Assembly (NCBI GenBank): GCA_040905465.1
Contig: JBBDRK010000017.1
Span: forward strand, 107,729 to 171,728
Length of the DNA: 64,000 nt
Origin: Trueperaceae bacterium
GTDB taxonomy: Bacteria; Deinococcota; Deinococci; Deinococcales; Trueperaceae
Reading direction: 5' to 3'
Shown: piece by piece, positions 1-64,000 of the stretch
Numbering within the stretch: the stretch's first letter is position 1
How the letters are laid out: each line of letters opens with the position of its first letter
The notes under the pieces: generated by a model
Told to the model about the DNA's origin: nothing
The model's input: the letters and a program-made list of their open reading frames with translations, nothing else
Databases searched by the model: none
Translations under genes and position numbers: made by a program

Positions 1-279
1 TCCCAGGCAGAACTCTACCGCAAGCTGGTGAATCCGGAGTTCGGGCGGCTCATATCGATCGTCTGCGGAAGCGAGTACCTTAGCGATCAGCTTTCGCCGC
101 TGCTGAAGTGGTGGATACGCGAAGGCACCAACAATCACGGTCAAGGCGGGCGAAACGTAACTATGAATGCGATCGGTCGGCGCGGCCTCAAGTTGCCGCG
201 CGCGGGGAGTTCGGAAGCGGCAGCCAGTAGAAAGAGAGCCGACCAATCGACCGAGTATCAGGTACCAACCAACGCTTAA
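1..279 (+). CDS. C-terminal part of an acyl-CoA dehydrogenase family protein (runs off window start)
   Basis: Frame 1 is open from base 1. GGRNVTMNAIGRRGLKLPR resembles the ACAD C-terminal GGTxEIQRNIIGxRxLGLPR motif, and a second ACAD follows. Confidence 0.6.
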   Translation, partial: SQAELYRKLVNPEFGRLISIVCGSEYLSDQLSPLLKWWIREGTNNHGQGGRNVTMNAIGRRGLKLPRAGSSEAAASRKRADQSTEYQVPTNA

Positions 280-336
280 CAGTCGACCTATCGCTCATAC
301 AGGGCAAGAGGGCACGGATCGAGAGGAGTCATTGAG

Positions 337-1266
337 ATGGATCTGGAACTACCAACGGCGGTAAAGGGATTCGTTAACGATGTCCGAGCGGCGGTGGCTG
401 ACCTGGACAGCGCTTCTCCGGCGGAGTTGTGGGCGGCTGCCAACGAGCAGGGTTGGCTTTCACGCCCCTCTCTCTGGACCGGCACGCTGTTCGAGGCCCT
501 AATTCTCGCCCGTATATTGGGAGAATATGGAATCGAAGCACGTCCGCTAATCGATCAGGTCGCTTGGAGATGGGCGACTGAGAGCGCGGTTCCGCAAGGA
601 ACGGAAGTGAATTATGTGGGCACGTTCCGGATGCCGCTTCCCGACGATCAGGTCTACGCTGGCGCAGGATTCGTACACGTCCCGTATCCATCGGAGGGTG
701 TGCTTTCGACGTCTTCGGTTTCGTCCGACGGTGCGTCTCCAAGTCTCGGCGAATGGGAGCGGCGGAGTGATGCAAGGGTCGCGAGCAGACTGTACTGGCT
801 TCACCGCCTTCTGATATGTTCCCACGCAAATGCGGCTGCTCGGGTTGCCATCGAGATAGCCACCGAGTACTCCAAGGAGCGAAGGCAGTTCGGGCAGGCG
901 ATTGGCACCTTCCAGGGCGTCCAGCACACCTTGGTTCAAGCGTTCAGCGCCGTTACGTCGTTGGACCTGCTCATCGAACGCGCTACCCAACTGCTGGCCG
1001 AAAATGGGCCGGACAGCATAGGAGCGAGAGGACTGCTGGAAATAGTCGTCATTCGCTCGCAGCGCGTGGCCTGGGACGCAGCCATCGCTTCTCACGATGT
1101 TCTGGGTGGCGCCGGTTTCATGCGCAGCCACCCGCTCACTAGCTATTCCGAGCTGCTACTTCGCGCTCACGCGATTCTCGGCGAGAGGCACTCCAACTGG
1201 GAGGCTTCCGTCGACACTATTGTCGCAATGGATTGGCTCTCGACAGAGGGGTTGGCACAAGCGTGA
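337..1266 (+). CDS. Short acyl-CoA dehydrogenase family protein (likely partner subunit of an ACAD pair)
   Basis: YSKERRQFGQAIGTFQGVQH and HDVLGGAGF motifs; GAGGAG SD; only 309 aa. Confidence 0.85.
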   Translation: MDLELPTAVKGFVNDVRAAVADLDSASPAELWAAANEQGWLSRPSLWTGTLFEALILARILGEYGIEARPLIDQVAWRWATESAVPQGTEVNYVGTFRMPLPDDQVYAGAGFVHVPYPSEGVLSTSSVSSDGASPSLGEWERRSDARVASRLYWLHRLLICSHANAAARVAIEIATEYSKERRQFGQAIGTFQGVQHTLVQAFSAVTSLDLLIERATQLLAENGPDSIGARGLLEIVVIRSQRVAWDAAIASHDVLGGAGFMRSHPLTSYSELLLRAHAILGERHSNWEASVDTIVAMDWLSTEGLAQA

Positions 1267-1694
1267 CTTCGCGGGTACCAGCGCCTCAACCCACCCAGCT
1301 CGCCCAGCCATTCTGGGATGCGCTGCTCGAGCAGCGCATCCTCATTCAGCGCTGTAACAGCTGTGGCAATCTCATTCACAATCCCAAGATTCGCTGTCCC
1401 AATTGCCATGGTGCCGATCTCGGCTGGGCCAACTGTCCGACCAGCGGCAGAATCTACTCGTACACCGTGGTTCATCGGCCTCTTAACGACGCCTTCGCGG
1501 ATAACGTGCCGTACGTGATCGGCTTGGTTGAACTAGACGAGGTAAAGGTGAGACTGATGACGAACATCGTGAATTGCGACGAGGAGGCACTCGAAATCGG
1601 GGAGCGCGTGAACGCGGTATTCCCCAAAGTGGCCGACGACTTCACGGTTTTCGCATTCGAGCCAGCAATGAGCGGGGCTTATGACGGGCGGTGA
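1263..1694 (+). CDS. Zn-ribbon/OB-fold protein (DUF35, ChsH2 C-terminal-like)
   Basis: PFW...IQRCNSC...P..RCPNC, GRIYSYTVVH, PYVIGLVELDE..RLMTNIV; GTG start overlaps upstream TGA. Confidence 0.9.
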   Translation: MTSRVPAPQPTQLAQPFWDALLEQRILIQRCNSCGNLIHNPKIRCPNCHGADLGWANCPTSGRIYSYTVVHRPLNDAFADNVPYVIGLVELDEVKVRLMTNIVNCDEEALEIGERVNAVFPKVADDFTVFAFEPAMSGAYDGR

Positions 1695-2875
1695 CTGCCT
1701 TGAACGGTAAGGGACAGTGGCATGAGGTCAAGCGGCTGCTCGACAAGACGTTCATCTCGGGTGTCTATACGACCAAACAGGGACGGCGGCTCGAAGAGTC
1801 GGCTGATGAACTCCTGGCGGAGTCGCTCTTCGGCGCGATAGCCGATGCCGGACTCGAGCCTAGTGAAGTTGATGGACTGGGTGGTTTACGGTCACCGGTC
1901 GAAAGCGCTTCACAAGCGTTTGCCGGGAAGTGGGCGGAAATACTGGGGCATCCGCTACGCTACTACACCACCGTGGATGCGGCCTCTGCGTCACACTGCG
2001 CCGTGCTCTTGCACGCCGCCCTGGCGGTAGGAACCGGACTCGCCAAGCACGTCGTCGTGCTCGGCGGCGGCTCGCGCTCTCGAGGCGACAGGGTCAACGA
2101 GATGGCCAGCTGGCACGGGGAGTTCGACACTTCCTGGGGCACTCTGATACCCAGTTGGTTCGCTTTGATCGCGCAGAGGCACATGTTCCAGTACGGTACG
2201 ACGGCTGAGCAGTTGGCCGAGGTGGCGGTCAGCACCAGGCGGTGGGCAAGCATGAATCCCGACGCCATCATGCGCAAGCCGATTACGGTCGATGACGTTA
2301 TCAGCTCTCGAATGATTTCGAGCCCCTTGCATCTTCTTGACTGCTGCCTAGTCAACGACGGTGCAGGCGCGGTGGTCATCTCTTCGGCTGCCTCGGGCAG
2401 CGCGAACGGCAAGCGTCCAATTAAGATCCTGGGAGGCTCTGAGGAGTACACCTTTCGCGGCTACACAGATGTCCAACACGACATGCTCGACTCCGGAGCC
2501 ACGAGAACCGCCAGAACGGCGATGGAGATGGCGGGGGTGTCACACGACGACATCGATGTCGCCGAACTGTACGATTGTTTCACCATTACAGTTCTCCGCC
2601 TGCTTGAGGACTTCGGTTTCTGCAAGCCGGGCGAATCCGGCGACTTCGTGAGTGGCGGCCGACTGGGTCCGACGGGTTCACTGCCCACGAACACGCACGG
2701 TGGCGGCCTCTCTTTCAGTCACAGTTTCTCGGGCTTGTCACACACGATCGAAGCAGTAAGGCAACTTCGCGGTGAGTGCGGACAACGCCAGGTTCCGAAT
2801 GCCAACATCGCTGTCGCCCACAGCAATGGTGGTCCTCTCGCCCTCCACAGCACGTTGGTGCTTGGAGCAGGCTGA
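1691..2875 (+). CDS. Thiolase-family protein (SCP-x/Ltp2-like)
   Basis: HLLDCCLVNDGAGAVV, ELYDCFT, NTHGGGLS, EAVRQLRGE; coupled to the DUF35 gene. Confidence 0.9.
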   Translation: MTALNGKGQWHEVKRLLDKTFISGVYTTKQGRRLEESADELLAESLFGAIADAGLEPSEVDGLGGLRSPVESASQAFAGKWAEILGHPLRYYTTVDAASASHCAVLLHAALAVGTGLAKHVVVLGGGSRSRGDRVNEMASWHGEFDTSWGTLIPSWFALIAQRHMFQYGTTAEQLAEVAVSTRRWASMNPDAIMRKPITVDDVISSRMISSPLHLLDCCLVNDGAGAVVISSAASGSANGKRPIKILGGSEEYTFRGYTDVQHDMLDSGATRTARTAMEMAGVSHDDIDVAELYDCFTITVLRLLEDFGFCKPGESGDFVSGGRLGPTGSLPTNTHGGGLSFSHSFSGLSHTIEAVRQLRGECGQRQVPNANIAVAHSNGGPLALHSTLVLGAG

Positions 2876-2944
2876 GGTGAGCTTGGGTGTGACAAGGCGA
2901 CACGTCTTTAGCGTATATGCGAGACAAGGAAAGGTGGTAAGCAG

Positions 2945-3607
2945 ATGGAACTGACATTCTGGGGACAGTCCTGCTGGCAGATAAAGATCGACGGAGTAGA
3001 GCTTCTCATCGACCCGTGGTTGACCGGAAACCCCCAACTGGGTTATATACCCGACGGTTTGAACCCGGACCTGATCTTGGTAACCCACAATCATACCGAT
3101 CACGTTGGCGACGCCATTCCACTCGCCAAGCGGTTCGATGCAACGATAATCGCCACACCATCGCATGCACGGCATTACGAGGCGGAGGGTGCCAAGGCCG
3201 AGCGCCTGCACCTCGGCGGGAGAAGGCGGTCCGACTGGGGATCGATCAAGGCCGTGCAGGCGTTCCATGATTCACCGCTTTCAATCGGAAACTCGTGGCG
3301 AGTAGAGCTGGGTGCCGAGTGTGGCTTCGTCATTGAGGCCGAGGGCAAGAAGATCTACCACGCCGGTGACACCTGCCTTTTCAGCGACATGAGCCTGTGG
3401 GCTCCCGTGGACCTTGCTCTCCTGCCAATGGACGGCCAGATGGTGATGGAGGCGGAGGACGCCGTGCGGGCGGCGCAGTTCGTCGAGGCGTCGCTCACGA
3501 TTCCCATTCACTGGAGGAGCAGCGATCCACATGAGTTCGTGCGGATGCTGGAAGCAGCCGGCCTCCGGGGCCAGGTGCCCGAGATCGGCAAGTCGATAAG
3601 CCTATGA
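2945..3607 (+). CDS. Metal-dependent hydrolase, beta-lactamase fold (UPF0173/UlaG-like)
   Basis: LLIDPWLTGNP, THNHTDH, IYHAGDT, IPIH motifs. Confidence 0.9.
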   Translation: MELTFWGQSCWQIKIDGVELLIDPWLTGNPQLGYIPDGLNPDLILVTHNHTDHVGDAIPLAKRFDATIIATPSHARHYEAEGAKAERLHLGGRRRSDWGSIKAVQAFHDSPLSIGNSWRVELGAECGFVIEAEGKKIYHAGDTCLFSDMSLWAPVDLALLPMDGQMVMEAEDAVRAAQFVEASLTIPIHWRSSDPHEFVRMLEAAGLRGQVPEIGKSISL

Positions 3608-3677
3608 AGCCAGTTGTCGAATCACGAGTCGAGCCGGGACGCGCATTGCCGCGTGTGGCGCGAACGGACGCGACCGA

Positions 3678-4412
3678 ATGCGCCGGAGGGTAGCCTTGAA
3701 CGTCGGATTTCGTGTCTATACTGAAGTCAGTCGAGCGCGACGCGAGTTGGTCGAGGCCCTTCAAGATGCTGCTGTTGCCAACATCGCGGACGCGATGCAC
3801 GGCACGGGAGTCATGGATTCTCGCATCGCACCGCTCTATCCAGGAATGAAACGAATCGCTGGTACCGCGATCACTGTCGACGTTACCCCCGGGGACGGAA
3901 TGATGCTGAGGAAGGCCCTTGACATCGCACAAGATGGGGATGTTCTCGTGATTAACGCTCACGGTTGCCGTGAACGAGCTGTTCTGGGGGGAAACGTTTG
4001 TATTGCCGTAAAGCGAAAAAAGCTGGGCGGGATCATCGTAGACGGGGTAGTGCGCGACGTGGAGGAAGCCCGCAACCTGGATGTGGCGGTGATGGCCTGC
4101 GGAGTAAACGCGCGCTCTGGCACCACGAATAGTGGCTGGGGGGAAGTAAACGTCCCAATCGCGTGCGGCGGCTCGGTCGTGAATCCGGGAGATATCGTCA
4201 TCGGCGACTTAGAGGGAGTCGTTGTCGTGAACAAGTTGTTTGCAGGCGATGTTCTCGAGTCGCTGCGGCGAGTCGAGGAGAAAAGAGGCCGCCCGGACGA
4301 GCTCTCTCAACGCTTTGAAAAGAGCGTGTCACAACAAAGCTACGGTCTCACCGCCGTTAACGAAGAGCTGGTTTCGCGTGGTGCCAGCATAATCGATGGT
4401 GCTGTCGCGTAG
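3678..4412 (+). CDS. RraA family / HMG-CHA aldolase-like protein (start uncertain)
   Basis: ANIADAM, AGTAITV...GD, GDVLVIN, GIIVDGVVRDVEE, GDIVIGDLEGVVVV. Confidence 0.88.
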   Translation: MRRRVALNVGFRVYTEVSRARRELVEALQDAAVANIADAMHGTGVMDSRIAPLYPGMKRIAGTAITVDVTPGDGMMLRKALDIAQDGDVLVINAHGCRERAVLGGNVCIAVKRKKLGGIIVDGVVRDVEEARNLDVAVMACGVNARSGTTNSGWGEVNVPIACGGSVVNPGDIVIGDLEGVVVVNKLFAGDVLESLRRVEEKRGRPDELSQRFEKSVSQQSYGLTAVNEELVSRGASIIDGAVA

Positions 4413-4439
4413 TTAGCCCTTGTCGCTGATTGCCGCCCA

Positions 4440-5357
4440 TTGCGGGGTCGTGTGCCGAGTCAACTGAATGCAAGTGTCTTATGGAGACTCGACCGGGTGG
4501 GCGAGCCTGCGCGGAGGAGAGTTACGGAAGAAGCGAGAACAATTCGGGTTGAATTGGGTTATCTCAACCGGTTTGGGCAGTCCCGATCCGTAAATGCGTA
4601 CTTCGTGCGCTACGGGACTGAGGCGGTGATCATTGACACCGGAAATGGTACCTACGAGCATCACTCCCGAATACTGGAGGAGTGGACGAATTTGGGTCAA
4701 CCTCGTGTGCGCTTCATCCTGCTTACACACGGACATTCAGACCATAGCGGAGGCGCTCGTAAGCTGGCCGAAGTGTTCGAGGCACCTGTCGCAATTCACC
4801 GCCTGGACAAGCCTCTTCTCACCAACGCGGTTCCTCTGGTACCCGACGATCTTCGGACGATCGATTCGCAGTTGAATCTCGGTGCGGCTCCGATCACTCC
4901 ACTTCATACTCCGGGCCACACGAACGGGCACGTGTGCTTCCTCCTCACTGGTGAAGCTACCCTCTTTTCAGGCGACACCGTTCCCGCAGTCGCGTCTACT
5001 TTGATTGGACGGACTCACGGAAACATGGCAGCTTATCTGGAATCCCTCCGGTCACTGCTAAAGATACAGTTCGGGACCGTCGCTCCGGGGCACGGAAAAA
5101 TGGTCGACGACGGCTGGCGGCGAACGCTTGATGTCCTCGAGGTACGGCTGAGGCGCGAAGGTGAAATAGTTGCTCTGCTGCGAGTCTCTCCCCGTACGGC
5201 GGAGGACATTATTGGAGTGTTTTACGGCGCATCTGCCAGTTCTGCTACTCGGACGATGGGGCTGACCATGGTCGAAAGCCACCTACGGCACCTTGAGTCG
5301 AATGGCAGAGTTTCAATGACTGATGGGCGTTGGCATCTTGGCCGCAAGTCTTTGTAG
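4440..5357 (+). CDS. MBL-fold metallo-hydrolase with C-terminal winged helix (LACTB2-like; start uncertain)
   Basis: IIDTG, LTHGHSDHSGG, HTPGHTNGH, LFSGD, PGHG, C-terminal SHLRHLE. Confidence 0.88.
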   Translation: MRGRVPSQLNASVLWRLDRVGEPARRRVTEEARTIRVELGYLNRFGQSRSVNAYFVRYGTEAVIIDTGNGTYEHHSRILEEWTNLGQPRVRFILLTHGHSDHSGGARKLAEVFEAPVAIHRLDKPLLTNAVPLVPDDLRTIDSQLNLGAAPITPLHTPGHTNGHVCFLLTGEATLFSGDTVPAVASTLIGRTHGNMAAYLESLRSLLKIQFGTVAPGHGKMVDDGWRRTLDVLEVRLRREGEIVALLRVSPRTAEDIIGVFYGASASSATRTMGLTMVESHLRHLESNGRVSMTDGRWHLGRKSL

Positions 5358-5489
5358 ACGAGGTCCGGTTCGACGAGTACGGTTGTCGAGACCGCCGATA
5401 GAGGGATTCACCGACGCAATCGTCCGCCGGCATAGCAGGTAGTGGATATCACCGCGGGATAATTTCGAGACCTTCCTGACGAGGACTCC

Positions 5490-5972
5490 GTGACCAACCG
5501 CCCTGAGCGACGACCCGACTACTTTCAGGCACTCTGGCTCGCTGATCGTTCAAGCCAGAACGAAGCGAACGGCCGGGCGATGTCCGAGTCCGAGACCCCG
5601 GTCGAGTGGGCGTACGAGTTCTGGGACGAACTGATCGAAAACCTCCGACACCGGGACGGCCACAACCGTGCCATCGCCGCTCAACTTCTCTGCAACCTGG
5701 CCAAGTGCGATCCCGAGGAGCGGATTCTGAGCAACCTTTCGCGGGTGGTCGAAGTCACCAGGGACGAGAGGTTCGTAACGGCACGGCACTGCCTGCAGTC
5801 ACTCTGGAAGATCGGCGTCGTCGGGCCGGCGCACCGAGACCGGCTCGTCGACATGCTGGCCGAGCGGTTCGAAGGCTGCGGGGCAGCGAGGGCCCCGGTG
5901 CACATTGGTCGGGTCCGAGCAAAAGCGCCAGATCACGGACCGGCGTTTAGGTGTCGAAATCTCCCATGCTGA
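5490..5972 (+). CDS. Alpha-helical (HEAT/ARM-like) hypothetical protein, probably 3'-truncated after ~5880
   Basis: Good SD (GAGGA) and protein-like sequence to ...LAERFEGC. The tail is non-protein-like and overlaps the convergent gene. Confidence 0.55.
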   Translation: MTNRPERRPDYFQALWLADRSSQNEANGRAMSESETPVEWAYEFWDELIENLRHRDGHNRAIAAQLLCNLAKCDPEERILSNLSRVVEVTRDERFVTARHCLQSLWKIGVVGPAHRDRLVDMLAERFEGCGAARAPVHIGRVRAKAPDHGPAFRCRNLPC

Positions 5973-6936
5973 TGACGACCTTGCCACGGGCGTGACCCGC
6001 TTCCAGGTAGCTCATCGCTTGCGGGACCTCGCACAACCCGTATTGCCTGTCGACGATCGGCGTGACTTCTTCGGATTCGATGAGGTCCTTCAGGACGATC
6101 AGGTCCTCCTGGACGGTCGAGGTCAGAATCGGGACGAGTTTCTGACTGACGAACAGCGAAAGCACCATGGCCCGGAGCAGCCGGGGCAGCGGCGCCAGCC
6201 AGCGACCGCTTGGTGCGCCGACTAGTACGAGGTACCCTTGAGCGGTCAAGGCTCGCAGGCATTCCGGTAGGGAACGGTTTCCAACGGCATCGAGAATCAG
6301 GTCGTACCGTATTGCGTTCCGGGTGAAGTCCTCCAGGGTGTAATCGACGACGCGGTCAGCGCCGAGCGACCGAACCGTTTCCAGGTTCCGCGTGCTGCAT
6401 ACACCGGTCACGTCTGCTCCGAACCATCTGGCGATCTGGACGGCGAACGTGCCCACGCCGCCCGAAGCGCCGTTTATCAGAACCTTTTGCCCAGGTCGGA
6501 GCTTTCCCTTGTCGCGAAGCCCCTGCAGGGCTGTGAGCCCCGCAACCGGGACGGCTGCTGCCTGCTCGAACGTCAGGTTTGCGGGTTTCAGGGCGAGTGC
6601 GCCTTGCTGGGCGTTCACATACTCGGCGAAGGCGCCGCGTTGCGTCCCGAAGACCTCATCGCCCGACTTGAACTGCGTCACACCGCAGCCGACCGCCTCG
6701 ACCTGTCCAGCCAGATCGACTCCCAGGCGAGTGACTCTTGGTTTGCCGATCCCGGCTCCGGCGCGCATGATGTACGGCTCGCCTCGCATGAAGTGCCAGT
6801 CCACCGGATTGAGGGCAGCCGCGCGAACGCGCACGAGCACCTCCTCGTCGCCGACGACCGGTTTGTCCAGTTCCTGGAGTTCCAGGACATCGGGCGAGCC
6901 GTACTGCCGCTGCACGATCGCCTTCATCAGTCCCAT
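5947..6936 (-). CDS. NAD(P)-dependent medium-chain oxidoreductase (zinc-free MDR / quinone oxidoreductase-like)
   Basis: MKAIVQRQYGSPDVL, AALNPVDW, INGASGGVGTFAVQIA, GHARGKVVI. Confidence 0.92.
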   Translation of the reverse strand: MGLMKAIVQRQYGSPDVLELQELDKPVVGDEEVLVRVRAAALNPVDWHFMRGEPYIMRAGAGIGKPRVTRLGVDLAGQVEAVGCGVTQFKSGDEVFGTQRGAFAEYVNAQQGALALKPANLTFEQAAAVPVAGLTALQGLRDKGKLRPGQKVLINGASGGVGTFAVQIARWFGADVTGVCSTRNLETVRSLGADRVVDYTLEDFTRNAIRYDLILDAVGNRSLPECLRALTAQGYLVLVGAPSGRWLAPLPRLLRAMVLSLFVSQKLVPILTSTVQEDLIVLKDLIESEEVTPIVDRQYGLCEVPQAMSYLEAGHARGKVVISMGDFDT

Positions 6937-6961
6937 TCGTACGCCTGTTCGGACTCCCCGA

Positions 6962-7387
6962 TCAGCAATACGTGCTTCGCAGATGTTCGACTGACCGCTC
7001 TACCAGCGTGCGCAGTACGCCGCGGTCGACATCGTCGAGCTTGTTCAGGTAAAGGCAACCCTTTCCCGACTTGAATTTGCCGAGCCTGGCCGTCAAGTCC
7101 GGCTCCGACTCGAAGACGGACATGTCGCAATTCATGTACAAGGTCAGGTTGCGCTTGCGCGGGGAGAAGCCGGTGAGAAAGGTGTCGCCTTCGTGGCCAC
7201 TGGCGTAACGGTAGTGGTAGCTGCCGAAGCCGACCATGCTCGAGCCCCACATCTTCGGCTCCTCTTTCGTGACGTCTCGCAATAGATCGAGAAGCTCGAG
7301 GCAATCCTGACTGCGCTGATCGTCCTCGACCCTCGCCAGGAAGGCGTTGACACTGTCAGCCGTGGGCTTGGTCTTCAGCTCGGTCAA
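6962..7387 (-). CDS. DUF1801 domain protein
   Basis: KMWGSSMVGFGSYHYRYASG, GFSPRKRNLTLY, LGKFKSGKGCLY. Confidence 0.88.
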   Translation of the reverse strand: MTELKTKPTADSVNAFLARVEDDQRSQDCLELLDLLRDVTKEEPKMWGSSMVGFGSYHYRYASGHEGDTFLTGFSPRKRNLTLYMNCDMSVFESEPDLTARLGKFKSGKGCLYLNKLDDVDRGVLRTLVERSVEHLRSTYC

Positions 7388-8046
7388 GGTGGAGCTCCCG
7401 AGATCAGCGCGCGAACCTTGAGGTGCGTAACCTCTGGTGTCGCGACCGTGCGTACCAGTTCGAGGCCGTGCAGATCGTCACCAACGCCGTCGAACAGCCT
7501 CGCACCACCGCCGAGAAGAATCGGTACCAGGTGCAACTCCATTTCGTCCACCAGTCCCGCCGAAAGGTACTGCCCCGCGATGTTGGCCGCGCCGGCCAAA
7601 GCAACGTCCTTGCCGCCCGCGGACTGCCGGGCCAGCTCGAGCGCCGCCTCGATACCCTCGGTCACGAAGTAGAAGGTGGTGCCGCCCTCCATCTCGAGCG
7701 GCTCGCGTGGATGATGGGTTACGACGACGACCGGGTGATGGAAAGGCGGATTTCTGCCCCACCACCCGGTCCAGGGTTTCGCCTCGTCCCATGGGCCCGG
7801 ATGGCCGCCGAACATATTGCGGCTCATCAGCGTCGCGCCGATGTCCGAGTTCAACTGCTCTACTACCGCGTTGCTCTCGTTTGCCTCTCCACCCTCGCGG
7901 CCGTGCGGTTCGCGCCAGGCCTTTAGCGGGAACACCCACTCGTGCAGGCGCTCTCCACCCACGCCCAGCGGGTTTTCGAGGCTCTGGTTCGGGCCGGCCA
8001 CGAAACCATCGAGCGACATGGAGATCCGGAACCGCAGCTGTGACAT
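7384..8046 (-). CDS. Dihydrofolate reductase / RibD C-terminal domain family protein
   Basis: SMSLDGFVAGP, PPFHHPVVVVTH, GLVDEMELHLVPILLGGG. ATG at 8046 lies 6 nt after TACACT. Confidence 0.9.
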   Translation of the reverse strand: MSQLRFRISMSLDGFVAGPNQSLENPLGVGGERLHEWVFPLKAWREPHGREGGEANESNAVVEQLNSDIGATLMSRNMFGGHPGPWDEAKPWTGWWGRNPPFHHPVVVVTHHPREPLEMEGGTTFYFVTEGIEAALELARQSAGGKDVALAGAANIAGQYLSAGLVDEMELHLVPILLGGGARLFDGVGDDLHGLELVRTVATPEVTHLKVRALISGAPP

Positions 8047-8058
8047 GAGCCGAGTGTA
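8047..8058 (-). promoter_or_regulatory. -10 element for a leaderless transcript
   Basis: Minus strand reads TACACT-cggctc-ATG with no SD. Confidence 0.45.
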
Positions 8059-8106
8059 CACGGCGAACCCGCGGACGAGCCAATCCACCGAGGCAACACC
8101 AGCTCC

Positions 8107-10595
8107 TCAAACATCCGCGAGCGACTCCAGAGCAAACCCGACCGCACCGCGCAGATCCATGCCCCGCCCCCGCGACCAGCCGGCTTCGAAAGCCTCATGG
8201 CCGCTCCGGCCTTGTCGCCCAGCTTCTCCGACATGGCCAGGCTCTCCTCCAGCATCGCGCCGGCTTCGTCGAACCGGCCCTGCAGGCTGTAGAGAATCCC
8301 CAACTCGGCGAGCCCCAACGAAACGCCCGCCTCGTCACCGGTCTCGCGGGCAACGGCCAGGCCCTGCGAGAAAAGTTCCTCCGCCAGGCCGTACTCGCCC
8401 ACGTACAAGGCGTTGTCGGCCTGTTCGTTCAACGCCAGGAACTCCGTCTTCCGGTCCCCCACTTCTCGCGCCACCGCAAGCGCTTCTTCGGAGAATGCGC
8501 GGCCAAGCTCGATCTCGCCCTGCAGTGTCGCCTTCAAGCCGGCACCTCGTAACGCCTTCGCCCGGGCGGCGGTTCGTTGTGGGGTAGGAATCGCCAGAAC
8601 CCGGCCCAGCCACTCGCGCGGCTCGGACACCATTCCCCGCCAACCCCAATACCAGTTCAGGGAACCGGCGAGCCTCAGACCCAACTCGGCCTGAACGCTC
8701 GACTCCGCCCAATCTAGAGCGGCCCGGAAGTTGTCGTACTCGGCCCCCACCCGCGCCAACCACGACTCTTGCTGAGGGGTGAAGTCGTGCTCCCCGGCTT
8801 CCTCCGACATCGAGGCGAAGTATCCGGCATGCCTGTCCTTCACCTCGCGCTCCTCGTCCGGGTGCTCGGCCAGCTTCTCGCTGCTGAACTGATAGAGCAG
8901 CGGGTGCTGGTCGTAGCGCCCTGTTGCCGAGACGCGCAGGAGCGACTTGTCGATGAGCGCCGCCAGGACGGGTATGGTCGAGCCGGCGACGAAGGCAGCC
9001 GCTTCCCGGCGGAATCCTCCACGGAAGGCCGCCAACTTCCGCAAAACAACCTTTTCCCGTTCCGTCAGGAGTGTCCACGAATGCTCGAAGGCGGCACGAA
9101 TGCTGTGGTGACGGTCCGGTGCGTTCCGGTTGCCGCCGCCGAGGAAGTCCAGATTACGGGCTACCTCCAGCGCAATGTCGGCCACCGGCAGGACCCGGAC
9201 CCAGACTGCAGCGAGCTCCAGCCCCAGCGGCAAACCGTCAATGAGCCGGCAGATCTCGAGAAGGTGCGGCAGCTCCTCCTGGCCCAGGCCGAAGCCGGGC
9301 CTCACCTGCCGCGCACGGGCCAGGAAGAAGCGGACCGCGTCGAACGCCTGTGCCTCTTCCGCGGAGGCTGTTGGCACCGGGTAGGCTAGCCCGCTCAGCG
9401 GCATCAACCACTCCTCGGCCAGGCCGAGGCGTTCGCGCGAAGTGACGAGCAGATCGATGCCGGGACAGGCCCTCAGCAGCGCTGCCGGTATGGCCGCTTC
9501 GTCGAGGAGCTGTTCGTAATTGTCGAGCACCAAAAGCATCCGCGCATTGGCGAGTGCGCCGGTAACCTGCGCCAGAGGGTCGGCCTTGCCCTCGAGCGCG
9601 ATCTCCAGCTCGGAGGCGATCGCGAGGGGAACGCTGGCCGAAGATACGGCGGAGTCCAGCGGCACGAAGTGAGCGCCATCGCGGTAGCTTCCCCGCAACT
9701 CCGTGGCCGCCTGCAGCGCCAGCCGCGTTTTTCCCACGCCCCCGGGGCCGGTCAACGTAACCAGCCGGTGTGAAGACTGGCTCAGCATACTGATCAGTTC
9801 GCCCAGCTCCAGGTCGCGGCCCAGAAAGGTGCTGTGGGGGGAGCCCCTGATGCTTCTGGCGGCCCCGGCTATGCCTGGCGATCTCGGTGCCGGTACAGGA
9901 CGGCCGGTGCCAACCGAGGCGACTTCGGGAGACGCCTCCCTGGGGGCTGCTAGGTTCGGCCGCAGCTCCCTCCTGCTGTTGGCCCACCTGCGCCTGCTGG
10001 TCGGCCAACTGTTCCTGGATCGCCTGCTCGAGCCTCTCGGTAGCGGAGGCGGGCGTCAGATCCAGCTTCTCCGCAAGCGTCTTGCTGAAGTTGTGATAGT
10101 GCCTCGAGGCAAGTTTCGGCTGTCCGCTCTGCGCGAGAAGGCGCATGATCGACTGCAGCGCATCCTCGTCCAGCGGGTCCTGGGCCAGCAGGCCCTCCGG
10201 CACTTTTACCGCTTCAGAGATTCTGTCGGCGTCCTCGATTTCCGCCGACCGGCGGAAGGCGGCGGTTCGGTACGATTCCTTGAGGACTTCCCGTTCCATC
10301 TCCAGCCAGGTGGCGAACTCTCCGGTACCATCGAAGCTCGCGCCGCCGAACAAGTCGCCCCGATAGAGGCGAGACCTTCGTCCCAGGCCTCGTTCTCCAC
10401 CGCCGATCTGAACGCCTCGACGTCGCACTCCACTCGCCAGCGCAGCCGGGTGTTCTCGGCGTCCAAATCGCGTGCGAACGGCAGGTTCCTGCAACGCGCC
10501 AGGAGGCCGCGCAGGTTGGTGCGCGCCTGCTCGTTGCCGGCGTCGGGCCAGAACAGGAACGCCAGCTTCTCGCGCTCCACCCAGCCGCCTTCCGC
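8107..10595 (-). pseudogene. Disrupted AfsR/SARP-type BTAD-ATPase-TPR regulator
   Basis: wHTH remnant WVEREKLAFLFWPD; frameshift ~10375 into BTAD (LYRGDL...DPLDE); shift between ~9840 and ~10000 into P-loop LTGPGGVGKTRLA, then TPRs. The C-terminus HEAFEAGWSRGRGMDLRGAVGFAL is in another frame ending at 8107. The 5' end is missing. Confidence 0.8.
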
Positions 10596-10601
10596 TCGCC
10601 C

Positions 10602-10757
10602 GCACCGGCGGAGTTTCTGGGCGGAACTCATGAGATGCCGGTGGGCAACACCGCTTACGTTACCGTCGACCTCGAGCCGGGTAGCTACGCGTTCGTCTCC
10701 GAACTTTCGCCATCGTTCGGCATGTGGAAGGTCTTCACCGTTCTAGGCGCCGAGTAG
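10602..10757 (+). pseudogene. Orphan C-terminal fragment of a cupredoxin-like protein
   Basis: My translation: APAEFLGGTHEMPVGNTAYVTVDLEPGSYAFVSELSPSFGMWKVFTVLGAE*; no 5' part present. Confidence 0.5.
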
Positions 10758-11100
10758 TACCTGGGTGAGCTTTCATTCGCCGTTCCCGGCTGACGACGAG
10801 CATCTCGTCGTCAGCCGGTATTGCGCCGGGGGTAGTCCAGTTTGGCACGCTTGACAGAGGTCGTTTACGGCCCGCCGCCGCGCAAGGAGCCCCGTTACAG
10901 ATTCGGTGCTCCGGACGCACTATTTTGCTGAGTAAGCAGGGGAGAACGGCGAGATTTCGGGTCTCCTCTGCTGCAGAAGGGTATCCCGCCATTATTCGGC
11001 TGGATACCCATTTTGTTTGCACGTGCTACTCGCTGATCCGCCAGCTGTTCAGGCGAGGTTCATCGCCTTCCTACTACCATTGCAGTCGAGGGGGCAACGG

Positions 11101-11355
11101 ATGATGAGCAGCATCGAACTACAGAAGGACCTTCAGGACTGTGTGAACCGCATCGAGGACCTCGCCAGGCGCAAAGGCTGCGAGAAGACTCTGGAATTCG
11201 AGCTCTATGTGATGCGTTGGGGAGCGGAACTGGCGGCCAGTTCACAGAGCCACGACCTGGCGCGATCGGTGATGCGCGAAACCCTGGAGCTCGGAGCGAT
11301 GCTGGAAGGCGACTCACCCCATAACGGCCTCAGGCGGGCCGGTGAGGGCTTGTAG
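11101..11355 (+). CDS. Small hypothetical protein
   Basis: GAGGGGG SD before ATG; helical, protein-like composition. Confidence 0.45.
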   Translation: MMSSIELQKDLQDCVNRIEDLARRKGCEKTLEFELYVMRWGAELAASSQSHDLARSVMRETLELGAMLEGDSPHNGLRRAGEGL

Positions 11356-11377
11356 CTGGTAATATCTCTCCCAAGAG

Positions 11378-11869
11378 ATGGCGGACAGAAGGCTCGAAGA
11401 ATCCCTGCGACATATTCATCCGCCCAAGGGCGCGCGCTCTTGGCACGGCGGTCCGACGGTCCTGGGTGCATTGCGGGGGGTGACGCCAGAGGCTGCGTCC
11501 TGGAAGCCTTACCCCGATCGCCACAGCATCTGGGAGCTTGCCCTTCACGTGGCCTACTGGAACTACCGGGTCCTCGCGCGAATCTCGGAGGAGCTCGATT
11601 TTCCACGTTCTCCATCGGACTGGCCGGCTGTCCCCGAGCCGGCCGACGCATCCGCCTGGCAGGAGGACCGACGGTTCGTGAAAGAGTGGCACGATCGGCT
11701 GGTGGCCGGGCTCGAGTCTCTCGACGACCACCGGCTGGACGAGAAGGCCGGTAATACCGAAACCTATGTCGCCGACATTGTTACCGGGGTACTCCTGCAC
11801 GACACCTATCATGCTGGACAGATCCAACTGATGAAGCGGCTGGCGCGAAGCGCCGGGATCGGCGAGTAG
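11378..11869 (+). CDS. DinB family protein
   Basis: WHGG, HSIWELALHVAYW, HDTYHAGQIQL metal-binding histidines. Confidence 0.9.
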   Translation: MADRRLEESLRHIHPPKGARSWHGGPTVLGALRGVTPEAASWKPYPDRHSIWELALHVAYWNYRVLARISEELDFPRSPSDWPAVPEPADASAWQEDRRFVKEWHDRLVAGLESLDDHRLDEKAGNTETYVADIVTGVLLHDTYHAGQIQLMKRLARSAGIGE

Positions 11870-11932
11870 GTCGACCGGATGCCGAAACGCCGAGGGCGCG
11901 AGAAGCCCGAGTAGCTGAGCGACGAGGCCGAC

Positions 11933-13231
11933 CTACCCAACGGGCCGCCGCGGCGGTGTGGCGAACACGAAGAACAGCGAAGCGCTCGCCACGAAGGCCG
12001 CCAGCAGCACGAACCCCAGGCGGTAGTCACCGGTGGCGTCGGCCAGGATCCCGGCGAGCAGCGGGCCCGCCATCTGACCGAGCATCACGAACGAGAAAGA
12101 TATCCCCATGATCGTGGCGAACGAGTTACGCCCGAAGTAGTCGGCCCTGAGTGACTGCATCACCGGACCGCGCATGCCCCAAGCCAGGCCGTGGACGATG
12201 GCAAAGAACAGCACCCAGAGAACTCCGTCTGCATATGTCAACGCCAGGAGCGCGACGGCGTGGGCGAGCATGGCCACCACCGCGATCATTCGCTTGTTGA
12301 AGCGGTCTCCGAGCACACCGCCGGCGAGCTGGCCGGCCATGGTTGCCGCCGTCATAATCGCCACCATGGTGGCGGCAAGTTGCAGTGTAAGGCCGACACT
12401 CTCCTGCAGGTGGACCACCAGGTGCACGAGCACGGCGGCGACGATGGTGACGGCGGAAGCGTGACCGAAGGTGATGAACCAGAAGGCGCGGGTGCGTAGC
12501 GCCTGGCGAGCCGAAAAGCCCCGCTCCAGCACGACGTCTGGTGCCGGCACGGCGGCGAGACCGGCGGTGTCGTTTTCCGCTCTCTCGCTTGCTGCACGTT
12601 TGGGCTTCGCCCCGTACGGACGGAGGCCGTACGCTTCCGGGCTGCTGCGCATGAGCGCCGTTACGGGCAGCCCGACCACCAGGATCAGCACGCCCGAGGC
12701 CACCGCCGTGGGACGCCAGCCGAAGGTCGTGAGTGCCCAAGCTATCGCCGGCACCGTCAGTCCGCCGATGCTGATGCCCATCTGCATCAGCGCGAGCGCC
12801 GACGAACGGCGCCTCTCGAACCAGTTCACCACGGTCGTGGTGACGGACAGGAACCCGGCCAGCCCGACGCCGAGGGCCAACACCAGGAAGGTGCCGTAGA
12901 AGGCGGGTACAGAGTTCACCTGCGACAGCAGGACGAATCCGACCGCCAGGAGCACCAGGCCGACCTGGATCACACCACGGGATCCGAACCGTTTGAGCAG
13001 CCAACCCTGGACTGGGCTCAGCACCGCCATCTGCGCCCGCTGCACCGCGAAGGCAGTGGCGAAGGTGGTCTTGCTCCAGCCGAACTCGGCCCGCCACACC
13101 GCCACATAGGTCCCGTACGCCTGCATCAGCAGTCCGGCGATCAGGATCTGCAGGAGGATGGAGCCACCTACCACCCACCAACCGAAGAAGGTGTTTCGGA
13201 GTCCATTGCCGAGCTGGCCGAGGGCTTTCAA
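11933..13231 (-). CDS. MFS transporter (OFA/monocarboxylate-like)
   Basis: About 12 hydrophobic segments; GVLGDRFNKR, NWFERRRSSA, ADYFGR. Confidence 0.92.
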   Translation of the reverse strand: MKALGQLGNGLRNTFFGWWVVGGSILLQILIAGLLMQAYGTYVAVWRAEFGWSKTTFATAFAVQRAQMAVLSPVQGWLLKRFGSRGVIQVGLVLLAVGFVLLSQVNSVPAFYGTFLVLALGVGLAGFLSVTTTVVNWFERRRSSALALMQMGISIGGLTVPAIAWALTTFGWRPTAVASGVLILVVGLPVTALMRSSPEAYGLRPYGAKPKRAASERAENDTAGLAAVPAPDVVLERGFSARQALRTRAFWFITFGHASAVTIVAAVLVHLVVHLQESVGLTLQLAATMVAIMTAATMAGQLAGGVLGDRFNKRMIAVVAMLAHAVALLALTYADGVLWVLFFAIVHGLAWGMRGPVMQSLRADYFGRNSFATIMGISFSFVMLGQMAGPLLAGILADATGDYRLGFVLLAAFVASASLFFVFATPPRRPVG

Positions 13232-13335
13232 CGAAAGTCGCTCACTACTCGAAATAACGTAACAGAGGAAAGCCTGGAATCCCGATGCCCGGAGACGAAG
13301 GACAACCCGCGGATACTCTCAGCAAAACCTGCTGC

Positions 13336-14124
13336 TCATCCGGGAGTGCTGCTCGCGATGAGCACCTCCACTCCCCTCTCCCTGAGACAACGGAGCTTGT
13401 CGGTGGGTGCAGCTTCGGTGGTGATTACGGTATTCATGCTGTCCGCCGGGATACTTGCGAAGTTGGCCTGATTCGTGAACTTGGAGGAGTCGGCAAGTAC
13501 GTACGAAAACTGAGAGTTCCTGTTCAGGATTCGCTTTATCTCGGTCTCGACGAGCGCCGTTTCCAATGTTCCCTTGCCGCATTCGACCGAGCCGGCGCCG
13601 AGGAAGGCGCGATCGGCGAAGAAGGACTCCAGGTGGCGCTCCGCGAAGGGGCCGGTGAAGCTGTTTAGCATCTCATCGAGCTCGCCGCCGGGACAGATTA
13701 CTCGGGCACCCCGCTTGGACTTGACGGTCATGGCGATATCCATGGCGTGGGTAACTACTGTCAGGTTCTTTCGCTCAGGCAGTGCGCGGGCAAGGTAGTA
13801 ACAGCTGGAACCGTTGTCGATGAAGATCGTCTCGCCGTCCTCGACGAGGCTGACCGCGTGGCGAGCGATCCGCTCCTTCTCGGCTCGGTTGCTCTCCAAG
13901 CCCTGGCGGACGCTTTGGCCGACGTTGGCGCCCGACGCCATGCTGCTGTCCATGGCGCCACCCGGAACCCGAATGGCCAGCCCGGCCGACTCGAGCCTGC
14001 CGACGTAGCGGCGAGCAGTCACCTGCGAGACACCGTAGTGATCGGCAAGCTCGTCGATGGTGATTACCCCGCGAAGGCGCAGGTATTCAGTTAGTTCGGC
14101 GTCCTTTACCCGCACGGTGTTCAT
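13336..14124 (-). CDS. DeoR/GlpR family transcriptional regulator
   Basis: N-terminal HTH ELADHYGVSQVTARRY; EKERIA, IFIDNGSS, VLADSSKF. Confidence 0.93.
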   Translation of the reverse strand: MNTVRVKDAELTEYLRLRGVITIDELADHYGVSQVTARRYVGRLESAGLAIRVPGGAMDSSMASGANVGQSVRQGLESNRAEKERIARHAVSLVEDGETIFIDNGSSCYYLARALPERKNLTVVTHAMDIAMTVKSKRGARVICPGGELDEMLNSFTGPFAERHLESFFADRAFLGAGSVECGKGTLETALVETEIKRILNRNSQFSYVLADSSKFTNQANFASIPADSMNTVITTEAAPTDKLRCLRERGVEVLIASSTPG

Positions 14125-14362
14125 TCAGATGAGCTACTTCCTTCCCTGCCGGCCGTGAGCTGCAGCCAAACTGCGTCTCTCGTGCGCTGGACGGGATGCG
14201 GCCGAATCGACAAGCGCCTGTCATCCTTCGGGCTCGTGCGTCCCAGAGAACGGACGAGATTACCATGCCGCCGTCATGAGCCGATCGCGGCCATTGGACC
14301 ATGGCCATAATGTATCTTTTTATCACAAAGGAGACAATATAGGAGCGTCTAGAGTTTGGCTT

Positions 14363-14392
14363 TTGACAGATACGGGATCTATCTGATAAATT
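14363..14392 (+). promoter_or_regulatory. Sigma70-type promoter with embedded palindrome (candidate DeoR operator)
   Basis: TTGACA (14363-68), 18 nt, TAAATT with an upstream TGn; CAGATA-N7-TATCTG inverted repeat at 14367-14385. Confidence 0.6.
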
Positions 14393-14570
14393 CAGCAAAT
14401 CAGGATGACTTTGAGGGACTTCGAGGAAAGTTGACGCGAGGGCCTGAAATCCGAGAATTGCGTCCCCCGTAGTGGAAAGCGTGGCCCGCTTCTCGAGAGG
14501 AGGTGAGGAGGATTGCTTCGGGAGGTCCGCCTCCACTTGTCGACCCGCTAGCCATTCGAAAGGACAGATC

Positions 14571-15830
14571 ATGCGCGTATTTGTGAAGAGAAGCCTTATC
14601 GCTGCACTGCTCGTCTCGGCCGGGGCCTTGCTGTTTCCAGCGTTTGCCCAGGGAGACGGGGAACAGGTCGAGTTGACCATCTGGTTCGGACGGGAGAACT
14701 TCATACCGGCCGATGCCTTCGACGCCTTCCATGCGGAACATCCGAACATCCGAGTCACCACAGATGTAATCCCGCTGGAGCAAGCGGTCGCGGACACGCT
14801 ACGCGCTGCCCAGGCAGGCCGTGCTCCCGATATCGTCCAGATTCCGGCCGACAGTTTGGGGCCGTTAGCGATACAGAACGCCCTTTTCGACATCTCGGAC
14901 CTGTTGGAGCAGTGGCAATCCGAGGATCCGGCAGGTCACGGGAACCTGGCTGAAGCCGCTTTTTCGATGGGGAGCTGGGACGGGACCCCTCACGGCCTGG
15001 CGTTGCACATAGGTCCGTTCTGGTACACCTACCGGACCGACTGGTTCGAGGAGGCCGGCATTGCGGTACCGACCAACTGGGATGAAGTGCTCGAGGCCGG
15101 CAGGCAACTCAGCGACGGGGGCCGCATCGGCTTTGCCATACACGGAAGTCGAGCTCACGACCCGGTATGGATGCTCTCCCTGTTCATGGCCATGGGCGGT
15201 CAGTGGGAGGGTAACGTCCCGCAGCTCGACTCCGAGGCCGGGGTCTACCTGCTCGAGTTCTACCAGGCCCTTGTGAGGGACGACATCGGTTCGCCGGAAA
15301 TCCTGGCCTGGGACTCCGGAGACTTCCGTGCCGCGTTCATAAACGGGAATGCTGCGCAGGCCCTCATCGGCGACAACGTCTACCCGACCGTCCAGGAGTC
15401 GCTGGAGTACGGCGACGAGTGGGCGGGCAAGCCGCTTCCTCCTCGGCCCGGTGCCGAGGACCAGAACCGAACCATGGCCCTCGGATGGCCGTACGTAGTC
15501 ACCGCCCAGACCGAGCATCCCGAGGAGGCTATGCTTGCCCTCAGGTATCTGGCACGCCCCGAGATCATTGAGGAAGTAGCGCTCCGGTATCAGCCCACGA
15601 CGGTGCTGCCCGTGCTCAACTCTCCTTCGTACGTAGACGCCAAGCCTTGGGCGCCGGACTTTGCGGAGGCGTTCGCCCAGCTCGAGCCGCTGCCCGGCCA
15701 CCCGCGTCAGCCTCAGATCTATCAGGTGCTGCTGGACGCGATGCAGGAAGCCCTGCAGAACCCGAATGCCGATGCCGGGGAGATCGCCGCAACCTACCAG
15801 GCCCAAATCGACGAGCTGGCTGACCGCTAG
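14571..15830 (+). CDS. Carbohydrate ABC transporter substrate-binding protein
   Basis: Signal peptide ending AFA-Q; APDIVQI, YRTDWFEEAGIAVPTNWDE. Confidence 0.92.
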   Translation: MRVFVKRSLIAALLVSAGALLFPAFAQGDGEQVELTIWFGRENFIPADAFDAFHAEHPNIRVTTDVIPLEQAVADTLRAAQAGRAPDIVQIPADSLGPLAIQNALFDISDLLEQWQSEDPAGHGNLAEAAFSMGSWDGTPHGLALHIGPFWYTYRTDWFEEAGIAVPTNWDEVLEAGRQLSDGGRIGFAIHGSRAHDPVWMLSLFMAMGGQWEGNVPQLDSEAGVYLLEFYQALVRDDIGSPEILAWDSGDFRAAFINGNAAQALIGDNVYPTVQESLEYGDEWAGKPLPPRPGAEDQNRTMALGWPYVVTAQTEHPEEAMLALRYLARPEIIEEVALRYQPTTVLPVLNSPSYVDAKPWAPDFAEAFAQLEPLPGHPRQPQIYQVLLDAMQEALQNPNADAGEIAATYQAQIDELADR

Positions 15831-15843
15831 ACTCACTTAAACT

Positions 15844-15873
15844 GGCGCTGCGCCTCGTGTCTGGCGCAGCGCC
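15844..15873 (+). terminator. Post-SBP stem-loop (mRNA stabiliser/attenuator)
   Basis: GGCGCTGCGCC-8nt-GGCGCAGCGCC perfect 11-bp stem. Confidence 0.55.
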
Positions 15874-15898
15874 TCTACGGTCACAGAGGGCGTATCCG

Positions 15899-16810
15899 AT
15901 GGCAGTCGACAATATCGCGACCCGAGAGTTGCCAGCTGCCCGGCGACGCAGGAAGTGGGGCGAGATCCTGGTGCCCTACCTGCTCGTCTCGCCGGCCATC
16001 CTGTTCGTGGCAGGAGTACTGGGATACGCAGTAGTGAACGGTTTCGTGACGTCGTTGTTCAGGGTCGATATCTGGACGATAGGCCGCCCCTTCGTGGGCC
16101 TCGGAAACTATCTTGCTCTGTTCCGTGACCCGAACTTTCTGAACTCGCTTACCCGCTCACTGATCTTCGTGGCCGGAACCATCGTGTTCGGTCTGGCGCT
16201 GTCGATGACATATGCGCTCCTGCTTCAAGCGGTTCGTTCGGCCCGAGGATTCCTGCGATCGGTCGCGCTCATCCCTTACCTGGTGTCGGGCATTGCCGCC
16301 GCGATCATGTGGCGCTTTCTGTTTACCGGCGAGGCGAGCCTGGTACAGGCGACCCTGGAATCGCTGGGTTTCGGCCAGATGACCTGGTTAGGGCACCCGG
16401 ACCGGGCCCTGGCCGTCGTGACACTGGCGAACGTCTGGTTCATCTCACCGTTCGCTACCCTGATACTCCTGGGCGGCCTGCAAAGCGTGGACCAGCAGCT
16501 TTATGACGCGGCTGCCATCGATGGCGCCAACTGGTTCCACAGCTTCTTGAACGTGACGTTACCAGGCATCCTGCCGATGTTGTCGCTGAGCCTGATGTGG
16601 CTCAGCTTTGCGAGCTTCAACATGTTCGACATAATTCTGCCGTTGACGGGCGGAGGCCCCGGCCGCTCCACCGAAGTTCTGGCCGTCTACATGTACCAAT
16701 TGGCGTTCCGCAATCTCGACTATTCCAGCGCTTCCGCGGTGATGATGGTTCTGCTCGTGATCAACCTGACCCTCAGCCTGCTGTACCTGCGCGTTTCGCG
16801 GGTACGGTGA
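15899..16810 (+). CDS. Carbohydrate ABC transporter permease
   Basis: FVGLGNY; EAA-like LYDAAAIDGA; GGGP..STE. Confidence 0.93.
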   Translation: MAVDNIATRELPAARRRRKWGEILVPYLLVSPAILFVAGVLGYAVVNGFVTSLFRVDIWTIGRPFVGLGNYLALFRDPNFLNSLTRSLIFVAGTIVFGLALSMTYALLLQAVRSARGFLRSVALIPYLVSGIAAAIMWRFLFTGEASLVQATLESLGFGQMTWLGHPDRALAVVTLANVWFISPFATLILLGGLQSVDQQLYDAAAIDGANWFHSFLNVTLPGILPMLSLSLMWLSFASFNMFDIILPLTGGGPGRSTEVLAVYMYQLAFRNLDYSSASAVMMVLLVINLTLSLLYLRVSRVR

Positions 16811-17676
16811 TGGCCGGCTCTTCACCCTCCCTGCCGCCGCGCCGCGCGCCTGTGCTGGCAATGCTCATCCGCAAGAACCTGGTCTGGATCCCCCTGGCCG
16901 TTCTGGTGGCATGGTCGCTCGTTCCGATCCTCTGGTCGGTGGCCGCGTCGTTCAAGACTCCGTTGGAGGTATATGACGCCAGATGGCTTCCCGAGAGCCC
17001 GACGCTGGACAACTATGCTCGAGTGCTCCAGTCAGACGGATTCTGGAGGTACTTCCTCAACAGCGTCTTTCTCGCACTGGCCTCCACTGGGCTGGCCGTC
17101 TTCGTCAGCAGCCTCGCCGCCTACGCGTTCGCCCGCTACGCCTTCCGCTGGCGCCACATCCTGCTCATCGTCATCCTCGTGCCGCGCATCCTGCCGCGGG
17201 CCAGTCTCATCGTTCCGCTCTATCAGATGGTCGAGAGCGTCGGAATGCTGGATACCTATGCCGCGCTGATCGTGACCTATACCGCCACCGCGATCCCCTT
17301 GGCGACCTGGATCCTGACCGGCTTCTTCCATGCGGTTCCGATCGAACTCGAAGAGGCTGCAGCCATAGACGGCGCCAGCATCTGGCAGCGGATTTGGCGC
17401 ATCGTCGTACCGATCGCGGTTCCCGGAATGATCACTGTCGGCGTGCTGTCGCTGCGCGAGGCCTGGAACGAGTTCCCGTTCGTTCTGGCATTGACCACCA
17501 GCATGGAGAAGCGCACCCTCCCATACCAGTTGTTCCTCTTGCGCGACCGGCTGGGCATCCAGGACTGGCCCCTGGTCAACGCGTTCACCATACTGACCAT
17601 CATCCCGATCCTCATCCTCTACATCGCCTTCGAGAGGCGCATCGTGAGTGGCCTGACCAGCGGCGCACTCAAGTGA
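16810..17676 (+). CDS. Carbohydrate ABC transporter permease
   Basis: TLDNY, ELEEAAAIDGAS, AWNEF, GLTSGALK; TGATG coupling. Confidence 0.93.
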   Translation: MAGSSPSLPPRRAPVLAMLIRKNLVWIPLAVLVAWSLVPILWSVAASFKTPLEVYDARWLPESPTLDNYARVLQSDGFWRYFLNSVFLALASTGLAVFVSSLAAYAFARYAFRWRHILLIVILVPRILPRASLIVPLYQMVESVGMLDTYAALIVTYTATAIPLATWILTGFFHAVPIELEEAAAIDGASIWQRIWRIVVPIAVPGMITVGVLSLREAWNEFPFVLALTTSMEKRTLPYQLFLLRDRLGIQDWPLVNAFTILTIIPILILYIAFERRIVSGLTSGALK

Positions 17677-17772
17677 GAGGGACGTGCTACTACGGAACTC
17701 CACTGCCGGGCCATGTCGTCAGGGCCACGTCGGGTTACTGAAGCCATTAGAAACCGAAAGGAAACCTAGTCT

Positions 17773-18597
17773 ATGCGAGATACCATCACAGACAGTTCTT
17801 CGAGCGATTCCAACACAGCCGCCGGCTCGACCGCGATCCCCTCGGTGGAGCAAATACTTCCATTGGACCGTCGCGTATTGATAGTTCCCATCGATCACGG
17901 GATAGTGAACGGCAACATCTCCGGGTTGGAAGACCCGAAGGCGATGATCGAGAGGTTGGCGGAAGCCGGCGTGGACGGCACGCTCATGTCGGCCGGCTGG
18001 GCCCGGCGCATCGGTCATATCGCCCGAGACAACGGCATGAGTCTTTCCCTCGCCGCCGATTTTCAGGTGTGGGGCAGCAAGCCCGGGAGGCTCGAGGACG
18101 TTCGTGGGCACGTGCAGATTCTCTCGGTGCTGCGGGCTCGAGCCCTTGGGGCCGACGCCGTCAAAGTGCTGTTCCCGTGGGGGCTTCCCGACCATGTTCT
18201 GCAGGAAAACGTCGCCCTGATCGCCGAGTTGGCCGAAGAGTGCCAGGACGTCGGCTTGCCGTTGATGGTCGAGCCTTTGTGGATGGGCGAGGACATATCG
18301 GACAACGAGCACGACCATTTGATAGTTAATGCTTCGCGGATAGCGGTTGAGTTGGGCGCGGATATTCTCAAGATTCCGGCGGTCAGCGTTGCGGCCCTGG
18401 AACAGATCCTCACCTGGGACGTGCCCACGGTATTCCTGGGCGGTGCGAAGCAGGAGGACCCCAAAGCGCTTTTCGAAGCGATTGCCAGCGGAATCCGGGC
18501 CGGTGCACGGGGCATCGTGATGGGCCGCAACGTGTGGCAGAGCGAACGCATGGTGGACGTCATAGCCGACCTCAGGTCGCTCTTGCAGGACACATGA
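17773..18597 (+). CDS. Class I aldolase, DhnA/LsrF family
   Basis: PIDHG, LGADAVK, GLPLMVEP, ELGADILK (Schiff-base Lys), GRNVWQ. Confidence 0.9.
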   Translation: MRDTITDSSSSDSNTAAGSTAIPSVEQILPLDRRVLIVPIDHGIVNGNISGLEDPKAMIERLAEAGVDGTLMSAGWARRIGHIARDNGMSLSLAADFQVWGSKPGRLEDVRGHVQILSVLRARALGADAVKVLFPWGLPDHVLQENVALIAELAEECQDVGLPLMVEPLWMGEDISDNEHDHLIVNASRIAVELGADILKIPAVSVAALEQILTWDVPTVFLGGAKQEDPKALFEAIASGIRAGARGIVMGRNVWQSERMVDVIADLRSLLQDT

Positions 18598-18634
18598 ACG
18601 AGGCGGCCGCGACTCTGGCCGCCGAGGAGAGCGG

Positions 18635-20209
18635 GTGGTGGAGATAGCCGAAGCAGGCAGGTCGCTGGACGCACGTACCGTGCTGCTGGGCATCGATGTC
18701 GGCACTACCAATGTCAAAGCCATCGCCTACACTGCTGCAGGTGAGGCGGTTGCCTCTGCTTCGGCACGTCATGAAACCCATCGACCTCGACCGGGTTGGG
18801 CCGAGTACGACTCGGAGGAACTGTTCGCGTCGACCGCAAGAGCAGTGAAGCAGGTCGTGTCGACGTTGGCCGCCGACACGGTCGTAGCGGGTGTGGCCGT
18901 TGCGAGCATGGCGGAAACCGCTATTCCCTTGGGAGCCGATGGCCAGCCTCTGCGACGAGCGATTGCCTGGCACGACGAGCGGGCGGTGCCACAGTCGGAC
19001 TGGTGGCGGCGAGAGGTGGGTGAAGAGCGCGTGGCAGCCATCACCGGGCTGCCCGTCATGCCCATCTTCGGCATCAACAAGATTATGTGGCTTCGCGACA
19101 ACGAACCCGACATATTCGCCAAGATCCGGGCGTGGCTCAATGTCGCCGATTACATCGCGTTCAGGCTTACCGGCGCCCAGGCGACCGACTACTCGCTGGC
19201 CTCTCGCTTGATGGTGCTCGACCTGCAGGGGAAGCGCTGGTCGCAGGAGCTGCTGAGTGCATGCGAGATACGGGAGGAGATCTTCGCCGAACTCGTGCCG
19301 AGCGGCCAGCAGATAGGCGTAGTCCACTCCGACGCGCACGCCGCGACGGGATTGCCGCGCGGTACGCCGGTAGCGAGCGGGGGCATGGATCATCCCTGCG
19401 GGGCGCTGGCTTTGGGGCTGACCCGCTCGGGCGACATCCTGGATTCGATGGGTACCTCGGAATCGCTCTTCTCCGTAACCTCCGCGCCGCAACTGAACTC
19501 CGGCTTGGCCGAGGCCGGTTATCAACAGGGAGTCCACACGGTCTCCGGCACGTACTACTGCAACGGCGGGCTCTACACCTCAGGAGCGTGCGTCGAGTGG
19601 CTTCGTGGGCTGCTTTCGCCCGACGGCGAGACGTCTTACGACGCCCTGATAGAGAGCGCTTCCAGGGCCGAGCCGGGCAGCGCCGGCGTGTTCTTCCTGC
19701 CTCACCTGCTGATGGCCAATACGCCGGTGAATGACGTGTTGTCTCGCGGTGCCTTCGTCGGCCTGTCCGCCTCGACGGATCGCGGGTCGATCGCCCGAGC
19801 CGTCTTCGAAGGCCTGGCGTACGAAGCACAGCTCGCGCTCGACGGACTGGTGGAACGGCTGGACCTGAAAGTCGAGCGCGTCCGCGCCATCGGGGGAGGA
19901 ACGCGAAACGAACTGCTGATGCAGGTGAAGGCGTCTCTCCTGCCCGGCCCGATCGAGGTGCTGGAACTGGATGAAGCGGCCAGCCTAGGTGCCGCCCTCA
20001 TCGCCGGGATCGGCGTGGGAATCTATCGGGACGCCGACTCCGCCGCAGCGGCAGTGAATCTCGCGAGCCGCGAGGTGAGTCGCCCGCACGAGGCCACGGT
20101 CGAATACCACAGGCGTGCCTACGAGTCGGTGTACAAGAAGCTCTACCCTCGACTCGCCGGATTGAGCCACGAGATAGCGACGTTGCGGGGGAGTCCGGGC
20201 GCACGGTAG
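18635..20209 (+). CDS. FGGY family carbohydrate kinase (xylulokinase/fuculokinase-like)
   Basis: LGIDVGTTNVKA, AIAWHDER, GGMDHPC, SMGTS, IGGGTRN, LGAALIAG. Confidence 0.93.
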   Translation: MVEIAEAGRSLDARTVLLGIDVGTTNVKAIAYTAAGEAVASASARHETHRPRPGWAEYDSEELFASTARAVKQVVSTLAADTVVAGVAVASMAETAIPLGADGQPLRRAIAWHDERAVPQSDWWRREVGEERVAAITGLPVMPIFGINKIMWLRDNEPDIFAKIRAWLNVADYIAFRLTGAQATDYSLASRLMVLDLQGKRWSQELLSACEIREEIFAELVPSGQQIGVVHSDAHAATGLPRGTPVASGGMDHPCGALALGLTRSGDILDSMGTSESLFSVTSAPQLNSGLAEAGYQQGVHTVSGTYYCNGGLYTSGACVEWLRGLLSPDGETSYDALIESASRAEPGSAGVFFLPHLLMANTPVNDVLSRGAFVGLSASTDRGSIARAVFEGLAYEAQLALDGLVERLDLKVERVRAIGGGTRNELLMQVKASLLPGPIEVLELDEAASLGAALIAGIGVGIYRDADSAAAAVNLASREVSRPHEATVEYHRRAYESVYKKLYPRLAGLSHEIATLRGSPGAR

Positions 20210-20210
20210 C

Positions 20211-21398
20211 TCATCGGCACGCTCTGCTGCCGCTGCCCGAATAAGTCAGCGAGTCGACCGGTGACCGAGTCGCGTCGGAGAGAAACGCGGTGTCCCCGCG
20301 ATTGTTCCAGACGGCCCGACCATCGTTCCGAATCTCGAGCGAGTCGCCGGCCGCCAGCGTGACCGGGGGAAGGGAGAAGCTGTGGTTTGCCTCGTCCTCT
20401 AGCAGCCAACCGGACACGTCCGTCGTCTCCAACGCTCGCAGGGTAACGACTTCGGTGCCGTCGTGATCGCTCCCTGCCGGATCGAAGAGGATGCACTCGA
20501 TGACGACCGTTCCCGAGACGTCCGCCTGCTCGTCGAGGGAGGTCGTCGTGGTCAGGGCAAGCAGGTGGGTCAGCGGGACCGGATCGCCTCTGTCGGCCTC
20601 CACCCGATACGAGCCGCCGGCCTCCTCGACATGCACCAGCACCGAACCCTGCAGGTCGGTCCGGAACACTCGCGCTGCTACAGACTGGTAGAGGAGTGAA
20701 GCCTCCTCGGCAGGATGTCCGTAGCCGTTGTCGGCGCCAACGGAGATGATGACGGCCTCAGGCCGGAATGCGCCGACGCTCGAGCGCGTGTCACCGTTGC
20801 GGCTGCCATGATGGCTGGCCTTGTAGACCGCTACCGGCGCCATCAGTTGCGGGGAGTGCCGGGCCCACCACTCGAACTGCGCTGGCGTCGCGTCCCCCGT
20901 GAGCGCGGCCCGGAAAACGCCGTACTCGATGATGAGGCCGATGCTGTTGTCGTTTTGCCCGAGTGCCGGATCGCCCGGCGGCGGGAGCACCTGCAGCGTT
21001 ACGTCGCCCATGGCGATCGTCCTGCCGCTTGCTTCCAGATAGAGAGTGCCGGCAGCTGCGACCGCTGCGAGCAGGCGCCGATAGGTAGCCGTCGTGTGGG
21101 GTATGCCGTTGTCCATGAAGTAGCGTGGCCGGTAAGCCTCGATCACGTCGATGAGGCCGCCGATGTGGTCGGCGTCCGCGTGCGAGGCTATCACCAGATC
21201 GAGCGACTCCACGGCCGCGCTTCTGAGGTAGGCGAGCACCCTGCCAGCCGAGCGGCCTCCGTCGTAGAGGGTGTTCTGGCCGCTCGAGCTGCGGATGAGC
21301 ACGGCGTCACCCTGGCCGACGTCGATGAAGTGCAGTTCCAGGGCGTAAGCGGCGGCAAGCGACAGTACCAGCAGCAAGGCAGTGAGAACTCGCTTCAA
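20211..21398 (-). CDS. Secreted ComEC-like MBL-fold metallo-hydrolase/nuclease with lamin-tail domain
   Basis: Signal peptide from TTG 21398; HFIDVGQGDA, SHADADHIGG, NDNS, LTGD, HHGS, YGHP, RTD; LTD tail AVWNNRGDTAFL. Confidence 0.88.
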   Translation of the reverse strand: MKRVLTALLLVLSLAAAYALELHFIDVGQGDAVLIRSSSGQNTLYDGGRSAGRVLAYLRSAAVESLDLVIASHADADHIGGLIDVIEAYRPRYFMDNGIPHTTATYRRLLAAVAAAGTLYLEASGRTIAMGDVTLQVLPPPGDPALGQNDNSIGLIIEYGVFRAALTGDATPAQFEWWARHSPQLMAPVAVYKASHHGSRNGDTRSSVGAFRPEAVIISVGADNGYGHPAEEASLLYQSVAARVFRTDLQGSVLVHVEEAGGSYRVEADRGDPVPLTHLLALTTTTSLDEQADVSGTVVIECILFDPAGSDHDGTEVVTLRALETTDVSGWLLEDEANHSFSLPPVTLAAGDSLEIRNDGRAVWNNRGDTAFLSDATRSPVDSLTYSGSGSRACR

Positions 21399-21682
21399 AG
21401 CTCGATGTCTCCCTCGGGGCCGCGTGGCAGGTTCTCGCGAATCTCCTCGACCTGCTTGCGTCGGCGATCCGTTTCGGCCTCGTCGACCACCAGCCGAAGA
21501 TGACTCGCCTTGGTATCCTCGGGCGGACCGTCCCGGGCACTTCTCTCGATTCGCAGCACACTCCCCTCGCGAGAGGCGGTCGGCAGCCAAGAGCGCGGCA
21601 CCCGTGCGGATGCGCCGTCGTCGTTCTCGAGCACGGCCCAACCGCCGACTTCGAAGCGATCTACTACCCAGAAAGCGCCCAT
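21395..21682 (-). CDS. DUF3006 domain protein
   Basis: VVDRFE..WAVLE, LP...REGSVL, DEAET; typical neighbour of ComEC-like MBL genes. Confidence 0.85.
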   Translation of the reverse strand: MGAFWVVDRFEVGGWAVLENDDGASARVPRSWLPTASREGSVLRIERSARDGPPEDTKASHLRLVVDEAETDRRRKQVEEIRENLPRGPEGDIEL

Positions 21683-22025
21683 TCAGGTCGCTCTCTTCTT
21701 GAGATCGATAACTGCGTGTTCCACGATCGGTACTCTGCTTTCCGGGGTAACGCGGCCGCCGGAAGTGTGGAGTGTCGGCCCTTTCGGTTCGAGCGTAGGT
21801 AATTGCTGCTCCAACATTGGTTATCGCCAACATACCAGAGTTCTCTTGCGGGATTTAACTTTCGTTTGAGCCAGAACGTGACCCCGCTACCTGAGTGCCC
21901 GGCGCGGTTCCTGGCGTAGCGCTCCGAGTCGCGAGCATGACCGCGAGGTTCGTGTAATATGTGTGGCGATTCAACTCAATCAGTAGGGCCAGCCGAGGCG
22001 CTGGAGTCAGGACGCATAGGTCGAG

Positions 22026-22850
22026 ATGAGGAAGCTATCGAGTTTGCTCGCAGCCGCTTTGGTGCTGGTCGCGATATTGGCGGCCTGCTCGGGTGACGGC
22101 AGTCAGGGTGGCGAACAGTCCGCTGGTGAAGCGATCTTCGTCAGTCTCCCGGCCGCAGACGCTGTCGGCAAGTTCGACGCCGAAACGGGCGAGGTCCTGC
22201 GGCAGGCAACCGTGGGAATGCTGCCTCACAACCTCCTGCTGAGCAAGGATGGAAGCAAACTCTACGCGGCGCTCGTCGGGTCGCAGGCGATCGCTGAACT
22301 CGACGTCGCCAGCGGCGACCTGCTACGGACGTTCCTCACCGAGCCCGTGCCGGAGCGGGATGAAGATGACACCGTCATCCAGGCGCATATAGACCAGGAC
22401 GCCTTTTCGAAGACGAGCTGTTTCGCCTGCCATGACGGTTCCGGGACCGCACAGCCAGCCGTCGTGGGTACGCGTCCCATCGGGCTGGTCTTGTCGGCAG
22501 AGGGCGAAACCTTGTACGTCGCCAACATCCGCAGCGCCAACCTTTCGGTGATAGACCTCTCGACCGGCAAGCTGGACCGGCTGCTTCACCTCGAACCGAA
22601 CGGAGTGGCACACGAGCCGACGGCGCTGGCGCTGTTGGGAGACCAGCTGTTCGTATCGCTCCTGCCTACGCTGCCCACGCTCGAACCCCATCCACCGGCG
22701 GTGGTCCGGCGGCTCGACCTCGACACTTTCACTCCTCTTTCCGACACCTCTACCGGTCGCAATGCAGCAATACTGCTGGCCGACGATTCGCGCGGTCGGG
22801 TCTATGTCAGCAACGTGGAGACCGACACTTTGAGTCTGTTCGATGCCGAC
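22026..22850 (+). CDS. YVTN/YncE-type beta-propeller lipoprotein with CxxCH motif, apparently 3'-truncated and fused to the next gene
   Basis: Lipobox LAAC; repeats VGMLPH..LSKDGSKLY, VGTRPIGL.LSAEGETLYVAN; SCFACH. Confidence 0.7.
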
Positions 22851-22852
22851 GC

Positions 22853-24769
22853 TTGCGTGTTCTCGGTTCTTCTCGTGGCGGCCGTGCTGGTCGCCTGCTC
22901 TTCCGGCGGGCCCCCAGCGGACGGCGGCTCCTCCGGGGGGACTGGTTCGATAAACGGCCTGGTGACCGACTCGAGCACCGGCTCGCGGCTAAGTGGCGTG
23001 GCTGTCACGGTGGCAGGCAAGTCGGCCACTACCAACTCCGCAGGCGAATTCACGGTGACCAATCTGGCCGCCGGCGAAGCGAAACTGAGCTTTGCGAAGG
23101 ACGGCTATGCGCCCGGTTACGACAACGCGGTGATAAGCGACGGACCGACGCCGGTTCTCGTCACTCTGAAGAAGCAAGGCGACTTGCAGGCCTACGACTG
23201 AGCGGCTCCGCTACCATCTATCAGTCGACCGAGGCAGGGCCTTATGCGGTGATCTTCGAGGCAAACAGCTTCGACAGCTCCGACACCAACCTCACCGTTT
23301 CGGTAACGCCCCTGGACCCGACCAAGGAATCCTCCGCGCTGCCTGGGCAACTCGTAACCGACGACGCCTTGCTCACCCCTCTGACCTTTGCCGAGTTCAG
23401 CATCTTCGACAGCAACGGCGTGCGCGTCAACCTCAAGAGCGGCGCCTCGGCCGTGGTCGAACTGCCTATCCCGCCGGAGCTGCGCGCCCTGCCCCAGTAC
23501 CAGGATGGAAGCGTCATCCACTGCTACTCGTTCAACCCCGAGACCGGCCAATGGGAAGACTTCGTCGTCGGCATCATTACCACCTCGAGTGTCGATGGCA
23601 CCACGCCGGTGGTTCGCGCCAGCATCAAGCACTTCTCCTGGTATGGAGCCGCGCCCGAAAGCAACGATTGCGCGGATGTCTATGGGCAGGTCGTCAGTGC
23701 CGTCGACGCCAGCCCCCTTCCGTACGCCCGCGTCGAAGCTTTCCCGGGAGGGGAGACCATCGCGGATGCCAACGGCAATTTCGTATTGATAGCCCCACGG
23801 GCGGGCCCGAACGAGTTCGTAGCTACTCGAACGTATACCGACTCGGACGGTTCGGTCAGCGGCATGCCCGGGGCGAAGGCGATCGAGTTCGGCAAGATCA
23901 AGGACGCGCCGCTCACGGGTCTGGTCTCCAAACCGTGCAACGGTAGCTCCGGCCAGAGTATTGCTTCGATTGGAGAGCCATCCGACCGCCTGGTCATCGC
24001 CATCGGCAACATCGGAACGCTCACCTACCATGTGGACGCCTACAGTTTCGCCGAAGCAACGAGCTCGGAAGCTTTGCGGGCCGCCGGGCTCGCCGTGCCG
24101 CAAGGCCTCGACCGGTTCCGGCCACTGGCAGCCGGCACCGTATACGCCTTCCTGTCGGAGTTTCTTCCGGACGGCGCCAGCGGCGACGGCCTGGAAGGTG
24201 CGGCCGTCACGCTGGCCGGTCCTGGCGGCAACGTTACCCTCGTCGACTCCGGCGGTGGAACCTACTACGCCAACACTGACATAACCGCCGGCAGCAGTTA
24301 CACCTTGTCGATCGACGCGGAGGGAAACGGTTCGGTGGATGGCACGGGCTCGGTCTTCGCCGTGGGCGACGTGAGTTGGGTGAACCCGACTGAGGGTGAG
24401 ACACTGCCTTCGGATGGCTTCGTCGCCGAATGGTCGGACACCGGCGCACAGTCCAACGACGCTTATTCGGCCCTTTACTTCGCATGGCTAAACAACGACG
24501 CAAGCGACCCGAATCTGTACGACGGCGATCTCTACATCGGTACCCGCAGGCAGTTCACCCCGCGTAGCTCGCATGGCGAGGGCACCGACCAGCCACTCAA
24601 GCCAGGGCACTACCTAGGTTTGCTCTGGGGCTTCAGCGGCCCGTATTCGCCTGACTTCGGCGACGCCGATTACACGGCGACGAACAACATTACCGGCGTG
24701 ACAGTGAACGGCAGCTTCTACAGCTACAGCTTCTCGTCGGATACGACGATAGAGTTCGACCTTCAGTAG
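22853..24769 (+). pseudogene. Carboxypeptidase-regulatory-like/Ig-domain lipoprotein, frameshifted at ~23199 and lacking its start
   Basis: Second lipobox VLLVAAVLVAC, GSINGLVTDSSTG..LSGVAVTV, TTNSAGEF. Adding one base at GAC-TGA joins it to the frame SGSATIYQ...IKHFSWY. Confidence 0.65.
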
Positions 24770-24776
24770 GGGTCTC

Positions 24777-24807
24777 GGTGAACGCCCTGCTGACCAGGGC
24801 GTTCACC
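24777..24807. terminator. Stem-loop terminator between convergent genes
   Basis: GGTGAACGCCCTG-ctgac-CAGGGCGTTCACC perfect 13-bp stem. Confidence 0.7.
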
Positions 24808-24935
24808 CTCCTATAAGGGTTGCAAGCCGCTTATGAGATCGCTTCGCTGTCGGCGCCGAGCCACGCCGGTCTGCGCTCACGAGCGCACCTGGCCGAAGGT
24901 ACGGCGCAGACATAAGCGATCGGCCCCGTTCCGCT

Positions 24936-25388
24936 TCAGCCCTCTTGACTTCCGAACTGGACGTTACCGGTGTAGTTCACCATCCACTGCACGCCGAACT
25001 TGTCGGTACACGCGCCGTACTTCTCCGCCCAGTCGGTCTTTGAGAGCCCCATCTCGACCTTCGTCGGCGCAGAGGGCGTCGAAGAGCTGTTCGCTTCCTG
25101 GGCGGAATCGGTCTCCAGGTAGATGTACGAGTTGTTGCCGACGTTCAGCTTCTGACCCATCGATTCGAGGGCGTCGGTCGCCATCAGAATGCTGCCGTCA
25201 CCGATTCGCAGCCCCACGTGCATGATCTTGTCCCGATCAGCTTCGGGCAGCTTGTCGGTGCTCAGCATGTCGCCGACGTCCCTGAACCTGATCAGGTTCA
25301 GAAAGTCACCGCCGAAGACGGACCTGTAGAAGTCGAAGGCTTCCTCGGTGTTTCCGTTGAAGTTGAGGTAGTGGTGAGCTGTCGCCAT
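24936..25388 (-). CDS. VOC/PhnB family protein (paralog 1; local compensating frameshifts)
   Basis: YLNFNGNTEEAFDFY..VFGG, IMH, CTDKFGVQWMVN. Confidence 0.9.
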   Translation of the reverse strand: MATAHHYLNFNGNTEEAFDFYRSVFGGDFLNLIRFRDVGDMLSTDKLPEADRDKIMHVGLRIGDGSILMATDALESMGQKLNVGNNSYIYLETDSAQEANSSSTPSAPTKVEMGLSKTDWAEKYGACTDKFGVQWMVNYTGNVQFGSQEG

Positions 25389-25404
25389 GAACGTCTCCCT
25401 TCGG

Positions 25405-25432
25405 CCGCCTGAACCGGGGCCGGTTCAGGCGG
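25405..25432 (-). other. Stem-loop between the tandem VOC genes
   Basis: CCGCCTGAACCGG-gg-CCGGTTCAGGCGG, just upstream of the SD of 25388. Confidence 0.5.
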
Positions 25433-25526
25433 AAAGTCTACGCAGGTGTTGCTGCCTAACCTGGGCCGCCGCGATCGACAGCCGACGACCTGGCCGCCGA
25501 CTTGCGATGGCCGTGACCGGGACCGC

Positions 25527-25970
25527 TCACCGTCCGGGCGAGTACTGCACGCTTCCGGTGTAGTTCACCATCCAGTGGATCCCGAACCTGTCGGTACACA
25601 TTCCGTGCTTTTCCGCCCATTGGGTCGACTGAAGCGACATTTCGACCTGGCCGCCTGCAGCCAGACTGTCGAAGAACCTCTCTGCCTCTTCTGTGCTATC
25701 GGGCTCGATTATCACGTAGACGTTGTTCCCGACTGTCAACGGTGTCGGTCCTATGGTGTCGGAAGCCATGAGGATCTTGTCGTTGTCGTCGCCCAGCGGC
25801 AGTGCGATGTTGGCGACCTTGTTGCGGTCACTTTCCGCGACCGGCATCGAGTCGCCGAAGTCTCCGTAGCGTACGACGCCCATGATCTCGCCGCCGAACA
25901 CGGATTTGTAGAAGTCGAAGGCTTCTTCGGTATTGCCGTCGAACATCAGGTAAGGCATCGCCATCTTCAT
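25527..25970 (-). CDS. VOC/PhnB family protein (paralog 2)
   Basis: PYLMFDGNTEEAFDFY..VFGG, CTDRFGIHWMVN; GAGGAG SD. Confidence 0.9.
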   Translation of the reverse strand: MKMAMPYLMFDGNTEEAFDFYKSVFGGEIMGVVRYGDFGDSMPVAESDRNKVANIALPLGDDNDKILMASDTIGPTPLTVGNNVYVIIEPDSTEEAERFFDSLAAGGQVEMSLQSTQWAEKHGMCTDRFGIHWMVNYTGSVQYSPGR

Positions 25971-26156
25971 ATGATCTCCTCGTCTTCACTGAAATTCCGG
26001 CTCACGCTAAACGCGCGAGTTCAATAACTGTATATGCACCTACTGTCGTGGTCAAGACCGATCCGGCAAAGGGAGCGCAGCTGTTGCGGCCGAAGTCGGC
26101 GTGTCCCAGCGATAGTGTCTCACCGGCGCCTACCCGGTGGCAGGTGTGAGGGGCTC

Positions 26157-27611
26157 TTACTTGCTGCCGTGCCGAATCTCCGGCGCTTCTCCCGGCACCG
26201 GCGAGTTGTCGAACGTACCCCTTGCCAGGACGGCTTCTCTCCCCCCGAAAGCGTCGACTTTGGCGCGCTGGTCAGCCTTTGCTATAGCGTCGGTACTTTC
26301 CGGATCCAGCATGGCGCGGAGCTTGCCTTCGAAACGCTCGAGCAGCGCCTGATAGTTAGGTAAGGTCGACAGGTCCTCGATTTCATGTGGGTCTCGCTCG
26401 AGGTCGAAGAGTTGAGGCGGTTCATGCACATAGTGGACGTACTTGTAGCGGCTGTCGCACAGCATGAACACCGCGTTCCTCGAACCGACGGCGTGGTATT
26501 GGCTGAGAACGGTGCGTTCCCAGTCCTCCTCCCGGGAAATTCTCCACAGCGAACGGCCCGGGAGATCGTCATCCTCATCTCCCGGTAATAATCCCACGGC
26601 CTCGAGGACTGTGGGAAAGCAGTCGACGAGGGAGACGGGCGTGTCGACGACTCTGCATGCTGGCACGTCTGGTCCGCTAAGAATCAGCGGTATGGCCGCT
26701 GATTCCTCGTACATCGTGAACTTCCCGAAAAGGCCGCGCGCGCCAAGGCACTCGCCGTGATCGGACGTGTAGACGATACGAGTGCTTGCTCTCAACCCGT
26801 TCCGATCGAGGGCGGCGAGGACCTCGCCGACCTGCTTGTCAAGGTAGGTGCACAGAGCGTAATAGGCGGCACTGAGTCTCCGGATTTCCGTCTCATCGAA
26901 AGGCTCATCGAAGCTGCGGAACTGCCGCGCGTACCTCTGTGCGGGATGATCGGGCCAGTCTTCGGGTCGCCACTGTACGGGGAGACCGATCCGTTCCGGC
27001 GGATATAGGTCGTAGAGATCTTCGGGCGCGATGTAGGGAGGGTGCGGACAAGCGTACGAGAGGAACAGCACCCATGGGGCCTCGACGCTGGCTCGTTCGT
27101 CCAGCCAGCGGCACGCCTGCGCGGTGTTGCCGGCATCGTAACGAAGGTAGGACGAGTCGCCCGGTCCGGCGCCGATGATTCCTGACCGCTTGTTCCGCAT
27201 CGGCGGTTCGCTGCGTATTGAGCCGGCCAGATCGCCGATTCCCTCGACCACATGAAGGGGATCGATCTCGCGAGTGAAGCCGTTGTCGTCGTCACTGCTC
27301 CGAAAATGCAGCTTACCGATGGAATCTACCGTGAACCCTTGCTCCTTTAGGCGATGTCCCCAGCTCGGTACGCTGCCGTCATACGGGAACGCGTTGTCCC
27401 AGTTGCCGAGCTGATGCAAATGCCGGCCGGTGGCCAACGATGCTCGAGCGGGAACGCAGATGGGGCAGTTGGTATAGGCGCGGGCAAAGCGAGTGCCGTC
27501 GTGCGCCAGGCCGTCGAGGTTGGGCGTCTGCACCAACGGATTCCCGTAGCAACCCAGTACATCGCGTCTGTGTTGATCGGAGAGGATGAACAGCAGATTC
27601 GCAGGCTTCAT
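26157..27611 (-). CDS. Sulfatase (S1, choline-sulfatase-like)
   Basis: ILSDQH, CVPARASLATG (CxPxR), GKLH, SDHG, MYEES, QLFDL..DP.E. Confidence 0.93.
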   Translation of the reverse strand: MKPANLLFILSDQHRRDVLGCYGNPLVQTPNLDGLAHDGTRFARAYTNCPICVPARASLATGRHLHQLGNWDNAFPYDGSVPSWGHRLKEQGFTVDSIGKLHFRSSDDDNGFTREIDPLHVVEGIGDLAGSIRSEPPMRNKRSGIIGAGPGDSSYLRYDAGNTAQACRWLDERASVEAPWVLFLSYACPHPPYIAPEDLYDLYPPERIGLPVQWRPEDWPDHPAQRYARQFRSFDEPFDETEIRRLSAAYYALCTYLDKQVGEVLAALDRNGLRASTRIVYTSDHGECLGARGLFGKFTMYEESAAIPLILSGPDVPACRVVDTPVSLVDCFPTVLEAVGLLPGDEDDDLPGRSLWRISREEDWERTVLSQYHAVGSRNAVFMLCDSRYKYVHYVHEPPQLFDLERDPHEIEDLSTLPNYQALLERFEGKLRAMLDPESTDAIAKADQRAKVDAFGGREAVLARGTFDNSPVPGEAPEIRHGSK

Positions 27612-29077
27612 CGTCGATCCTTGGAGTCCGGCTTCACCTGTGGCCGTGGCCAGTGCACACCCCTTTGGGAGCTCAGTCCCCGGTCGGAAAATTCCACGAA
27701 TTCAGGGGCGGGAACCCCGGCCAAGCTACCGTCGTGCAGCCACTCCCCATCGCTGCCGTAGAGCTCCCCTATCAGCCGTTGCTTCAGCCGCGCGAGAACC
27801 TCGCCGTAGTCAGTCGAGACAGCGAGGTCCTGCAGCTCCTGCGGATCCTCCCGCAGGTCGAATAGCTGGCATTGATTTCCCGCCGGATAGTAGATGAGCT
27901 TGTGCCGTCCGTCATGAACCATTCGCGTGGCGGCTGCACCTTCGCCGAACTCGCCATACAGGTAGTCGCGTCGTCTGTTGCCAACCATCGAAAGGCCCTC
28001 GACGCTGCTCGGCGTATCGAGTCCGGCGAGGTCCAGCAGCGTGGGCATCACGTCCTGCAGGCAGACCAGCCTATCGTCGGTCGAACCCGGCCGTACCCGG
28101 GCGCTACCTCCGGTATCGAGAAGAATCATGGGGACGCGCGCCGCGCTTTCGTAAAAGAGCCTCTTCACCCATAGTCCGTGGTTGCCGCGCATTTCGCCGT
28201 GGTCCGAGGTGAAGAGAATGATGGTCTGGTCCAGCAAGCCCTCCTCACGAAGCGTTCCGATTACCACCCGCAGTTGATGGTCTATGTGCGTGCACAAAGC
28301 GTAGAAGGCCCGGCGGGCCAGCCGGGCCTGGAGCGGCCCCATCTGAAGCCAGCGCGAACGATTGGCTCGAACCGGGTGCGGAAGAGCTGCCGAGTTCTCG
28401 GCCCAGGAACCTGCAAACGGCTCATCCGGCTCCAGTTCGCGATAGATGTCCAGATAGCTCGCAAGCGGTGCGAGAGGCGGGTGTGGATGGGTATATGACA
28501 GGTACCAGAATGCCGGCCGGCTTGGGTCTCGTCGTCGAATGGTGCGAGCCATGCCTTGAGTGATCCAGTTCGTTACGTGAAGCTGCTCGTCGAGATGCCA
28601 CGGCCTGGAGACGAAATCGTTGTTGCCCATGCCGTGGGAGAACTGTTGTCCCGGGTGCCCGCGGTCGCCGAGGTGCAACTCGTAGTCGTCCTCGCTGCCA
28701 TGCTGGGTACGGCCCTCCTCGGCGAGCAGGACATCATCGAAGCCGATACGATCGCGCGCCGGGTAGACGTGCAGCTTGCCCACGCCGTACGCCTGATAGC
28801 CGGCGTCGCGGAACGTCTGGGCCAAGCTGGGTACGTCCGGCATGGGTCGCGTTTCATCGAAGACACGATCGCCGTGGGTCCGCGGCGAAGTTCCTGTCAT
28901 GAGGCTGCGCCGCGCCGGGATGCACACCGGACACTCGCTGTAGGCCCTGGTGAAGCTGACTCCGTCGCGCGCAAGGGCGTCCAGTGTCGGAGTCTGGATT
29001 ACCGGATGGCCGGCACTGCCCAGCAGCTCGCCGCTCCAATGGTCGGTGGTTATGAGTAGGACGTTAGGGTCAGGCAT
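27608..29077 (-). CDS. Sulfatase (S1)
   Basis: ITTDH, CIPARRSLMTG, GKLH, HPHPP, SDHG. Confidence 0.93.
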   Translation of the reverse strand: MPDPNVLLITTDHWSGELLGSAGHPVIQTPTLDALARDGVSFTRAYSECPVCIPARRSLMTGTSPRTHGDRVFDETRPMPDVPSLAQTFRDAGYQAYGVGKLHVYPARDRIGFDDVLLAEEGRTQHGSEDDYELHLGDRGHPGQQFSHGMGNNDFVSRPWHLDEQLHVTNWITQGMARTIRRRDPSRPAFWYLSYTHPHPPLAPLASYLDIYRELEPDEPFAGSWAENSAALPHPVRANRSRWLQMGPLQARLARRAFYALCTHIDHQLRVVIGTLREEGLLDQTIILFTSDHGEMRGNHGLWVKRLFYESAARVPMILLDTGGSARVRPGSTDDRLVCLQDVMPTLLDLAGLDTPSSVEGLSMVGNRRRDYLYGEFGEGAAATRMVHDGRHKLIYYPAGNQCQLFDLREDPQELQDLAVSTDYGEVLARLKQRLIGELYGSDGEWLHDGSLAGVPAPEFVEFSDRGLSSQRGVHWPRPQVKPDSKDRR

Positions 29078-29086
29078 GGATCTCTC

Positions 29087-30517
29087 CTATCGCCACTCAC
29101 TGCTCCAGTCGGCCGTACGGTAGTTGCTTCGGATCAACCACTCTCGCAGCACATCGAGCAGCTTCTGCTTCTGAGCGGCAGCGTCGGGATCGTCCCAGAG
29201 GTTTTGAACCTCCTCGGGGTCGACGTCGAGCCGGAACAACTGCCCTTCCGGTTCGTCGAGGAAGTGAACCAACTTCCAGTCCTTCGATCGCACCATGGTC
29301 ATGAACTCGGTGGCTTGCAGAATGTTGTCTTGACTGTGCTCTGCGAATACGTACTCACGCTTGCCTGGTTCGCGTCCTTCGAGCATGGGAAGCAGCGAAA
29401 CCGCTTCCATGCTCGTCGGCACCTCGACTCCGGCCAGTTCCAGCAATGTCGGGCCGAGATCCATCTGTTGCACGAGATCGTCCAGCTGTATGCCGCCTGT
29501 GAACCGGCGCGGATCCCAGACGATCGTGGGTGCTCGCGTGATGATGTCGTACATGGTCCACTTCTGAATATGCCCGTGATCTCCCAGGCAGTCGCCGTGA
29601 TCGGAGGTGAAGACGACTACGCTGTTCTCCAGATAACCGAGAGAATCGAGTTTCTGCAGGATCTCCCCGACCTTTTCGTCGATCATGGTCACGTTGGCCA
29701 GATAGTAGGCGCGGAGCCGGTGAAGCTGTTCAGGGCTGGGGTCGAGGTCATGGACCACTGAATCGTGGTCGACTTCGGTGTTGTGTTCGCGAAGTGCGTG
29801 AAAGGGTGGCGGTTGAGAAGCCAACTCCTCGTCGCTCACGCCCTGAATCGGCAGGTCCTTGGCGAGATACGGCTCGGCATAGCGTGCCGGCGGATCGTAA
29901 GGGGGATGTGGACCGGGGAAGCCGATCTGCAGGAAGAGCGGCTCGGTCTTGGGATGCCGGTCCAACCACCAGGTGGCCATGTCTCCCACGAACATGTCGG
30001 GGTGCATATCCTCCGGCAACTCCCACTCAACCGCTCCCATGCGCTCGCGATAGTCTGCCAGTTCCCGGTACCGAAGCCTGCCCGGTTTCGGCAGACCCCG
30101 CGCATGCAACGCCTTGTCCCATTCGTCGAAGTAGTACCTTCCCTCAAGGTGCCTGTCCTTGTTCTCGACGACGTATCTTTCATGAAAGCCCAGCGGGGTC
30201 TCGAAAGGAAACGTGTGCATCTTGCCGATATTGACGCAGTGGTAGCCGCTGTCGGCGAGAAGTTCGACCCATGAGCGCCGCCACTTATCGGCATTCTTGT
30301 AAATGCCCGTAGTGTGCGGGTACTGACCGGTAAACAGTGAGGCGCGAGACGGCGCGCACGACGGCGCCGCCACGTGGCAGTTGTTGAGGGTGACGCCTTC
30401 GTTCACCAGTCGATCGAGGTTGGGTGTGGTCATGAAGGGGAAACCCAGCGCATTTATGGTGTCGAACCGCTGCTGGTCGGTCATTATCAGGATGATGTTG
30501 GGCCGGGACTCGGACAT
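29087..30517 (-). CDS. Sulfatase (S1)
   Basis: RPNIILIMTDQQR, CAPSRASLFTG, GKMH, PHPP, SDHG. Confidence 0.93.
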   Translation of the reverse strand: MSESRPNIILIMTDQQRFDTINALGFPFMTTPNLDRLVNEGVTLNNCHVAAPSCAPSRASLFTGQYPHTTGIYKNADKWRRSWVELLADSGYHCVNIGKMHTFPFETPLGFHERYVVENKDRHLEGRYYFDEWDKALHARGLPKPGRLRYRELADYRERMGAVEWELPEDMHPDMFVGDMATWWLDRHPKTEPLFLQIGFPGPHPPYDPPARYAEPYLAKDLPIQGVSDEELASQPPPFHALREHNTEVDHDSVVHDLDPSPEQLHRLRAYYLANVTMIDEKVGEILQKLDSLGYLENSVVVFTSDHGDCLGDHGHIQKWTMYDIITRAPTIVWDPRRFTGGIQLDDLVQQMDLGPTLLELAGVEVPTSMEAVSLLPMLEGREPGKREYVFAEHSQDNILQATEFMTMVRSKDWKLVHFLDEPEGQLFRLDVDPEEVQNLWDDPDAAAQKQKLLDVLREWLIRSNYRTADWSSEWR

Positions 30518-30579
30518 GAACTCAGATCCTTCCTAGAGGTGTGTAGGCTTGATGCCGCTGCCCTTCGGTCGGCATTCGG

Positions 30580-32034
30580 TTACCAGGGACCCTCGCGCAA
30601 CGGGAGCGGATCTACCGTCCATGCCATTCGGTCGCAAAGACGCTCCAGCAACTCGGACTTGACCGCTGAGGCGGCCGGGTCGTCCCAGAGGTTGTCGAAC
30701 TCTGTTGGATCAGCGGACAGGTCGTACAGTTCTCCCTGGCCGAAGCCGTGCATCGCTACCAACTTGTGAGTCTTGCTGCGGAGCATGGTGCCGTGGGCCT
30801 GCGGATGGCTGTGAGAGGAGCGCGCGTTGTAATACTCGCAATAGACATCGTCACGGCTCGACTTTGGTGCCGATCCCGTCAGGGCCGGCCATTGCGAGTG
30901 TCCCTGCAACCCGACCGGCTGCTCTATGCCGGCGGCTTCGAAAAGTGTCGGCGCAATGTCTACGAGTTCGGTCAGATGGTCGTGCCGTTCGCCCTGCTGA
31001 ACTCTTCTGGGCCAGGAAATTATTACCGGCACGCGCACTGCCGGCTCGTAGAAGTACGGCCCCTTGAGATAGATCCCGTGATCGCCGAGCATCTCGCCGT
31101 GATCTGACATGAAGAGCACCAGAGTGTCATCGAGCTGACCAGTGCGTTGGAGCGTGTCGAGCAATCGGCCGACCTGGTCATCTATGAGGTCGATCATCGC
31201 CCAGTAGGCGGCGCGGATGAGCCGATGATCGTGATCCGTCATCTCAGGGAACGGGAAGAAGCCTTCCTTGTTGTAGGCCTTGCGGTGATCGTTGTCCTGA
31301 AAGAACGGTTTGTTGTGCAGCTCGCCAGGACGATAGTCGGGTAGGGGGATGTCCGACAGGCTTCCGAGATAACGCTCGAGATGCGACTCAGGAGGGTCGA
31401 ACGGATGGTGAGGGTCGAAGAAGTTGATCGAGAACAACCATGGCTCCGGTTGCTGCGCGTGGGCTTCGATGAAATCGATCGCCCGGTCGGCACACCACTT
31501 GCTCTGGTGGAACTCGGCCGGCACGCTTGTCTGTACGTGCCGCGAGTCTGGAAGGTTCCTGCGCTGATATTCCACCCCTTGGCCCGCCAACCAGTTCCTG
31601 TACTCATTGGCCGACCAGTACGCTTCAGAGTCGTGGGACCAGTCGAAGCTGGAGTAGCCGTCGTCGACCCTTCGTTCCATTACCGGCGCCACTGATGGAT
31701 GGCAGGCGGACAAGTGGAACTTGCCGGCCAGACCGCAGGTGTACCCGGCGTCCGCGAGCACGCGGGTTGCGAGAAGTTCATCCTCGGGAATCGATTGACC
31801 GTTCTGACGGCAGCGGGTGGTTCGAGGATAACGACCGGTAAGGAAGCTGGCTCGGCTAGGCGTGCAAATGGGGCTCTGGCTGAAGCAGGCATCGAGGCTG
31901 ACGCCGGCGTTGGCCAAGGCATCGATATTGGGGGTTCGGACGAAGCGATTCCCGTAACAGCCGAGCGAATCGAATCGTTGTTGGTCGGTGCATATCCACA
32001 GGATGTTCGGCCGGCGCTCTTCCGCTGCCGGCAT
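30580..32034 (-). CDS. Sulfatase (S1)
   Basis: RPNILWICTDQQR, CTPSRASFLTGRY, GKFH, DPHHP, SDHG. Confidence 0.93.
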   Translation of the reverse strand: MPAAEERRPNILWICTDQQRFDSLGCYGNRFVRTPNIDALANAGVSLDACFSQSPICTPSRASFLTGRYPRTTRCRQNGQSIPEDELLATRVLADAGYTCGLAGKFHLSACHPSVAPVMERRVDDGYSSFDWSHDSEAYWSANEYRNWLAGQGVEYQRRNLPDSRHVQTSVPAEFHQSKWCADRAIDFIEAHAQQPEPWLFSINFFDPHHPFDPPESHLERYLGSLSDIPLPDYRPGELHNKPFFQDNDHRKAYNKEGFFPFPEMTDHDHRLIRAAYWAMIDLIDDQVGRLLDTLQRTGQLDDTLVLFMSDHGEMLGDHGIYLKGPYFYEPAVRVPVIISWPRRVQQGERHDHLTELVDIAPTLFEAAGIEQPVGLQGHSQWPALTGSAPKSSRDDVYCEYYNARSSHSHPQAHGTMLRSKTHKLVAMHGFGQGELYDLSADPTEFDNLWDDPAASAVKSELLERLCDRMAWTVDPLPLREGPW

Positions 32035-32035
32035 G

Positions 32036-32932
32036 CTACTTGACCCCGCCCAACGTCAGTCCTTGCGCCAGCCACCGTTGCGCGAAGACACCCATGATCA
32101 TCACCGGGACGGTGAGCAGTGCCGCGGCGGCGGCAATACCGCCGAGGTTCAACTGTTCGGTGTCCATGAACTGGAAAACGGCCATTGGAAGGGTCTGGGT
32201 CTCGTTTCCGCTCAGCACCAGAACGAAGATCAGATCGTTCCACGACTGAATCAGCGCCAGTATTCCCGTGACGACCAGTCCAGGGGAGACGAGAGGAATC
32301 GCGATGCGGAGAAACGCCCCCCAGTGGGTGCAGCCGTCGATGTAAGCCTGCTCTTCGAGCTCTCGGGGAACGTCTTCGAAGAATCCGATCATGAGCCAGA
32401 TCATCAGCGGCAACACGAGAATCAGGTGGCTGATGATCAGCCCTATGTGGGTATTCCGGAGGCCCACCAGGCCGTAAACGATGAAGATCGGCAGGATGAA
32501 AACTATCGACGGCACCATGCGAACTATGAGCACGGTTATAGCGACGCGCTTCATCTTCTGGCGGCCGATGACGTAGGCAGCTGGTAGACCGATCAAGAAC
32601 GAGAAAAGGACTGAGCCGAATCCGACTATTGCACTGTTGCGAAGTTGATGGAGGAACGGCGTGTCCCTGATTATCGCCGTGTAGTTCGACAGCGTGGGCG
32701 TGAAGATGAAGGAATGGGGATCCGCGGCGATAGCCGCAGGGTTCTTCAACGACAGCACGACCATGTACACGAAGGGGAATACGAACACGATCAGTAATCC
32801 CCCGCACAGCAGGCTCCAGACGACCCTGTCCACGATCTTGGCGCGTTGCCTTCTCCTTCGGCTGGCGAGGTTCGCGGCATCGGCGGCGTGTGACAGCATG
32901 GGTACCTTTCGCTTGACGGTTTTCACAGCCAA
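32036..32932 (-). CDS. Carbohydrate ABC transporter permease
   Basis: PTLSNY, ELEEQAYIDG, SWND, GLTLGGVK. Confidence 0.92.
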   Translation of the reverse strand: MAVKTVKRKVPMLSHAADAANLASRRRRQRAKIVDRVVWSLLCGGLLIVFVFPFVYMVVLSLKNPAAIAADPHSFIFTPTLSNYTAIIRDTPFLHQLRNSAIVGFGSVLFSFLIGLPAAYVIGRQKMKRVAITVLIVRMVPSIVFILPIFIVYGLVGLRNTHIGLIISHLILVLPLMIWLMIGFFEDVPRELEEQAYIDGCTHWGAFLRIAIPLVSPGLVVTGILALIQSWNDLIFVLVLSGNETQTLPMAVFQFMDTEQLNLGGIAAAAALLTVPVMIMGVFAQRWLAQGLTLGGVK

Positions 32933-33852
32933 CTACGCTCGCGCACCCGCAACCAGATGACGCTCACCGTCAGCACCAGCAGGAGCAATGCCACCAGGGC
33001 CGCGGAGCCGTAGCCGATATCGAAGAACCGGAAGGTGAGATTGTAGCCGTAGATGTATAGCGTTTCCGAGGCCCGAAGCGGCCCTCCTCCGGTAAGCACA
33101 TAGATGAGGGGGAACTGCTTGAGCGTGTCGATGAGCATGAACAGCGCGGCAGTGGCAAGCGCCGAGCGGAGCATGGGCAAGGTCAGATAGCGGAACTTCT
33201 GCAGGGGCGATGCCCCGTCGATGTCCGCGGCCTCGAACGAGTCGAGCGGCATCGAGCGCAGGCCCGCGAGGGCGATCAGCATGGCAAAAGGCGTGCTGCG
33301 CCAGATCTGGATCATTATCAGGGTCGGCAAGACGGTCCTCGTGTCGGCAAGCCAGAGACTTGCGGGAAGACCGATAGCCTGGAGGAAGTAGTTCATTATG
33401 CCGTTCGCCGGGTTGAGCATGATGTTCCAGAGCAGGGCGATAGCCACCATCATGGTGGTGTAGGGCAGTATGAACAACACTCGAAGTACGCCGATGCCGC
33501 GGTAGTTGCGGTTGAGCAGCATGGCGAGCCCCAGGCCGAGCACGAGTGCCCCGGAGACAGAGCCCAGGCTGTACTGGATGCTACGCAACAACCCTCGCAC
33601 GAAGCGGTGGTCGGACGTCAGCATTGCGTACCACTTGAGTCCTACCCAATCGAAGTCGATAGTGTTTCCGCCGGTGCCGTAGTCACGAAGGCTCATGACC
33701 AGCAGGCTTACCAGCGGATAGAGAACGAGAGCCGAGAGGATCAGCACCGCGGGCGCAACCATCAACCAAGCGAAAATCCGGCGATCCCTGGTTAGGGAGT
33801 ACTTCCTGCCGTTGTCTGAGGCTCGATCCTGTCTCGGGGATGCTTCAATCAT
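32923..33852 (-). CDS. Carbohydrate ABC transporter permease
   Basis: FEAADIDGAS..QKFRYLTLP, TGGGP..ASET. Confidence 0.92.
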   Translation of the reverse strand: MIEASPRQDRASDNGRKYSLTRDRRIFAWLMVAPAVLILSALVLYPLVSLLVMSLRDYGTGGNTIDFDWVGLKWYAMLTSDHRFVRGLLRSIQYSLGSVSGALVLGLGLAMLLNRNYRGIGVLRVLFILPYTTMMVAIALLWNIMLNPANGIMNYFLQAIGLPASLWLADTRTVLPTLIMIQIWRSTPFAMLIALAGLRSMPLDSFEAADIDGASPLQKFRYLTLPMLRSALATAALFMLIDTLKQFPLIYVLTGGGPLRASETLYIYGYNLTFRFFDIGYGSAALVALLLLVLTVSVIWLRVRERSWL

Positions 33853-33990
33853 GAGCGCTCTCTGTGCTTCAGCACAAGAATTGGATTCACGGGGAACGTG
33901 CGACTGAATTCGCGTAGCGGGAGTCGGAGGCCCTCGCTGCTACCCGGACTCCGGCCATGGCCCTTCGCGTCAGGCGCCTCGGTTGCAAGG

Positions 33991-34027
33991 TGCCTGGGTC
34001 CGGCTCGGCAGGATCCGAACCCAGGCA
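33991..34027 (-). terminator. Post-SBP stem-loop
   Basis: TGCCTGGGTCCGG...CCGAACCCAGGCA, 13-bp stem with one mismatch. Confidence 0.45.
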
Positions 34028-34040
34028 GGTACAGCAAGTG

Positions 34041-35381
34041 CTATTGACGGGCCTTGAGCATCTCGAGTTCCTCTTGGGCGTTTCGAGCGGCCGCCTCGAC
34101 ATTCCCGCCAAGAATCGCCGTCACGACTACTTCGCCGATAATGTCGCGAGCACGCCCTTGGTCCACGATCGAGGGTGGCGCGAACTCAGGTGTCTTGTAG
34201 CAGGTGGTCTCGTTGGCTTCGAACAGAACGTCCCAATACGCGGACAGATTCTCGCTTCGATAGTCTTCGAACTCTTCACTGAAGAACGCGGAATCCCTTG
34301 CCGCCGGCCGACCGCTCTTCAGGTATGCGATCTGAGCTTCGGTCGAGGTGGCCCATTGGATGAAGTACCAGGCCGCCTCTTTCTGGGTGGAAAAGGACGA
34401 CATCGAGAGCGACCAGATGGCCGGAAGCTTGCACGGCTCGTTGCTTCTGGCCTCTGTGCCTCCCGGGCCCACCGGCAAGGGAGCAAAGCCGATGTGATCG
34501 CCGATTACCGACAGTTCGGGATCGAGTGCGCGACCAGCATTGACCGACCGCTCGATTGTGAAGGCCGCCCGGCCGCCCAGGAAGATCGCGTTGCTGTCCG
34601 GCCAAGGCATGTTGGCAGCGCCCGGCGGACCGTATTCACGCAAGACATCGCCGTACCACTTGAAGGCGGCGATGGCCTCAGGAGTGTCTATTGTGGGATT
34701 CCCGTTCTCGTCTTCCCAGGCTCCGCCGAACTCGGCCAGATGAACCGCGAAGTGTGATGTGGTCTGCGACCCCCGCCCGCGCAGCGTTATGCCGTAGACG
34801 TCGTCGGGCGTTCCTTCGTGAGCCTCTGCGATCGCCTTGTTGAGTTCATCGTAGGTCTTCGGCACTTCGATGCCGAGCTCGTCCAAGATATCTTTGCGAT
34901 ATGACAGGAAAGCAGCCACCTGGCGGTCGACAGGAATGCCAACGATTTGACCGTCGATGATTACTCCGTCGACGGTCGCATGCATGAAGTCATCCGGCCA
35001 GCCGAGTTCGGGGCTGCTCAGGCTGGGATCGGCGATGTAACGGTCGAGTGGTTCGTACCAGTTGTTGTCGACGAACATACGCCCGAAGCGGCTCGGCTCC
35101 CCCCAGAAGACATCGAGGTCCGAACTACCGGCCTGCAGTTCGACACGAACTCGGTCGCGACTTTGGTCTTCAGGCAGGACTTCGAGGTCGACGGAGATTC
35201 CGGTGAGTTCCTCGAACTCCGGAATGAGCGGTTCGATCGTTCTGGCAAATATGTTCTGGGTCAGTTGGACATCGATCGATTGGCCTTCGTGTGCCCGCCA
35301 ATCGAATTCTGTCTGTGCGAGAGCCGCATTGCAGATAACGGCGACGAGGATGAGAAGCAGCATGTGCATGTGCCTTTTCAT
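34041..35381 (-). CDS. Carbohydrate ABC transporter substrate-binding protein
   Basis: Signal peptide ALA-Q; IPEFEELTGI, YRKDIL, VPKTYDE, KEAAWYFIQWATS. Confidence 0.92.
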   Translation of the reverse strand: MKRHMHMLLLILVAVICNAALAQTEFDWRAHEGQSIDVQLTQNIFARTIEPLIPEFEELTGISVDLEVLPEDQSRDRVRVELQAGSSDLDVFWGEPSRFGRMFVDNNWYEPLDRYIADPSLSSPELGWPDDFMHATVDGVIIDGQIVGIPVDRQVAAFLSYRKDILDELGIEVPKTYDELNKAIAEAHEGTPDDVYGITLRGRGSQTTSHFAVHLAEFGGAWEDENGNPTIDTPEAIAAFKWYGDVLREYGPPGAANMPWPDSNAIFLGGRAAFTIERSVNAGRALDPELSVIGDHIGFAPLPVGPGGTEARSNEPCKLPAIWSLSMSSFSTQKEAAWYFIQWATSTEAQIAYLKSGRPAARDSAFFSEEFEDYRSENLSAYWDVLFEANETTCYKTPEFAPPSIVDQGRARDIIGEVVVTAILGGNVEAAARNAQEELEMLKARQ

Positions 35382-35632
35382 TGATTATCCTTTCGGTCGG
35401 CATGACCTGAGCGTCGCAAGTGATGGGGAGCCTTGGTTGCTCCAGTGCTGCTCGGTTGGGAACGGTTGCCTCAGCATCATTCGAGTGCTTCAACGCTGAA
35501 GATCACCTGTTCGGAGCTACGGGCCGGCAATGTTGGCCGGCATGACAGGCTTTGCGCTTCGACTCCTTTCTGCGATGAGTGACTGCGTGTGATTGGCGGC
35601 GGGAGATCGGCGGACGCGAGGTCCGGACGTGG

Positions 35633-36856
35633 TCATAAGTCGTAACTTCCGGGAATTCGACGTTCGGAAGATTTTGAGCCCTCCTTGAGAAGCAGTAGGT
35701 GGTTGGGCGCCAGCGACTCATAGAGCGGAATCGTGGCGAGACCCAGGGCCGCGGCGTTCTCGTCCGAGCGCGCGCACAGCAAACGTGGTCGGTCGGGTCT
35801 CGTCGGTGCACTCAGTAGCTGCAGCTCGTCATCAACCCTTACCAGGACGTCGTTCATGATTAGCCTGGGAAGTCGGCCGCCGAAGATCATTGCTTGCGGA
35901 TCGAGCAGGTACTCGATAGAGAGCAGTGCCGGCGCCAGGGAGGCAGCAGCGCGCTCCAGCCACTCGAGCAGCGTCTTGTCTCGCTGGTCGTAAAGAGACT
36001 CGAGCACAGCCGTGTCGACGTCCCCAACGCCATGCGAAGCCATATAGCTTCTGAGTGATCCAAGAGAGAAAACGTCCTTGAGCGGAGTAATTTTACGTTC
36101 GCCACCCGATCTACTGCAGGTGTCGATCGGAATATCGCCGAACTTGCCTGCCGATCGCGTGGCGCCCTGGTGGAGCCGCCCGTCCGTTATGACACCACTG
36201 CCCAAGCCGATGCCGAAGAAGACGTAGAAAAACGACCTGAGTTCCCGACCCGCTCCGTACCAGTACTCGCCGATGGCAGCGGCGTTGGCGTTACGTTCGA
36301 GGAACGTGGGTAGTCCGAATTTCTGCTCGAGCGGCTCGAGGACTGAAACGTTGGTCCACTCCAGCAGGTCGTCGGGCAACTGCACGGTTCGCTCTTCGAG
36401 ATGCAGAGGACCGGGCACCCCGATTGCGACACCCCACAACTTTTCACGCTTGACTTGCCCGCCGAAGCGGCTGACTATCTCCTCCATGAGTGGAAGAACG
36501 GTTTGCGGAACCGGCCGTTCAAGCTCGTATTGAACGTGATCTAGCATGGCTCCGCCAAGATCGACGAGCACTCCTGTCAGAAGATCCCTGTCGAGATTCA
36601 GCCCGATAGAGAATGCGCCTCCCGGATTTATCTGGATGTCGAGGGACGGCGAACCGCGTTTACCCTGGCGACGTTCGCCAGTTATTACGAGACCGCGCTC
36701 GATGAGTTCCTGAATGATGTTTGCAACGGTCTGGAAGGCCAGAGATGTTTTCTGAGAGATCTCCATCCGCGACAGAGGGCCGTACCGTCGAATCGTTTCC
36801 AGAACGATTCGACGGTTGTAACCCCGCGCATACTCCAAGTTTGTTCCGCGCGGCAT
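35633..36856 (-). CDS. ROK family transcriptional regulator
   Basis: NRRIVLETIRRYGPLSR HTH, GVPGP, ERNANAAAIGE, GIGLGSG; ATG at 36856 (TTG at 36892 possible). Confidence 0.92.
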   Translation of the reverse strand: MPRGTNLEYARGYNRRIVLETIRRYGPLSRMEISQKTSLAFQTVANIIQELIERGLVITGERRQGKRGSPSLDIQINPGGAFSIGLNLDRDLLTGVLVDLGGAMLDHVQYELERPVPQTVLPLMEEIVSRFGGQVKREKLWGVAIGVPGPLHLEERTVQLPDDLLEWTNVSVLEPLEQKFGLPTFLERNANAAAIGEYWYGAGRELRSFFYVFFGIGLGSGVITDGRLHQGATRSAGKFGDIPIDTCSRSGGERKITPLKDVFSLGSLRSYMASHGVGDVDTAVLESLYDQRDKTLLEWLERAAASLAPALLSIEYLLDPQAMIFGGRLPRLIMNDVLVRVDDELQLLSAPTRPDRPRLLCARSDENAAALGLATIPLYESLAPNHLLLLKEGSKSSERRIPGSYDL

Positions 36857-36906
36857 AAGGCCCTTTCCTGGATCTCCCGTGCGAACTTCCAAAGCTGTGA
36901 TGAGGT

Positions 36907-36941
36907 ATATTAATTCAAGTTGACAGAAGAAGTCAATTCAA
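36907..36941. promoter_or_regulatory. Divergent promoter/operator region of ROK and sulfatase genes
   Basis: Minus strand TTGACT-18-TAATAT; TTGAC-N7-GTCAA palindrome at 36920-36936; AATTCAA repeated. Confidence 0.5.
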
Positions 36942-36990
36942 CCGGCTCCAAGCCATTGTTGCCCCGCCAATCTCGAGTGGAAGTGACGCC

Positions 36991-38424
36991 ATGACGCCGA
37001 GGAAGCCCAATATTCTATGGATTTGCAGCGATCAACAACGCTTCGATACCGTCAACGCACTGGGCAATCCGCACATTCACACTCCGCACCTGGATCGCCT
37101 TGTCGAACGGGGTGTGTCGTTCGAACGCGCATACGCCCAGTCGCCTGTCTGCACTCCGAGTCGGGCGAGCTTTTTGACAGGCCGCTATCCCAGTTCAGTC
37201 AAAGTGAATCGCAACGGAATCCCGTCTTTCCCGTCCGACGCCGTGCTGGTAACCCGCCTGCTCGCCGACGCCGGATACGACTGCGGGCTCATCGGAAAGC
37301 TTCACCTGGCCAGTGCATACAAACGCGTCGAACCGAGGGCCGACGACGGCTATAGCTACTGGCGTTACAGCCATGCGCCGCGAGACGATTGGCCCACGGG
37401 CCACGATTATGCCGATTGGGTCCGAGAGAGGGGACACGATCTGGATGAACTCCGGTTGGGGTCCGAGGGCATACCCTCGGAACTGCACCAGACGAACTGG
37501 TGTGCTGACAGGACGATCGAGTTCATTCGGCAGAGGCGCAGCGCTCCATGGTTGGCGAGCGTCAACTTCTATGATCCTCATCCACCTTTCGATCCGCCCA
37601 CGAAGTATTCCGATATGTATGATGCCACTGCGCTTCCCGGGCCCGCCTTCCGCGAGAGCGATCTGTCCGAGCAGGCCAGGCTGGCAGGCGTGGACTTCCA
37701 GGGCCGGGCGCGCCCGCCTCATGCCTTGGACCTCAAAGACCCGCTGGCGACCGACGACGGGCCGGGCGCAGCGCCCGGCGCCCAGGATTTGAAGGCGGCA
37801 TACTACGCCATGATCACCTTCATCGATGAGCAGATCGGTCGCATATTTGCGGCTCTCGAGGAGTCCGGTGAACTCGACGACACACTGGTGATCTTCATGA
37901 GTGACCATGGGGAAATGCTCGGCGATCACGGACTCGTTCAAAAGGGCTGCCGGTTCTACGAGGGGCTGGTTAGGGTGCCGCTCATTGTGTCCTGGCCGAG
38001 ACAGCTGAGGCGGGACGTGAGAAGTGAGGCGCTCGTCGAGTTGGTCGATCTGGCACCGACTCTCCTGGACCTTACTCGGTCGCCGGTCCCGGACTCGATG
38101 CAGGGCAGGTCGCTTGCCCCAATTCTTCGCGGTGTGGTGCCACCCCAAACTCATCGAACGTCGGTCCGCTGCGAGTACTACGATGCACTCGATCTTCCGG
38201 GCGCGTCGATGGGTACCATGTGGTGCAACGGTCGCTACAAGGTAGTGGTGTATCACGGGCACGACCACGGCGAGTTGTACGACCTCCAAGACGACCCGAA
38301 CGAATTCGTGAATCTCTGGGCGGTACCCTCTGCCCAGTCGCTCAAGTGCGATTTGGTGAGGCAGAGCTTCGATGCGAGCGTGTCCAGCCTTGACCTCGGC
38401 GCTGCACGTATCGGGCCGATGTAA
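36991..38424 (+). CDS. Sulfatase (S1)
   Basis: KPNILWICSDQQR, CTPSRASFLTGRY, GKLH, DPHPP, SDHG. Confidence 0.93.
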   Translation: MTPRKPNILWICSDQQRFDTVNALGNPHIHTPHLDRLVERGVSFERAYAQSPVCTPSRASFLTGRYPSSVKVNRNGIPSFPSDAVLVTRLLADAGYDCGLIGKLHLASAYKRVEPRADDGYSYWRYSHAPRDDWPTGHDYADWVRERGHDLDELRLGSEGIPSELHQTNWCADRTIEFIRQRRSAPWLASVNFYDPHPPFDPPTKYSDMYDATALPGPAFRESDLSEQARLAGVDFQGRARPPHALDLKDPLATDDGPGAAPGAQDLKAAYYAMITFIDEQIGRIFAALEESGELDDTLVIFMSDHGEMLGDHGLVQKGCRFYEGLVRVPLIVSWPRQLRRDVRSEALVELVDLAPTLLDLTRSPVPDSMQGRSLAPILRGVVPPQTHRTSVRCEYYDALDLPGASMGTMWCNGRYKVVVYHGHDHGELYDLQDDPNEFVNLWAVPSAQSLKCDLVRQSFDASVSSLDLGAARIGPM

Positions 38425-38479
38425 TTGATGCCCGCTTGGCGCTCGACCTCGCCCGTGTACTTGGCCATCTATCCACAAC

Positions 38480-38956
38480 TCAGTCGATCCGGTAGGTGCC
38501 CACCAGCCGGTTCATGCCCAGGATGTGCGGCTCCACCTTCTGCAGAAAGTTCGACAGTTCGAAACCAGGATCCAGGTTCAGCTCTCGCTCGAGTGCCAGC
38601 AACCAGAAGTAGTAGTGGTGGGTGCCGTGGCCTGCGGGCGGCTTAGGCCCGCCGTAGCCGTTCCGGCCGAAGTCGTTGTGCCCCATCACGCCCAGTTCGG
38701 TCCGTTCGTCCAGGCCGGTCGTATCGGGGGAAAGGCCGTACAACAGCCAGTGCACGAAGCCGTAACTGCCGGATTTGACCAGTGGTGCATCCGGGTCGTG
38801 GCAGATCAACGCGAATGAAGCTGCTTCGGCCGGTGCACCTTCCCAGGCGAGCGGCGGCGATACGTCTTCGCCCTCGCCGGTGTGGCGGGCCGGAATCCGG
38901 CCGTGGGGTTCGAAGGCCGTACTGGTGAGCTTCATATCGGACAGTGCAAAACCCAT
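38480..38956 (-). CDS. YbhB/YbcL family (PEBP/Raf kinase inhibitor-like) protein
   Basis: DVSPPLAW, CHDPDAP, FVHW, YGGPKPP, HHYYFWLLAL. Confidence 0.92.
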   Translation of the reverse strand: MGFALSDMKLTSTAFEPHGRIPARHTGEGEDVSPPLAWEGAPAEAASFALICHDPDAPLVKSGSYGFVHWLLYGLSPDTTGLDERTELGVMGHNDFGRNGYGGPKPPAGHGTHHYYFWLLALERELNLDPGFELSNFLQKVEPHILGMNRLVGTYRID

Positions 38957-39287
38957 GGATGCCTACCTCCTGCTTCGCGTGAACACCATCGTAGCCGGTG
39001 CTGGAACCGGCGCCGGCCACGAACGAGCCTAGCCGTCGCAGCTACGGCTTGCCGTAAGCTCTGACATGCATTAGCAGTGCGCCCCGTCCTTTGGGCCCGC
39101 CCGGCGACGTACCCACGCCGTTGTGAGCGGCATCGACGCGCCGCGGGCTTGGGAGGAGGAGCTTTCGAATTGGCAGTGCTCGTGTTGGATATTGTCGGGG
39201 CGACGTCGGCGGCGCTGCGCTCTGGACAGAGTGGTGTCGAACAATCGGTGGAACGAGAGGCGGGGGATACAAGTTCACAGCAAATCA

Positions 39288-40709
39288 TTGAAAGTCGGTA
39301 TCGCTGGAATCCATCTCGAGACGGCAGCCTTTAACCCGATTGAGACCCGGCGGGACGCCTTCCATGTGAGTCTGGGCTTCGACATGTTGCGGTGTGTTGA
39401 GCTTCCGGAAATCGACGCCGTCGCAGGAATCGAATTCGCACCGTTGTACTACGCGAGGGCCCGTCCCGGTGGAGCAGTTTCCCAAGCAACTTTCGTGGAA
39501 CTCCTCGAAGGCCTCATCGCTCGGCTCCACCGCATAGGGCCGCTCGACGGCCTACTGTTAGCGCAGCACGGCGGACTTCGGGCCGAGGGCGTGGCGGATG
39601 CTGAGGCCGCTATTGTATTGGCGTGCCGACAGGTGCTCAGGCCCAACGTACCGATTGTTGCGACCTATGATCCTCACGGAGACCCGGGCGAGAAGGCTAT
39701 CTCGGCGCTGGACGGCGCATGCGCCTATTGGACAGCACCACACGTCGACATAGGTGCCACGAGGCGCCGAGCACTAAGCTTGCTTAGGCACGTGATCGTG
39801 GAACCCAGAGGGCAAGCCGTACGGACATGGCAAACACCGCTGTCGCTGGTGGGCTCGATGGCGGAAGGCGAGTCTGGGGCAGCGGGCGATACCTTTCGAG
39901 ACGTGGCGCAGGTTGCCGAACGTGTCGGCGTGATCGATGCATCGGTGCTGATGGGGAGTCCGTGGCTCGAAGGTCGGCCAAACGTCCTGACTCACCTCGT
40001 AATTGCAACGAGTATGGTTGTCGCGGATCGATCGGTCCGCGAGCTTGGTGCGGCGGCGTGGGAGCGGCGTGCCGCATACCGCCACCGTTATCCCGTCGTC
40101 GATTCGATCAGCGATCTACAGAAGGTCGTTCACCACGCCGGTTCGGCCAGTACCCGCGGGCCCGTATGGTTACTCGATGCCGGGGACGCGGTGGGCGCGG
40201 GCGGCGTGGGCGATCGATTCGACCTGACCCTTGCCCTGATCGACGCTGATTTGAGGGACGGCCTGGTAACGGGCATAGTCGCCCCGCGGCTGCTGGAGAG
40301 ATGCGTAGAAGCGGGCGAGGGAACATTCTTCGAAACAACGGTCGGGCCAGAACTAGCGCCTTCATCCATCCCGGCCGGTGTTAAGCGCACGGTAGGTGTG
40401 ACGGTCAGGCGTATTCTCCCGCACGCGTCCGTCAGGGAAAAGGTCAACTGCGCGGGATTGGGGCACGGTCGATCGAGGCAGGTCCTTCTCGATGTCGAGG
40501 GGATGTGCTTGTTGATTGGGGAGTTCAGGCGGAGCATCGATGACTCGGACGAGATGATTGCGGATGGCATCGACCCCCAGCGATACGCATTCGTTGCGGT
40601 CAAGTCGACGCGCCCACCCGCAGGAGTTGGAGCCCGTAGCCCCGTGTTGCTTGTTTCTACTATGGGCGCGACCGACCATGACCTGGGCCGACTTGTTCAA
40701 TCGGTCTGA
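39288..40709 (+). CDS. M81 family metallopeptidase (MlrC-like), divergent; start uncertain
   Basis: IAGIHLETAAF, DGLLLAQHG, YDPHG, PHVD, DAGDAVGAGGVGD, VAVKS. Confidence 0.8.
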   Translation: MKVGIAGIHLETAAFNPIETRRDAFHVSLGFDMLRCVELPEIDAVAGIEFAPLYYARARPGGAVSQATFVELLEGLIARLHRIGPLDGLLLAQHGGLRAEGVADAEAAIVLACRQVLRPNVPIVATYDPHGDPGEKAISALDGACAYWTAPHVDIGATRRRALSLLRHVIVEPRGQAVRTWQTPLSLVGSMAEGESGAAGDTFRDVAQVAERVGVIDASVLMGSPWLEGRPNVLTHLVIATSMVVADRSVRELGAAAWERRAAYRHRYPVVDSISDLQKVVHHAGSASTRGPVWLLDAGDAVGAGGVGDRFDLTLALIDADLRDGLVTGIVAPRLLERCVEAGEGTFFETTVGPELAPSSIPAGVKRTVGVTVRRILPHASVREKVNCAGLGHGRSRQVLLDVEGMCLLIGEFRRSIDDSDEMIADGIDPQRYAFVAVKSTRPPAGVGARSPVLLVSTMGATDHDLGRLVQSV

Positions 40710-40836
40710 AGCGGCGGAGCAGAGCGAGCTTGCGAAGTATTGCAGGATGCGATTGGCAAGAACCAGAGCAACCCTTTGGCAGGAGGGACCGATATGCGGG
40801 GAGGGGGTTGGCAACAGCTCTCGAGGCCGCTACACT

Positions 40837-40855
40837 CAGTGAAACGGGATTTCAA
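40837..40855 (+). promoter_or_regulatory. Candidate IclR operator (copy 1)
   Basis: CAGTGAAACGGGATTTCAA, 16/19 identical to the site upstream of iclR. Confidence 0.55.
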
Positions 40856-40933
40856 TTATCCGTCGGAGTTCGCTAAACGAATGAGTTGAGTCGTCGTTTA
40901 GCGCCTGCAGAGGTACGAGGAGGCCCCGAGGTA

Positions 40934-41848
40934 GTGGACAGAACCCGTGACTATGTTGGCTATGCGGACTCACCGCCAGTGTTCGATTGGCCCTATGGTG
41001 CTCGCCTCGCGGTCAGCCTGGTCGTGAACTACGAGGAGGGTAGCGAGTACTCCCATTCACACGGTGACGATCGGCAGGAGAATGCCGGCGAGTGGGGGCC
41101 AAAGGATTTCCCTGCCGGCGTACCGAACCTCGCGAACGAGTCGTTCTTCGAGTACGGGAGTCGCGTGGGTTTCTGGCGCTTGATGCGCCTGTTCGAAAGA
41201 CACGAGGTTCCTGTCACATTTGGAGTTTGTGCCGTCGCGTTGGAGAAGAACCCGGCCGCCGCTCGCGCGATAGCGGAATCGAAGCAGGGCCACGAGGTAT
41301 GTGCCCATGGCTATCGTTGGGAAGAGCATTACCGGCTCACCCGTGATGAGGAGCGCGAGCGCATCAGCAAGGCGGTCGCCTCCATCCGCAAGACCACCGG
41401 CTCCAGGCCACTCGGTTGGTACTGCCGTACGTCGCCCAGCGTCCACACGCGAGAGTTGCTGATCGAGGAAGGCGGTTTCGAGTATGACTCCGACGCTTAC
41501 AACGACGACCTGCCTTACCTCGTCGAAGCCGGTGGCCGCGACCGGGCACACGTAGTCGTGCCATACACCGGAGACGCAAACGACTCTGGGGCATGGCGTT
41601 CTGGAGGATACGAAACCGACTTCGACCGCTACCTGATCGAGTCATTTGACGTTCTCTACGAGGAGAGCCGCGAAGTGCCGCGAATGTTATCGGTCGGGAT
41701 TCACCTGCGCATTGCCGGAAGGCCCGGTCGAATCGGGGCGCTGGACCGCTTCCTGCGACATGCAAGAGCACGGTCGGGAGTGTGGTTTGCGACTCGCCTC
41801 CAAATCGCCAGGGCTTTTCGCAACGCAGTCGAAAGTGGTGGCGAGTGA
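40934..41848 (+). CDS. Polysaccharide deacetylase family, allantoinase PuuE-like
   Basis: RDYVGY, WPYGARLAVSLVVNYEEG, EYGSRVGFWR, HGYRW, YDSDAYNDDLPY. Confidence 0.88.
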   Translation: MDRTRDYVGYADSPPVFDWPYGARLAVSLVVNYEEGSEYSHSHGDDRQENAGEWGPKDFPAGVPNLANESFFEYGSRVGFWRLMRLFERHEVPVTFGVCAVALEKNPAAARAIAESKQGHEVCAHGYRWEEHYRLTRDEERERISKAVASIRKTTGSRPLGWYCRTSPSVHTRELLIEEGGFEYDSDAYNDDLPYLVEAGGRDRAHVVVPYTGDANDSGAWRSGGYETDFDRYLIESFDVLYEESREVPRMLSVGIHLRIAGRPGRIGALDRFLRHARARSGVWFATRLQIARAFRNAVESGGE

Positions 41849-41918
41849 GCGCGCCGGCGGCCTGCCCAGTCATTGGGTCGAGTTCAGAGACCGCGTTCCA
41901 GAAGCTGAAGGAGTGCAC

Positions 41919-42689
41919 ATGCGATTGAAAGGAAAGTCGGCCATCGTCACCGGAGCGTCATCGGGCATCGGGCGCTCGATAGCGATCCGTTTTGCCGAAG
42001 AAGGAGCGTCAGTTTGCATTGCCGATGTGCGCGACGATCCACGCGAGGGCGGCGCCTCGACTGTCGATGTGATTCTCGAGGCCGGGGGAACTGCTCGCTT
42101 CGAACGCATCGACGTGTCTTCGTGGTCTGAGATCGACCGGCTCGTTTCGGGTGCAGTTGAGGAGAATGGCCGCCTCGACGTGATGGTAAACAATGCAGCG
42201 ATCAGTCCGAACACCGACCTCCTCGATACTTCGGAGGAGATTTGGGATCAGGCTATGGCGATCAACCTCAAGGGCGTTTTCTTCGGCTGCAAACGGGCGG
42301 TGCAACAGATGCTCGAGCAGGAAGCGGTCGCGGATATAAGGGGCAGGATTGTGAACATCTCGTCACAGCACGGGATGATCTCATCTCCTGGCAACTTCGC
42401 CTATGGCGTCAGCAAGGCCGGGGTCGTTTACATGACACGGCAGATTGCATCGGATTACGCCAAACGAGGCATTATCTGCAATGCCGTTGCTCCGGGGAAG
42501 ATAGTCACTGGCAAACCGGGTCCTGCCGCGTCAGAGGAGGCTCTAGCTTACTCATACGCTCGTACTCCCCTTCCGCGACTAGGGAAACCGATCGATGTCG
42601 CGAACGCCGCCTTATTCCTCGCCAGCGACGACGCTACGTACATCACGGGTGAGAATCTGATGGTCGATGGGGGGTGGATGGCCAGCTGA
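41919..42689 (+). CDS. SDR family oxidoreductase
   Basis: TGASSGIG, NNAA, YGVSK, VDGG; AAGGAG SD. Confidence 0.93.
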   Translation: MRLKGKSAIVTGASSGIGRSIAIRFAEEGASVCIADVRDDPREGGASTVDVILEAGGTARFERIDVSSWSEIDRLVSGAVEENGRLDVMVNNAAISPNTDLLDTSEEIWDQAMAINLKGVFFGCKRAVQQMLEQEAVADIRGRIVNISSQHGMISSPGNFAYGVSKAGVVYMTRQIASDYAKRGIICNAVAPGKIVTGKPGPAASEEALAYSYARTPLPRLGKPIDVANAALFLASDDATYITGENLMVDGGWMAS

Positions 42690-42770
42690 GTTGACCCTCA
42701 TGCCGCCAAGCGGCGCAGTCGCCAGCCGTACTACCAGCCAACGAACGCCAAGATCGACCGAGGAGGAAGC

Positions 42771-44339
42771 ATGATCCGATGCACCAGATGGTTAACTACT
42801 GGGTTCTTGACCGTCCTTGTCCTGACGGCACTCGGAAGTGGTCTCGCGCAGAACAATATCGTGCGCATCGCCCTGAGCGTCGAGCCCGGCTCGCTCGATT
42901 TGCACGCCGACACTACTACCGCTTCGCTGGACGTAAACCAGGCAATTTATGAAACTCTCCTGAGATTCGACGAAGACATGAACCTGGTGCCCTGGCTGGC
43001 GACGTCGTGGGAACAGCTGAACGAGACGACCTACCGCTTCTCGTTGCGTGAGGACGTCACCTTCCACTCTGGCGCGGCATTCGACGCTCAAGCGGTGAAG
43101 GCGCACTTCGATCGGATGCTCGACGCAGAAAACCCGGGTCTGGCCGAGGCCTACCTGTTCTTCATCGACGAGACGGTTGTCGTCGACACGCATACGGTCG
43201 AGCTTCGGTTAGACGAGCCGTACGGCCCAACTCTCGCTTACCTGGCGCTGCCATTCACCGCCATTCAGGACACAATCGCCTTCGAAGAGCGGGGAAATCG
43301 GTTCGGTGTCGAGCCGAGCGGCACGGGCCCGTTCCGTATGGTGTCCTGGGAGCGCGGCTCAACACTCAACCTCGAGCCCAACCCCGACTACTGGGGGGGT
43401 GCACCTGATGTCGCCGGTCTCCAGTTCCGCATTATTCCCGAGCCCGGACCGCGCACATTCGCGCTCGAACGCGGCGAGGTTCACGCAACAACGCAGTTGT
43501 CGATCCAGGATGTGCCCGCCCTTCAGCAGAATGCCGATGTCGAAGTAATCGTTCGACCGGAACCTAGGCGCATCAGCTGGCTGGTCAACCTCGCCGACCC
43601 GGTACTGTCAGATCTGAACGTGCGGCGAGCTTTGACACAGGCAGTCGACTATGCAATGGTCGTCGACGCGATTCTAGGCGAGTTCGGAAGCCCACTCAAC
43701 GGGTTCGTCACGCCTGAGTCGTTCGGTTACCTCGACACGCCATACACGTATGATCGGGAAGCTGCCGCGGACCTACTCGAGGAATCGGGCTGGAATCGAA
43801 ACGCCAACGGATTGTTCGCCAGGAATGGCGAGGTGCTCCAGTTCGAGATAATGACGGGCAATAAGATGTTGCGCGAGCTTGAGCTCTTCGAAGCGATCCA
43901 GGCGGAGTTCCGTGACTTCGGGATCGACATGCAGATCGATCTCATCGAAGGTTCTCAGATCTACCCGAACATCGCGACATTCGCCGATATGTTCGAGTCC
44001 GGCGAGACTCCTGACTTCGACCTCCTGACGATGGACTTCGGGATGCGTACGGGTGAAGCGAATATCGGCCTCGAGACAACCTTTTTGTGTAACGGCTCGC
44101 GCAACGCCAGCCAGTACTGCAACGAGGAGTTCGACCGTTTAGTCCGGATTGCTACGTCCGGCGTTCCGGAGGACGAGCGCGAAGAGGCCTATCATCAGGC
44201 GATGAGGATACTTGCCGAGGACGTGCCTGCCATCAATCTATGGCAACCGGCCTGGGCAATTGCAACTCGGTCGAACCTCTCCGGATTCTCACTGCATCCT
44301 GCCGGGGTCTGGTTCTATGAAGACCTAGCCCTCGACTGA
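42771..44339 (+). CDS. Peptide/nickel-type (family 5) ABC substrate-binding protein
   Basis: Signal peptide; IYETLL, LREDVTFH, GTGPF, VRRAL, Y.NEEFD. Confidence 0.92.
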   Translation: MIRCTRWLTTGFLTVLVLTALGSGLAQNNIVRIALSVEPGSLDLHADTTTASLDVNQAIYETLLRFDEDMNLVPWLATSWEQLNETTYRFSLREDVTFHSGAAFDAQAVKAHFDRMLDAENPGLAEAYLFFIDETVVVDTHTVELRLDEPYGPTLAYLALPFTAIQDTIAFEERGNRFGVEPSGTGPFRMVSWERGSTLNLEPNPDYWGGAPDVAGLQFRIIPEPGPRTFALERGEVHATTQLSIQDVPALQQNADVEVIVRPEPRRISWLVNLADPVLSDLNVRRALTQAVDYAMVVDAILGEFGSPLNGFVTPESFGYLDTPYTYDREAAADLLEESGWNRNANGLFARNGEVLQFEIMTGNKMLRELELFEAIQAEFRDFGIDMQIDLIEGSQIYPNIATFADMFESGETPDFDLLTMDFGMRTGEANIGLETTFLCNGSRNASQYCNEEFDRLVRIATSGVPEDEREEAYHQAMRILAEDVPAINLWQPAWAIATRSNLSGFSLHPAGVWFYEDLALD

Positions 44340-44364
44340 GGAGCGAGATCGGATCGCGACTGGA

Positions 44365-44391
44365 AGGAGGGGTGCTTCGCGTGCCCCTCCT
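44365..44391 (+). terminator. Post-SBP stem-loop
   Basis: AGGAGGGG...CCCCTCCT stem. Confidence 0.5.
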
Positions 44392-44443
44392 GAAAGGTTC
44401 CGTCTCACGAGTCCGGGTTCTGCCTCGTGGAAAGGAATGAAGG

Positions 44444-45364
44444 GTGCTTTCGTACTTCCTCCGACGGGTGATCGACGTGATTCCGGTGTTGTTCGTTATC
44501 ACGGTGCTTGCCTTTCTCGTTTTCTATCTGGATCCTGCCGACCCGGTCTTGATGATTGCAGGGGAAAACGCTTCGCAACGGGTAGAAGACGCGATACGCG
44601 ATCGACTCGGCCTAGATCGCCCGGCCTGGGTCCAGTACGGGACCTTCGTCACCAACGCTATACAGGGTGATTTCGGCACTTCTTATCGAAGCCGGCAGCC
44701 GGTGGCCGACCATATTTGGCCGGCATTCCGCGCCACGCTGGTCTTCACCGCCGTGGCGATGGTCCTCATGGTCATCATCGGCATTCCGGCCGGAATTCTC
44801 TCAGCAACTCGCCCATACAGTTGGCTCGACAGCATCGTAATGTCCTCGGTGTTATTGGGCCTGTCTGCTCCGATCTTTTGGGTGGGTATCGTCTTCATTT
44901 ATGTTTTCGCTTTCAAGCTTGGCTGGTTGCCCACCGGCGGCTTCTATTCCTGGCAAGCCGTAATCCTGCCGGCCCTCACGTTGGCGCTGCAGTACGGCGC
45001 AATCGTTGCCCGCATCACCCGTGCGAGCATGCTCGACGTAATGGATCACGATTACATTCGCACGGCTCGTTCGAAAGGCGTGTCGGCACGCAGCGTCTTC
45101 TACCTGCACGCCCTCAAGAACGCTTCGCTACCCATCGTCACGACAATCGGACTGCAGGTGGCCAGCATGCTCGGCGGCACTATCCTCATTGAGAAGGTGT
45201 TCGCTTGGCCGGGTGTGGGGCGACTGCTGGTAAATGGGATTCTCGAGAGAGACGCTCCTATAGTACAGGCCGGTGTGCTGCTCATCGCTACTGCGGTCCT
45301 GATCCTCAACCTGCTAACGGACTGGTTGTACGGCGTATTGGATCCGCGCGTGAGGTGGTCGTGA
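44444..45364 (+). CDS. Peptide ABC permease (DppB-like)
   Basis: GLDRP..VQY, GDFGTS, DYIRTARSKG, IEKVFAWPGVG. Confidence 0.93.
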   Translation: MLSYFLRRVIDVIPVLFVITVLAFLVFYLDPADPVLMIAGENASQRVEDAIRDRLGLDRPAWVQYGTFVTNAIQGDFGTSYRSRQPVADHIWPAFRATLVFTAVAMVLMVIIGIPAGILSATRPYSWLDSIVMSSVLLGLSAPIFWVGIVFIYVFAFKLGWLPTGGFYSWQAVILPALTLALQYGAIVARITRASMLDVMDHDYIRTARSKGVSARSVFYLHALKNASLPIVTTIGLQVASMLGGTILIEKVFAWPGVGRLLVNGILERDAPIVQAGVLLIATAVLILNLLTDWLYGVLDPRVRWS

Positions 45365-46245
45365 AAGTGACGACCCCGTCAGAAGCGCCTTCTGAAGGAG
45401 CGCGGGCACGCGCACTCCGTCGCTTCGGACGTCGTCTGTTCCGGAATCGCGCCGTGACCGGCGGTTTCATCGTGCTCGTTGCGTTCATTGTGATCGCGAT
45501 CGCCTCACCATGGATTACGCCGACCGATCCCCTGAGGGGCGACCTAAGACTACGACTGGCGCAGCCCTCGGTCGAACTTCCCTTCGGTGCCGACCACCAG
45601 GGCCGCGACATGGTAAGCCGCGTTATCGCCGGTTCCCGCGTAGCGCTCCTGGTGGGCTTCGTAGCCGTTGGTGTCGGTCTCATCGCGGGCGGCATTCTAG
45701 GACTCGTCGCCGGCTACTACGGCGGCATCGTCGACACACTGATCATGCGGGTTATGGACATCATTCTCGCATTCCCCTGGTTACTGCTGGTGATCGCAGT
45801 GGTCAGCATCCTGGGCCCCAGCCTGACGAACGCCATGCTCGCGATCGGCATCACTCTCGTTCCGCAGTACGCGCGTTTGCTGCGCTCTGTCGTCGTATCG
45901 ACGCGGCAGCATGACTTTGTCCAGGCTGCGACAGCGCTCGGTGCCTCGCACGGTCGAATCCTCTGGTTCCACGTCGCTCCCCACACACTCGGCCAGACGA
46001 TAGTGCTTTCGACTGTTTCCCTCGGAAAGGCGATCCTCGCAGAGGCCGGGCTCAGCTTCCTTGGCTTGGGTGTCCAGCCGCCAACTCCGTCCTGGGGAAT
46101 GATGATCGCCGTCGGTCAGGACTATCTAAGGACGCACCCGCATCTCTCGATCGTACCGGGCGTCGCCGTGATGTTGGTTGTCGTCGCACTGAATCTCTTT
46201 GGCGACGGCTTGAGTGATGCCTTGAACCCAACCCGTCGGAAATGA
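45361..46245 (+). CDS. Peptide ABC permease (DppC-like)
   Basis: FGADHQGRD, EAGLSFLGLG..PPTPSWG, NLFGDGL. Confidence 0.93.
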   Translation: MKVTTPSEAPSEGARARALRRFGRRLFRNRAVTGGFIVLVAFIVIAIASPWITPTDPLRGDLRLRLAQPSVELPFGADHQGRDMVSRVIAGSRVALLVGFVAVGVGLIAGGILGLVAGYYGGIVDTLIMRVMDIILAFPWLLLVIAVVSILGPSLTNAMLAIGITLVPQYARLLRSVVVSTRQHDFVQAATALGASHGRILWFHVAPHTLGQTIVLSTVSLGKAILAEAGLSFLGLGVQPPTPSWGMMIAVGQDYLRTHPHLSIVPGVAVMLVVVALNLFGDGLSDALNPTRRK

Positions 46246-46249
46246 TCTC

Positions 46250-46936
46250 ATGAGGAGGAACAATATGCCCGAACAGTCAAGGTCCGTTAGCGAGCGCCTT
46301 GCTCGCTTGGATACAGCAATACTTTGCGATGTGTTCGACGAGTTCGGCTGGTCGCCGCCGGCGCTGGACTCGAGCATTCAACTCACTACGACGACAGACG
46401 GGCCAGTCGTCGGCTTCGCTTACACGATAGAGGGACAGTTGACGCACGGTGAGGGTCCCGACCGCAGCAAGCTGAAAGCCGTCGACGAGACTCCGGATGG
46501 TTGTATTGCGGTCTGGTCAGGTGTCAATGCACACGGAATCTGCTTGTTTGGAGATCTTCTTGCCGCAAAGATGCAGGCGAATGGTTGCCGTGGCGCTGTC
46601 GTCGACGGTGGATTTCGCGACCGCCGGGCGATTGGCGAAATGGGTTTTCCAGTCTATGCCCGCTACACCAGTCCGGTCCAATCCGTTGGGCGTTGGCGCG
46701 TAACGCGGGTCGGTGAGGCAGTCGTGTTGCCGAGCTCGCTTGGGGGGTTGCTGACTATTCATCCGGGCGACTGGATAGTTGCCGATCAGGACGGTGTGGT
46801 CGCATTGCCCAGGGATCGTGCGGCAGAGGTGCTCGATAGGGCGGAGGCGATTATGTCGGATGAGGCTGAAGCTCGCAGGCTCGCGGCCGAGGGCTTGAGC
46901 ACTCAACAGATGCTGGAGCGTTTCGGGCACGTCTAA
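46250..46936 (+). CDS. RraA family / HMG-CHA aldolase-like protein
   Basis: TAILCDV, FGDLLA, GAVVDGGFRD, PGDWIVADQDGVV. Confidence 0.88.
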   Translation: MRRNNMPEQSRSVSERLARLDTAILCDVFDEFGWSPPALDSSIQLTTTTDGPVVGFAYTIEGQLTHGEGPDRSKLKAVDETPDGCIAVWSGVNAHGICLFGDLLAAKMQANGCRGAVVDGGFRDRRAIGEMGFPVYARYTSPVQSVGRWRVTRVGEAVVLPSSLGGLLTIHPGDWIVADQDGVVALPRDRAAEVLDRAEAIMSDEAEARRLAAEGLSTQQMLERFGHV

Positions 46937-46996
46937 TGCGTATGGCAGGGATCGCGCTGAGCGTCTAGTTTACTTTGACTGCCCATGAGCTTATGG

Positions 46997-47767
46997 CTAC
47001 GTTCTGAAGCCGAGTCGGCGCGAGACCGCGTCCGTAGCTTCGGCGAGTCGCGCCTTCATGTGATCGAGTGCGTCGTAAGGCATGTTAAAGGTCGGTCCTG
47101 AGACGCTCATCGCGGCAACCGCATTACCCTCGTGATCGAATATCGGCATCGCTACGCAGCGAACGCCGATGGCACGCTCCTCGTCGTCGACAGCGCAACG
47201 ATCGGCATGAATCTGCGCGAGATGCAGCAGGAGGCCGTCGGGATCAACGATCGTCCTCGGCGTAAGACGCGCAAGCTTGCGGCCAGCAAGCCGATTTTTC
47301 AGTTCGGCGGGGTCAAGACACGAAAGGAGTGCTTTTCCCAGGCTGGTGGCATGAGCGGGATGTCGACCGCCTATAGAACCTTGGATGCCGACTTCGGTTC
47401 TGGCACGTTCAATAGCAAGGTATACGACATCGAGGTCATCCAGAACTGCCAGCGACACCGTCTGTTTGACCTGATCTGCGAGAGCCGCCATGGATTCATG
47501 GGCGAGATCGCGGACGGTTACGGTTGACAGGAAAACATTGGCGAGCTGCATCACCCGTGGTCCGAGATAGTACCGGTCTTCATGACGCTCCAGCATGTTC
47601 TCGTCGACTAGCGTCCAGAGAACACGGAGCAATGAGGGCTTGTTCAGATCGAGAGTAGAGGCCAAGGAGTCCAATGTATGCCCGGGTTTGTCAGCAGAGA
47701 AGGCGAATAGGACCGAGACTGCACGAGAGACGGCTTGGAGCCGGTTTCTGGTTGAGCTCTCGTCCAT
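46997..47767 (-). CDS. IclR family transcriptional regulator
   Basis: N-terminal HTH; HATSLGKALL, DDEE...GVRCVAMPI, SVSGP. Confidence 0.93.
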   Translation of the reverse strand: MDESSTRNRLQAVSRAVSVLFAFSADKPGHTLDSLASTLDLNKPSLLRVLWTLVDENMLERHEDRYYLGPRVMQLANVFLSTVTVRDLAHESMAALADQVKQTVSLAVLDDLDVVYLAIERARTEVGIQGSIGGRHPAHATSLGKALLSCLDPAELKNRLAGRKLARLTPRTIVDPDGLLLHLAQIHADRCAVDDEERAIGVRCVAMPIFDHEGNAVAAMSVSGPTFNMPYDALDHMKARLAEATDAVSRRLGFRT

Positions 47768-47907
47768 TGCTTGTCCTACCTCCTATAGATTCCGGATAGG
47801 CTAGCTCGTGGATCAAGTGTGGCGATCGATCGATGGCGCCAAACCTGGCGGGCAGAGCCAACATTACGGAGGAATCTATAACTGCCGACGAAGGGTAGGA
47901 TACCATT

Positions 47908-47926
47908 TCGAAATGCAGTTTCACTG
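47908..47926 (-). promoter_or_regulatory. Candidate IclR operator (copy 2)
   Basis: Minus strand CAGTGAAACTGCATTTCGA. Confidence 0.55.
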
Positions 47927-48008
47927 CGTGGTTGCCTCTGTACTGCGAGCGTGGCCAGGGAGAAGTCACGTGCCGTTTTAACAGTCGCTGGCCGGTCTGG
48001 TGCCTCCG

Positions 48009-48386
48009 TCAGGAAGGCTGCGCCTCGCCTTCACGGTGTTCCCGGTAGAGTCCGCGGTAGTTCGCCCACTGGTCGAAAGCCAGGGTGGCAAACGGTGGGA
48101 TCGTCGCTACGACTGCCAGGGCGGCAGTTCCCAGCGGCCAGTCTAGCCGCAGGGCGGCGATGCCGGCCAGCGCGACGTAGAGAATCACCAGGCCGCCGTG
48201 AACGGCGCCGAAGACGGCGACAAGGGTGATGCCGAGTTCGGTCTGGCCCGCGAGAACGTACTTGAACAGCATGCCCACCAGCAGGCCCGCCCAGGAGAGC
48301 GCCTCGACGTTAGCTACCATCCGGAAGGCGGAAACTATCAAGGCGAGATTGGGGAAGTCGCGGATGAGTTTCACGCGCGGCAACAT
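48009..48386 (-). CDS. DUF3817 family membrane protein
   Basis: FRMVANVEALSW..LL..M..KY, HG, IPPF. Confidence 0.85.
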   Translation of the reverse strand: MLPRVKLIRDFPNLALIVSAFRMVANVEALSWAGLLVGMLFKYVLAGQTELGITLVAVFGAVHGGLVILYVALAGIAALRLDWPLGTAALAVVATIPPFATLAFDQWANYRGLYREHREGEAQPS

Positions 48387-48575
48387 AGCACGGCGTTGCT
48401 CCAGTTAGCGTCGGGTAGAGCCTCGGCTTCGACATCATGCTGAGCACCTGTTTTCCGGCGCCTCTCGGAAGTCCCTTCCGAGCCGGAGCACCGGGTTCTC
48501 TACGGCGCTGCCTGGCGTCGGCATTGGTGGCGGCGTCGCCGACACAGCCCGCTACGAGTGTGCAAGAGTCAGGAC

Positions 48576-49136
48576 GTGACGCATCACGTGGCGCTACTTC
48601 GCGGGATCAACGTCGGCGGCAGGAACCGGTTGCCGATGGCCGAGCTGCGCGAGTCGTGCGGCGATCTCGGGTGGAGCGGCGTCCGGACCTATATCCAGAG
48701 CGGAAACATCGTGTTCACGTCCAAATCGGCTCGAGAGCAAATGGAGGCCGAACTCGAACGGGCGATCGAGGAGCGCTTCGATCTCCGGGTCGCGGTGATC
48801 GTTCGCACGCGTGAGGAGTGGGCGGCTTACCTGAACGGCAACCCGTTCCCGGCAGCCGCTGAGGATGAGCCGAACCGGGTGATGCTCGCTCTCTCGAAAG
48901 CGCCCCCGAAGCCGGACGCGCTGGCGGCTTTGCGCGAGCGAGCAATCGGCGGCGAGCGCGTCGAGCTGGTCGGCGATGCGCTGTGGATACATTTCCTCAA
49001 TGGAGCGGGGCGATCGAAGCTCTCGCCCGGGCTGCTCGACAGGTTGGTGGGTTCGCCGGTCACCTTGCGGAACTGCCGTACCCTGCTCGAGGTGAACGAG
49101 TTGATGGCCGACGATCGAGGGAACGCAAGCGTATAG
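48576..49136 (+). CDS. DUF1697 domain protein
   Basis: VALLRGINVGG, VRTYIQSGN, TLRN. Confidence 0.9.
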   Translation: MTHHVALLRGINVGGRNRLPMAELRESCGDLGWSGVRTYIQSGNIVFTSKSAREQMEAELERAIEERFDLRVAVIVRTREEWAAYLNGNPFPAAAEDEPNRVMLALSKAPPKPDALAALRERAIGGERVELVGDALWIHFLNGAGRSKLSPGLLDRLVGSPVTLRNCRTLLEVNELMADDRGNASV

Positions 49137-49177
49137 GGCGTCGCTCTCGCCGACCCAAGCCGCCGAGGAGTTGATCG

Positions 49178-50164
49178 ATGCGTCCAAAAGTATTCCTTAC
49201 GCGCGCGTTGCCGCCAGCACCGATGGCCCGTTTGCACGACGAGACGGAGCTTACGGTCAACTCCGACGACCGCGTTCTGAGCAGGGCGGAACTGCTGGAG
49301 GGCGTACGCGGCAAGGACGGTCTTCTCTGCCTCCTCACCGACACCGTCGACGCCGAGATATTGGACGCCGCGCCAGAGCTGCGGATCGTCTCGAACTACG
49401 CCGTGGGCTTCAACAACATCGACGTTCCTGCAGCCACCGAGCGCGGCGTCGCCGTCACCAACACTCCAGACGTTCTGACCGACACCACGGCCGACATGGC
49501 ATTCGCGCTCCTCCTGGCGGCGAGCAGGCGGGTTGTCGACGGGCACGACCTGGTGCGGTCGGGTGAGTGGCAGGGCTGGGGACCGCTCCAGCTCCTGGGC
49601 GGCGAGGTAACCGGGGCGACGCTTGGCCTCGTCGGGCTCGGCCGCATCGGCCGGGCGATGGTCCCGCGCGCCAAGGGTTTCGGCATGGAGGTCGTTTACT
49701 GGAACCGCACGCGACTGGCCTCTGAGGAGGAGGCCGAGCTGGGAATCGAGTACGCATCCTTCGGGGAGGTGCTCCAGCGCTCGCGCTTCGTCTCGGTGCA
49801 TGTTGCCGCCACGCCGGAAACGCGTCACATGGTCGACGCCCGCGCCCTGCGCCTCCTCGGCTCCGAAGGCTATCTGATCAATACCGCCCGAGGAGAGGTG
49901 GTGGACGAACTGGCGCTGGTAGAGGCCTTGCGGGGCGGCGTGATCGCCGGTGCCGGCCTGGACGTCTATGAGCACGAGCCGAGCCTTACGGCGGGTCTGG
50001 CGGAATCTCCCAACGTGGTCCTGGCGCCGCATCTCGGTAGCGCGACGCATGCGACCCGTAGCGCCATGGGTAACCTGGCCGTCGAAAACCTGCTGGCGGT
50101 GCTGCGCCGAGAACGCCCGCCCAATCTCGTCAACCCCGACGTCCTGCGGAATAGGCAAGGCTGA
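49178..50164 (+). CDS. D-2-hydroxyacid dehydrogenase (glyoxylate reductase/D-glycerate dehydrogenase)
   Basis: NYAVGFNNID, TNTPDVLT, GLGRIG, NTARG, LDVYEHEP, PHLGSAT. Confidence 0.94.
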   Translation: MRPKVFLTRALPPAPMARLHDETELTVNSDDRVLSRAELLEGVRGKDGLLCLLTDTVDAEILDAAPELRIVSNYAVGFNNIDVPAATERGVAVTNTPDVLTDTTADMAFALLLAASRRVVDGHDLVRSGEWQGWGPLQLLGGEVTGATLGLVGLGRIGRAMVPRAKGFGMEVVYWNRTRLASEEEAELGIEYASFGEVLQRSRFVSVHVAATPETRHMVDARALRLLGSEGYLINTARGEVVDELALVEALRGGVIAGAGLDVYEHEPSLTAGLAESPNVVLAPHLGSATHATRSAMGNLAVENLLAVLRRERPPNLVNPDVLRNRQG

Positions 50165-50338
50165 TTCGCGGCTGGAGATGCTCGGCCGCCACTTCCGGGG
50201 CCGACTCCGACCGGGTAAACGGTCCGCCGCCCGCGGCGACTCGAGCGGTGGTATCGTCGCGCCCCGACCCTTTAACGCGGAGAGTCTCCAACTCCTCGGT
50301 GCTGAGAGCCTCCGAGCTGTCGAGACCGGATCGATTCT

Positions 50339-53311
50339 CTAGGCGTCCACCTCCACCGTCTTGCCCTCCATGTGGGTGAACACCAGCAGTGGGACGTCGT
50401 GCAACTCCTGTCGGGCTGTTGCCTGGCCCAGGCGGTTCGGCCCCGAAAACCGAACGACGGTAAGCCGATTGAGGCCGAAGACCGGATATGCGTAAAGCGT
50501 CTCGATCCTCCCGGGAGGTGCCGCCAGAGTCGCCTCTACGTTCAACGACCGGGAAAACTCCCTGCGATAACTCGCCGATCGCCGGGCCGCGTGTGTCATC
50601 TGCTCGGTCAGGCTACGCGACTGCGTCACGCTGTGAGTGGCGCTCGCGCCCACCTCGAACCCGAGCTGCACCACCTTGTCGATGCCTAACTTGAACTTCT
50701 CCTCCACCTTGACGGTATCGGTCCGGGAGGACCCGACCGTTAGGCTCTTGCTTCCTGAGATCGTCACTTCTCCGGTTCGCTCGTCGGCTTCCGAGGTGCT
50801 GGCGCTGAAGGCGACCTTGATTGGCGAGGTGTTGCTTCGAGAGAATTCGTGCCCGTAGATCGAGTGCCAGTACAAGATGTGTCGCGGATCGTTGAAGCGT
50901 ACCTGCCGCTCGAACCGCCGGGTGGAGCTATAAAGCATCTCGAGGGGATGCACGAGGTAAAAGGCCAGCGTTCGACGCGTGAAGTGATAGCGCCTGCTGC
51001 CTCCGATGCCCTGACGCCAGTGGAACTCCACCTCGAGCCGGGCCAGGGGGTTGTCGGGATCCGTCTGGTAGGCGCGTTCGAGGGTCTGCCGCTTCAGCTT
51101 CAACGACAAGTCCCGGTGCTCGCCCGCGCGAAGCGGATCACTGGACCAACGCAGGTACTCACCCTGCTGATTGTCGAGGGGCACCGTCACGAATCTCCGT
51201 TGCGGGCCACTTCCGACAGCGCTGCTGAACCGTAGTTTCAGCCAGGTGGCGTCGAACCTCGTTTGCGAGTTGTTGCTGATTCGCAGCGGGAAAACGGCTT
51301 CCGTTCCCTCCGGTGCGCCAGTCACCAGGTAGTAGAGGTGCGGCCGGTTGTCGCTGCCCGGCACCAGAGTGAGGTCGCGCCACTCCAGCGTCGCCGCTCC
51401 GTTGATCGTCGGAAGCTGCAGTCTCGTCTGCTGCTCGGGGTAGCCCGAACTCTCGACGACGGTCTCTTCGTTGATGGAATCCATCTCTCCTCCGGTTGGG
51501 TAGTCAGCTGTCGGGTGATAGTTGCCGGTTGCCAGGTAGCGCCGCGTTGCGTTGATTGCCGCGGCGGCGTCGATGCAGCCCGCTCCGTAACGGAATCCGT
51601 GTAACGGCGTTGCGCCCTCGGGAAGCTGCGCCGTTCGCAGCAGAAGATCGCGAACGGTCTCCGCCGGCAGGCGCCTCTCGCCGGCGAGCTCCATGATCAG
51701 CGCGGCAACGCCGCAGACGTGCGGTGATGCCATGCTGGTTCCGCTCTTGATTGTCACGCCGCCGATGGAACGGCGGCCGAGAAGATCGATCACCGTCGAG
51801 CGTGCCGCTCTTATCCGCGCGCCCGGCGCCACGCACAGCGGCACCTGGCGGCCGTCCCGAGTCGGCCCGGAACTGCTGAACTCGGCCAGCGGGAACTGCG
51901 GCCGGTTCGGGTCGTACGCACCCACGGCGATCGTGTGGCGCCCACTGCAGATCGTGCCCAGCGTGGTGAGCGGGTCGGCGTCATCGGGATGAAATCGGGA
52001 TTGACTGTTCGTCGCATCTCGTTCGATGAACGCGTGGAAGTTGCCGTTGCGGACCGAACCCGAACGAAGGTTGACGGTCCAGGTGCCGGGCGGCGCCGCT
52101 GGCCACAGGAAGATGTCGATCTGATTGTCCTCGTTGTTCGGATCGTCCTGCCTGTTGTAGACCGACGCGAGAACAATGCCTCGGTCGCGAACGATTTCGG
52201 TGGCACCGACCGGCACTGTGGCGAGTGTCCGGCCGCCCGGGTCTATCAGCTCGACGGTGATCTCGTCGCTGCCCGGGTACCAGACTTCCAGTTCAGACAC
52301 CTCCGCTGTGCGAGCGGGGACCTCCCAACGAAGTCGTGCAGACCCGCCGTCGGTGAGTCGGCCGCTGGCGTGCAATCGTTCTCCGAAGTAATTACCGGTG
52401 CTCATGCACACGACGGTTCCGGGGCGCTCTTCGAGTATTGCGTCGAGGCCGCGTTCCACCAGCGAGGTCCCGTCTTTCGGCCCTCCGGTGCTTCCCAAGC
52501 TGCAATTGATCACAACCGGTCTGCCTTCGGCGCGTTGGAGGATGTAGTCGACAGCCTCGAGCAGGCGGACGGAATCGCCGAGGGTGTCCTCGGGGCCTAT
52601 GTCGCGTCCCTTGAGGTGAACGAATATCAGCTCCGCCTCGGGCGCCACGCCTGCCACTCCGCCCGAGCCCCGTCCGTTTCCTGCCGCAATCGACATGACG
52701 TGAGTGCCGTGGGTGCCGAAGGCCAGGCGATCTATCCCGGCAGGATCGTATCCCAGGTCGCTGTACGGGTCAGCCTGCGCCGCCGCTTCGCTCAACCGCT
52801 CTCGGCCGAACTCGCGCCCGTAGTCGTAGGGTCGTGGGCTGTTCGGATGAACGCCTCCTCGCTGGTCCCACAGGTACAGCAGGCGGCTCGATCCATCGTC
52901 TCGCAGGAAGTCGGGGTGGGCGAAGTCGCAGCCCCAGTCGATGATTCCGACTATCACGCCCCGGCCCGTCAAGGCGGTCTGGGCGGCAGCCGCAACTGTA
53001 TTCGGATCGGCCCTGATCGCCGGGATCGACACGTCCAGGTTGGGCGCGGCGACCTCGCGACTTGCTTTCAGCGAGGCGATGTTGGAGTGTTCGTGAAGCT
53101 CGACGATGCGGTCGAGTGGCAGCCGACCGGTCACTATCGGCCCGAGCCGGCTCACCACTCGCAGGTGGGGAATGTCGGCCTTGGGGTCGCGAAGCCGCAC
53201 GACCACCGCAACCTCCTCGACTTCCGCTCCCTCCTCGAACGCGCCCAACGGGTCGCCGGTTGCGCGTAGCAGTAGCTCCTTCAGCGCCGGGTCGAACTGG
53301 AGATCATCCAC
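50339..53311 (-). CDS. CspA-like S8 serine peptidase fused to a C-terminal Ig-like plus putative beta pore-forming module
   Basis: Triad IIDWG / HGTHV / GTSMAS; propeptide, jelly-roll insert, no signal peptide; AGGAGG SD; 381-aa extension with long Ser/Thr-rich beta strands. Confidence 0.88.
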   Translation of the reverse strand: MDDLQFDPALKELLLRATGDPLGAFEEGAEVEEVAVVVRLRDPKADIPHLRVVSRLGPIVTGRLPLDRIVELHEHSNIASLKASREVAAPNLDVSIPAIRADPNTVAAAAQTALTGRGVIVGIIDWGCDFAHPDFLRDDGSSRLLYLWDQRGGVHPNSPRPYDYGREFGRERLSEAAAQADPYSDLGYDPAGIDRLAFGTHGTHVMSIAAGNGRGSGGVAGVAPEAELIFVHLKGRDIGPEDTLGDSVRLLEAVDYILQRAEGRPVVINCSLGSTGGPKDGTSLVERGLDAILEERPGTVVCMSTGNYFGERLHASGRLTDGGSARLRWEVPARTAEVSELEVWYPGSDEITVELIDPGGRTLATVPVGATEIVRDRGIVLASVYNRQDDPNNEDNQIDIFLWPAAPPGTWTVNLRSGSVRNGNFHAFIERDATNSQSRFHPDDADPLTTLGTICSGRHTIAVGAYDPNRPQFPLAEFSSSGPTRDGRQVPLCVAPGARIRAARSTVIDLLGRRSIGGVTIKSGTSMASPHVCGVAALIMELAGERRLPAETVRDLLLRTAQLPEGATPLHGFRYGAGCIDAAAAINATRRYLATGNYHPTADYPTGGEMDSINEETVVESSGYPEQQTRLQLPTINGAATLEWRDLTLVPGSDNRPHLYYLVTGAPEGTEAVFPLRISNNSQTRFDATWLKLRFSSAVGSGPQRRFVTVPLDNQQGEYLRWSSDPLRAGEHRDLSLKLKRQTLERAYQTDPDNPLARLEVEFHWRQGIGGSRRYHFTRRTLAFYLVHPLEMLYSSTRRFERQVRFNDPRHILYWHSIYGHEFSRSNTSPIKVAFSASTSEADERTGEVTISGSKSLTVGSSRTDTVKVEEKFKLGIDKVVQLGFEVGASATHSVTQSRSLTEQMTHAARRSASYRREFSRSLNVEATLAAPPGRIETLYAYPVFGLNRLTVVRFSGPNRLGQATARQELHDVPLLVFTHMEGKTVEVDA

Positions 53312-53353
53312 CGGCTCGACCTCCTGGCGGTCCTAGTGCCGCAGTCCCTCGGT

Positions 53354-53385
53354 CCCGCGCCCGGAAACCGGGTTCCGGACGCGGG
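53354..53385 (-). terminator. Intra-operon stem-loop before the S8 gene
   Basis: 13-bp stem (one G-U pair on the minus-strand RNA): CCCGCGTCCGGAA/TTCCGGGCGCGGG. Confidence 0.55.
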
Positions 53386-53393
53386 GTGAAAAT

Positions 53394-53804
53394 TCAGGTG
53401 GATTCAACCGCAATGCTTTCGCCGGTCGTGCTGCGTGTATCCGTCGCCGGGATCGTATCCTGTGGCGCAGGCCCCGTCACCACGCCGACGGCCGAGTTCA
53501 GTACCTGGCGCAGAGAGGGGTTGCGCTCGAGCGCCTGGCGCAACACTGGAGCGCCTGCGATGTCGCTGTCTCGAATTGCGATCCTCGAAACTTTGGCCCT
53601 GGCGATGAGCTGTGCAGTCTCGCGGATTGCCGCCTCCTCCGCTCGCTCGGCACGCCGAACCTCCATGTCTGCGCTGACGGCAGTCAGGGCCTGTCTCTGC
53701 GACTCGTCTCCGACCGGCATCATGCCGAACGCCATCGCCTGGGAGAGCCGCTTCCGGCGCGACTTCTTGCTGTTGAACAGAAGCATGAGTGGTACGAGTT
53801 GCAC
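53394..53804 (-). CDS. Hypothetical protein (S8 operon)
   Basis: AAGGAG SD before GTG, 11 nt after the upstream stop; helical. Confidence 0.75.
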   Translation of the reverse strand: MQLVPLMLLFNSKKSRRKRLSQAMAFGMMPVGDESQRQALTAVSADMEVRRAERAEEAAIRETAQLIARAKVSRIAIRDSDIAGAPVLRQALERNPSLRQVLNSAVGVVTGPAPQDTIPATDTRSTTGESIAVEST

Positions 53805-53815
53805 GATTGTCTCCT

Positions 53816-54694
53816 TTAGTCGGCGAGGGCCATGAGCATGAAAGGAAGCATGTTGTCTCCTCCGCCTTGCTGGCCCATGAGGAGCGGCAGGAGCATCATC
53901 ATGCTGTTGTCGTCGCTGTCGACCGATTGCGAACTGCTGACCTCGACCAGATCACCGGTCGTGGCCCCGGTCGAATTGAGCACGACACCGCTGTGGGTGT
54001 GGGAGGTGATGTCGTCGCGGATGCGCTGCATCTGCATCATGCCGAGCATCAGGTTCATCATCGCCTGCGACGACTGCTCCTTCTTGAATGCGGCTAGTTC
54101 GCGCTTCTGCTGCCCCAGCACCTTGCGGGTGCTCAACCTGAATTTCGCCAGGTTGTCCTTGTTGCTCGCGGCCAAGACCGCAGTCTGGGTGATCCGCTGA
54201 CGCTCCTTGTGCAGGTCCGACTGAGTCCGGTTCAACCCGGTAGTGAGGTTGCCGATCTGAGTCTGCAGCTTCCTGGTCGTCGCGAGATACTGGGTGAGTG
54301 TGGGCACCGCGGCCGGAAGCTGCATCGAGGCGCTGCCACGGGGCGTGTTCAGCCGGGCAGTTCGGACCCCGCCGCCCCCACTCGCTGCCGGGGCGGGCCT
54401 ACGAAACTGGCGAGGCCTGCTGGGAGCCTTGAAGAGATTGGAGACGCTGCGGATCCCATTGATGGCGGTCGTGGCGGCTCCGCTTATCAGCGGCGCGGCC
54501 AGGCCGGCCAGGAACTCGGCTTCCGTCGATTCATCGTCGTAGTCGTAATCGTCTTCTGCCGCGAACGTCTCGTCGTCGTCATCGTCATAATCGTATTCCG
54601 CGAGTACGGCGTTCTCGAATGCCTCGTCGTCATAGCCGGATTCTGTGAAGGGAGCGTTCTCCGCGAACGCCTGAGTCGAGGTGCTACCGTTCAT
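53816..54694 (-). CDS. Hypothetical protein: acidic leader, amphipathic helix, coiled coil, HxH motif, Met-rich tail
   Basis: AAGGAGG SD; overlaps the upstream gene by 11 nt. Confidence 0.8.
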   Translation of the reverse strand: MNGSTSTQAFAENAPFTESGYDDEAFENAVLAEYDYDDDDDETFAAEDDYDYDDESTEAEFLAGLAAPLISGAATTAINGIRSVSNLFKAPSRPRQFRRPAPAASGGGGVRTARLNTPRGSASMQLPAAVPTLTQYLATTRKLQTQIGNLTTGLNRTQSDLHKERQRITQTAVLAASNKDNLAKFRLSTRKVLGQQKRELAAFKKEQSSQAMMNLMLGMMQMQRIRDDITSHTHSGVVLNSTGATTGDLVEVSSSQSVDSDDNSMMMLLPLLMGQQGGGDNMLPFMLMALAD

Positions 54695-55154
54695 CGAAAT
54701 CCTCCTTCGGGCCGTTGATTCGGCCGGTCGTTCTCTTCTGTAGCGGGACGACGTCCAGCCCTACGCTGTGCAGGGCGGGAAGGACCCAGGCGAGAAGCTC
54801 ATTGCGATCCGCCGTACGCGAGCCGGGACCGCCGGCGCCTGCGCATTGCGGGCAGGATCGTTCCCTGCCCCAGCAGAGCTCGCAAGAACCGAAGACTTCG
54901 GCGATGTATGAGATGGCTCCGGCGGCCTCCTCCAGTTGTTGACGGAGGATCCGCCCGGTGCGGCGACTCCGGTTCAGCTTCGCCTGGAAGTCCTCTGCCG
55001 AATCCTGACCTCCTCCCTGGTTTCGTTGTTGAAGCAGAGTGGCGAGCATGGCGGCTTTCGGATTGCCCTGGAACAGCGCTTCCATGTCGGCTGCAGGAGA
55101 CTGCCCTTCGCCTCCCATCTGTCGGAGCATCTGACTCATCAAGCTAGGGTCCAC
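54684..55154 (-). CDS. Hypothetical protein with CxxC-x6-CxxCxGxG putative zinc finger
   Basis: GGAGG SD; CELCWGRERSCPQCAGAGG; Met-rich N-terminus and coiled coil. Confidence 0.8.
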   Translation of the reverse strand: MDPSLMSQMLRQMGGEGQSPAADMEALFQGNPKAAMLATLLQQRNQGGGQDSAEDFQAKLNRSRRTGRILRQQLEEAAGAISYIAEVFGSCELCWGRERSCPQCAGAGGPGSRTADRNELLAWVLPALHSVGLDVVPLQKRTTGRINGPKEDFDER

Positions 55155-55186
55155 ATTCCCCTCCGTTCCCGTGCAGGTTCCTGCAG

Positions 55187-56119
55187 TTACGGCGTGTCTG
55201 GTTGCTGGTCCTCGATCGGCCAGTCCTCATCGATCCATGTTTCGGGATCCCCCTCCTCTCCGGCGGGCCACCTCTCCGGCGTGAAGTCGCTGGACAAGCT
55301 TTCGCGGTCTTCGAAGCGGTTCTCGGATTGCAACGACTCCCAGGTGTCGCCGGAACCGTCCGGCGTAAACGCCTCCTGCCGGGCGAAAGCCAGCGCCTCG
55401 AACATTTGCTCGCCCTCTGCGAGACCGCCTGCAAGGCTCTGTTCGCGTGCGGCGCCGGGCTGTCCGGAGGTGACCGCCGAGAAGGCTTTGAGGCCGACCG
55501 GTACCGCCTTCAGCAGCAGGGGGAGGAGTTGCGCGATAATGGGCAGGACGACCGGCAGCAACTGGAGCAGGATAGGGACCACGGCTCCGACGGCCTCGGC
55601 ATCGTGCTCGAGATCGGCTTCGATCGCCTCGAGTCGCTCGAGCGCTTCGCGCTCTGCGCTCTGCAAGGGCCGCTGCGCGAACGCTCCGATCAGTTGGGGA
55701 ACGAGAGCAACGAGCTGCGGCAACAAGGCGGCGAGATGATGTACGAGTTCCGGAGGCACGCCGGGTGCAGCCGTTGGATGGGCTGCATTGGCGGCCGGAG
55801 ACGGTGGCTGACGGCTTGCCGCCGGAGGCCGGGAGGGCGCTGTCGGAGGGATAGGTGAAGCCTGCGGGGCGGGGCGAGGCGAGGGCTTGCGGCCTTGTTG
55901 CTGTGCGGTGTTCACCGCACCCATCGTCCCGCCGATCAAGCCTCCCGCGAGCGCGCCCCACGGGCCTGCGCCCAACCCGGCGGCCGCGCCGCTGGCCGCA
56001 CCGCCGCCGATCCCCTTGATCCAGTCGAGCACATCCTCGGCCGACTCCGCGGGGCCTTGCGCCGCCTCGCTGAGCCAGTCGAGCGCTTCGGAAGTCGATT
56101 CGCCGTTCAGTTGGTACAT
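55187..56119 (-). CDS. Hypothetical protein with glycine zipper and hydrophobic/amphipathic helices separated by acidic spacers
   Basis: GGGAASGAAAGLGAGPWGALAGGLIGG; VVPILLQLLPVVLPIIAQLLPLLLK; TGATG coupling. Confidence 0.8.
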   Translation of the reverse strand: MYQLNGESTSEALDWLSEAAQGPAESAEDVLDWIKGIGGGAASGAAAGLGAGPWGALAGGLIGGTMGAVNTAQQQGRKPSPRPAPQASPIPPTAPSRPPAASRQPPSPAANAAHPTAAPGVPPELVHHLAALLPQLVALVPQLIGAFAQRPLQSAEREALERLEAIEADLEHDAEAVGAVVPILLQLLPVVLPIIAQLLPLLLKAVPVGLKAFSAVTSGQPGAAREQSLAGGLAEGEQMFEALAFARQEAFTPDGSGDTWESLQSENRFEDRESLSSDFTPERWPAGEEGDPETWIDEDWPIEDQQPDTP

Positions 56120-56322
56120 CAGCTACCCCCGGTGGTTTCGTGAGCCTCTAGGAATTCCTCGATAAATGGACGAATGGCGTCGAGTGTCAGGAAGTGAAAC
56201 CGTTCGTTGTCCGGCACGTGCACGATGTGGCCTCGCCATTCGCCGGCGCCACCAGGCGAAGACAACTCCTCGAACCAAATCTTGATAACGAAGGAATGAA
56301 CGGCCAGTTCCGCCTGCCTCAT
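56119..56322 (-). CDS. Small hypothetical protein (SFxxxIW...WRGxxxH type)
   Basis: GGAAGG SD; stop overlaps the next ATG; compact beta-rich motif HSFVIKIW..EWRGHIVHV. Confidence 0.7.
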   Translation of the reverse strand: MRQAELAVHSFVIKIWFEELSSPGGAGEWRGHIVHVPDNERFHFLTLDAIRPFIEEFLEAHETTGGS

Positions 56323-56395
56323 CAGGCCTTCCTTCCGTTGCCCGTCGCACGCTCTGGCTGCTGCCGAAGCTCATGCAGACAGTGTCGGCTCCCGG

Positions 56396-56434
56396 CGTCT
56401 CCTGCCTGTCCAATGGCCGTCTCAGGGACGTCTC
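56396..56434 (-). promoter_or_regulatory. Four direct repeats at 11-bp period (candidate SARP/BTAD binding array)
   Basis: Plus strand: CGTCTC 56396, TGTCCA 56407, CGTCTC 56418, CGTCTC 56429. Confidence 0.7.
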
Positions 56435-56700
56435 GCGTACCGGCCGAAAGTGTGCTAACATCCGCTCCACCTTCAGATAATCCGGCCCGCTCCTCACCTC
56501 CGATGTCTACATGGGCGTCGCCGGCGCCGTGTGCTTTGAACTGCCGTACAGGGTTGTGCAGAGGCGTCAGAGGTATCCGGGGCGAGGGAAGGCGCCACGC
56601 CGGCAGAGGTGGAGCCGGGGCAGGTACGCGACTTCAAGATCGACGGGCTCAGGAGTGCGAGGGTTGGGGATCGAATCTCTTCCGGGGAGCGATTGATGCG

Positions 56701-57621
56701 ATGACGGGCACCGTGTTCATACGAGTATTCGGGGAACTTCGAGTGGAGGTGAACGGTGTCCTTGCACCTCCCTTGGAGAGCCGCAAAGCGGAGGAACTCC
56801 TCTGTTATCTGGTTCTCAACGATGACGGCCCCATGCGGCGGGAGCAGTTGATGAGCGTGTTGTGGCCCGAGGAAACTACAGCCAAGGCGCAAAAGCATCT
56901 GAGGCAAGCCCTTTGGCGGCTACAGCGGGCTTTCGGCCTGGCGGAGGAGGGAGCGAGACTCCTGCGCCTCGACGGCCCACGCCTGGAGTTGAGCCGAGAG
57001 GTGTCCCTGTCCACGGACGTCGGTATGGTGCTCGACAGCTTCGAGGCCACGCTCGGCGTTCACGGGGAAGACCTGACCGAGACGCAGGCCCAGTCTTTGG
57101 AGAGTGCAGCCCGCCTTTACGAAGGTGGCCTGCTCGCGGGTTGTTATAGCGATTGGTGCTTGCTGGAGCGCGAACGGCTGGAGAACACAACTCTAATAAT
57201 TCTCGACAAGCTGATGGCGTACTGCGAGGCGACCCACCGGCACGAGGCCGGGCTGGTACACGGCATGCGACTTCTCGAGCTGGACAACGCTCGAGAGGCC
57301 ACTCACCGCCGGATAATGCGAATCTACGCCGAACTCGGCGACAGGACCGGAGCGATGCGACAGTATCGGCGCTGCACCAACGCCCTGCTGACGGAGCTGG
57401 GTGTCGAGCCGTCCGAAGAAACCCGCAACCTCTTCGCGGCTATCCGCGGCGAAGACAGGCACGACGAGGATTGGGGACGTATCCGGCCCGGCGATGCCCT
57501 GGAGCGAACGCGGACATTCCTGGAGTCGCTGAGGCAAAAGGTCGACGAGGGTATAGAGGCGATCTTCCGCGATCTGGATGATGTTAAGACAGCAGAGCCG
57601 GCGTCCCGCCCGCGCAAGTGA
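56701..57621 (+). CDS. SARP/AfsR family transcriptional activator (wHTH + BTAD)
   Basis: IRVFGEL, KAEELLCYL, REQL...LWPE, LRQALWRL, LYEGGLL, E..HRRIMR.Y...GDR..A..QY, ELGVEPS. Confidence 0.92.
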   Translation: MTGTVFIRVFGELRVEVNGVLAPPLESRKAEELLCYLVLNDDGPMRREQLMSVLWPEETTAKAQKHLRQALWRLQRAFGLAEEGARLLRLDGPRLELSREVSLSTDVGMVLDSFEATLGVHGEDLTETQAQSLESAARLYEGGLLAGCYSDWCLLERERLENTTLIILDKLMAYCEATHRHEAGLVHGMRLLELDNAREATHRRIMRIYAELGDRTGAMRQYRRCTNALLTELGVEPSEETRNLFAAIRGEDRHDEDWGRIRPGDALERTRTFLESLRQKVDEGIEAIFRDLDDVKTAEPASRPRK

Positions 57622-57635
57622 TCCTGCCTCTTCGA

Positions 57636-57683
57636 TCAGCGACGGCCCGCGGCGTCCGGCGCGGATGATCGGGCCGTCGCTGA
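57636..57683. terminator. Stem-loop between convergent BTAD and GntR genes
   Basis: TCAGCGACGGCCCG...CGGGCCGTCGCTGA perfect 14-bp arms. Confidence 0.65.
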
Positions 57684-57792
57684 CGGCAAATAGTGACAGC
57701 AGCGGGGCGATGTTTCCGAGCCAGTCACCCGGCGCTTTGGACCTGACTAACCGAGCCGCCTCTTCCGAGCGCCGCTTCCAGGTGGGTCTGGC

Positions 57793-58473
57793 CTAACCCG
57801 TCCTGGTGAAGTACCTGGCGGTATTGAGCTTATGTTCCCGCGCGAACAGTTCGATCTCCAACGGATCCGTTGCGGCGTTGGCAAGCATCTGGACGATTTG
57901 CTCGTGATCGCTCAACGACCCTTGCGCCCTCTGGGGAATCAGATAGAAGGAAGTGGTGCTCAGATAGGAGTCGAGCCGAGACCAGAGAGCCTGGATCGTC
58001 TCGACCAGGCTGGCGTTCCGGCACTGAGCATAGATCAGGAAGTGGAACTCGCGGTTGTGGAGGCTGAACCTGTCCCAGTGCTCTTCAGCCAGCGCCTTTT
58101 TCATCTTGGTATCCAGATTGCGGAGCTGTTTCTCGACGGTAGGGGCGATCGGCAGGGCGAGTCGCGTTGCGTATGCCTCCAGGACGGCCAAAGGTTCCAA
58201 CACGCTGACGATGTCGTCGGAGGTGGTGAGTGCGACGACTGCCCCAACGTGTGGCGTCATTTCAACCAGCTTCTCGGACTGCAGCTTGAACAGCGCCTCG
58301 CGAACGGGCATTCCGCTCGTCCCGATCTCCTGGGCGATCTGGCTCGTCACGATCCGTTGACCAGGGAGAATCTGACGCGAAACGATCTTCTGCTTGAGGA
58401 ACCTGTACGCCATCTCCTGCTTGGTCTGAGATGGCGCCTCGATCGTATTTGAACTCTTGCGCTTCACGCTCAT
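57793..58473 (-). CDS. GntR family (FCD) transcriptional regulator
   Basis: PGQRI...IA..IGTSGMPVREAL, NREFH, DHEQI. Confidence 0.93.
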   Translation of the reverse strand: MSVKRKSSNTIEAPSQTKQEMAYRFLKQKIVSRQILPGQRIVTSQIAQEIGTSGMPVREALFKLQSEKLVEMTPHVGAVVALTTSDDIVSVLEPLAVLEAYATRLALPIAPTVEKQLRNLDTKMKKALAEEHWDRFSLHNREFHFLIYAQCRNASLVETIQALWSRLDSYLSTTSFYLIPQRAQGSLSDHEQIVQMLANAATDPLEIELFAREHKLNTARYFTRTG

Positions 58474-58495
58474 AATATATAATATCTTATAGAAT
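58474..58495. promoter_or_regulatory. Candidate GntR operator/promoter (copy 1)
   Basis: TATATAAT-N4-TATAGAAT abutting the gntR ATG. Confidence 0.6.
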
Positions 58496-58585
58496 TACCT
58501 GTCATCGCGATCATTTGCACGTCTCTCGCTGTATTGCCTCCCTCGCCTCGTACCCTCATTGAAGCGAGGATCCGGCGGGAAAGCA

Positions 58586-59485
58586 ATGGAAAGTAGGTAT
58601 TCAAACGTGACGAAAGTGGAGCAAGCGAAGGCTTCTCGGGAACATCGCTACGAAGCGCTTACCTGGCCCGAACTGGATGAGGCCATCGCCCAGGCAAAGG
58701 TGATAGTCCTGCCCGTCGGTTCGACCGAACAGCATGGTCACCATCTGCCCCAGGACGTGGATACCAGACTTGCCTCCGCCGTTGCATATGAGGCTGGGCG
58801 GCGTGCAGCCGGCCAAGTGCTGGTGATGCCGCCGGTGAGCTACGGCTACACCCACCACGTAATGGATTTCCCTGGCACGATCAACATCGAGCCGAGCACG
58901 TTCGTGCGGTTCCTTCTCGACATCACCCGTTCGGTTGCCTACCACGGCTTCAAACGGATCATCATCTTGAACGGTCACGGTTCCAATCATCCTCTGGTGG
59001 AACAGGCCGGCCGTCAGACGAACCTGCAGACCGACGCGCTTTGCCTCACGCTCAGCTGGTGGAACCTGATAAGCGACTACTGGAACACCGAGGTGCGTAC
59101 ATCGGTGATTCCCGGAGGCTGCGCCCACGCTTGTGAGCTGGAGACATCGATGTACCTGCACATCGATGGCGACAGCGTGCGAGTCGATCGTACCGCCGGG
59201 GACCTTCCCGACTATATGAAGCTTCCCGGTGGCGAGAAGTGGCAATACGTCGATCTCACAGCTGGTTCCGGACCGGCCACCATCGTCGACTGGACCTCGA
59301 GTTACAGCGACAGCGGCGCGTTCGGCGAACCGCAAAAGGCGAGTGCCGAAAAGGGAAAGCTGGTCTTCGAGCGCGCCGTAGGAGAGCTCGTCGATCTGGT
59401 CGGGTGGTTCCAGAAGCGCGAGACACTTCCCAGGCGCTCCAAGCACGCCCGGTCACCCAGTTTCCCACTGCCGTTCAAATTTTGA
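58586..59485 (+). CDS. Creatininase family amidohydrolase
   Basis: LPVGSTEQHGHHLP..VD, NGHGSN, HACELETS. Confidence 0.92.
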   Translation: MESRYSNVTKVEQAKASREHRYEALTWPELDEAIAQAKVIVLPVGSTEQHGHHLPQDVDTRLASAVAYEAGRRAAGQVLVMPPVSYGYTHHVMDFPGTINIEPSTFVRFLLDITRSVAYHGFKRIIILNGHGSNHPLVEQAGRQTNLQTDALCLTLSWWNLISDYWNTEVRTSVIPGGCAHACELETSMYLHIDGDSVRVDRTAGDLPDYMKLPGGEKWQYVDLTAGSGPATIVDWTSSYSDSGAFGEPQKASAEKGKLVFERAVGELVDLVGWFQKRETLPRRSKHARSPSFPLPFKF

Positions 59486-59527
59486 CGTGAAGCGACATGC
59501 GATGAAGCGGAGGGCAGATCGACACCA

Positions 59528-60646
59528 ATGAAGATCACTGACGTACAGGCCATCTATCTCTCGCTGCCCACGATCGCCAAGCGATCCGACGGAACACAGG
59601 ACGCCCTGATCGTCAAGGTGACGACCGACGCCGGCATCACCGGCGTAGGAGAGGTGGACTCCTCGCCTCTCGCTGCCAAGGCGGCAATCGAGGCACCGAT
59701 GTCGAGCAGCATCACGTCCGGTTTGCGTGAGCTGGTTATCGGAGAGAACCCCTTCGAGTACGAGCGGCTGTGGCACGAGATGTACCACGGATCGCGTTAC
59801 GCAGGCAGGAGCGGACTGTTCATCCACGCCATGAGCGGCATCGATCTGGCGCTATGGGACATCATGGGCAAGGCACAGGGCCTGCCGGTCCATACGCTTT
59901 TGGGCGGAGCCTTTCGGAAGCGGGTTCGCGCCTATGCGAGCACGCTGTTCGGCGAGGATCTCGCGTCGACGGCCGATAAAGCCCGGCGTTGTGTTGACGA
60001 GGGGTTCACCGCCGTCAAATTCGGATGGGATCCCATGGGCAGGGATCCCGACTATGACGAGGCACTCGTAGATACCATCAGGAATGCGGTTGGGCCTCGG
60101 GTAGACGTGCTTATTGACGCCGGCCAGTGCTGGGACACCAAGAGCGCCATACAAATGGCGCGCCGCTTCGAGCCGTACGACATCTACTGGCTGGAGGAGC
60201 CGCTGCGGCCCGACAATATCGCCGGCTACGCGGAGCTCTCGCGGGCGACCCATCTGCGAATCGCGGCCGGCGAGGCCGAGAGCGACCGGCATTCCTACCT
60301 GCAGCTCATGGAGGCAGGGAACGTCGACGTAGTGCAGGTAGACGTTACTCGCACCGGAGGGCTCACCGAGGCGAAGAAGATCGCCTGGGCCGCTTACGAC
60401 CGCGGGCGCTCCGTCATCAATCACTCCTTTACGACCGACGTGAATATCGCCGCGTCGCTGGCCCTGCTGGCGTCCATCCCGGAAGCACCGTTCCTGGAGT
60501 TCTGCGTCGAGGAGTCACCCATCCGCAACCAACTGGTGCGAAACCCCTTCGTGGTCGAAGACGGATACGTGTCGGTTCCCGACGCGCCAGGCCTCGGCGT
60601 CGAGCTCGATGACGCAGTCCTGGAGAGCTATGCGCGCTCGGCCTGA
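59528..60646 (+). CDS. Mandelate racemase/muconate lactonizing enzyme family protein
   Basis: SGIDLALWDIMGK, metal ligands in DAG/WLEEP/AAGE, C-terminal PGLGVE. Confidence 0.93.
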   Translation: MKITDVQAIYLSLPTIAKRSDGTQDALIVKVTTDAGITGVGEVDSSPLAAKAAIEAPMSSSITSGLRELVIGENPFEYERLWHEMYHGSRYAGRSGLFIHAMSGIDLALWDIMGKAQGLPVHTLLGGAFRKRVRAYASTLFGEDLASTADKARRCVDEGFTAVKFGWDPMGRDPDYDEALVDTIRNAVGPRVDVLIDAGQCWDTKSAIQMARRFEPYDIYWLEEPLRPDNIAGYAELSRATHLRIAAGEAESDRHSYLQLMEAGNVDVVQVDVTRTGGLTEAKKIAWAAYDRGRSVINHSFTTDVNIAASLALLASIPEAPFLEFCVEESPIRNQLVRNPFVVEDGYVSVPDAPGLGVELDDAVLESYARSA

Positions 60647-60760
60647 CGACGCTGACTGGTGAGCCGGCATGTGACCCTCTGGGCCCGGAGCAATAGTCCT
60701 CAGCGGGGTCGCTGTCGCGATCATCGCCGGGCTTACCCTAACTAGACGACAGGAGTACTC

Positions 60761-61138
60761 ATGAAATTGATCAATCCGAGTGAATGTCCGCCTCAGAATC
60801 CGTCGTTCAGCCAGGCCTCGATCGCCACGGGTCGGACCGTGTATCTGGCAGGTCAGATCGGCATGGATCCGGGCACCGGGACGCTGGCCGGCGATGATGT
60901 GGTTGCACAGACGAAGCAGATCTTCGAGAACGTGACGTGCATACTCGCGGCAGCCGGATCGAGTCTCGAGCGAGTCGTGAAGGCGACGATCTTCATCACC
61001 GATCTTGCCGACTGGCCCGAGATGAACTCAGTCTACGCTGAGTACCTATCCGGCCATGCGCCCCCCAAGTCGACGGTCGAGGTTTCCGGACTGGCACTGG
61101 GCGCGCGAGTTGAAATAGAATTCACCGCCGAGGCGTGA
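60761..61138 (+). CDS. RidA/YjgF family protein
   Basis: FSQA, YLAGQIG, MNSVYAEY, VEVSGL..GARVEIE. Confidence 0.92.
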   Translation: MKLINPSECPPQNPSFSQASIATGRTVYLAGQIGMDPGTGTLAGDDVVAQTKQIFENVTCILAAAGSSLERVVKATIFITDLADWPEMNSVYAEYLSGHAPPKSTVEVSGLALGARVEIEFTAEA

Positions 61139-61944
61139 CGGCCATGACCAAACGGACCACTGACCACCAGGCGTCTCTTTCGGGCAAGCGGGCATTGGTG
61201 ACCGGGGCCAGCCGCGGAATCGGCAAGGAGATCGCCCGCGGACTGGCCGGTGCCGGTGCAACGGTTTGCATCTCCGGGCGGTCGAGCGAGGCGCTCGATA
61301 GCGTAGCGCGAGAGATCACCGACGACGGTGGACAGTGCGAATCCGTTGTCGCCGATCTCTTCAGGGTGGACGGGGTTGAGCGCCTCATCACCGAGACACA
61401 GCAGCAGCTTGGCCACGTCGACATACTGGTGAATAACGCCGGTGTCGGAAGTCGTGTCGACCTAAGGCCCGTGTCCGAGTTCGATCTCGAGTTCTGGCAG
61501 AAGACCCTTTTTCTCAATTTGACGGCGCCGATGCTGCTTTCACGGGCGTTCGTCGGCGGAATGGTGGACCGCAAATGGGGGAGGATCATCAACATCGCTT
61601 CCATCAACGGGAAGATCGGCGCCGTTCACGGAGCCGCCTACTCGGCGAGCAAGCACGGTCTTATCGGACTGACGCGCACGCTCGCACTCGAGGTGGCGAA
61701 GTACTCGGTCACCGTAAACGCCGTTTGTCCAGGACCGGTCGACATCGGCGACGATTCGCGGCTCGAGTTCGATGCCGCTCGACTCGGGAAGACACCCGCT
61801 GAACTCGAGGCGAGCATCTCGCCGATCGGGCGCAGACTCGTCCCCTTCGAAGTCGCCCCGCTGGTGACGTTTTTGGCGGGACCGCAGGCGGCCGTCATTA
61901 CAGGGCAGTCGATCAACATAGACGGAGGGGTCGTAATGCACTGA
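61135..61944 (+). CDS. SDR family oxidoreductase
   Basis: TGASRGIG, NNAG, YSASK, VCPG, IDGG. Confidence 0.93.
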   Translation: MTAMTKRTTDHQASLSGKRALVTGASRGIGKEIARGLAGAGATVCISGRSSEALDSVAREITDDGGQCESVVADLFRVDGVERLITETQQQLGHVDILVNNAGVGSRVDLRPVSEFDLEFWQKTLFLNLTAPMLLSRAFVGGMVDRKWGRIINIASINGKIGAVHGAAYSASKHGLIGLTRTLALEVAKYSVTVNAVCPGPVDIGDDSRLEFDAARLGKTPAELEASISPIGRRLVPFEVAPLVTFLAGPQAAVITGQSINIDGGVVMH

Positions 61945-61957
61945 GCGTTTGAAGTTT

Positions 61958-61979
61958 TATATAATCGAATATATAATAT
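61958..61979. promoter_or_regulatory. Candidate GntR operator/promoter (copy 2)
   Basis: TATATAAT-N4-TATATAAT; shares the 12-mer AATATATAATAT with 58474. Confidence 0.6.
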
Positions 61980-62167
61980 TTGAATACGCAGCATGGTACT
62001 GGCGAGATGGCGCACAGAGTAGGCGCGGGCTGAACGTCCGACTCCTATCCGCCGCCGCCGTATTGCGTACACGCCAGAAAGGAAGGGGGAAGTGACCCGT
62101 CAGAACGCCAGTAGGGCCAGCACGAAACGCATTTGCCCAAATGCATCTGTTCAACGAAGGGAACATT

Positions 62168-63688
62168 ATGGTCAAGTCGCTACTTCGCTCCACCCTGTCG
62201 CTCCTCGTCGCACTGTCGCTTCTCTCCATGTCCTCTGCGCAGCAGGCCGAGCCCGAGTACGGTGGGGTATTACGAGTGGCCACCGGGTCGGACCCTGCGA
62301 CCCTGCATCCTTACGTATTCGGAAACGAATTCGATCGAAACGCCTTCCGTCCGATCTACGACGCGCTCCTCGAGTACGACCTCACAACCTATGAGGTGGT
62401 GCCGAACCTGATCGAGAGTTATCAGATCTCCGATGACGGCCTGACCTGGACATTGAACGTACGGCAGGGAGTCGTCTTCCATGACGGTCAGCCGATGACC
62501 GCGGAGGACGTCGTATGGTCGTTCGAGCAGGCGCAGAAGTCCGAGGCCACGCGCACCGCCCCTCTCCTCAGCTTCGTCGAGGCGGTCGAGGCCACCGATA
62601 GCCACGTCGTCGAACTCAGCCTCAGCCAGCCCGATCAGCTTCTGTCGCACACGATGGTCGACATTCGCGTGACACCAGCCGGCACAACCGACTTCAACAC
62701 GGACCCCATCGGTACCGGCCCGTTCAAGCTGGTCAACTGGGAGCCGAACCGCGAGCTTACCTATGAGCGGAACGAGGACTACTGGGTGGATGGCCTCCCA
62801 TATCTGGACGGCCTCAGGTTCATGACCGTTCCCGAGGAGAGCGTCCAGGTCATCCAGTTGATCGGCGGCGAGGTCGACTTCATGACGAAGGCGCCCTTCG
62901 GTCAGATCGCCCAGCTCGTGAACGCGGGCATGGTGACGGTCGTTCCGCCGGACGATCGTGCGATGGGTTTCTTCGACATAATTCTCAACACGCAGCGCGC
63001 CCCGTTCGACGACGAGCGAGTGCGCCAAGCAGTGAGCTACGCAATGAACAGAGAGGCGTTCGGACGCTCGTTGTTCGGATACGCCACCGTGCAGTCGAAT
63101 CCGGTCCCCCGCAGCAGCGAAGCGTTCGCTGAGGATGCACTGAACTACGATCAGCGTGACGTCGAGCGGGCACAGGAGCTCCTCGCCGAGGCGGGCTATC
63201 CCGACGGCGTAGAGTTCGACATGTTCGTACACCGCACCGGGCTCGAGTACGATACCGGAGCGCAGATCATCCAGCAGAGTCTCGGTGAGGCCGGTTTCAC
63301 CGTCAACATCCGGGGCGTCGACATCGGCACCTGGGTCGATAACGTGTTCGGACAGAAAGACTTCCAGGCCGGCTTTTCGGCCAAGCTGCCAAAGCCGGTC
63401 GAGTATGACCTGATCGCCCACATGTGGGCAAAGACCGTTGGTGACGCAAGCGGCTACGAAGAAGAGAACCCTGAGTTCTACCGCTTGTTGCAAGACGCCA
63501 GGTCGATCGCCGATAACGATGAGTACATCGAAGCGCTCAAGGAGCTTCAGCGGATTGCCATGGCCGGGCTGCCCGACGTCGTTCTCAACGGACGACTCGT
63601 TCCGGCGGCACACGCGCCCCACGTCAGGGGCTTCATCCACCAGGTGCAGGGATCCACGATCTTCAACCGCGTGTGGATCGACAACTAG
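62168..63688 (+). CDS. Family 5 ABC substrate-binding protein
   Basis: Signal peptide; YGGVL, VVFHDG, IGTGPF, PFDDERVRQA, AGYPDG. Confidence 0.92.
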   Translation: MVKSLLRSTLSLLVALSLLSMSSAQQAEPEYGGVLRVATGSDPATLHPYVFGNEFDRNAFRPIYDALLEYDLTTYEVVPNLIESYQISDDGLTWTLNVRQGVVFHDGQPMTAEDVVWSFEQAQKSEATRTAPLLSFVEAVEATDSHVVELSLSQPDQLLSHTMVDIRVTPAGTTDFNTDPIGTGPFKLVNWEPNRELTYERNEDYWVDGLPYLDGLRFMTVPEESVQVIQLIGGEVDFMTKAPFGQIAQLVNAGMVTVVPPDDRAMGFFDIILNTQRAPFDDERVRQAVSYAMNREAFGRSLFGYATVQSNPVPRSSEAFAEDALNYDQRDVERAQELLAEAGYPDGVEFDMFVHRTGLEYDTGAQIIQQSLGEAGFTVNIRGVDIGTWVDNVFGQKDFQAGFSAKLPKPVEYDLIAHMWAKTVGDASGYEEENPEFYRLLQDARSIADNDEYIEALKELQRIAMAGLPDVVLNGRLVPAAHAPHVRGFIHQVQGSTIFNRVWIDN

Positions 63689-63704
63689 TTCTACTCATTG
63701 CGAA

Positions 63705-63737
63705 CGGGAGTGAATGGCTGCACGCCATTCACTCCCG
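63705..63737 (+). terminator. Post-SBP stem-loop
   Basis: CGGGAGTGAATGGC-tgcac-GCCATTCACTCCCG perfect 14-bp stem. Confidence 0.65.
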
Positions 63738-63785
63738 CGGATTCGCTCCAGGGCAGCCCGCTTCGCAATCGTCGGAACGAACCTC

Positions 63786-64000
63786 ATGATCCTGAAATTC
63801 ATATCCGAGCGCATATTCCACATGATTCTGGTCATGTGGATGGTGGCGACGCTCGTCTTCTTCATATTCCGGATATTGCCGGGTGATCCGGCCCAGATGG
63901 TGTTGGGGCTGGAGCCCAGCCGGGCTTCGCTCGAGGCGCTGCGCGAGCAGATGGGGCTCAACAGGCCGCTGATGGTGCAGTACGGAGACTGGCTCCTGAA
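63786..64000 (+). CDS. Peptide ABC permease (DppB-like), runs off window end
   Basis: My translation: MILKFISERIFHMILVMWMVATLVFFIFRILPGDPAQMVLG...GLNRPLMVQYGDWL. Confidence 0.88.
   Translation, partial: MILKFISERIFHMILVMWMVATLVFFIFRILPGDPAQMVLGLEPSRASLEALREQMGLNRPLMVQYGDWLL

Follow-up and report, generated by a model that had tools for sequence, protein, structure and literature searches.

What does a protein do that places a glycine-zipper hairpin between strongly acidic ends, and why is it encoded beside a serine protease? The question arises from a 310-codon frame in a 64,000-nucleotide stretch of DNA from a Trueperaceae bacterium (the whole of this stretch is called the window below). 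Examined by its letters, the frame had been described as a polyprotein-like precursor of several membrane-active cassettes, two of them lying directly after the dipeptide AE, which a nearby S8 protease would cut at a shared acidic xAE site. The observations behind this sequence-only reading were confirmed. The frame lies where it had been placed (Table 1) and carries, letter for letter, AESAEDVLDWIKGIGGGAASGAAAGLGAGPWGALAGGLIGG, LLPQLVALVPQL and EHDAEAVGAVVPILLQLLPVVLPIIAQLLPLLLKAVPVGLKAF, together with an acidic tail. Because it has relatives in 58 cluster representatives at E<=1e-10 and conserved gene neighbors, it is a real gene. No family for it was found in Pfam, in PADLOC or, above cut-off, in NCBIfam. 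By its sequence, the protein belongs to an unnamed family, with members of 171-455 aa, that has acidic caps and a predicted glycine-zipper membrane hairpin. It looks like part of a protease-controlled module for breaching the cell envelope, and not like a string of bacteriocin peptides.

Table 1. Positions in the window of the zipper protein, its segments and the adjoining genes
Feature	Position	Strand	Remarks
Glycine-zipper protein, 310 aa	55187..56119	-	From the ORF list; subject of study
Acidic N-region, aa 1-32	56024..56119	-	Charge -8; two LDW[LI] helices; end is ESAEDVLD
Glycine-zipper helical hairpin (predicted), aa 33-71	55907..56023	-	Turn G52-P53-W54-G55
Basic Pro-rich linker, aa 72-122	55754..55906	-	Charge +5; disorder predicted
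Conserved LLPxL hydrophobic helix, aa 123-148	55676..55753	-	
Second, very hydrophobic Pro/Leu cassette (cassette 2), aa 174-212	55484..55600	-	
Acidic, Trp-containing C-terminal tail, aa 213-310	55190..55483	-	Net charge -19
Small protein, 67 aa	56119..56322	-	Stop codon and zipper-gene ATG overlap (TGATG)
Zinc-ribbon protein, 156 aa	54684..55154	-	C-x2-C-x-G ... C-x2-C-x-G-x-G-x-P-G
Poly-acidic/coiled-coil/Met-rich protein, 292 aa	53816..54694	-	E60-F61-L62 junction at 54509-54517
Small protein, 136 aa	53394..53804	-	N-terminal LVPLM hydrophobic stretch, then a basic one
Csp-like S8 serine protease, 990 aa	50339..53311	-	D125, H201/H204 and S526 motifs; downstream of the 292-aa ORF
S8 C-terminal domain, aa 600-990	50342..51514	-	Ig-like beta-sandwich and a beta-rich part of unknown fold
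SARP-type regulator (wHTH + BTAD), divergent	56701..57621	+	ORF listed from 56194; likely start M170

The family follows a common plan: an acidic N-region, an uncharged zipper hairpin of 39 residues, a basic Pro-rich linker, a helix bearing an LLPxL motif, and either an acidic tail or an amidase. The hairpin and the LLPxL helix thus stand on the two sides of a basic linker, and both ends of the protein are strongly acidic. The N-region has a median length of 38 (17-118 aa) and a median charge of -9 (range -25 to -3), and the junction that follows it has the logo [DE][DE][AEQ]E[ND][VA][LG]xW[LIV]. Within the zipper, none of G52, G55, A56, G59 and G63 varies among the 55 aligned sequences. An AF2 model computed from the 55-sequence alignment is all-helical (mean pLDDT 67) and places the two hairpin helices at residues 24-51 and 53-75. 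The zipper is weakly hydrophobic, with a family median of 1.26 for the maximum KD(19), and may not span a membrane. The linker has a median charge of +4 in the family (range -1 to +22). In the LLPxL helix, for which KD(19) reaches 1.85, L132 and P134 are nearly invariant. The charge of the tail has a median of -19 (range -53 to +7). In 7 of 76 relatives its place is taken by Amidase_2, a folded C-terminal domain of 130 residues, and the zipper forms of locus L005 and of Cupriavidus have another C-terminal domain in common, as judged by eye. Amidase-fused homologs include P0002 and the L003 protein. Conservation of the zipper, the LLPxL helix and both acidic ends across the 55 aligned relatives means that this architecture is more than chance.

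Alignment of the motif across homologs, which had been named as the check on the xAE site, upheld the boundary and not the dipeptide. A Glu precedes the Trp at position -5 in 44 sequences and at -5 or -6 in all 55, whereas AE is found at this junction in just 18. The dipeptide occurs five times within the 310 residues (positions 24, 27, 155, 174 and 234) and for that reason is weak evidence on its own. The 292-aa ORF does contain STEAE followed by FLAGL, as quoted. Among its close relatives, E-F-L is invariant (9/9) and AEFL is found in 6/9, and EFL is kept in 0/4 of the more distant orthologs. Thus, a boundary between a strongly acidic N-region and a Gly/Ala-rich hydrophobic stretch is conserved in both proteins, but a strict xAE is not. 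The third quoted junction, EHDAE before AVGAV, stands ahead of cassette 2, which is found in only two of the 55 relatives.

On this count the multi-cassette polyprotein reading fails: the conserved elements are the zipper and one LLPxL helix. Cassette 2 (KD(19) up to 2.45) is lineage-specific and probably arose by expansion of the LLPxL motif. Local alignment of the two segments gives a score of 39, against 25.7+-5.2 for shuffled sequences, and 33 of 2000 shuffles reach 39. In P0045, the other protein with cassette 2, an acidic AES lies just ahead of the cassette.

The zipper had also been likened to those of class II bacteriocins. Glycine-zipper bacteriocins exist (CdzC/D), and the zipper is conserved in the 55 relatives; a bacteriocin precursor was not supported. 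Precursors of class II bacteriocins and microcins are roughly <120 aa long and have a leader that ends in a double-glycine-type site. The 310-aa protein and its relatives are longer than this, and no double-glycine-leader family matched the protein. Pfam and NCBIfam gave no match to a bacteriocin or microcin family at E<=0.1. The folded amidase at the C-terminus of some relatives does not fit a bacteriocin precursor either. An ABC/C39 exporter or an immunity gene is absent from the operon, whose seven proteins carry only S8 and BTAD/wHTH domains. A multi-core RiPP precursor of the cyanobactin PatE/PatA-PatG type is not supported either, as the family lacks repeated conserved cassettes with a common recognition sequence. 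The model for the PatA-type cyanobactin protease (TIGR03895) scores 26.6 bits on the S8, against a cut-off of 421, which places it outside the PatA/PatG subfamily.

The operon consists, in order, of genes for a small protein, the zipper protein, a CxxCxG zinc-ribbon protein, the 292-aa protein, a second small protein and the Csp-like S8, and a gene for a SARP regulator adjoins it. The genes overlap or are tightly spaced. The proposed link between zipper protein and protease was borne out, since an S8 is present in all five loci that extend far enough (the window, L002, L005, L010 and the Cupriavidus locus L035). No above-threshold family in Pfam, NCBIfam, PADLOC or PHROGs was found for five of the seven operon proteins. 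Among these, the 67-aa protein has no family in any of the four collections; it has a homolog in L003, and a similar 70-aa ORF lies next to the BTAD gene in L010. The zinc-ribbon protein has a homolog in 8/8 loci, and its four Cys are invariant in five sequences; its look-alikes in the ESM Atlas are unnamed clusters only (score 0.94). In the 292-aa protein, the N-region carries a charge of -22 over 59 aa, and EFL, TPxG, HxH and MMxLP are invariant or nearly so in nine sequences. This protein had no useful match in the ESM Atlas (0.86), and no match on plasmids or in viral contigs. Positional counterparts of the 136-aa protein were recognized by eye in L002, L010 and L035, the last of which has a PASTA domain (37 bits, cut-off 23.2). 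A motif of the form [LIVMF]2-P-[LIVMFQ][LIVMF] occurs in 6, 2 and 1 copies in three small hydrophobic proteins of the operon and in none of the other four. The regulator matches BTAD with 72 bits and Trans_reg_C with 16.9 bits, the latter under its cut-off. BTAD homologs adjoin the operon in L002, L003 and L010, and the intergenic region 56323-56700 had no conspicuous heptad repeats of the SARP type.

A metagenome scan was carried out with the zipper-family alignment. The operon was seen in Actinomycetota, in Gemmatimonadota, in an Anaerolineaceae MAG, on a Cupriavidus replicon and on two metagenome contigs. Carriers include Nocardioides flavus and Cupriavidus oxalaticus. Of 364 genomes in the phylum of the window one has it, as does one of the 401 sampled from the family to which the L002 genome belongs; two genomes of the same genus lack it. 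This rare and patchy occurrence fits an accessory, transferable module. Within the island (bounds ~50150-57800), no further gene was found, and no tRNA or flanking repeats mark its ends. No RNA holder was listed for the operon, and the open-access full-text literature searched contained no description of it.

The protease has a Peptidase_S8 match of 120 bits and a match to the PADLOC model 'subtilase' (76 bits). By sequence, it is a relative of the Csp proteases and not an equivalog. In the PDB, the sequences nearest to it are those of CspC and CspB (E 6.5e-33 to 1.7e-26, residues 112-591), and it scores 146.9 with the NCBIfam model CspBA (cut-off 1250) and 132.9 with CspC (cut-off 675). The Asp-His-Ser triad is intact (DWG at 125, HGTHV at 201 and GTSMA at 524) and invariant in four orthologs. 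None of five S8 orthologs starts with a hydrophobic stretch like that of a signal peptide (in the first 50 residues, KD(12) peaks at <=1.39). The end of a Csp-type prodomain would mirror the specificity of the enzyme; around residue 95, where the offset of the CspB-chain match places this end, the consensus of four sequences has no acidic site. A complex prediction for S8 (1-600) and the N-module of the zipper protein (1-85) scored 0.00, which is evidence neither way.

The C-terminal domain of the S8 is homologous to P0017 and P0018 (1607 aa; Amidase_3, VanY and C70 domains). Its AF2 model, built on a 3-row alignment, has a mean pLDDT of 51.7, falling below 50 in the second half, and its structure matches are to generic Ig-like beta-sandwiches only (Foldseek TM about 0.2; VIA-align wide Z<=10). 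With this low-confidence model, no aerolysin-like pore former was among the matches listed by Foldseek and VIA-align. The S8 of L005 carries an OmpA domain and that of Cupriavidus two PG_binding_1 domains. Domain and PDB sequence searches found nothing in the C-terminus of the L010 S8. For that of L002, an M15/LAS peptidase had been suspected by eye and was rejected (Peptidase_M15_4 16.7 bits against 25; no PDB sequence match).

The best reading of the operon is a protease-gated, holin/endolysin-like module. The 310-aa protein is one subunit of this conserved, horizontally scattered operon, and we hold tentatively, at somewhat less than an even chance, that the module breaches the envelope for lysis or non-classical export. 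In the cytoplasm, the acidic caps would hold the hairpin in a soluble, inactive state, perhaps with the zinc-ribbon protein as a holdase. The Csp-like S8 would then remove the acidic N-region of the zipper protein at or near the E-[ND]-[VA]-[LG]-x-W boundary and would also cut the 292-aa protein at its EFL boundary. The freed cationic/hydrophobic cores might insert into the membrane and permeabilize it. Through the permeabilized membrane, parts that are directed to peptidoglycan and lack a signal, i.e., the zipper-fused amidase and the peptidoglycan-binding C-termini of the S8, could reach the wall. The effect may be self-lysis or export: OmpA, PG_binding_1 and PASTA domains normally lie outside the cytoplasm, and they could just as well get there by an export route that involves no lysis.

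Several lines of evidence support the envelope module. The charge-block architecture is conserved in 55 relatives, the hairpin is modeled, and the tightly spaced operon crosses phyla. Its S8 is closest to CspB/CspC, has the triad motifs and lacks a signal-like N-terminus. A peptidoglycan theme runs through the loci, with the amidase fusions, the OmpA, PG_binding_1 and PASTA domains and a C-terminal domain shared with a multi-hydrolase protein. The distribution of the Pro-centered motif among the operon proteins and the patchy occurrence add to these. Against it count the weak hydropathy of the zipper, the prodomain end without an acidic site, the absence of EFL from distant 292-aa orthologs, the lack of a PHROGs lysis match and the finding of no operon gene but the zipper core in viral contigs; in addition, Pfam recognizes no peptidoglycan hydrolase among the proteins of the window itself.

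A more specific form of the envelope module, which we consider unlikely, is programmed envelope rupture of a kind not described before. Here, a cytoplasmic Csp-like S8 would sense wall damage or wall fragments through OmpA, PG_binding_1 and partner PASTA domains and strip the acidic pro-regions from the zipper and Met-rich proteins, so that the membrane is perforated. The outcome would be abortive-infection suicide or controlled lysis/export by a helical, non-gasdermin analog of protease-gated pore formers.

The operon is rare and scattered, yet it turns up in four phyla or more, and it unites a germination-type protease with domains that bind the wall and with new hairpin proteins. Should membrane-active cores indeed be unmasked by the protease, non-sporulating bacteria would have a new means of regulated lysis or of export without a signal, and a function could be given to the glycine-zipper and Met-rich families. 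If not, the definition of the family and its conserved boundaries still offer a clean, testable hypothesis about the substrate of a Csp-like protease outside spores.

The strongest competitor, although itself rather unlikely, has no cleavage of these proteins. The zipper, 292-aa and small proteins would remain uncleaved and together build a membrane structure, a dedicated anchor or non-classical exporter. The S8 would be its cargo or an effector that acts on wall-associated proteins and not on its operon partners, and the acidic ends would serve for docking or charge balance. The peptidoglycan-binding domains on the S8 itself agree with this, as do the conserved Trp-acidic motifs at both ends of the zipper family, which resemble interaction motifs. 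The junction, moreover, lies within a predicted helix (residues 24-51), and proteases cut helices poorly. On the other hand, Csp-type S8 enzymes are maturases of a partner protein, and an N-region that varies in length and sequence in front of a fixed boundary is what one expects of a removable pro-region. The operon also has no ATPase or other energy-coupling component.

We regard as improbable that the protein is a secreted bacteriolysin resembling a polymorphic toxin, with the zipper as a trafficking/anchoring domain and the C-terminus as a variable payload that the S8 frees during export, as proposed for S8-PTS. The constant N-module and the variable C-termini (the amidase and the other C-terminal domain seen in L005 and Cupriavidus) suit such a protein. 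In the portion of PMC9424270 drawn on here, an S8 peptidase is linked to polymorphic toxins, i.e., proteins with a constant N-domain and variable C-terminus, and is proposed to process them and release the toxin domain. That portion describes a single-domain S8 defined by a signal peptide, BetaH N-domains, toxin-immunity pairs and basic cleavage patches. The S8 of the operon, in contrast with the enzyme described there, is a Csp-like protein of several domains that has no signal-like N-terminus, and the junctions of the neighboring proteins are acidic. In the operon, no pair with an immunity-like gene was recognized, and a Pfam search found no BetaH domain and no known secretion-system gene. 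Most family members, furthermore, end in an acidic low-complexity tail and not in a domain.

Very improbable is the original proposal of a bacteriocin- or RiPP-like polyprotein that the S8 would cut at a common xAE site to release several membrane-active peptides; the three AE-to-hydrophobic junctions in two proteins of the window, the AES ahead of cassette 2 in P0045 and the S8 together with a regulator of the SARP type, as is typical of clusters for secondary metabolites, speak for it, and the rarity of cassette 2, the inconstant and commonplace AE, the folded amidase fusions, the low PatA-type score and the lack of a bacteriocin/microcin Pfam match and of an exporter or immunity gene speak against it.

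Comparison with known systems places the envelope module near several of them. In clostridial spores, the Csp family activates the cortex hydrolase pro-SleC by removing its N-terminal propeptide. The operon is similar in that its S8 is closest to CspC/CspB and has no signal peptide, and in that its partner proteins have N-terminal extensions, some zipper proteins ending in a peptidoglycan amidase. It differs in that the S8 scores far under the Csp cut-offs and has extra C-terminal domains, and in that no SleC homolog was seen, the partner being an acidic-capped glycine-zipper hairpin protein. The named hosts of these loci (Nocardioides, Gemmatimonadaceae and Cupriavidus) are not known as endospore formers.

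In the gasdermin systems of bacteria and fungi, a pore former stays inactive until it is cut by a protease encoded nearby. With gasdermins, the operon would share a membrane-active protein (predicted here) encoded beside a protease; as far as the parts of the two sources used here describe them, gasdermins are under proteolytic control (10.1101/2021.06.07.447441, PMC8851545). However, the zipper protein is predicted to be all-helical and lacks the gasdermin beta-core, and its putative inhibitory parts are acidic low-complexity ends. PADLOC gasdermin models matched none of the seven operon proteins.

Like the zipper protein, the Pfam families Gly-zipper_Omp, YMGG and C19orf12-like pack a helical hairpin through repeats of a small-xxx-small motif. 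Gly-zipper_Omp matches 6 of 76 relatives at E<=1e-3, only P0038 exceeding the cut-off (25.6 against 25), and the zipper protein of the window matches no Pfam glycine-zipper family at E<=0.1. What sets the family described here apart is its flanking W-helix, GPWG turn, linker, LLPxL helix and acidic caps.

Finally, as in holin-endolysin systems, signal-less peptidoglycan-directed domains adjoin small hydrophobic proteins. SAR endolysins have Gly/Ala-rich, weakly hydrophobic N-terminal membrane domains, and some zipper proteins similarly fuse a weakly hydrophobic Gly/Ala-rich segment N-terminal to an amidase. The differences are the long acidic N-extension of the zipper and the inclusion of a protease, a zinc-ribbon protein and a SARP regulator in the unit. 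A PHROGs search of the operon gave no holin, spanin or endolysin match, only weak ones of unknown function. Thirteen viral loci share the zipper core but no other operon gene, and show no phage lysis-cassette context. In one of the viral loci, L030, the zipper core sits inside a tape-measure protein.

Among the subunits of a conserved S8 serine protease operon, the 310-aa glycine-zipper hairpin protein (zipper protein) varies most. Six minus-strand genes (see the table) form one operon, since the 67-aa and 310-aa genes overlap, stop codon of the former with ATG of the latter (TGATG), and the remaining intergenic gaps are -11 to +82 nt. The 310-aa ORF contains every string that the sequence-only reading had quoted from it. 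Five of the seven operon and regulator proteins had no above-threshold family in Pfam, NCBIfam, PADLOC or PHROGs, and full-text searches of open-access literature found no description of the operon.

Coordinates of the operon genes and of related features (window unless another locus is named)
Feature	Position	Strand	Remarks
67-aa ORF	56119-56322	minus	ORF listing; 'FVIKIW' protein, no family match
310-aa zipper ORF	55187-56119	minus	ORF listing
Codon for residue 78 of the 310-aa protein	55886-55888	minus	K in the window, R in P0001
156-aa ORF	54684-55154	minus	ORF listing; CxxCxG zinc ribbon
292-aa ORF	53816-54694	minus	ORF listing; poly-acidic, Met-rich
136-aa ORF	53394-53804	minus	ORF listing
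990-aa S8 ORF	50339-53311	minus	ORF listing
S8 C-domain (aa 600-990, 391 residues)	50342-51514	minus	
SARP-type regulator, beside operon	likely start 56701	divergent	BTAD 72 bits; wHTH match below cut-off
'FVIKIW' protein, L003	628-885		no family match
'FVIKIW' protein, L010	8166-8381	minus	no family match
Divergent operon copy, L035 (Cupriavidus oxalaticus)	NZ_CP038636.1 610955-629380		
Phage tape-measure protein, L030	3264-6164		near-copy of zipper core

Homologous loci were found through the zipper module or the zinc ribbon, and the gene order is the same across those recovered. The series zipper, zinc ribbon, 292-like protein, small protein and S8 is present in Nocardioides flavus (L002; BTAD nearby, and an S8 ORF of 1468 aa, or about 1401 aa counted from the aligned start), in a metagenome contig that also encodes BTAD (L010) and, with a zipper-like protein, on a 1.19-Mb replicon of Cupriavidus oxalaticus (L035). 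A Gemmatimonadaceae MAG (L005) has zipper, zinc ribbon, 292-like protein and S8. Three contigs end before the S8 position: a Gemmatimonadaceae MAG (L004; zipper, zinc ribbon, start of the 292-like gene), a metagenome contig (L009; zipper, zinc ribbon, 292-like) and an Anaerolineaceae MAG (L003; BTAD, 67-aa homologue, zipper-amidase, zinc ribbon, start of the 292-like gene). Counting the window, the zinc ribbon occurs in 8/8 loci and S8 in all five of sufficient extent. Loci L006-L008 and 13 viral loci have nothing in common with the operon except the zipper core.

At L035, an AraC/receiver regulator stands in place of SARP, and a truncated zipper-like paralogue is encoded upstream. Genes adjoining this operon encode a SIR2_2 protein and the reverse transcriptase of a group II intron, which hints at a defence or mobile neighbourhood; the PLSDB table holds no annotated features for the stretch. 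In three loci, the operon and the BTAD/SARP regulator come with a protein of 67-85 aa (core 'FVIKIW...W.G.I.HVP') that may partner the regulator rather than the membrane proteins.

A word-indexed search with the zipper protein found 6 relatives (self excluded). When 1.84 billion representatives were screened with a profile of its N-terminal module, 349 proteins matched at E<=1e-3, of which 58 reached E<=1e-10; almost all of the strongest matches carry the module close to their N-terminus. All 55 aligned members share a single layout: an acidic N-region of median length 38 aa with a median charge of -9 (from -25 to -3), a zipper of 39 residues and charge 0, a Pro-rich linker with a median charge of +4 (from -1 to +22), an LLPxL helix of charge about 0, and a tail with a median charge of -19 (from -53 to +7). 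With this alignment, AF2 modeled the window protein at a mean pLDDT of 67, predicting helices at residues 7-20, 24-51 and 53-75 with a break at the invariant G52-P53-W54-G55, a disordered linker at 76-122, and further helices. The zipper is weakly hydrophobic (family median of maximum KD(19), 1.26); the window protein exceeds 1.2 only at residues 125-149 (maximum 1.85) and 172-219 (maximum 2.45). Among 76 relatives subjected to domain scanning, seven (P0002, P0007, P0039, P0053, P0060, P0061 and P0062) end in an Amidase_2 peptidoglycan amidase, the only C-terminal domain detected, and six match Gly-zipper_Omp weakly, one of these above the cut-off.

The database copy P0001, on another contig, is a one-residue variant of the window protein, with R in place of K at residue 78 (QQQGRR versus QQQGRK). 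A close copy of the zipper core (…AGSLAGPWGALAGAIVGGG…) lies within the L030 tape-measure protein, which suggests that the bare 'AGPWGAL' zipper recurs as a membrane-active element beyond this family.

The sequence-only reading had proposed a polyprotein from which S8 releases several membrane-active cassettes at a shared xAE site. Anchored on W33 (W in 52/55), the zipper junction reads [DE][DE][AEQ]-E-[ND]-[VA]-[LG]-x-W-[LIV]-x-x-I-G-x-G, with E at -5 in 44 members and at -5 or -6 in 55/55. The 292-aa protein has 7 relatives (self excluded), and E60-F61-L62 is invariant in an alignment of nine sequences that includes the L002 orthologue, directly behind a variable poly-acidic run. The acidic boundary therefore holds, but 'AE' itself does not: it occupies -6/-5 in 18/55 zipper proteins, and 'AEFL' occurs in 6/9 aligned 292-aa relatives. 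Four more distant orthologues do not retain EFL and read 'DDEGVLD' (L010), 'SEAVSPF' (L005), 'VIEAIIR' (L003) and 'EGAELDE' (Cupriavidus). The cassette behind the third junction (EHDAE), cassette 2 (aa 174-212), is found in only two of the 55, the window protein and P0045. This segment looks like a local expansion of the LLPxL motif: it aligns with the LLPxL helix at a score of 39, compared with 25.7+-5.2 for shuffles, 33 of 2000 of which reach 39. Since 'AE' occurs five times in the 310-aa protein, the dipeptide alone is weak evidence.

The window S8 matches Peptidase_S8 (120 bits) and has the triad motifs. Among solved structures it lies closest to CspC and CspB, germination proteases of clostridia (E 6.5e-33 to 1.7e-26); its scores against the NCBIfam CspBA and CspC models are far under the cut-offs. 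By a crude hydropathy test, 5/5 S8 orthologues have no signal-peptide-like hydrophobic N-terminus. A peptidoglycan theme, judged from domain matches, runs throughout the system: in addition to Amidase_2, the L005 S8 carries a C-terminal OmpA domain (31.2 bits, cut-off 27.2), and Cupriavidus has two PG_binding_1 domains in S8 (67.7 bits), PASTA in the small protein (37 bits) and PG_binding_1 in a protein of 808 aa encoded upstream. In the C-domain of the window S8, the first half models as an Ig-like sandwich and the Ser/Thr-rich second half is a putative beta-hairpin region; the domain has two relatives only, P0017 (671 aa, hydrophobic C-terminal tail) and P0018, a 1607-aa protein with Amidase_3, VanY and Peptidase_C70 and with weaker Peptidase_M74 and PG_binding_1 matches below cut-off. 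For the C-terminus of the L002 S8, a Peptidase_M15_4 match fell below threshold. The L002 and L010 enzymes share a long C-terminal region unlike that of the window, with an 'E..ES......G.S.GP.QFN' stretch reminiscent, by eye, of lytic-transglycosylase motifs; with these C-termini, neither Pfam nor PDB sequence searches gave a match above threshold.

The conserved design is a hydrophobic hairpin plus helix, a basic linker, acidic caps and a fixed boundary. Because of this design, the signal-less wall-directed domains, the propeptide-removing lineage of the protease, and the zinc ribbon, whose CxxCxG is a DnaJ-like motif, we tentatively favor a putative protease-gated system. Protease gating would unmask membrane-active cores, and these would open the envelope, giving way to the wall-directed parts; the outcome may be suicide (as defence), controlled lysis or export. 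The main rival, a rather unlikely one, keeps the same machine but leaves the zipper protein uncleaved and makes S8 the cargo or effector. An interpretation as a polymorphic-toxin-like system is improbable. The closest paper, PMC9424270, concerns S8-PTS, which differs from the window operon in that its S8 bears a signal peptide and comes with BetaH toxins. The polyprotein of bacteriocin cassettes is rejected as very improbable, given the rarity of cassette 2 among relatives and the little weight of 'AE'.

The 292-aa family occurs in one of 364 genomes of the phylum (G000), in neither of two same-genus genomes, and in at least one of 401 sampled from the family to which the L002 genome belongs, this count being a floor because the initial screen there was stricter. 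The operon and regulator (about 50150-57800) are missing from the two same-genus genomes; in one, G288, the window flanks match at 76-77% identity on different contigs and this interval has no match. No tRNA, integrase or flanking repeats were seen around it. Operon GC (0.644-0.651 over 50001-56000) is slightly above that of the flanks (about 0.58-0.62).

Finally, a short hydrophobic-Pro-hydrophobic motif, [LIVMF]2-P-[LIVMFQ][LIVMF], recurs within 53394-56119 (minus): the zipper protein has six copies, the 292-aa protein two in its Met-rich C-terminus, and the 136-aa protein a single one at its N-terminus, while the remaining four of the seven proteins lack it. It may be a common interaction or membrane element.
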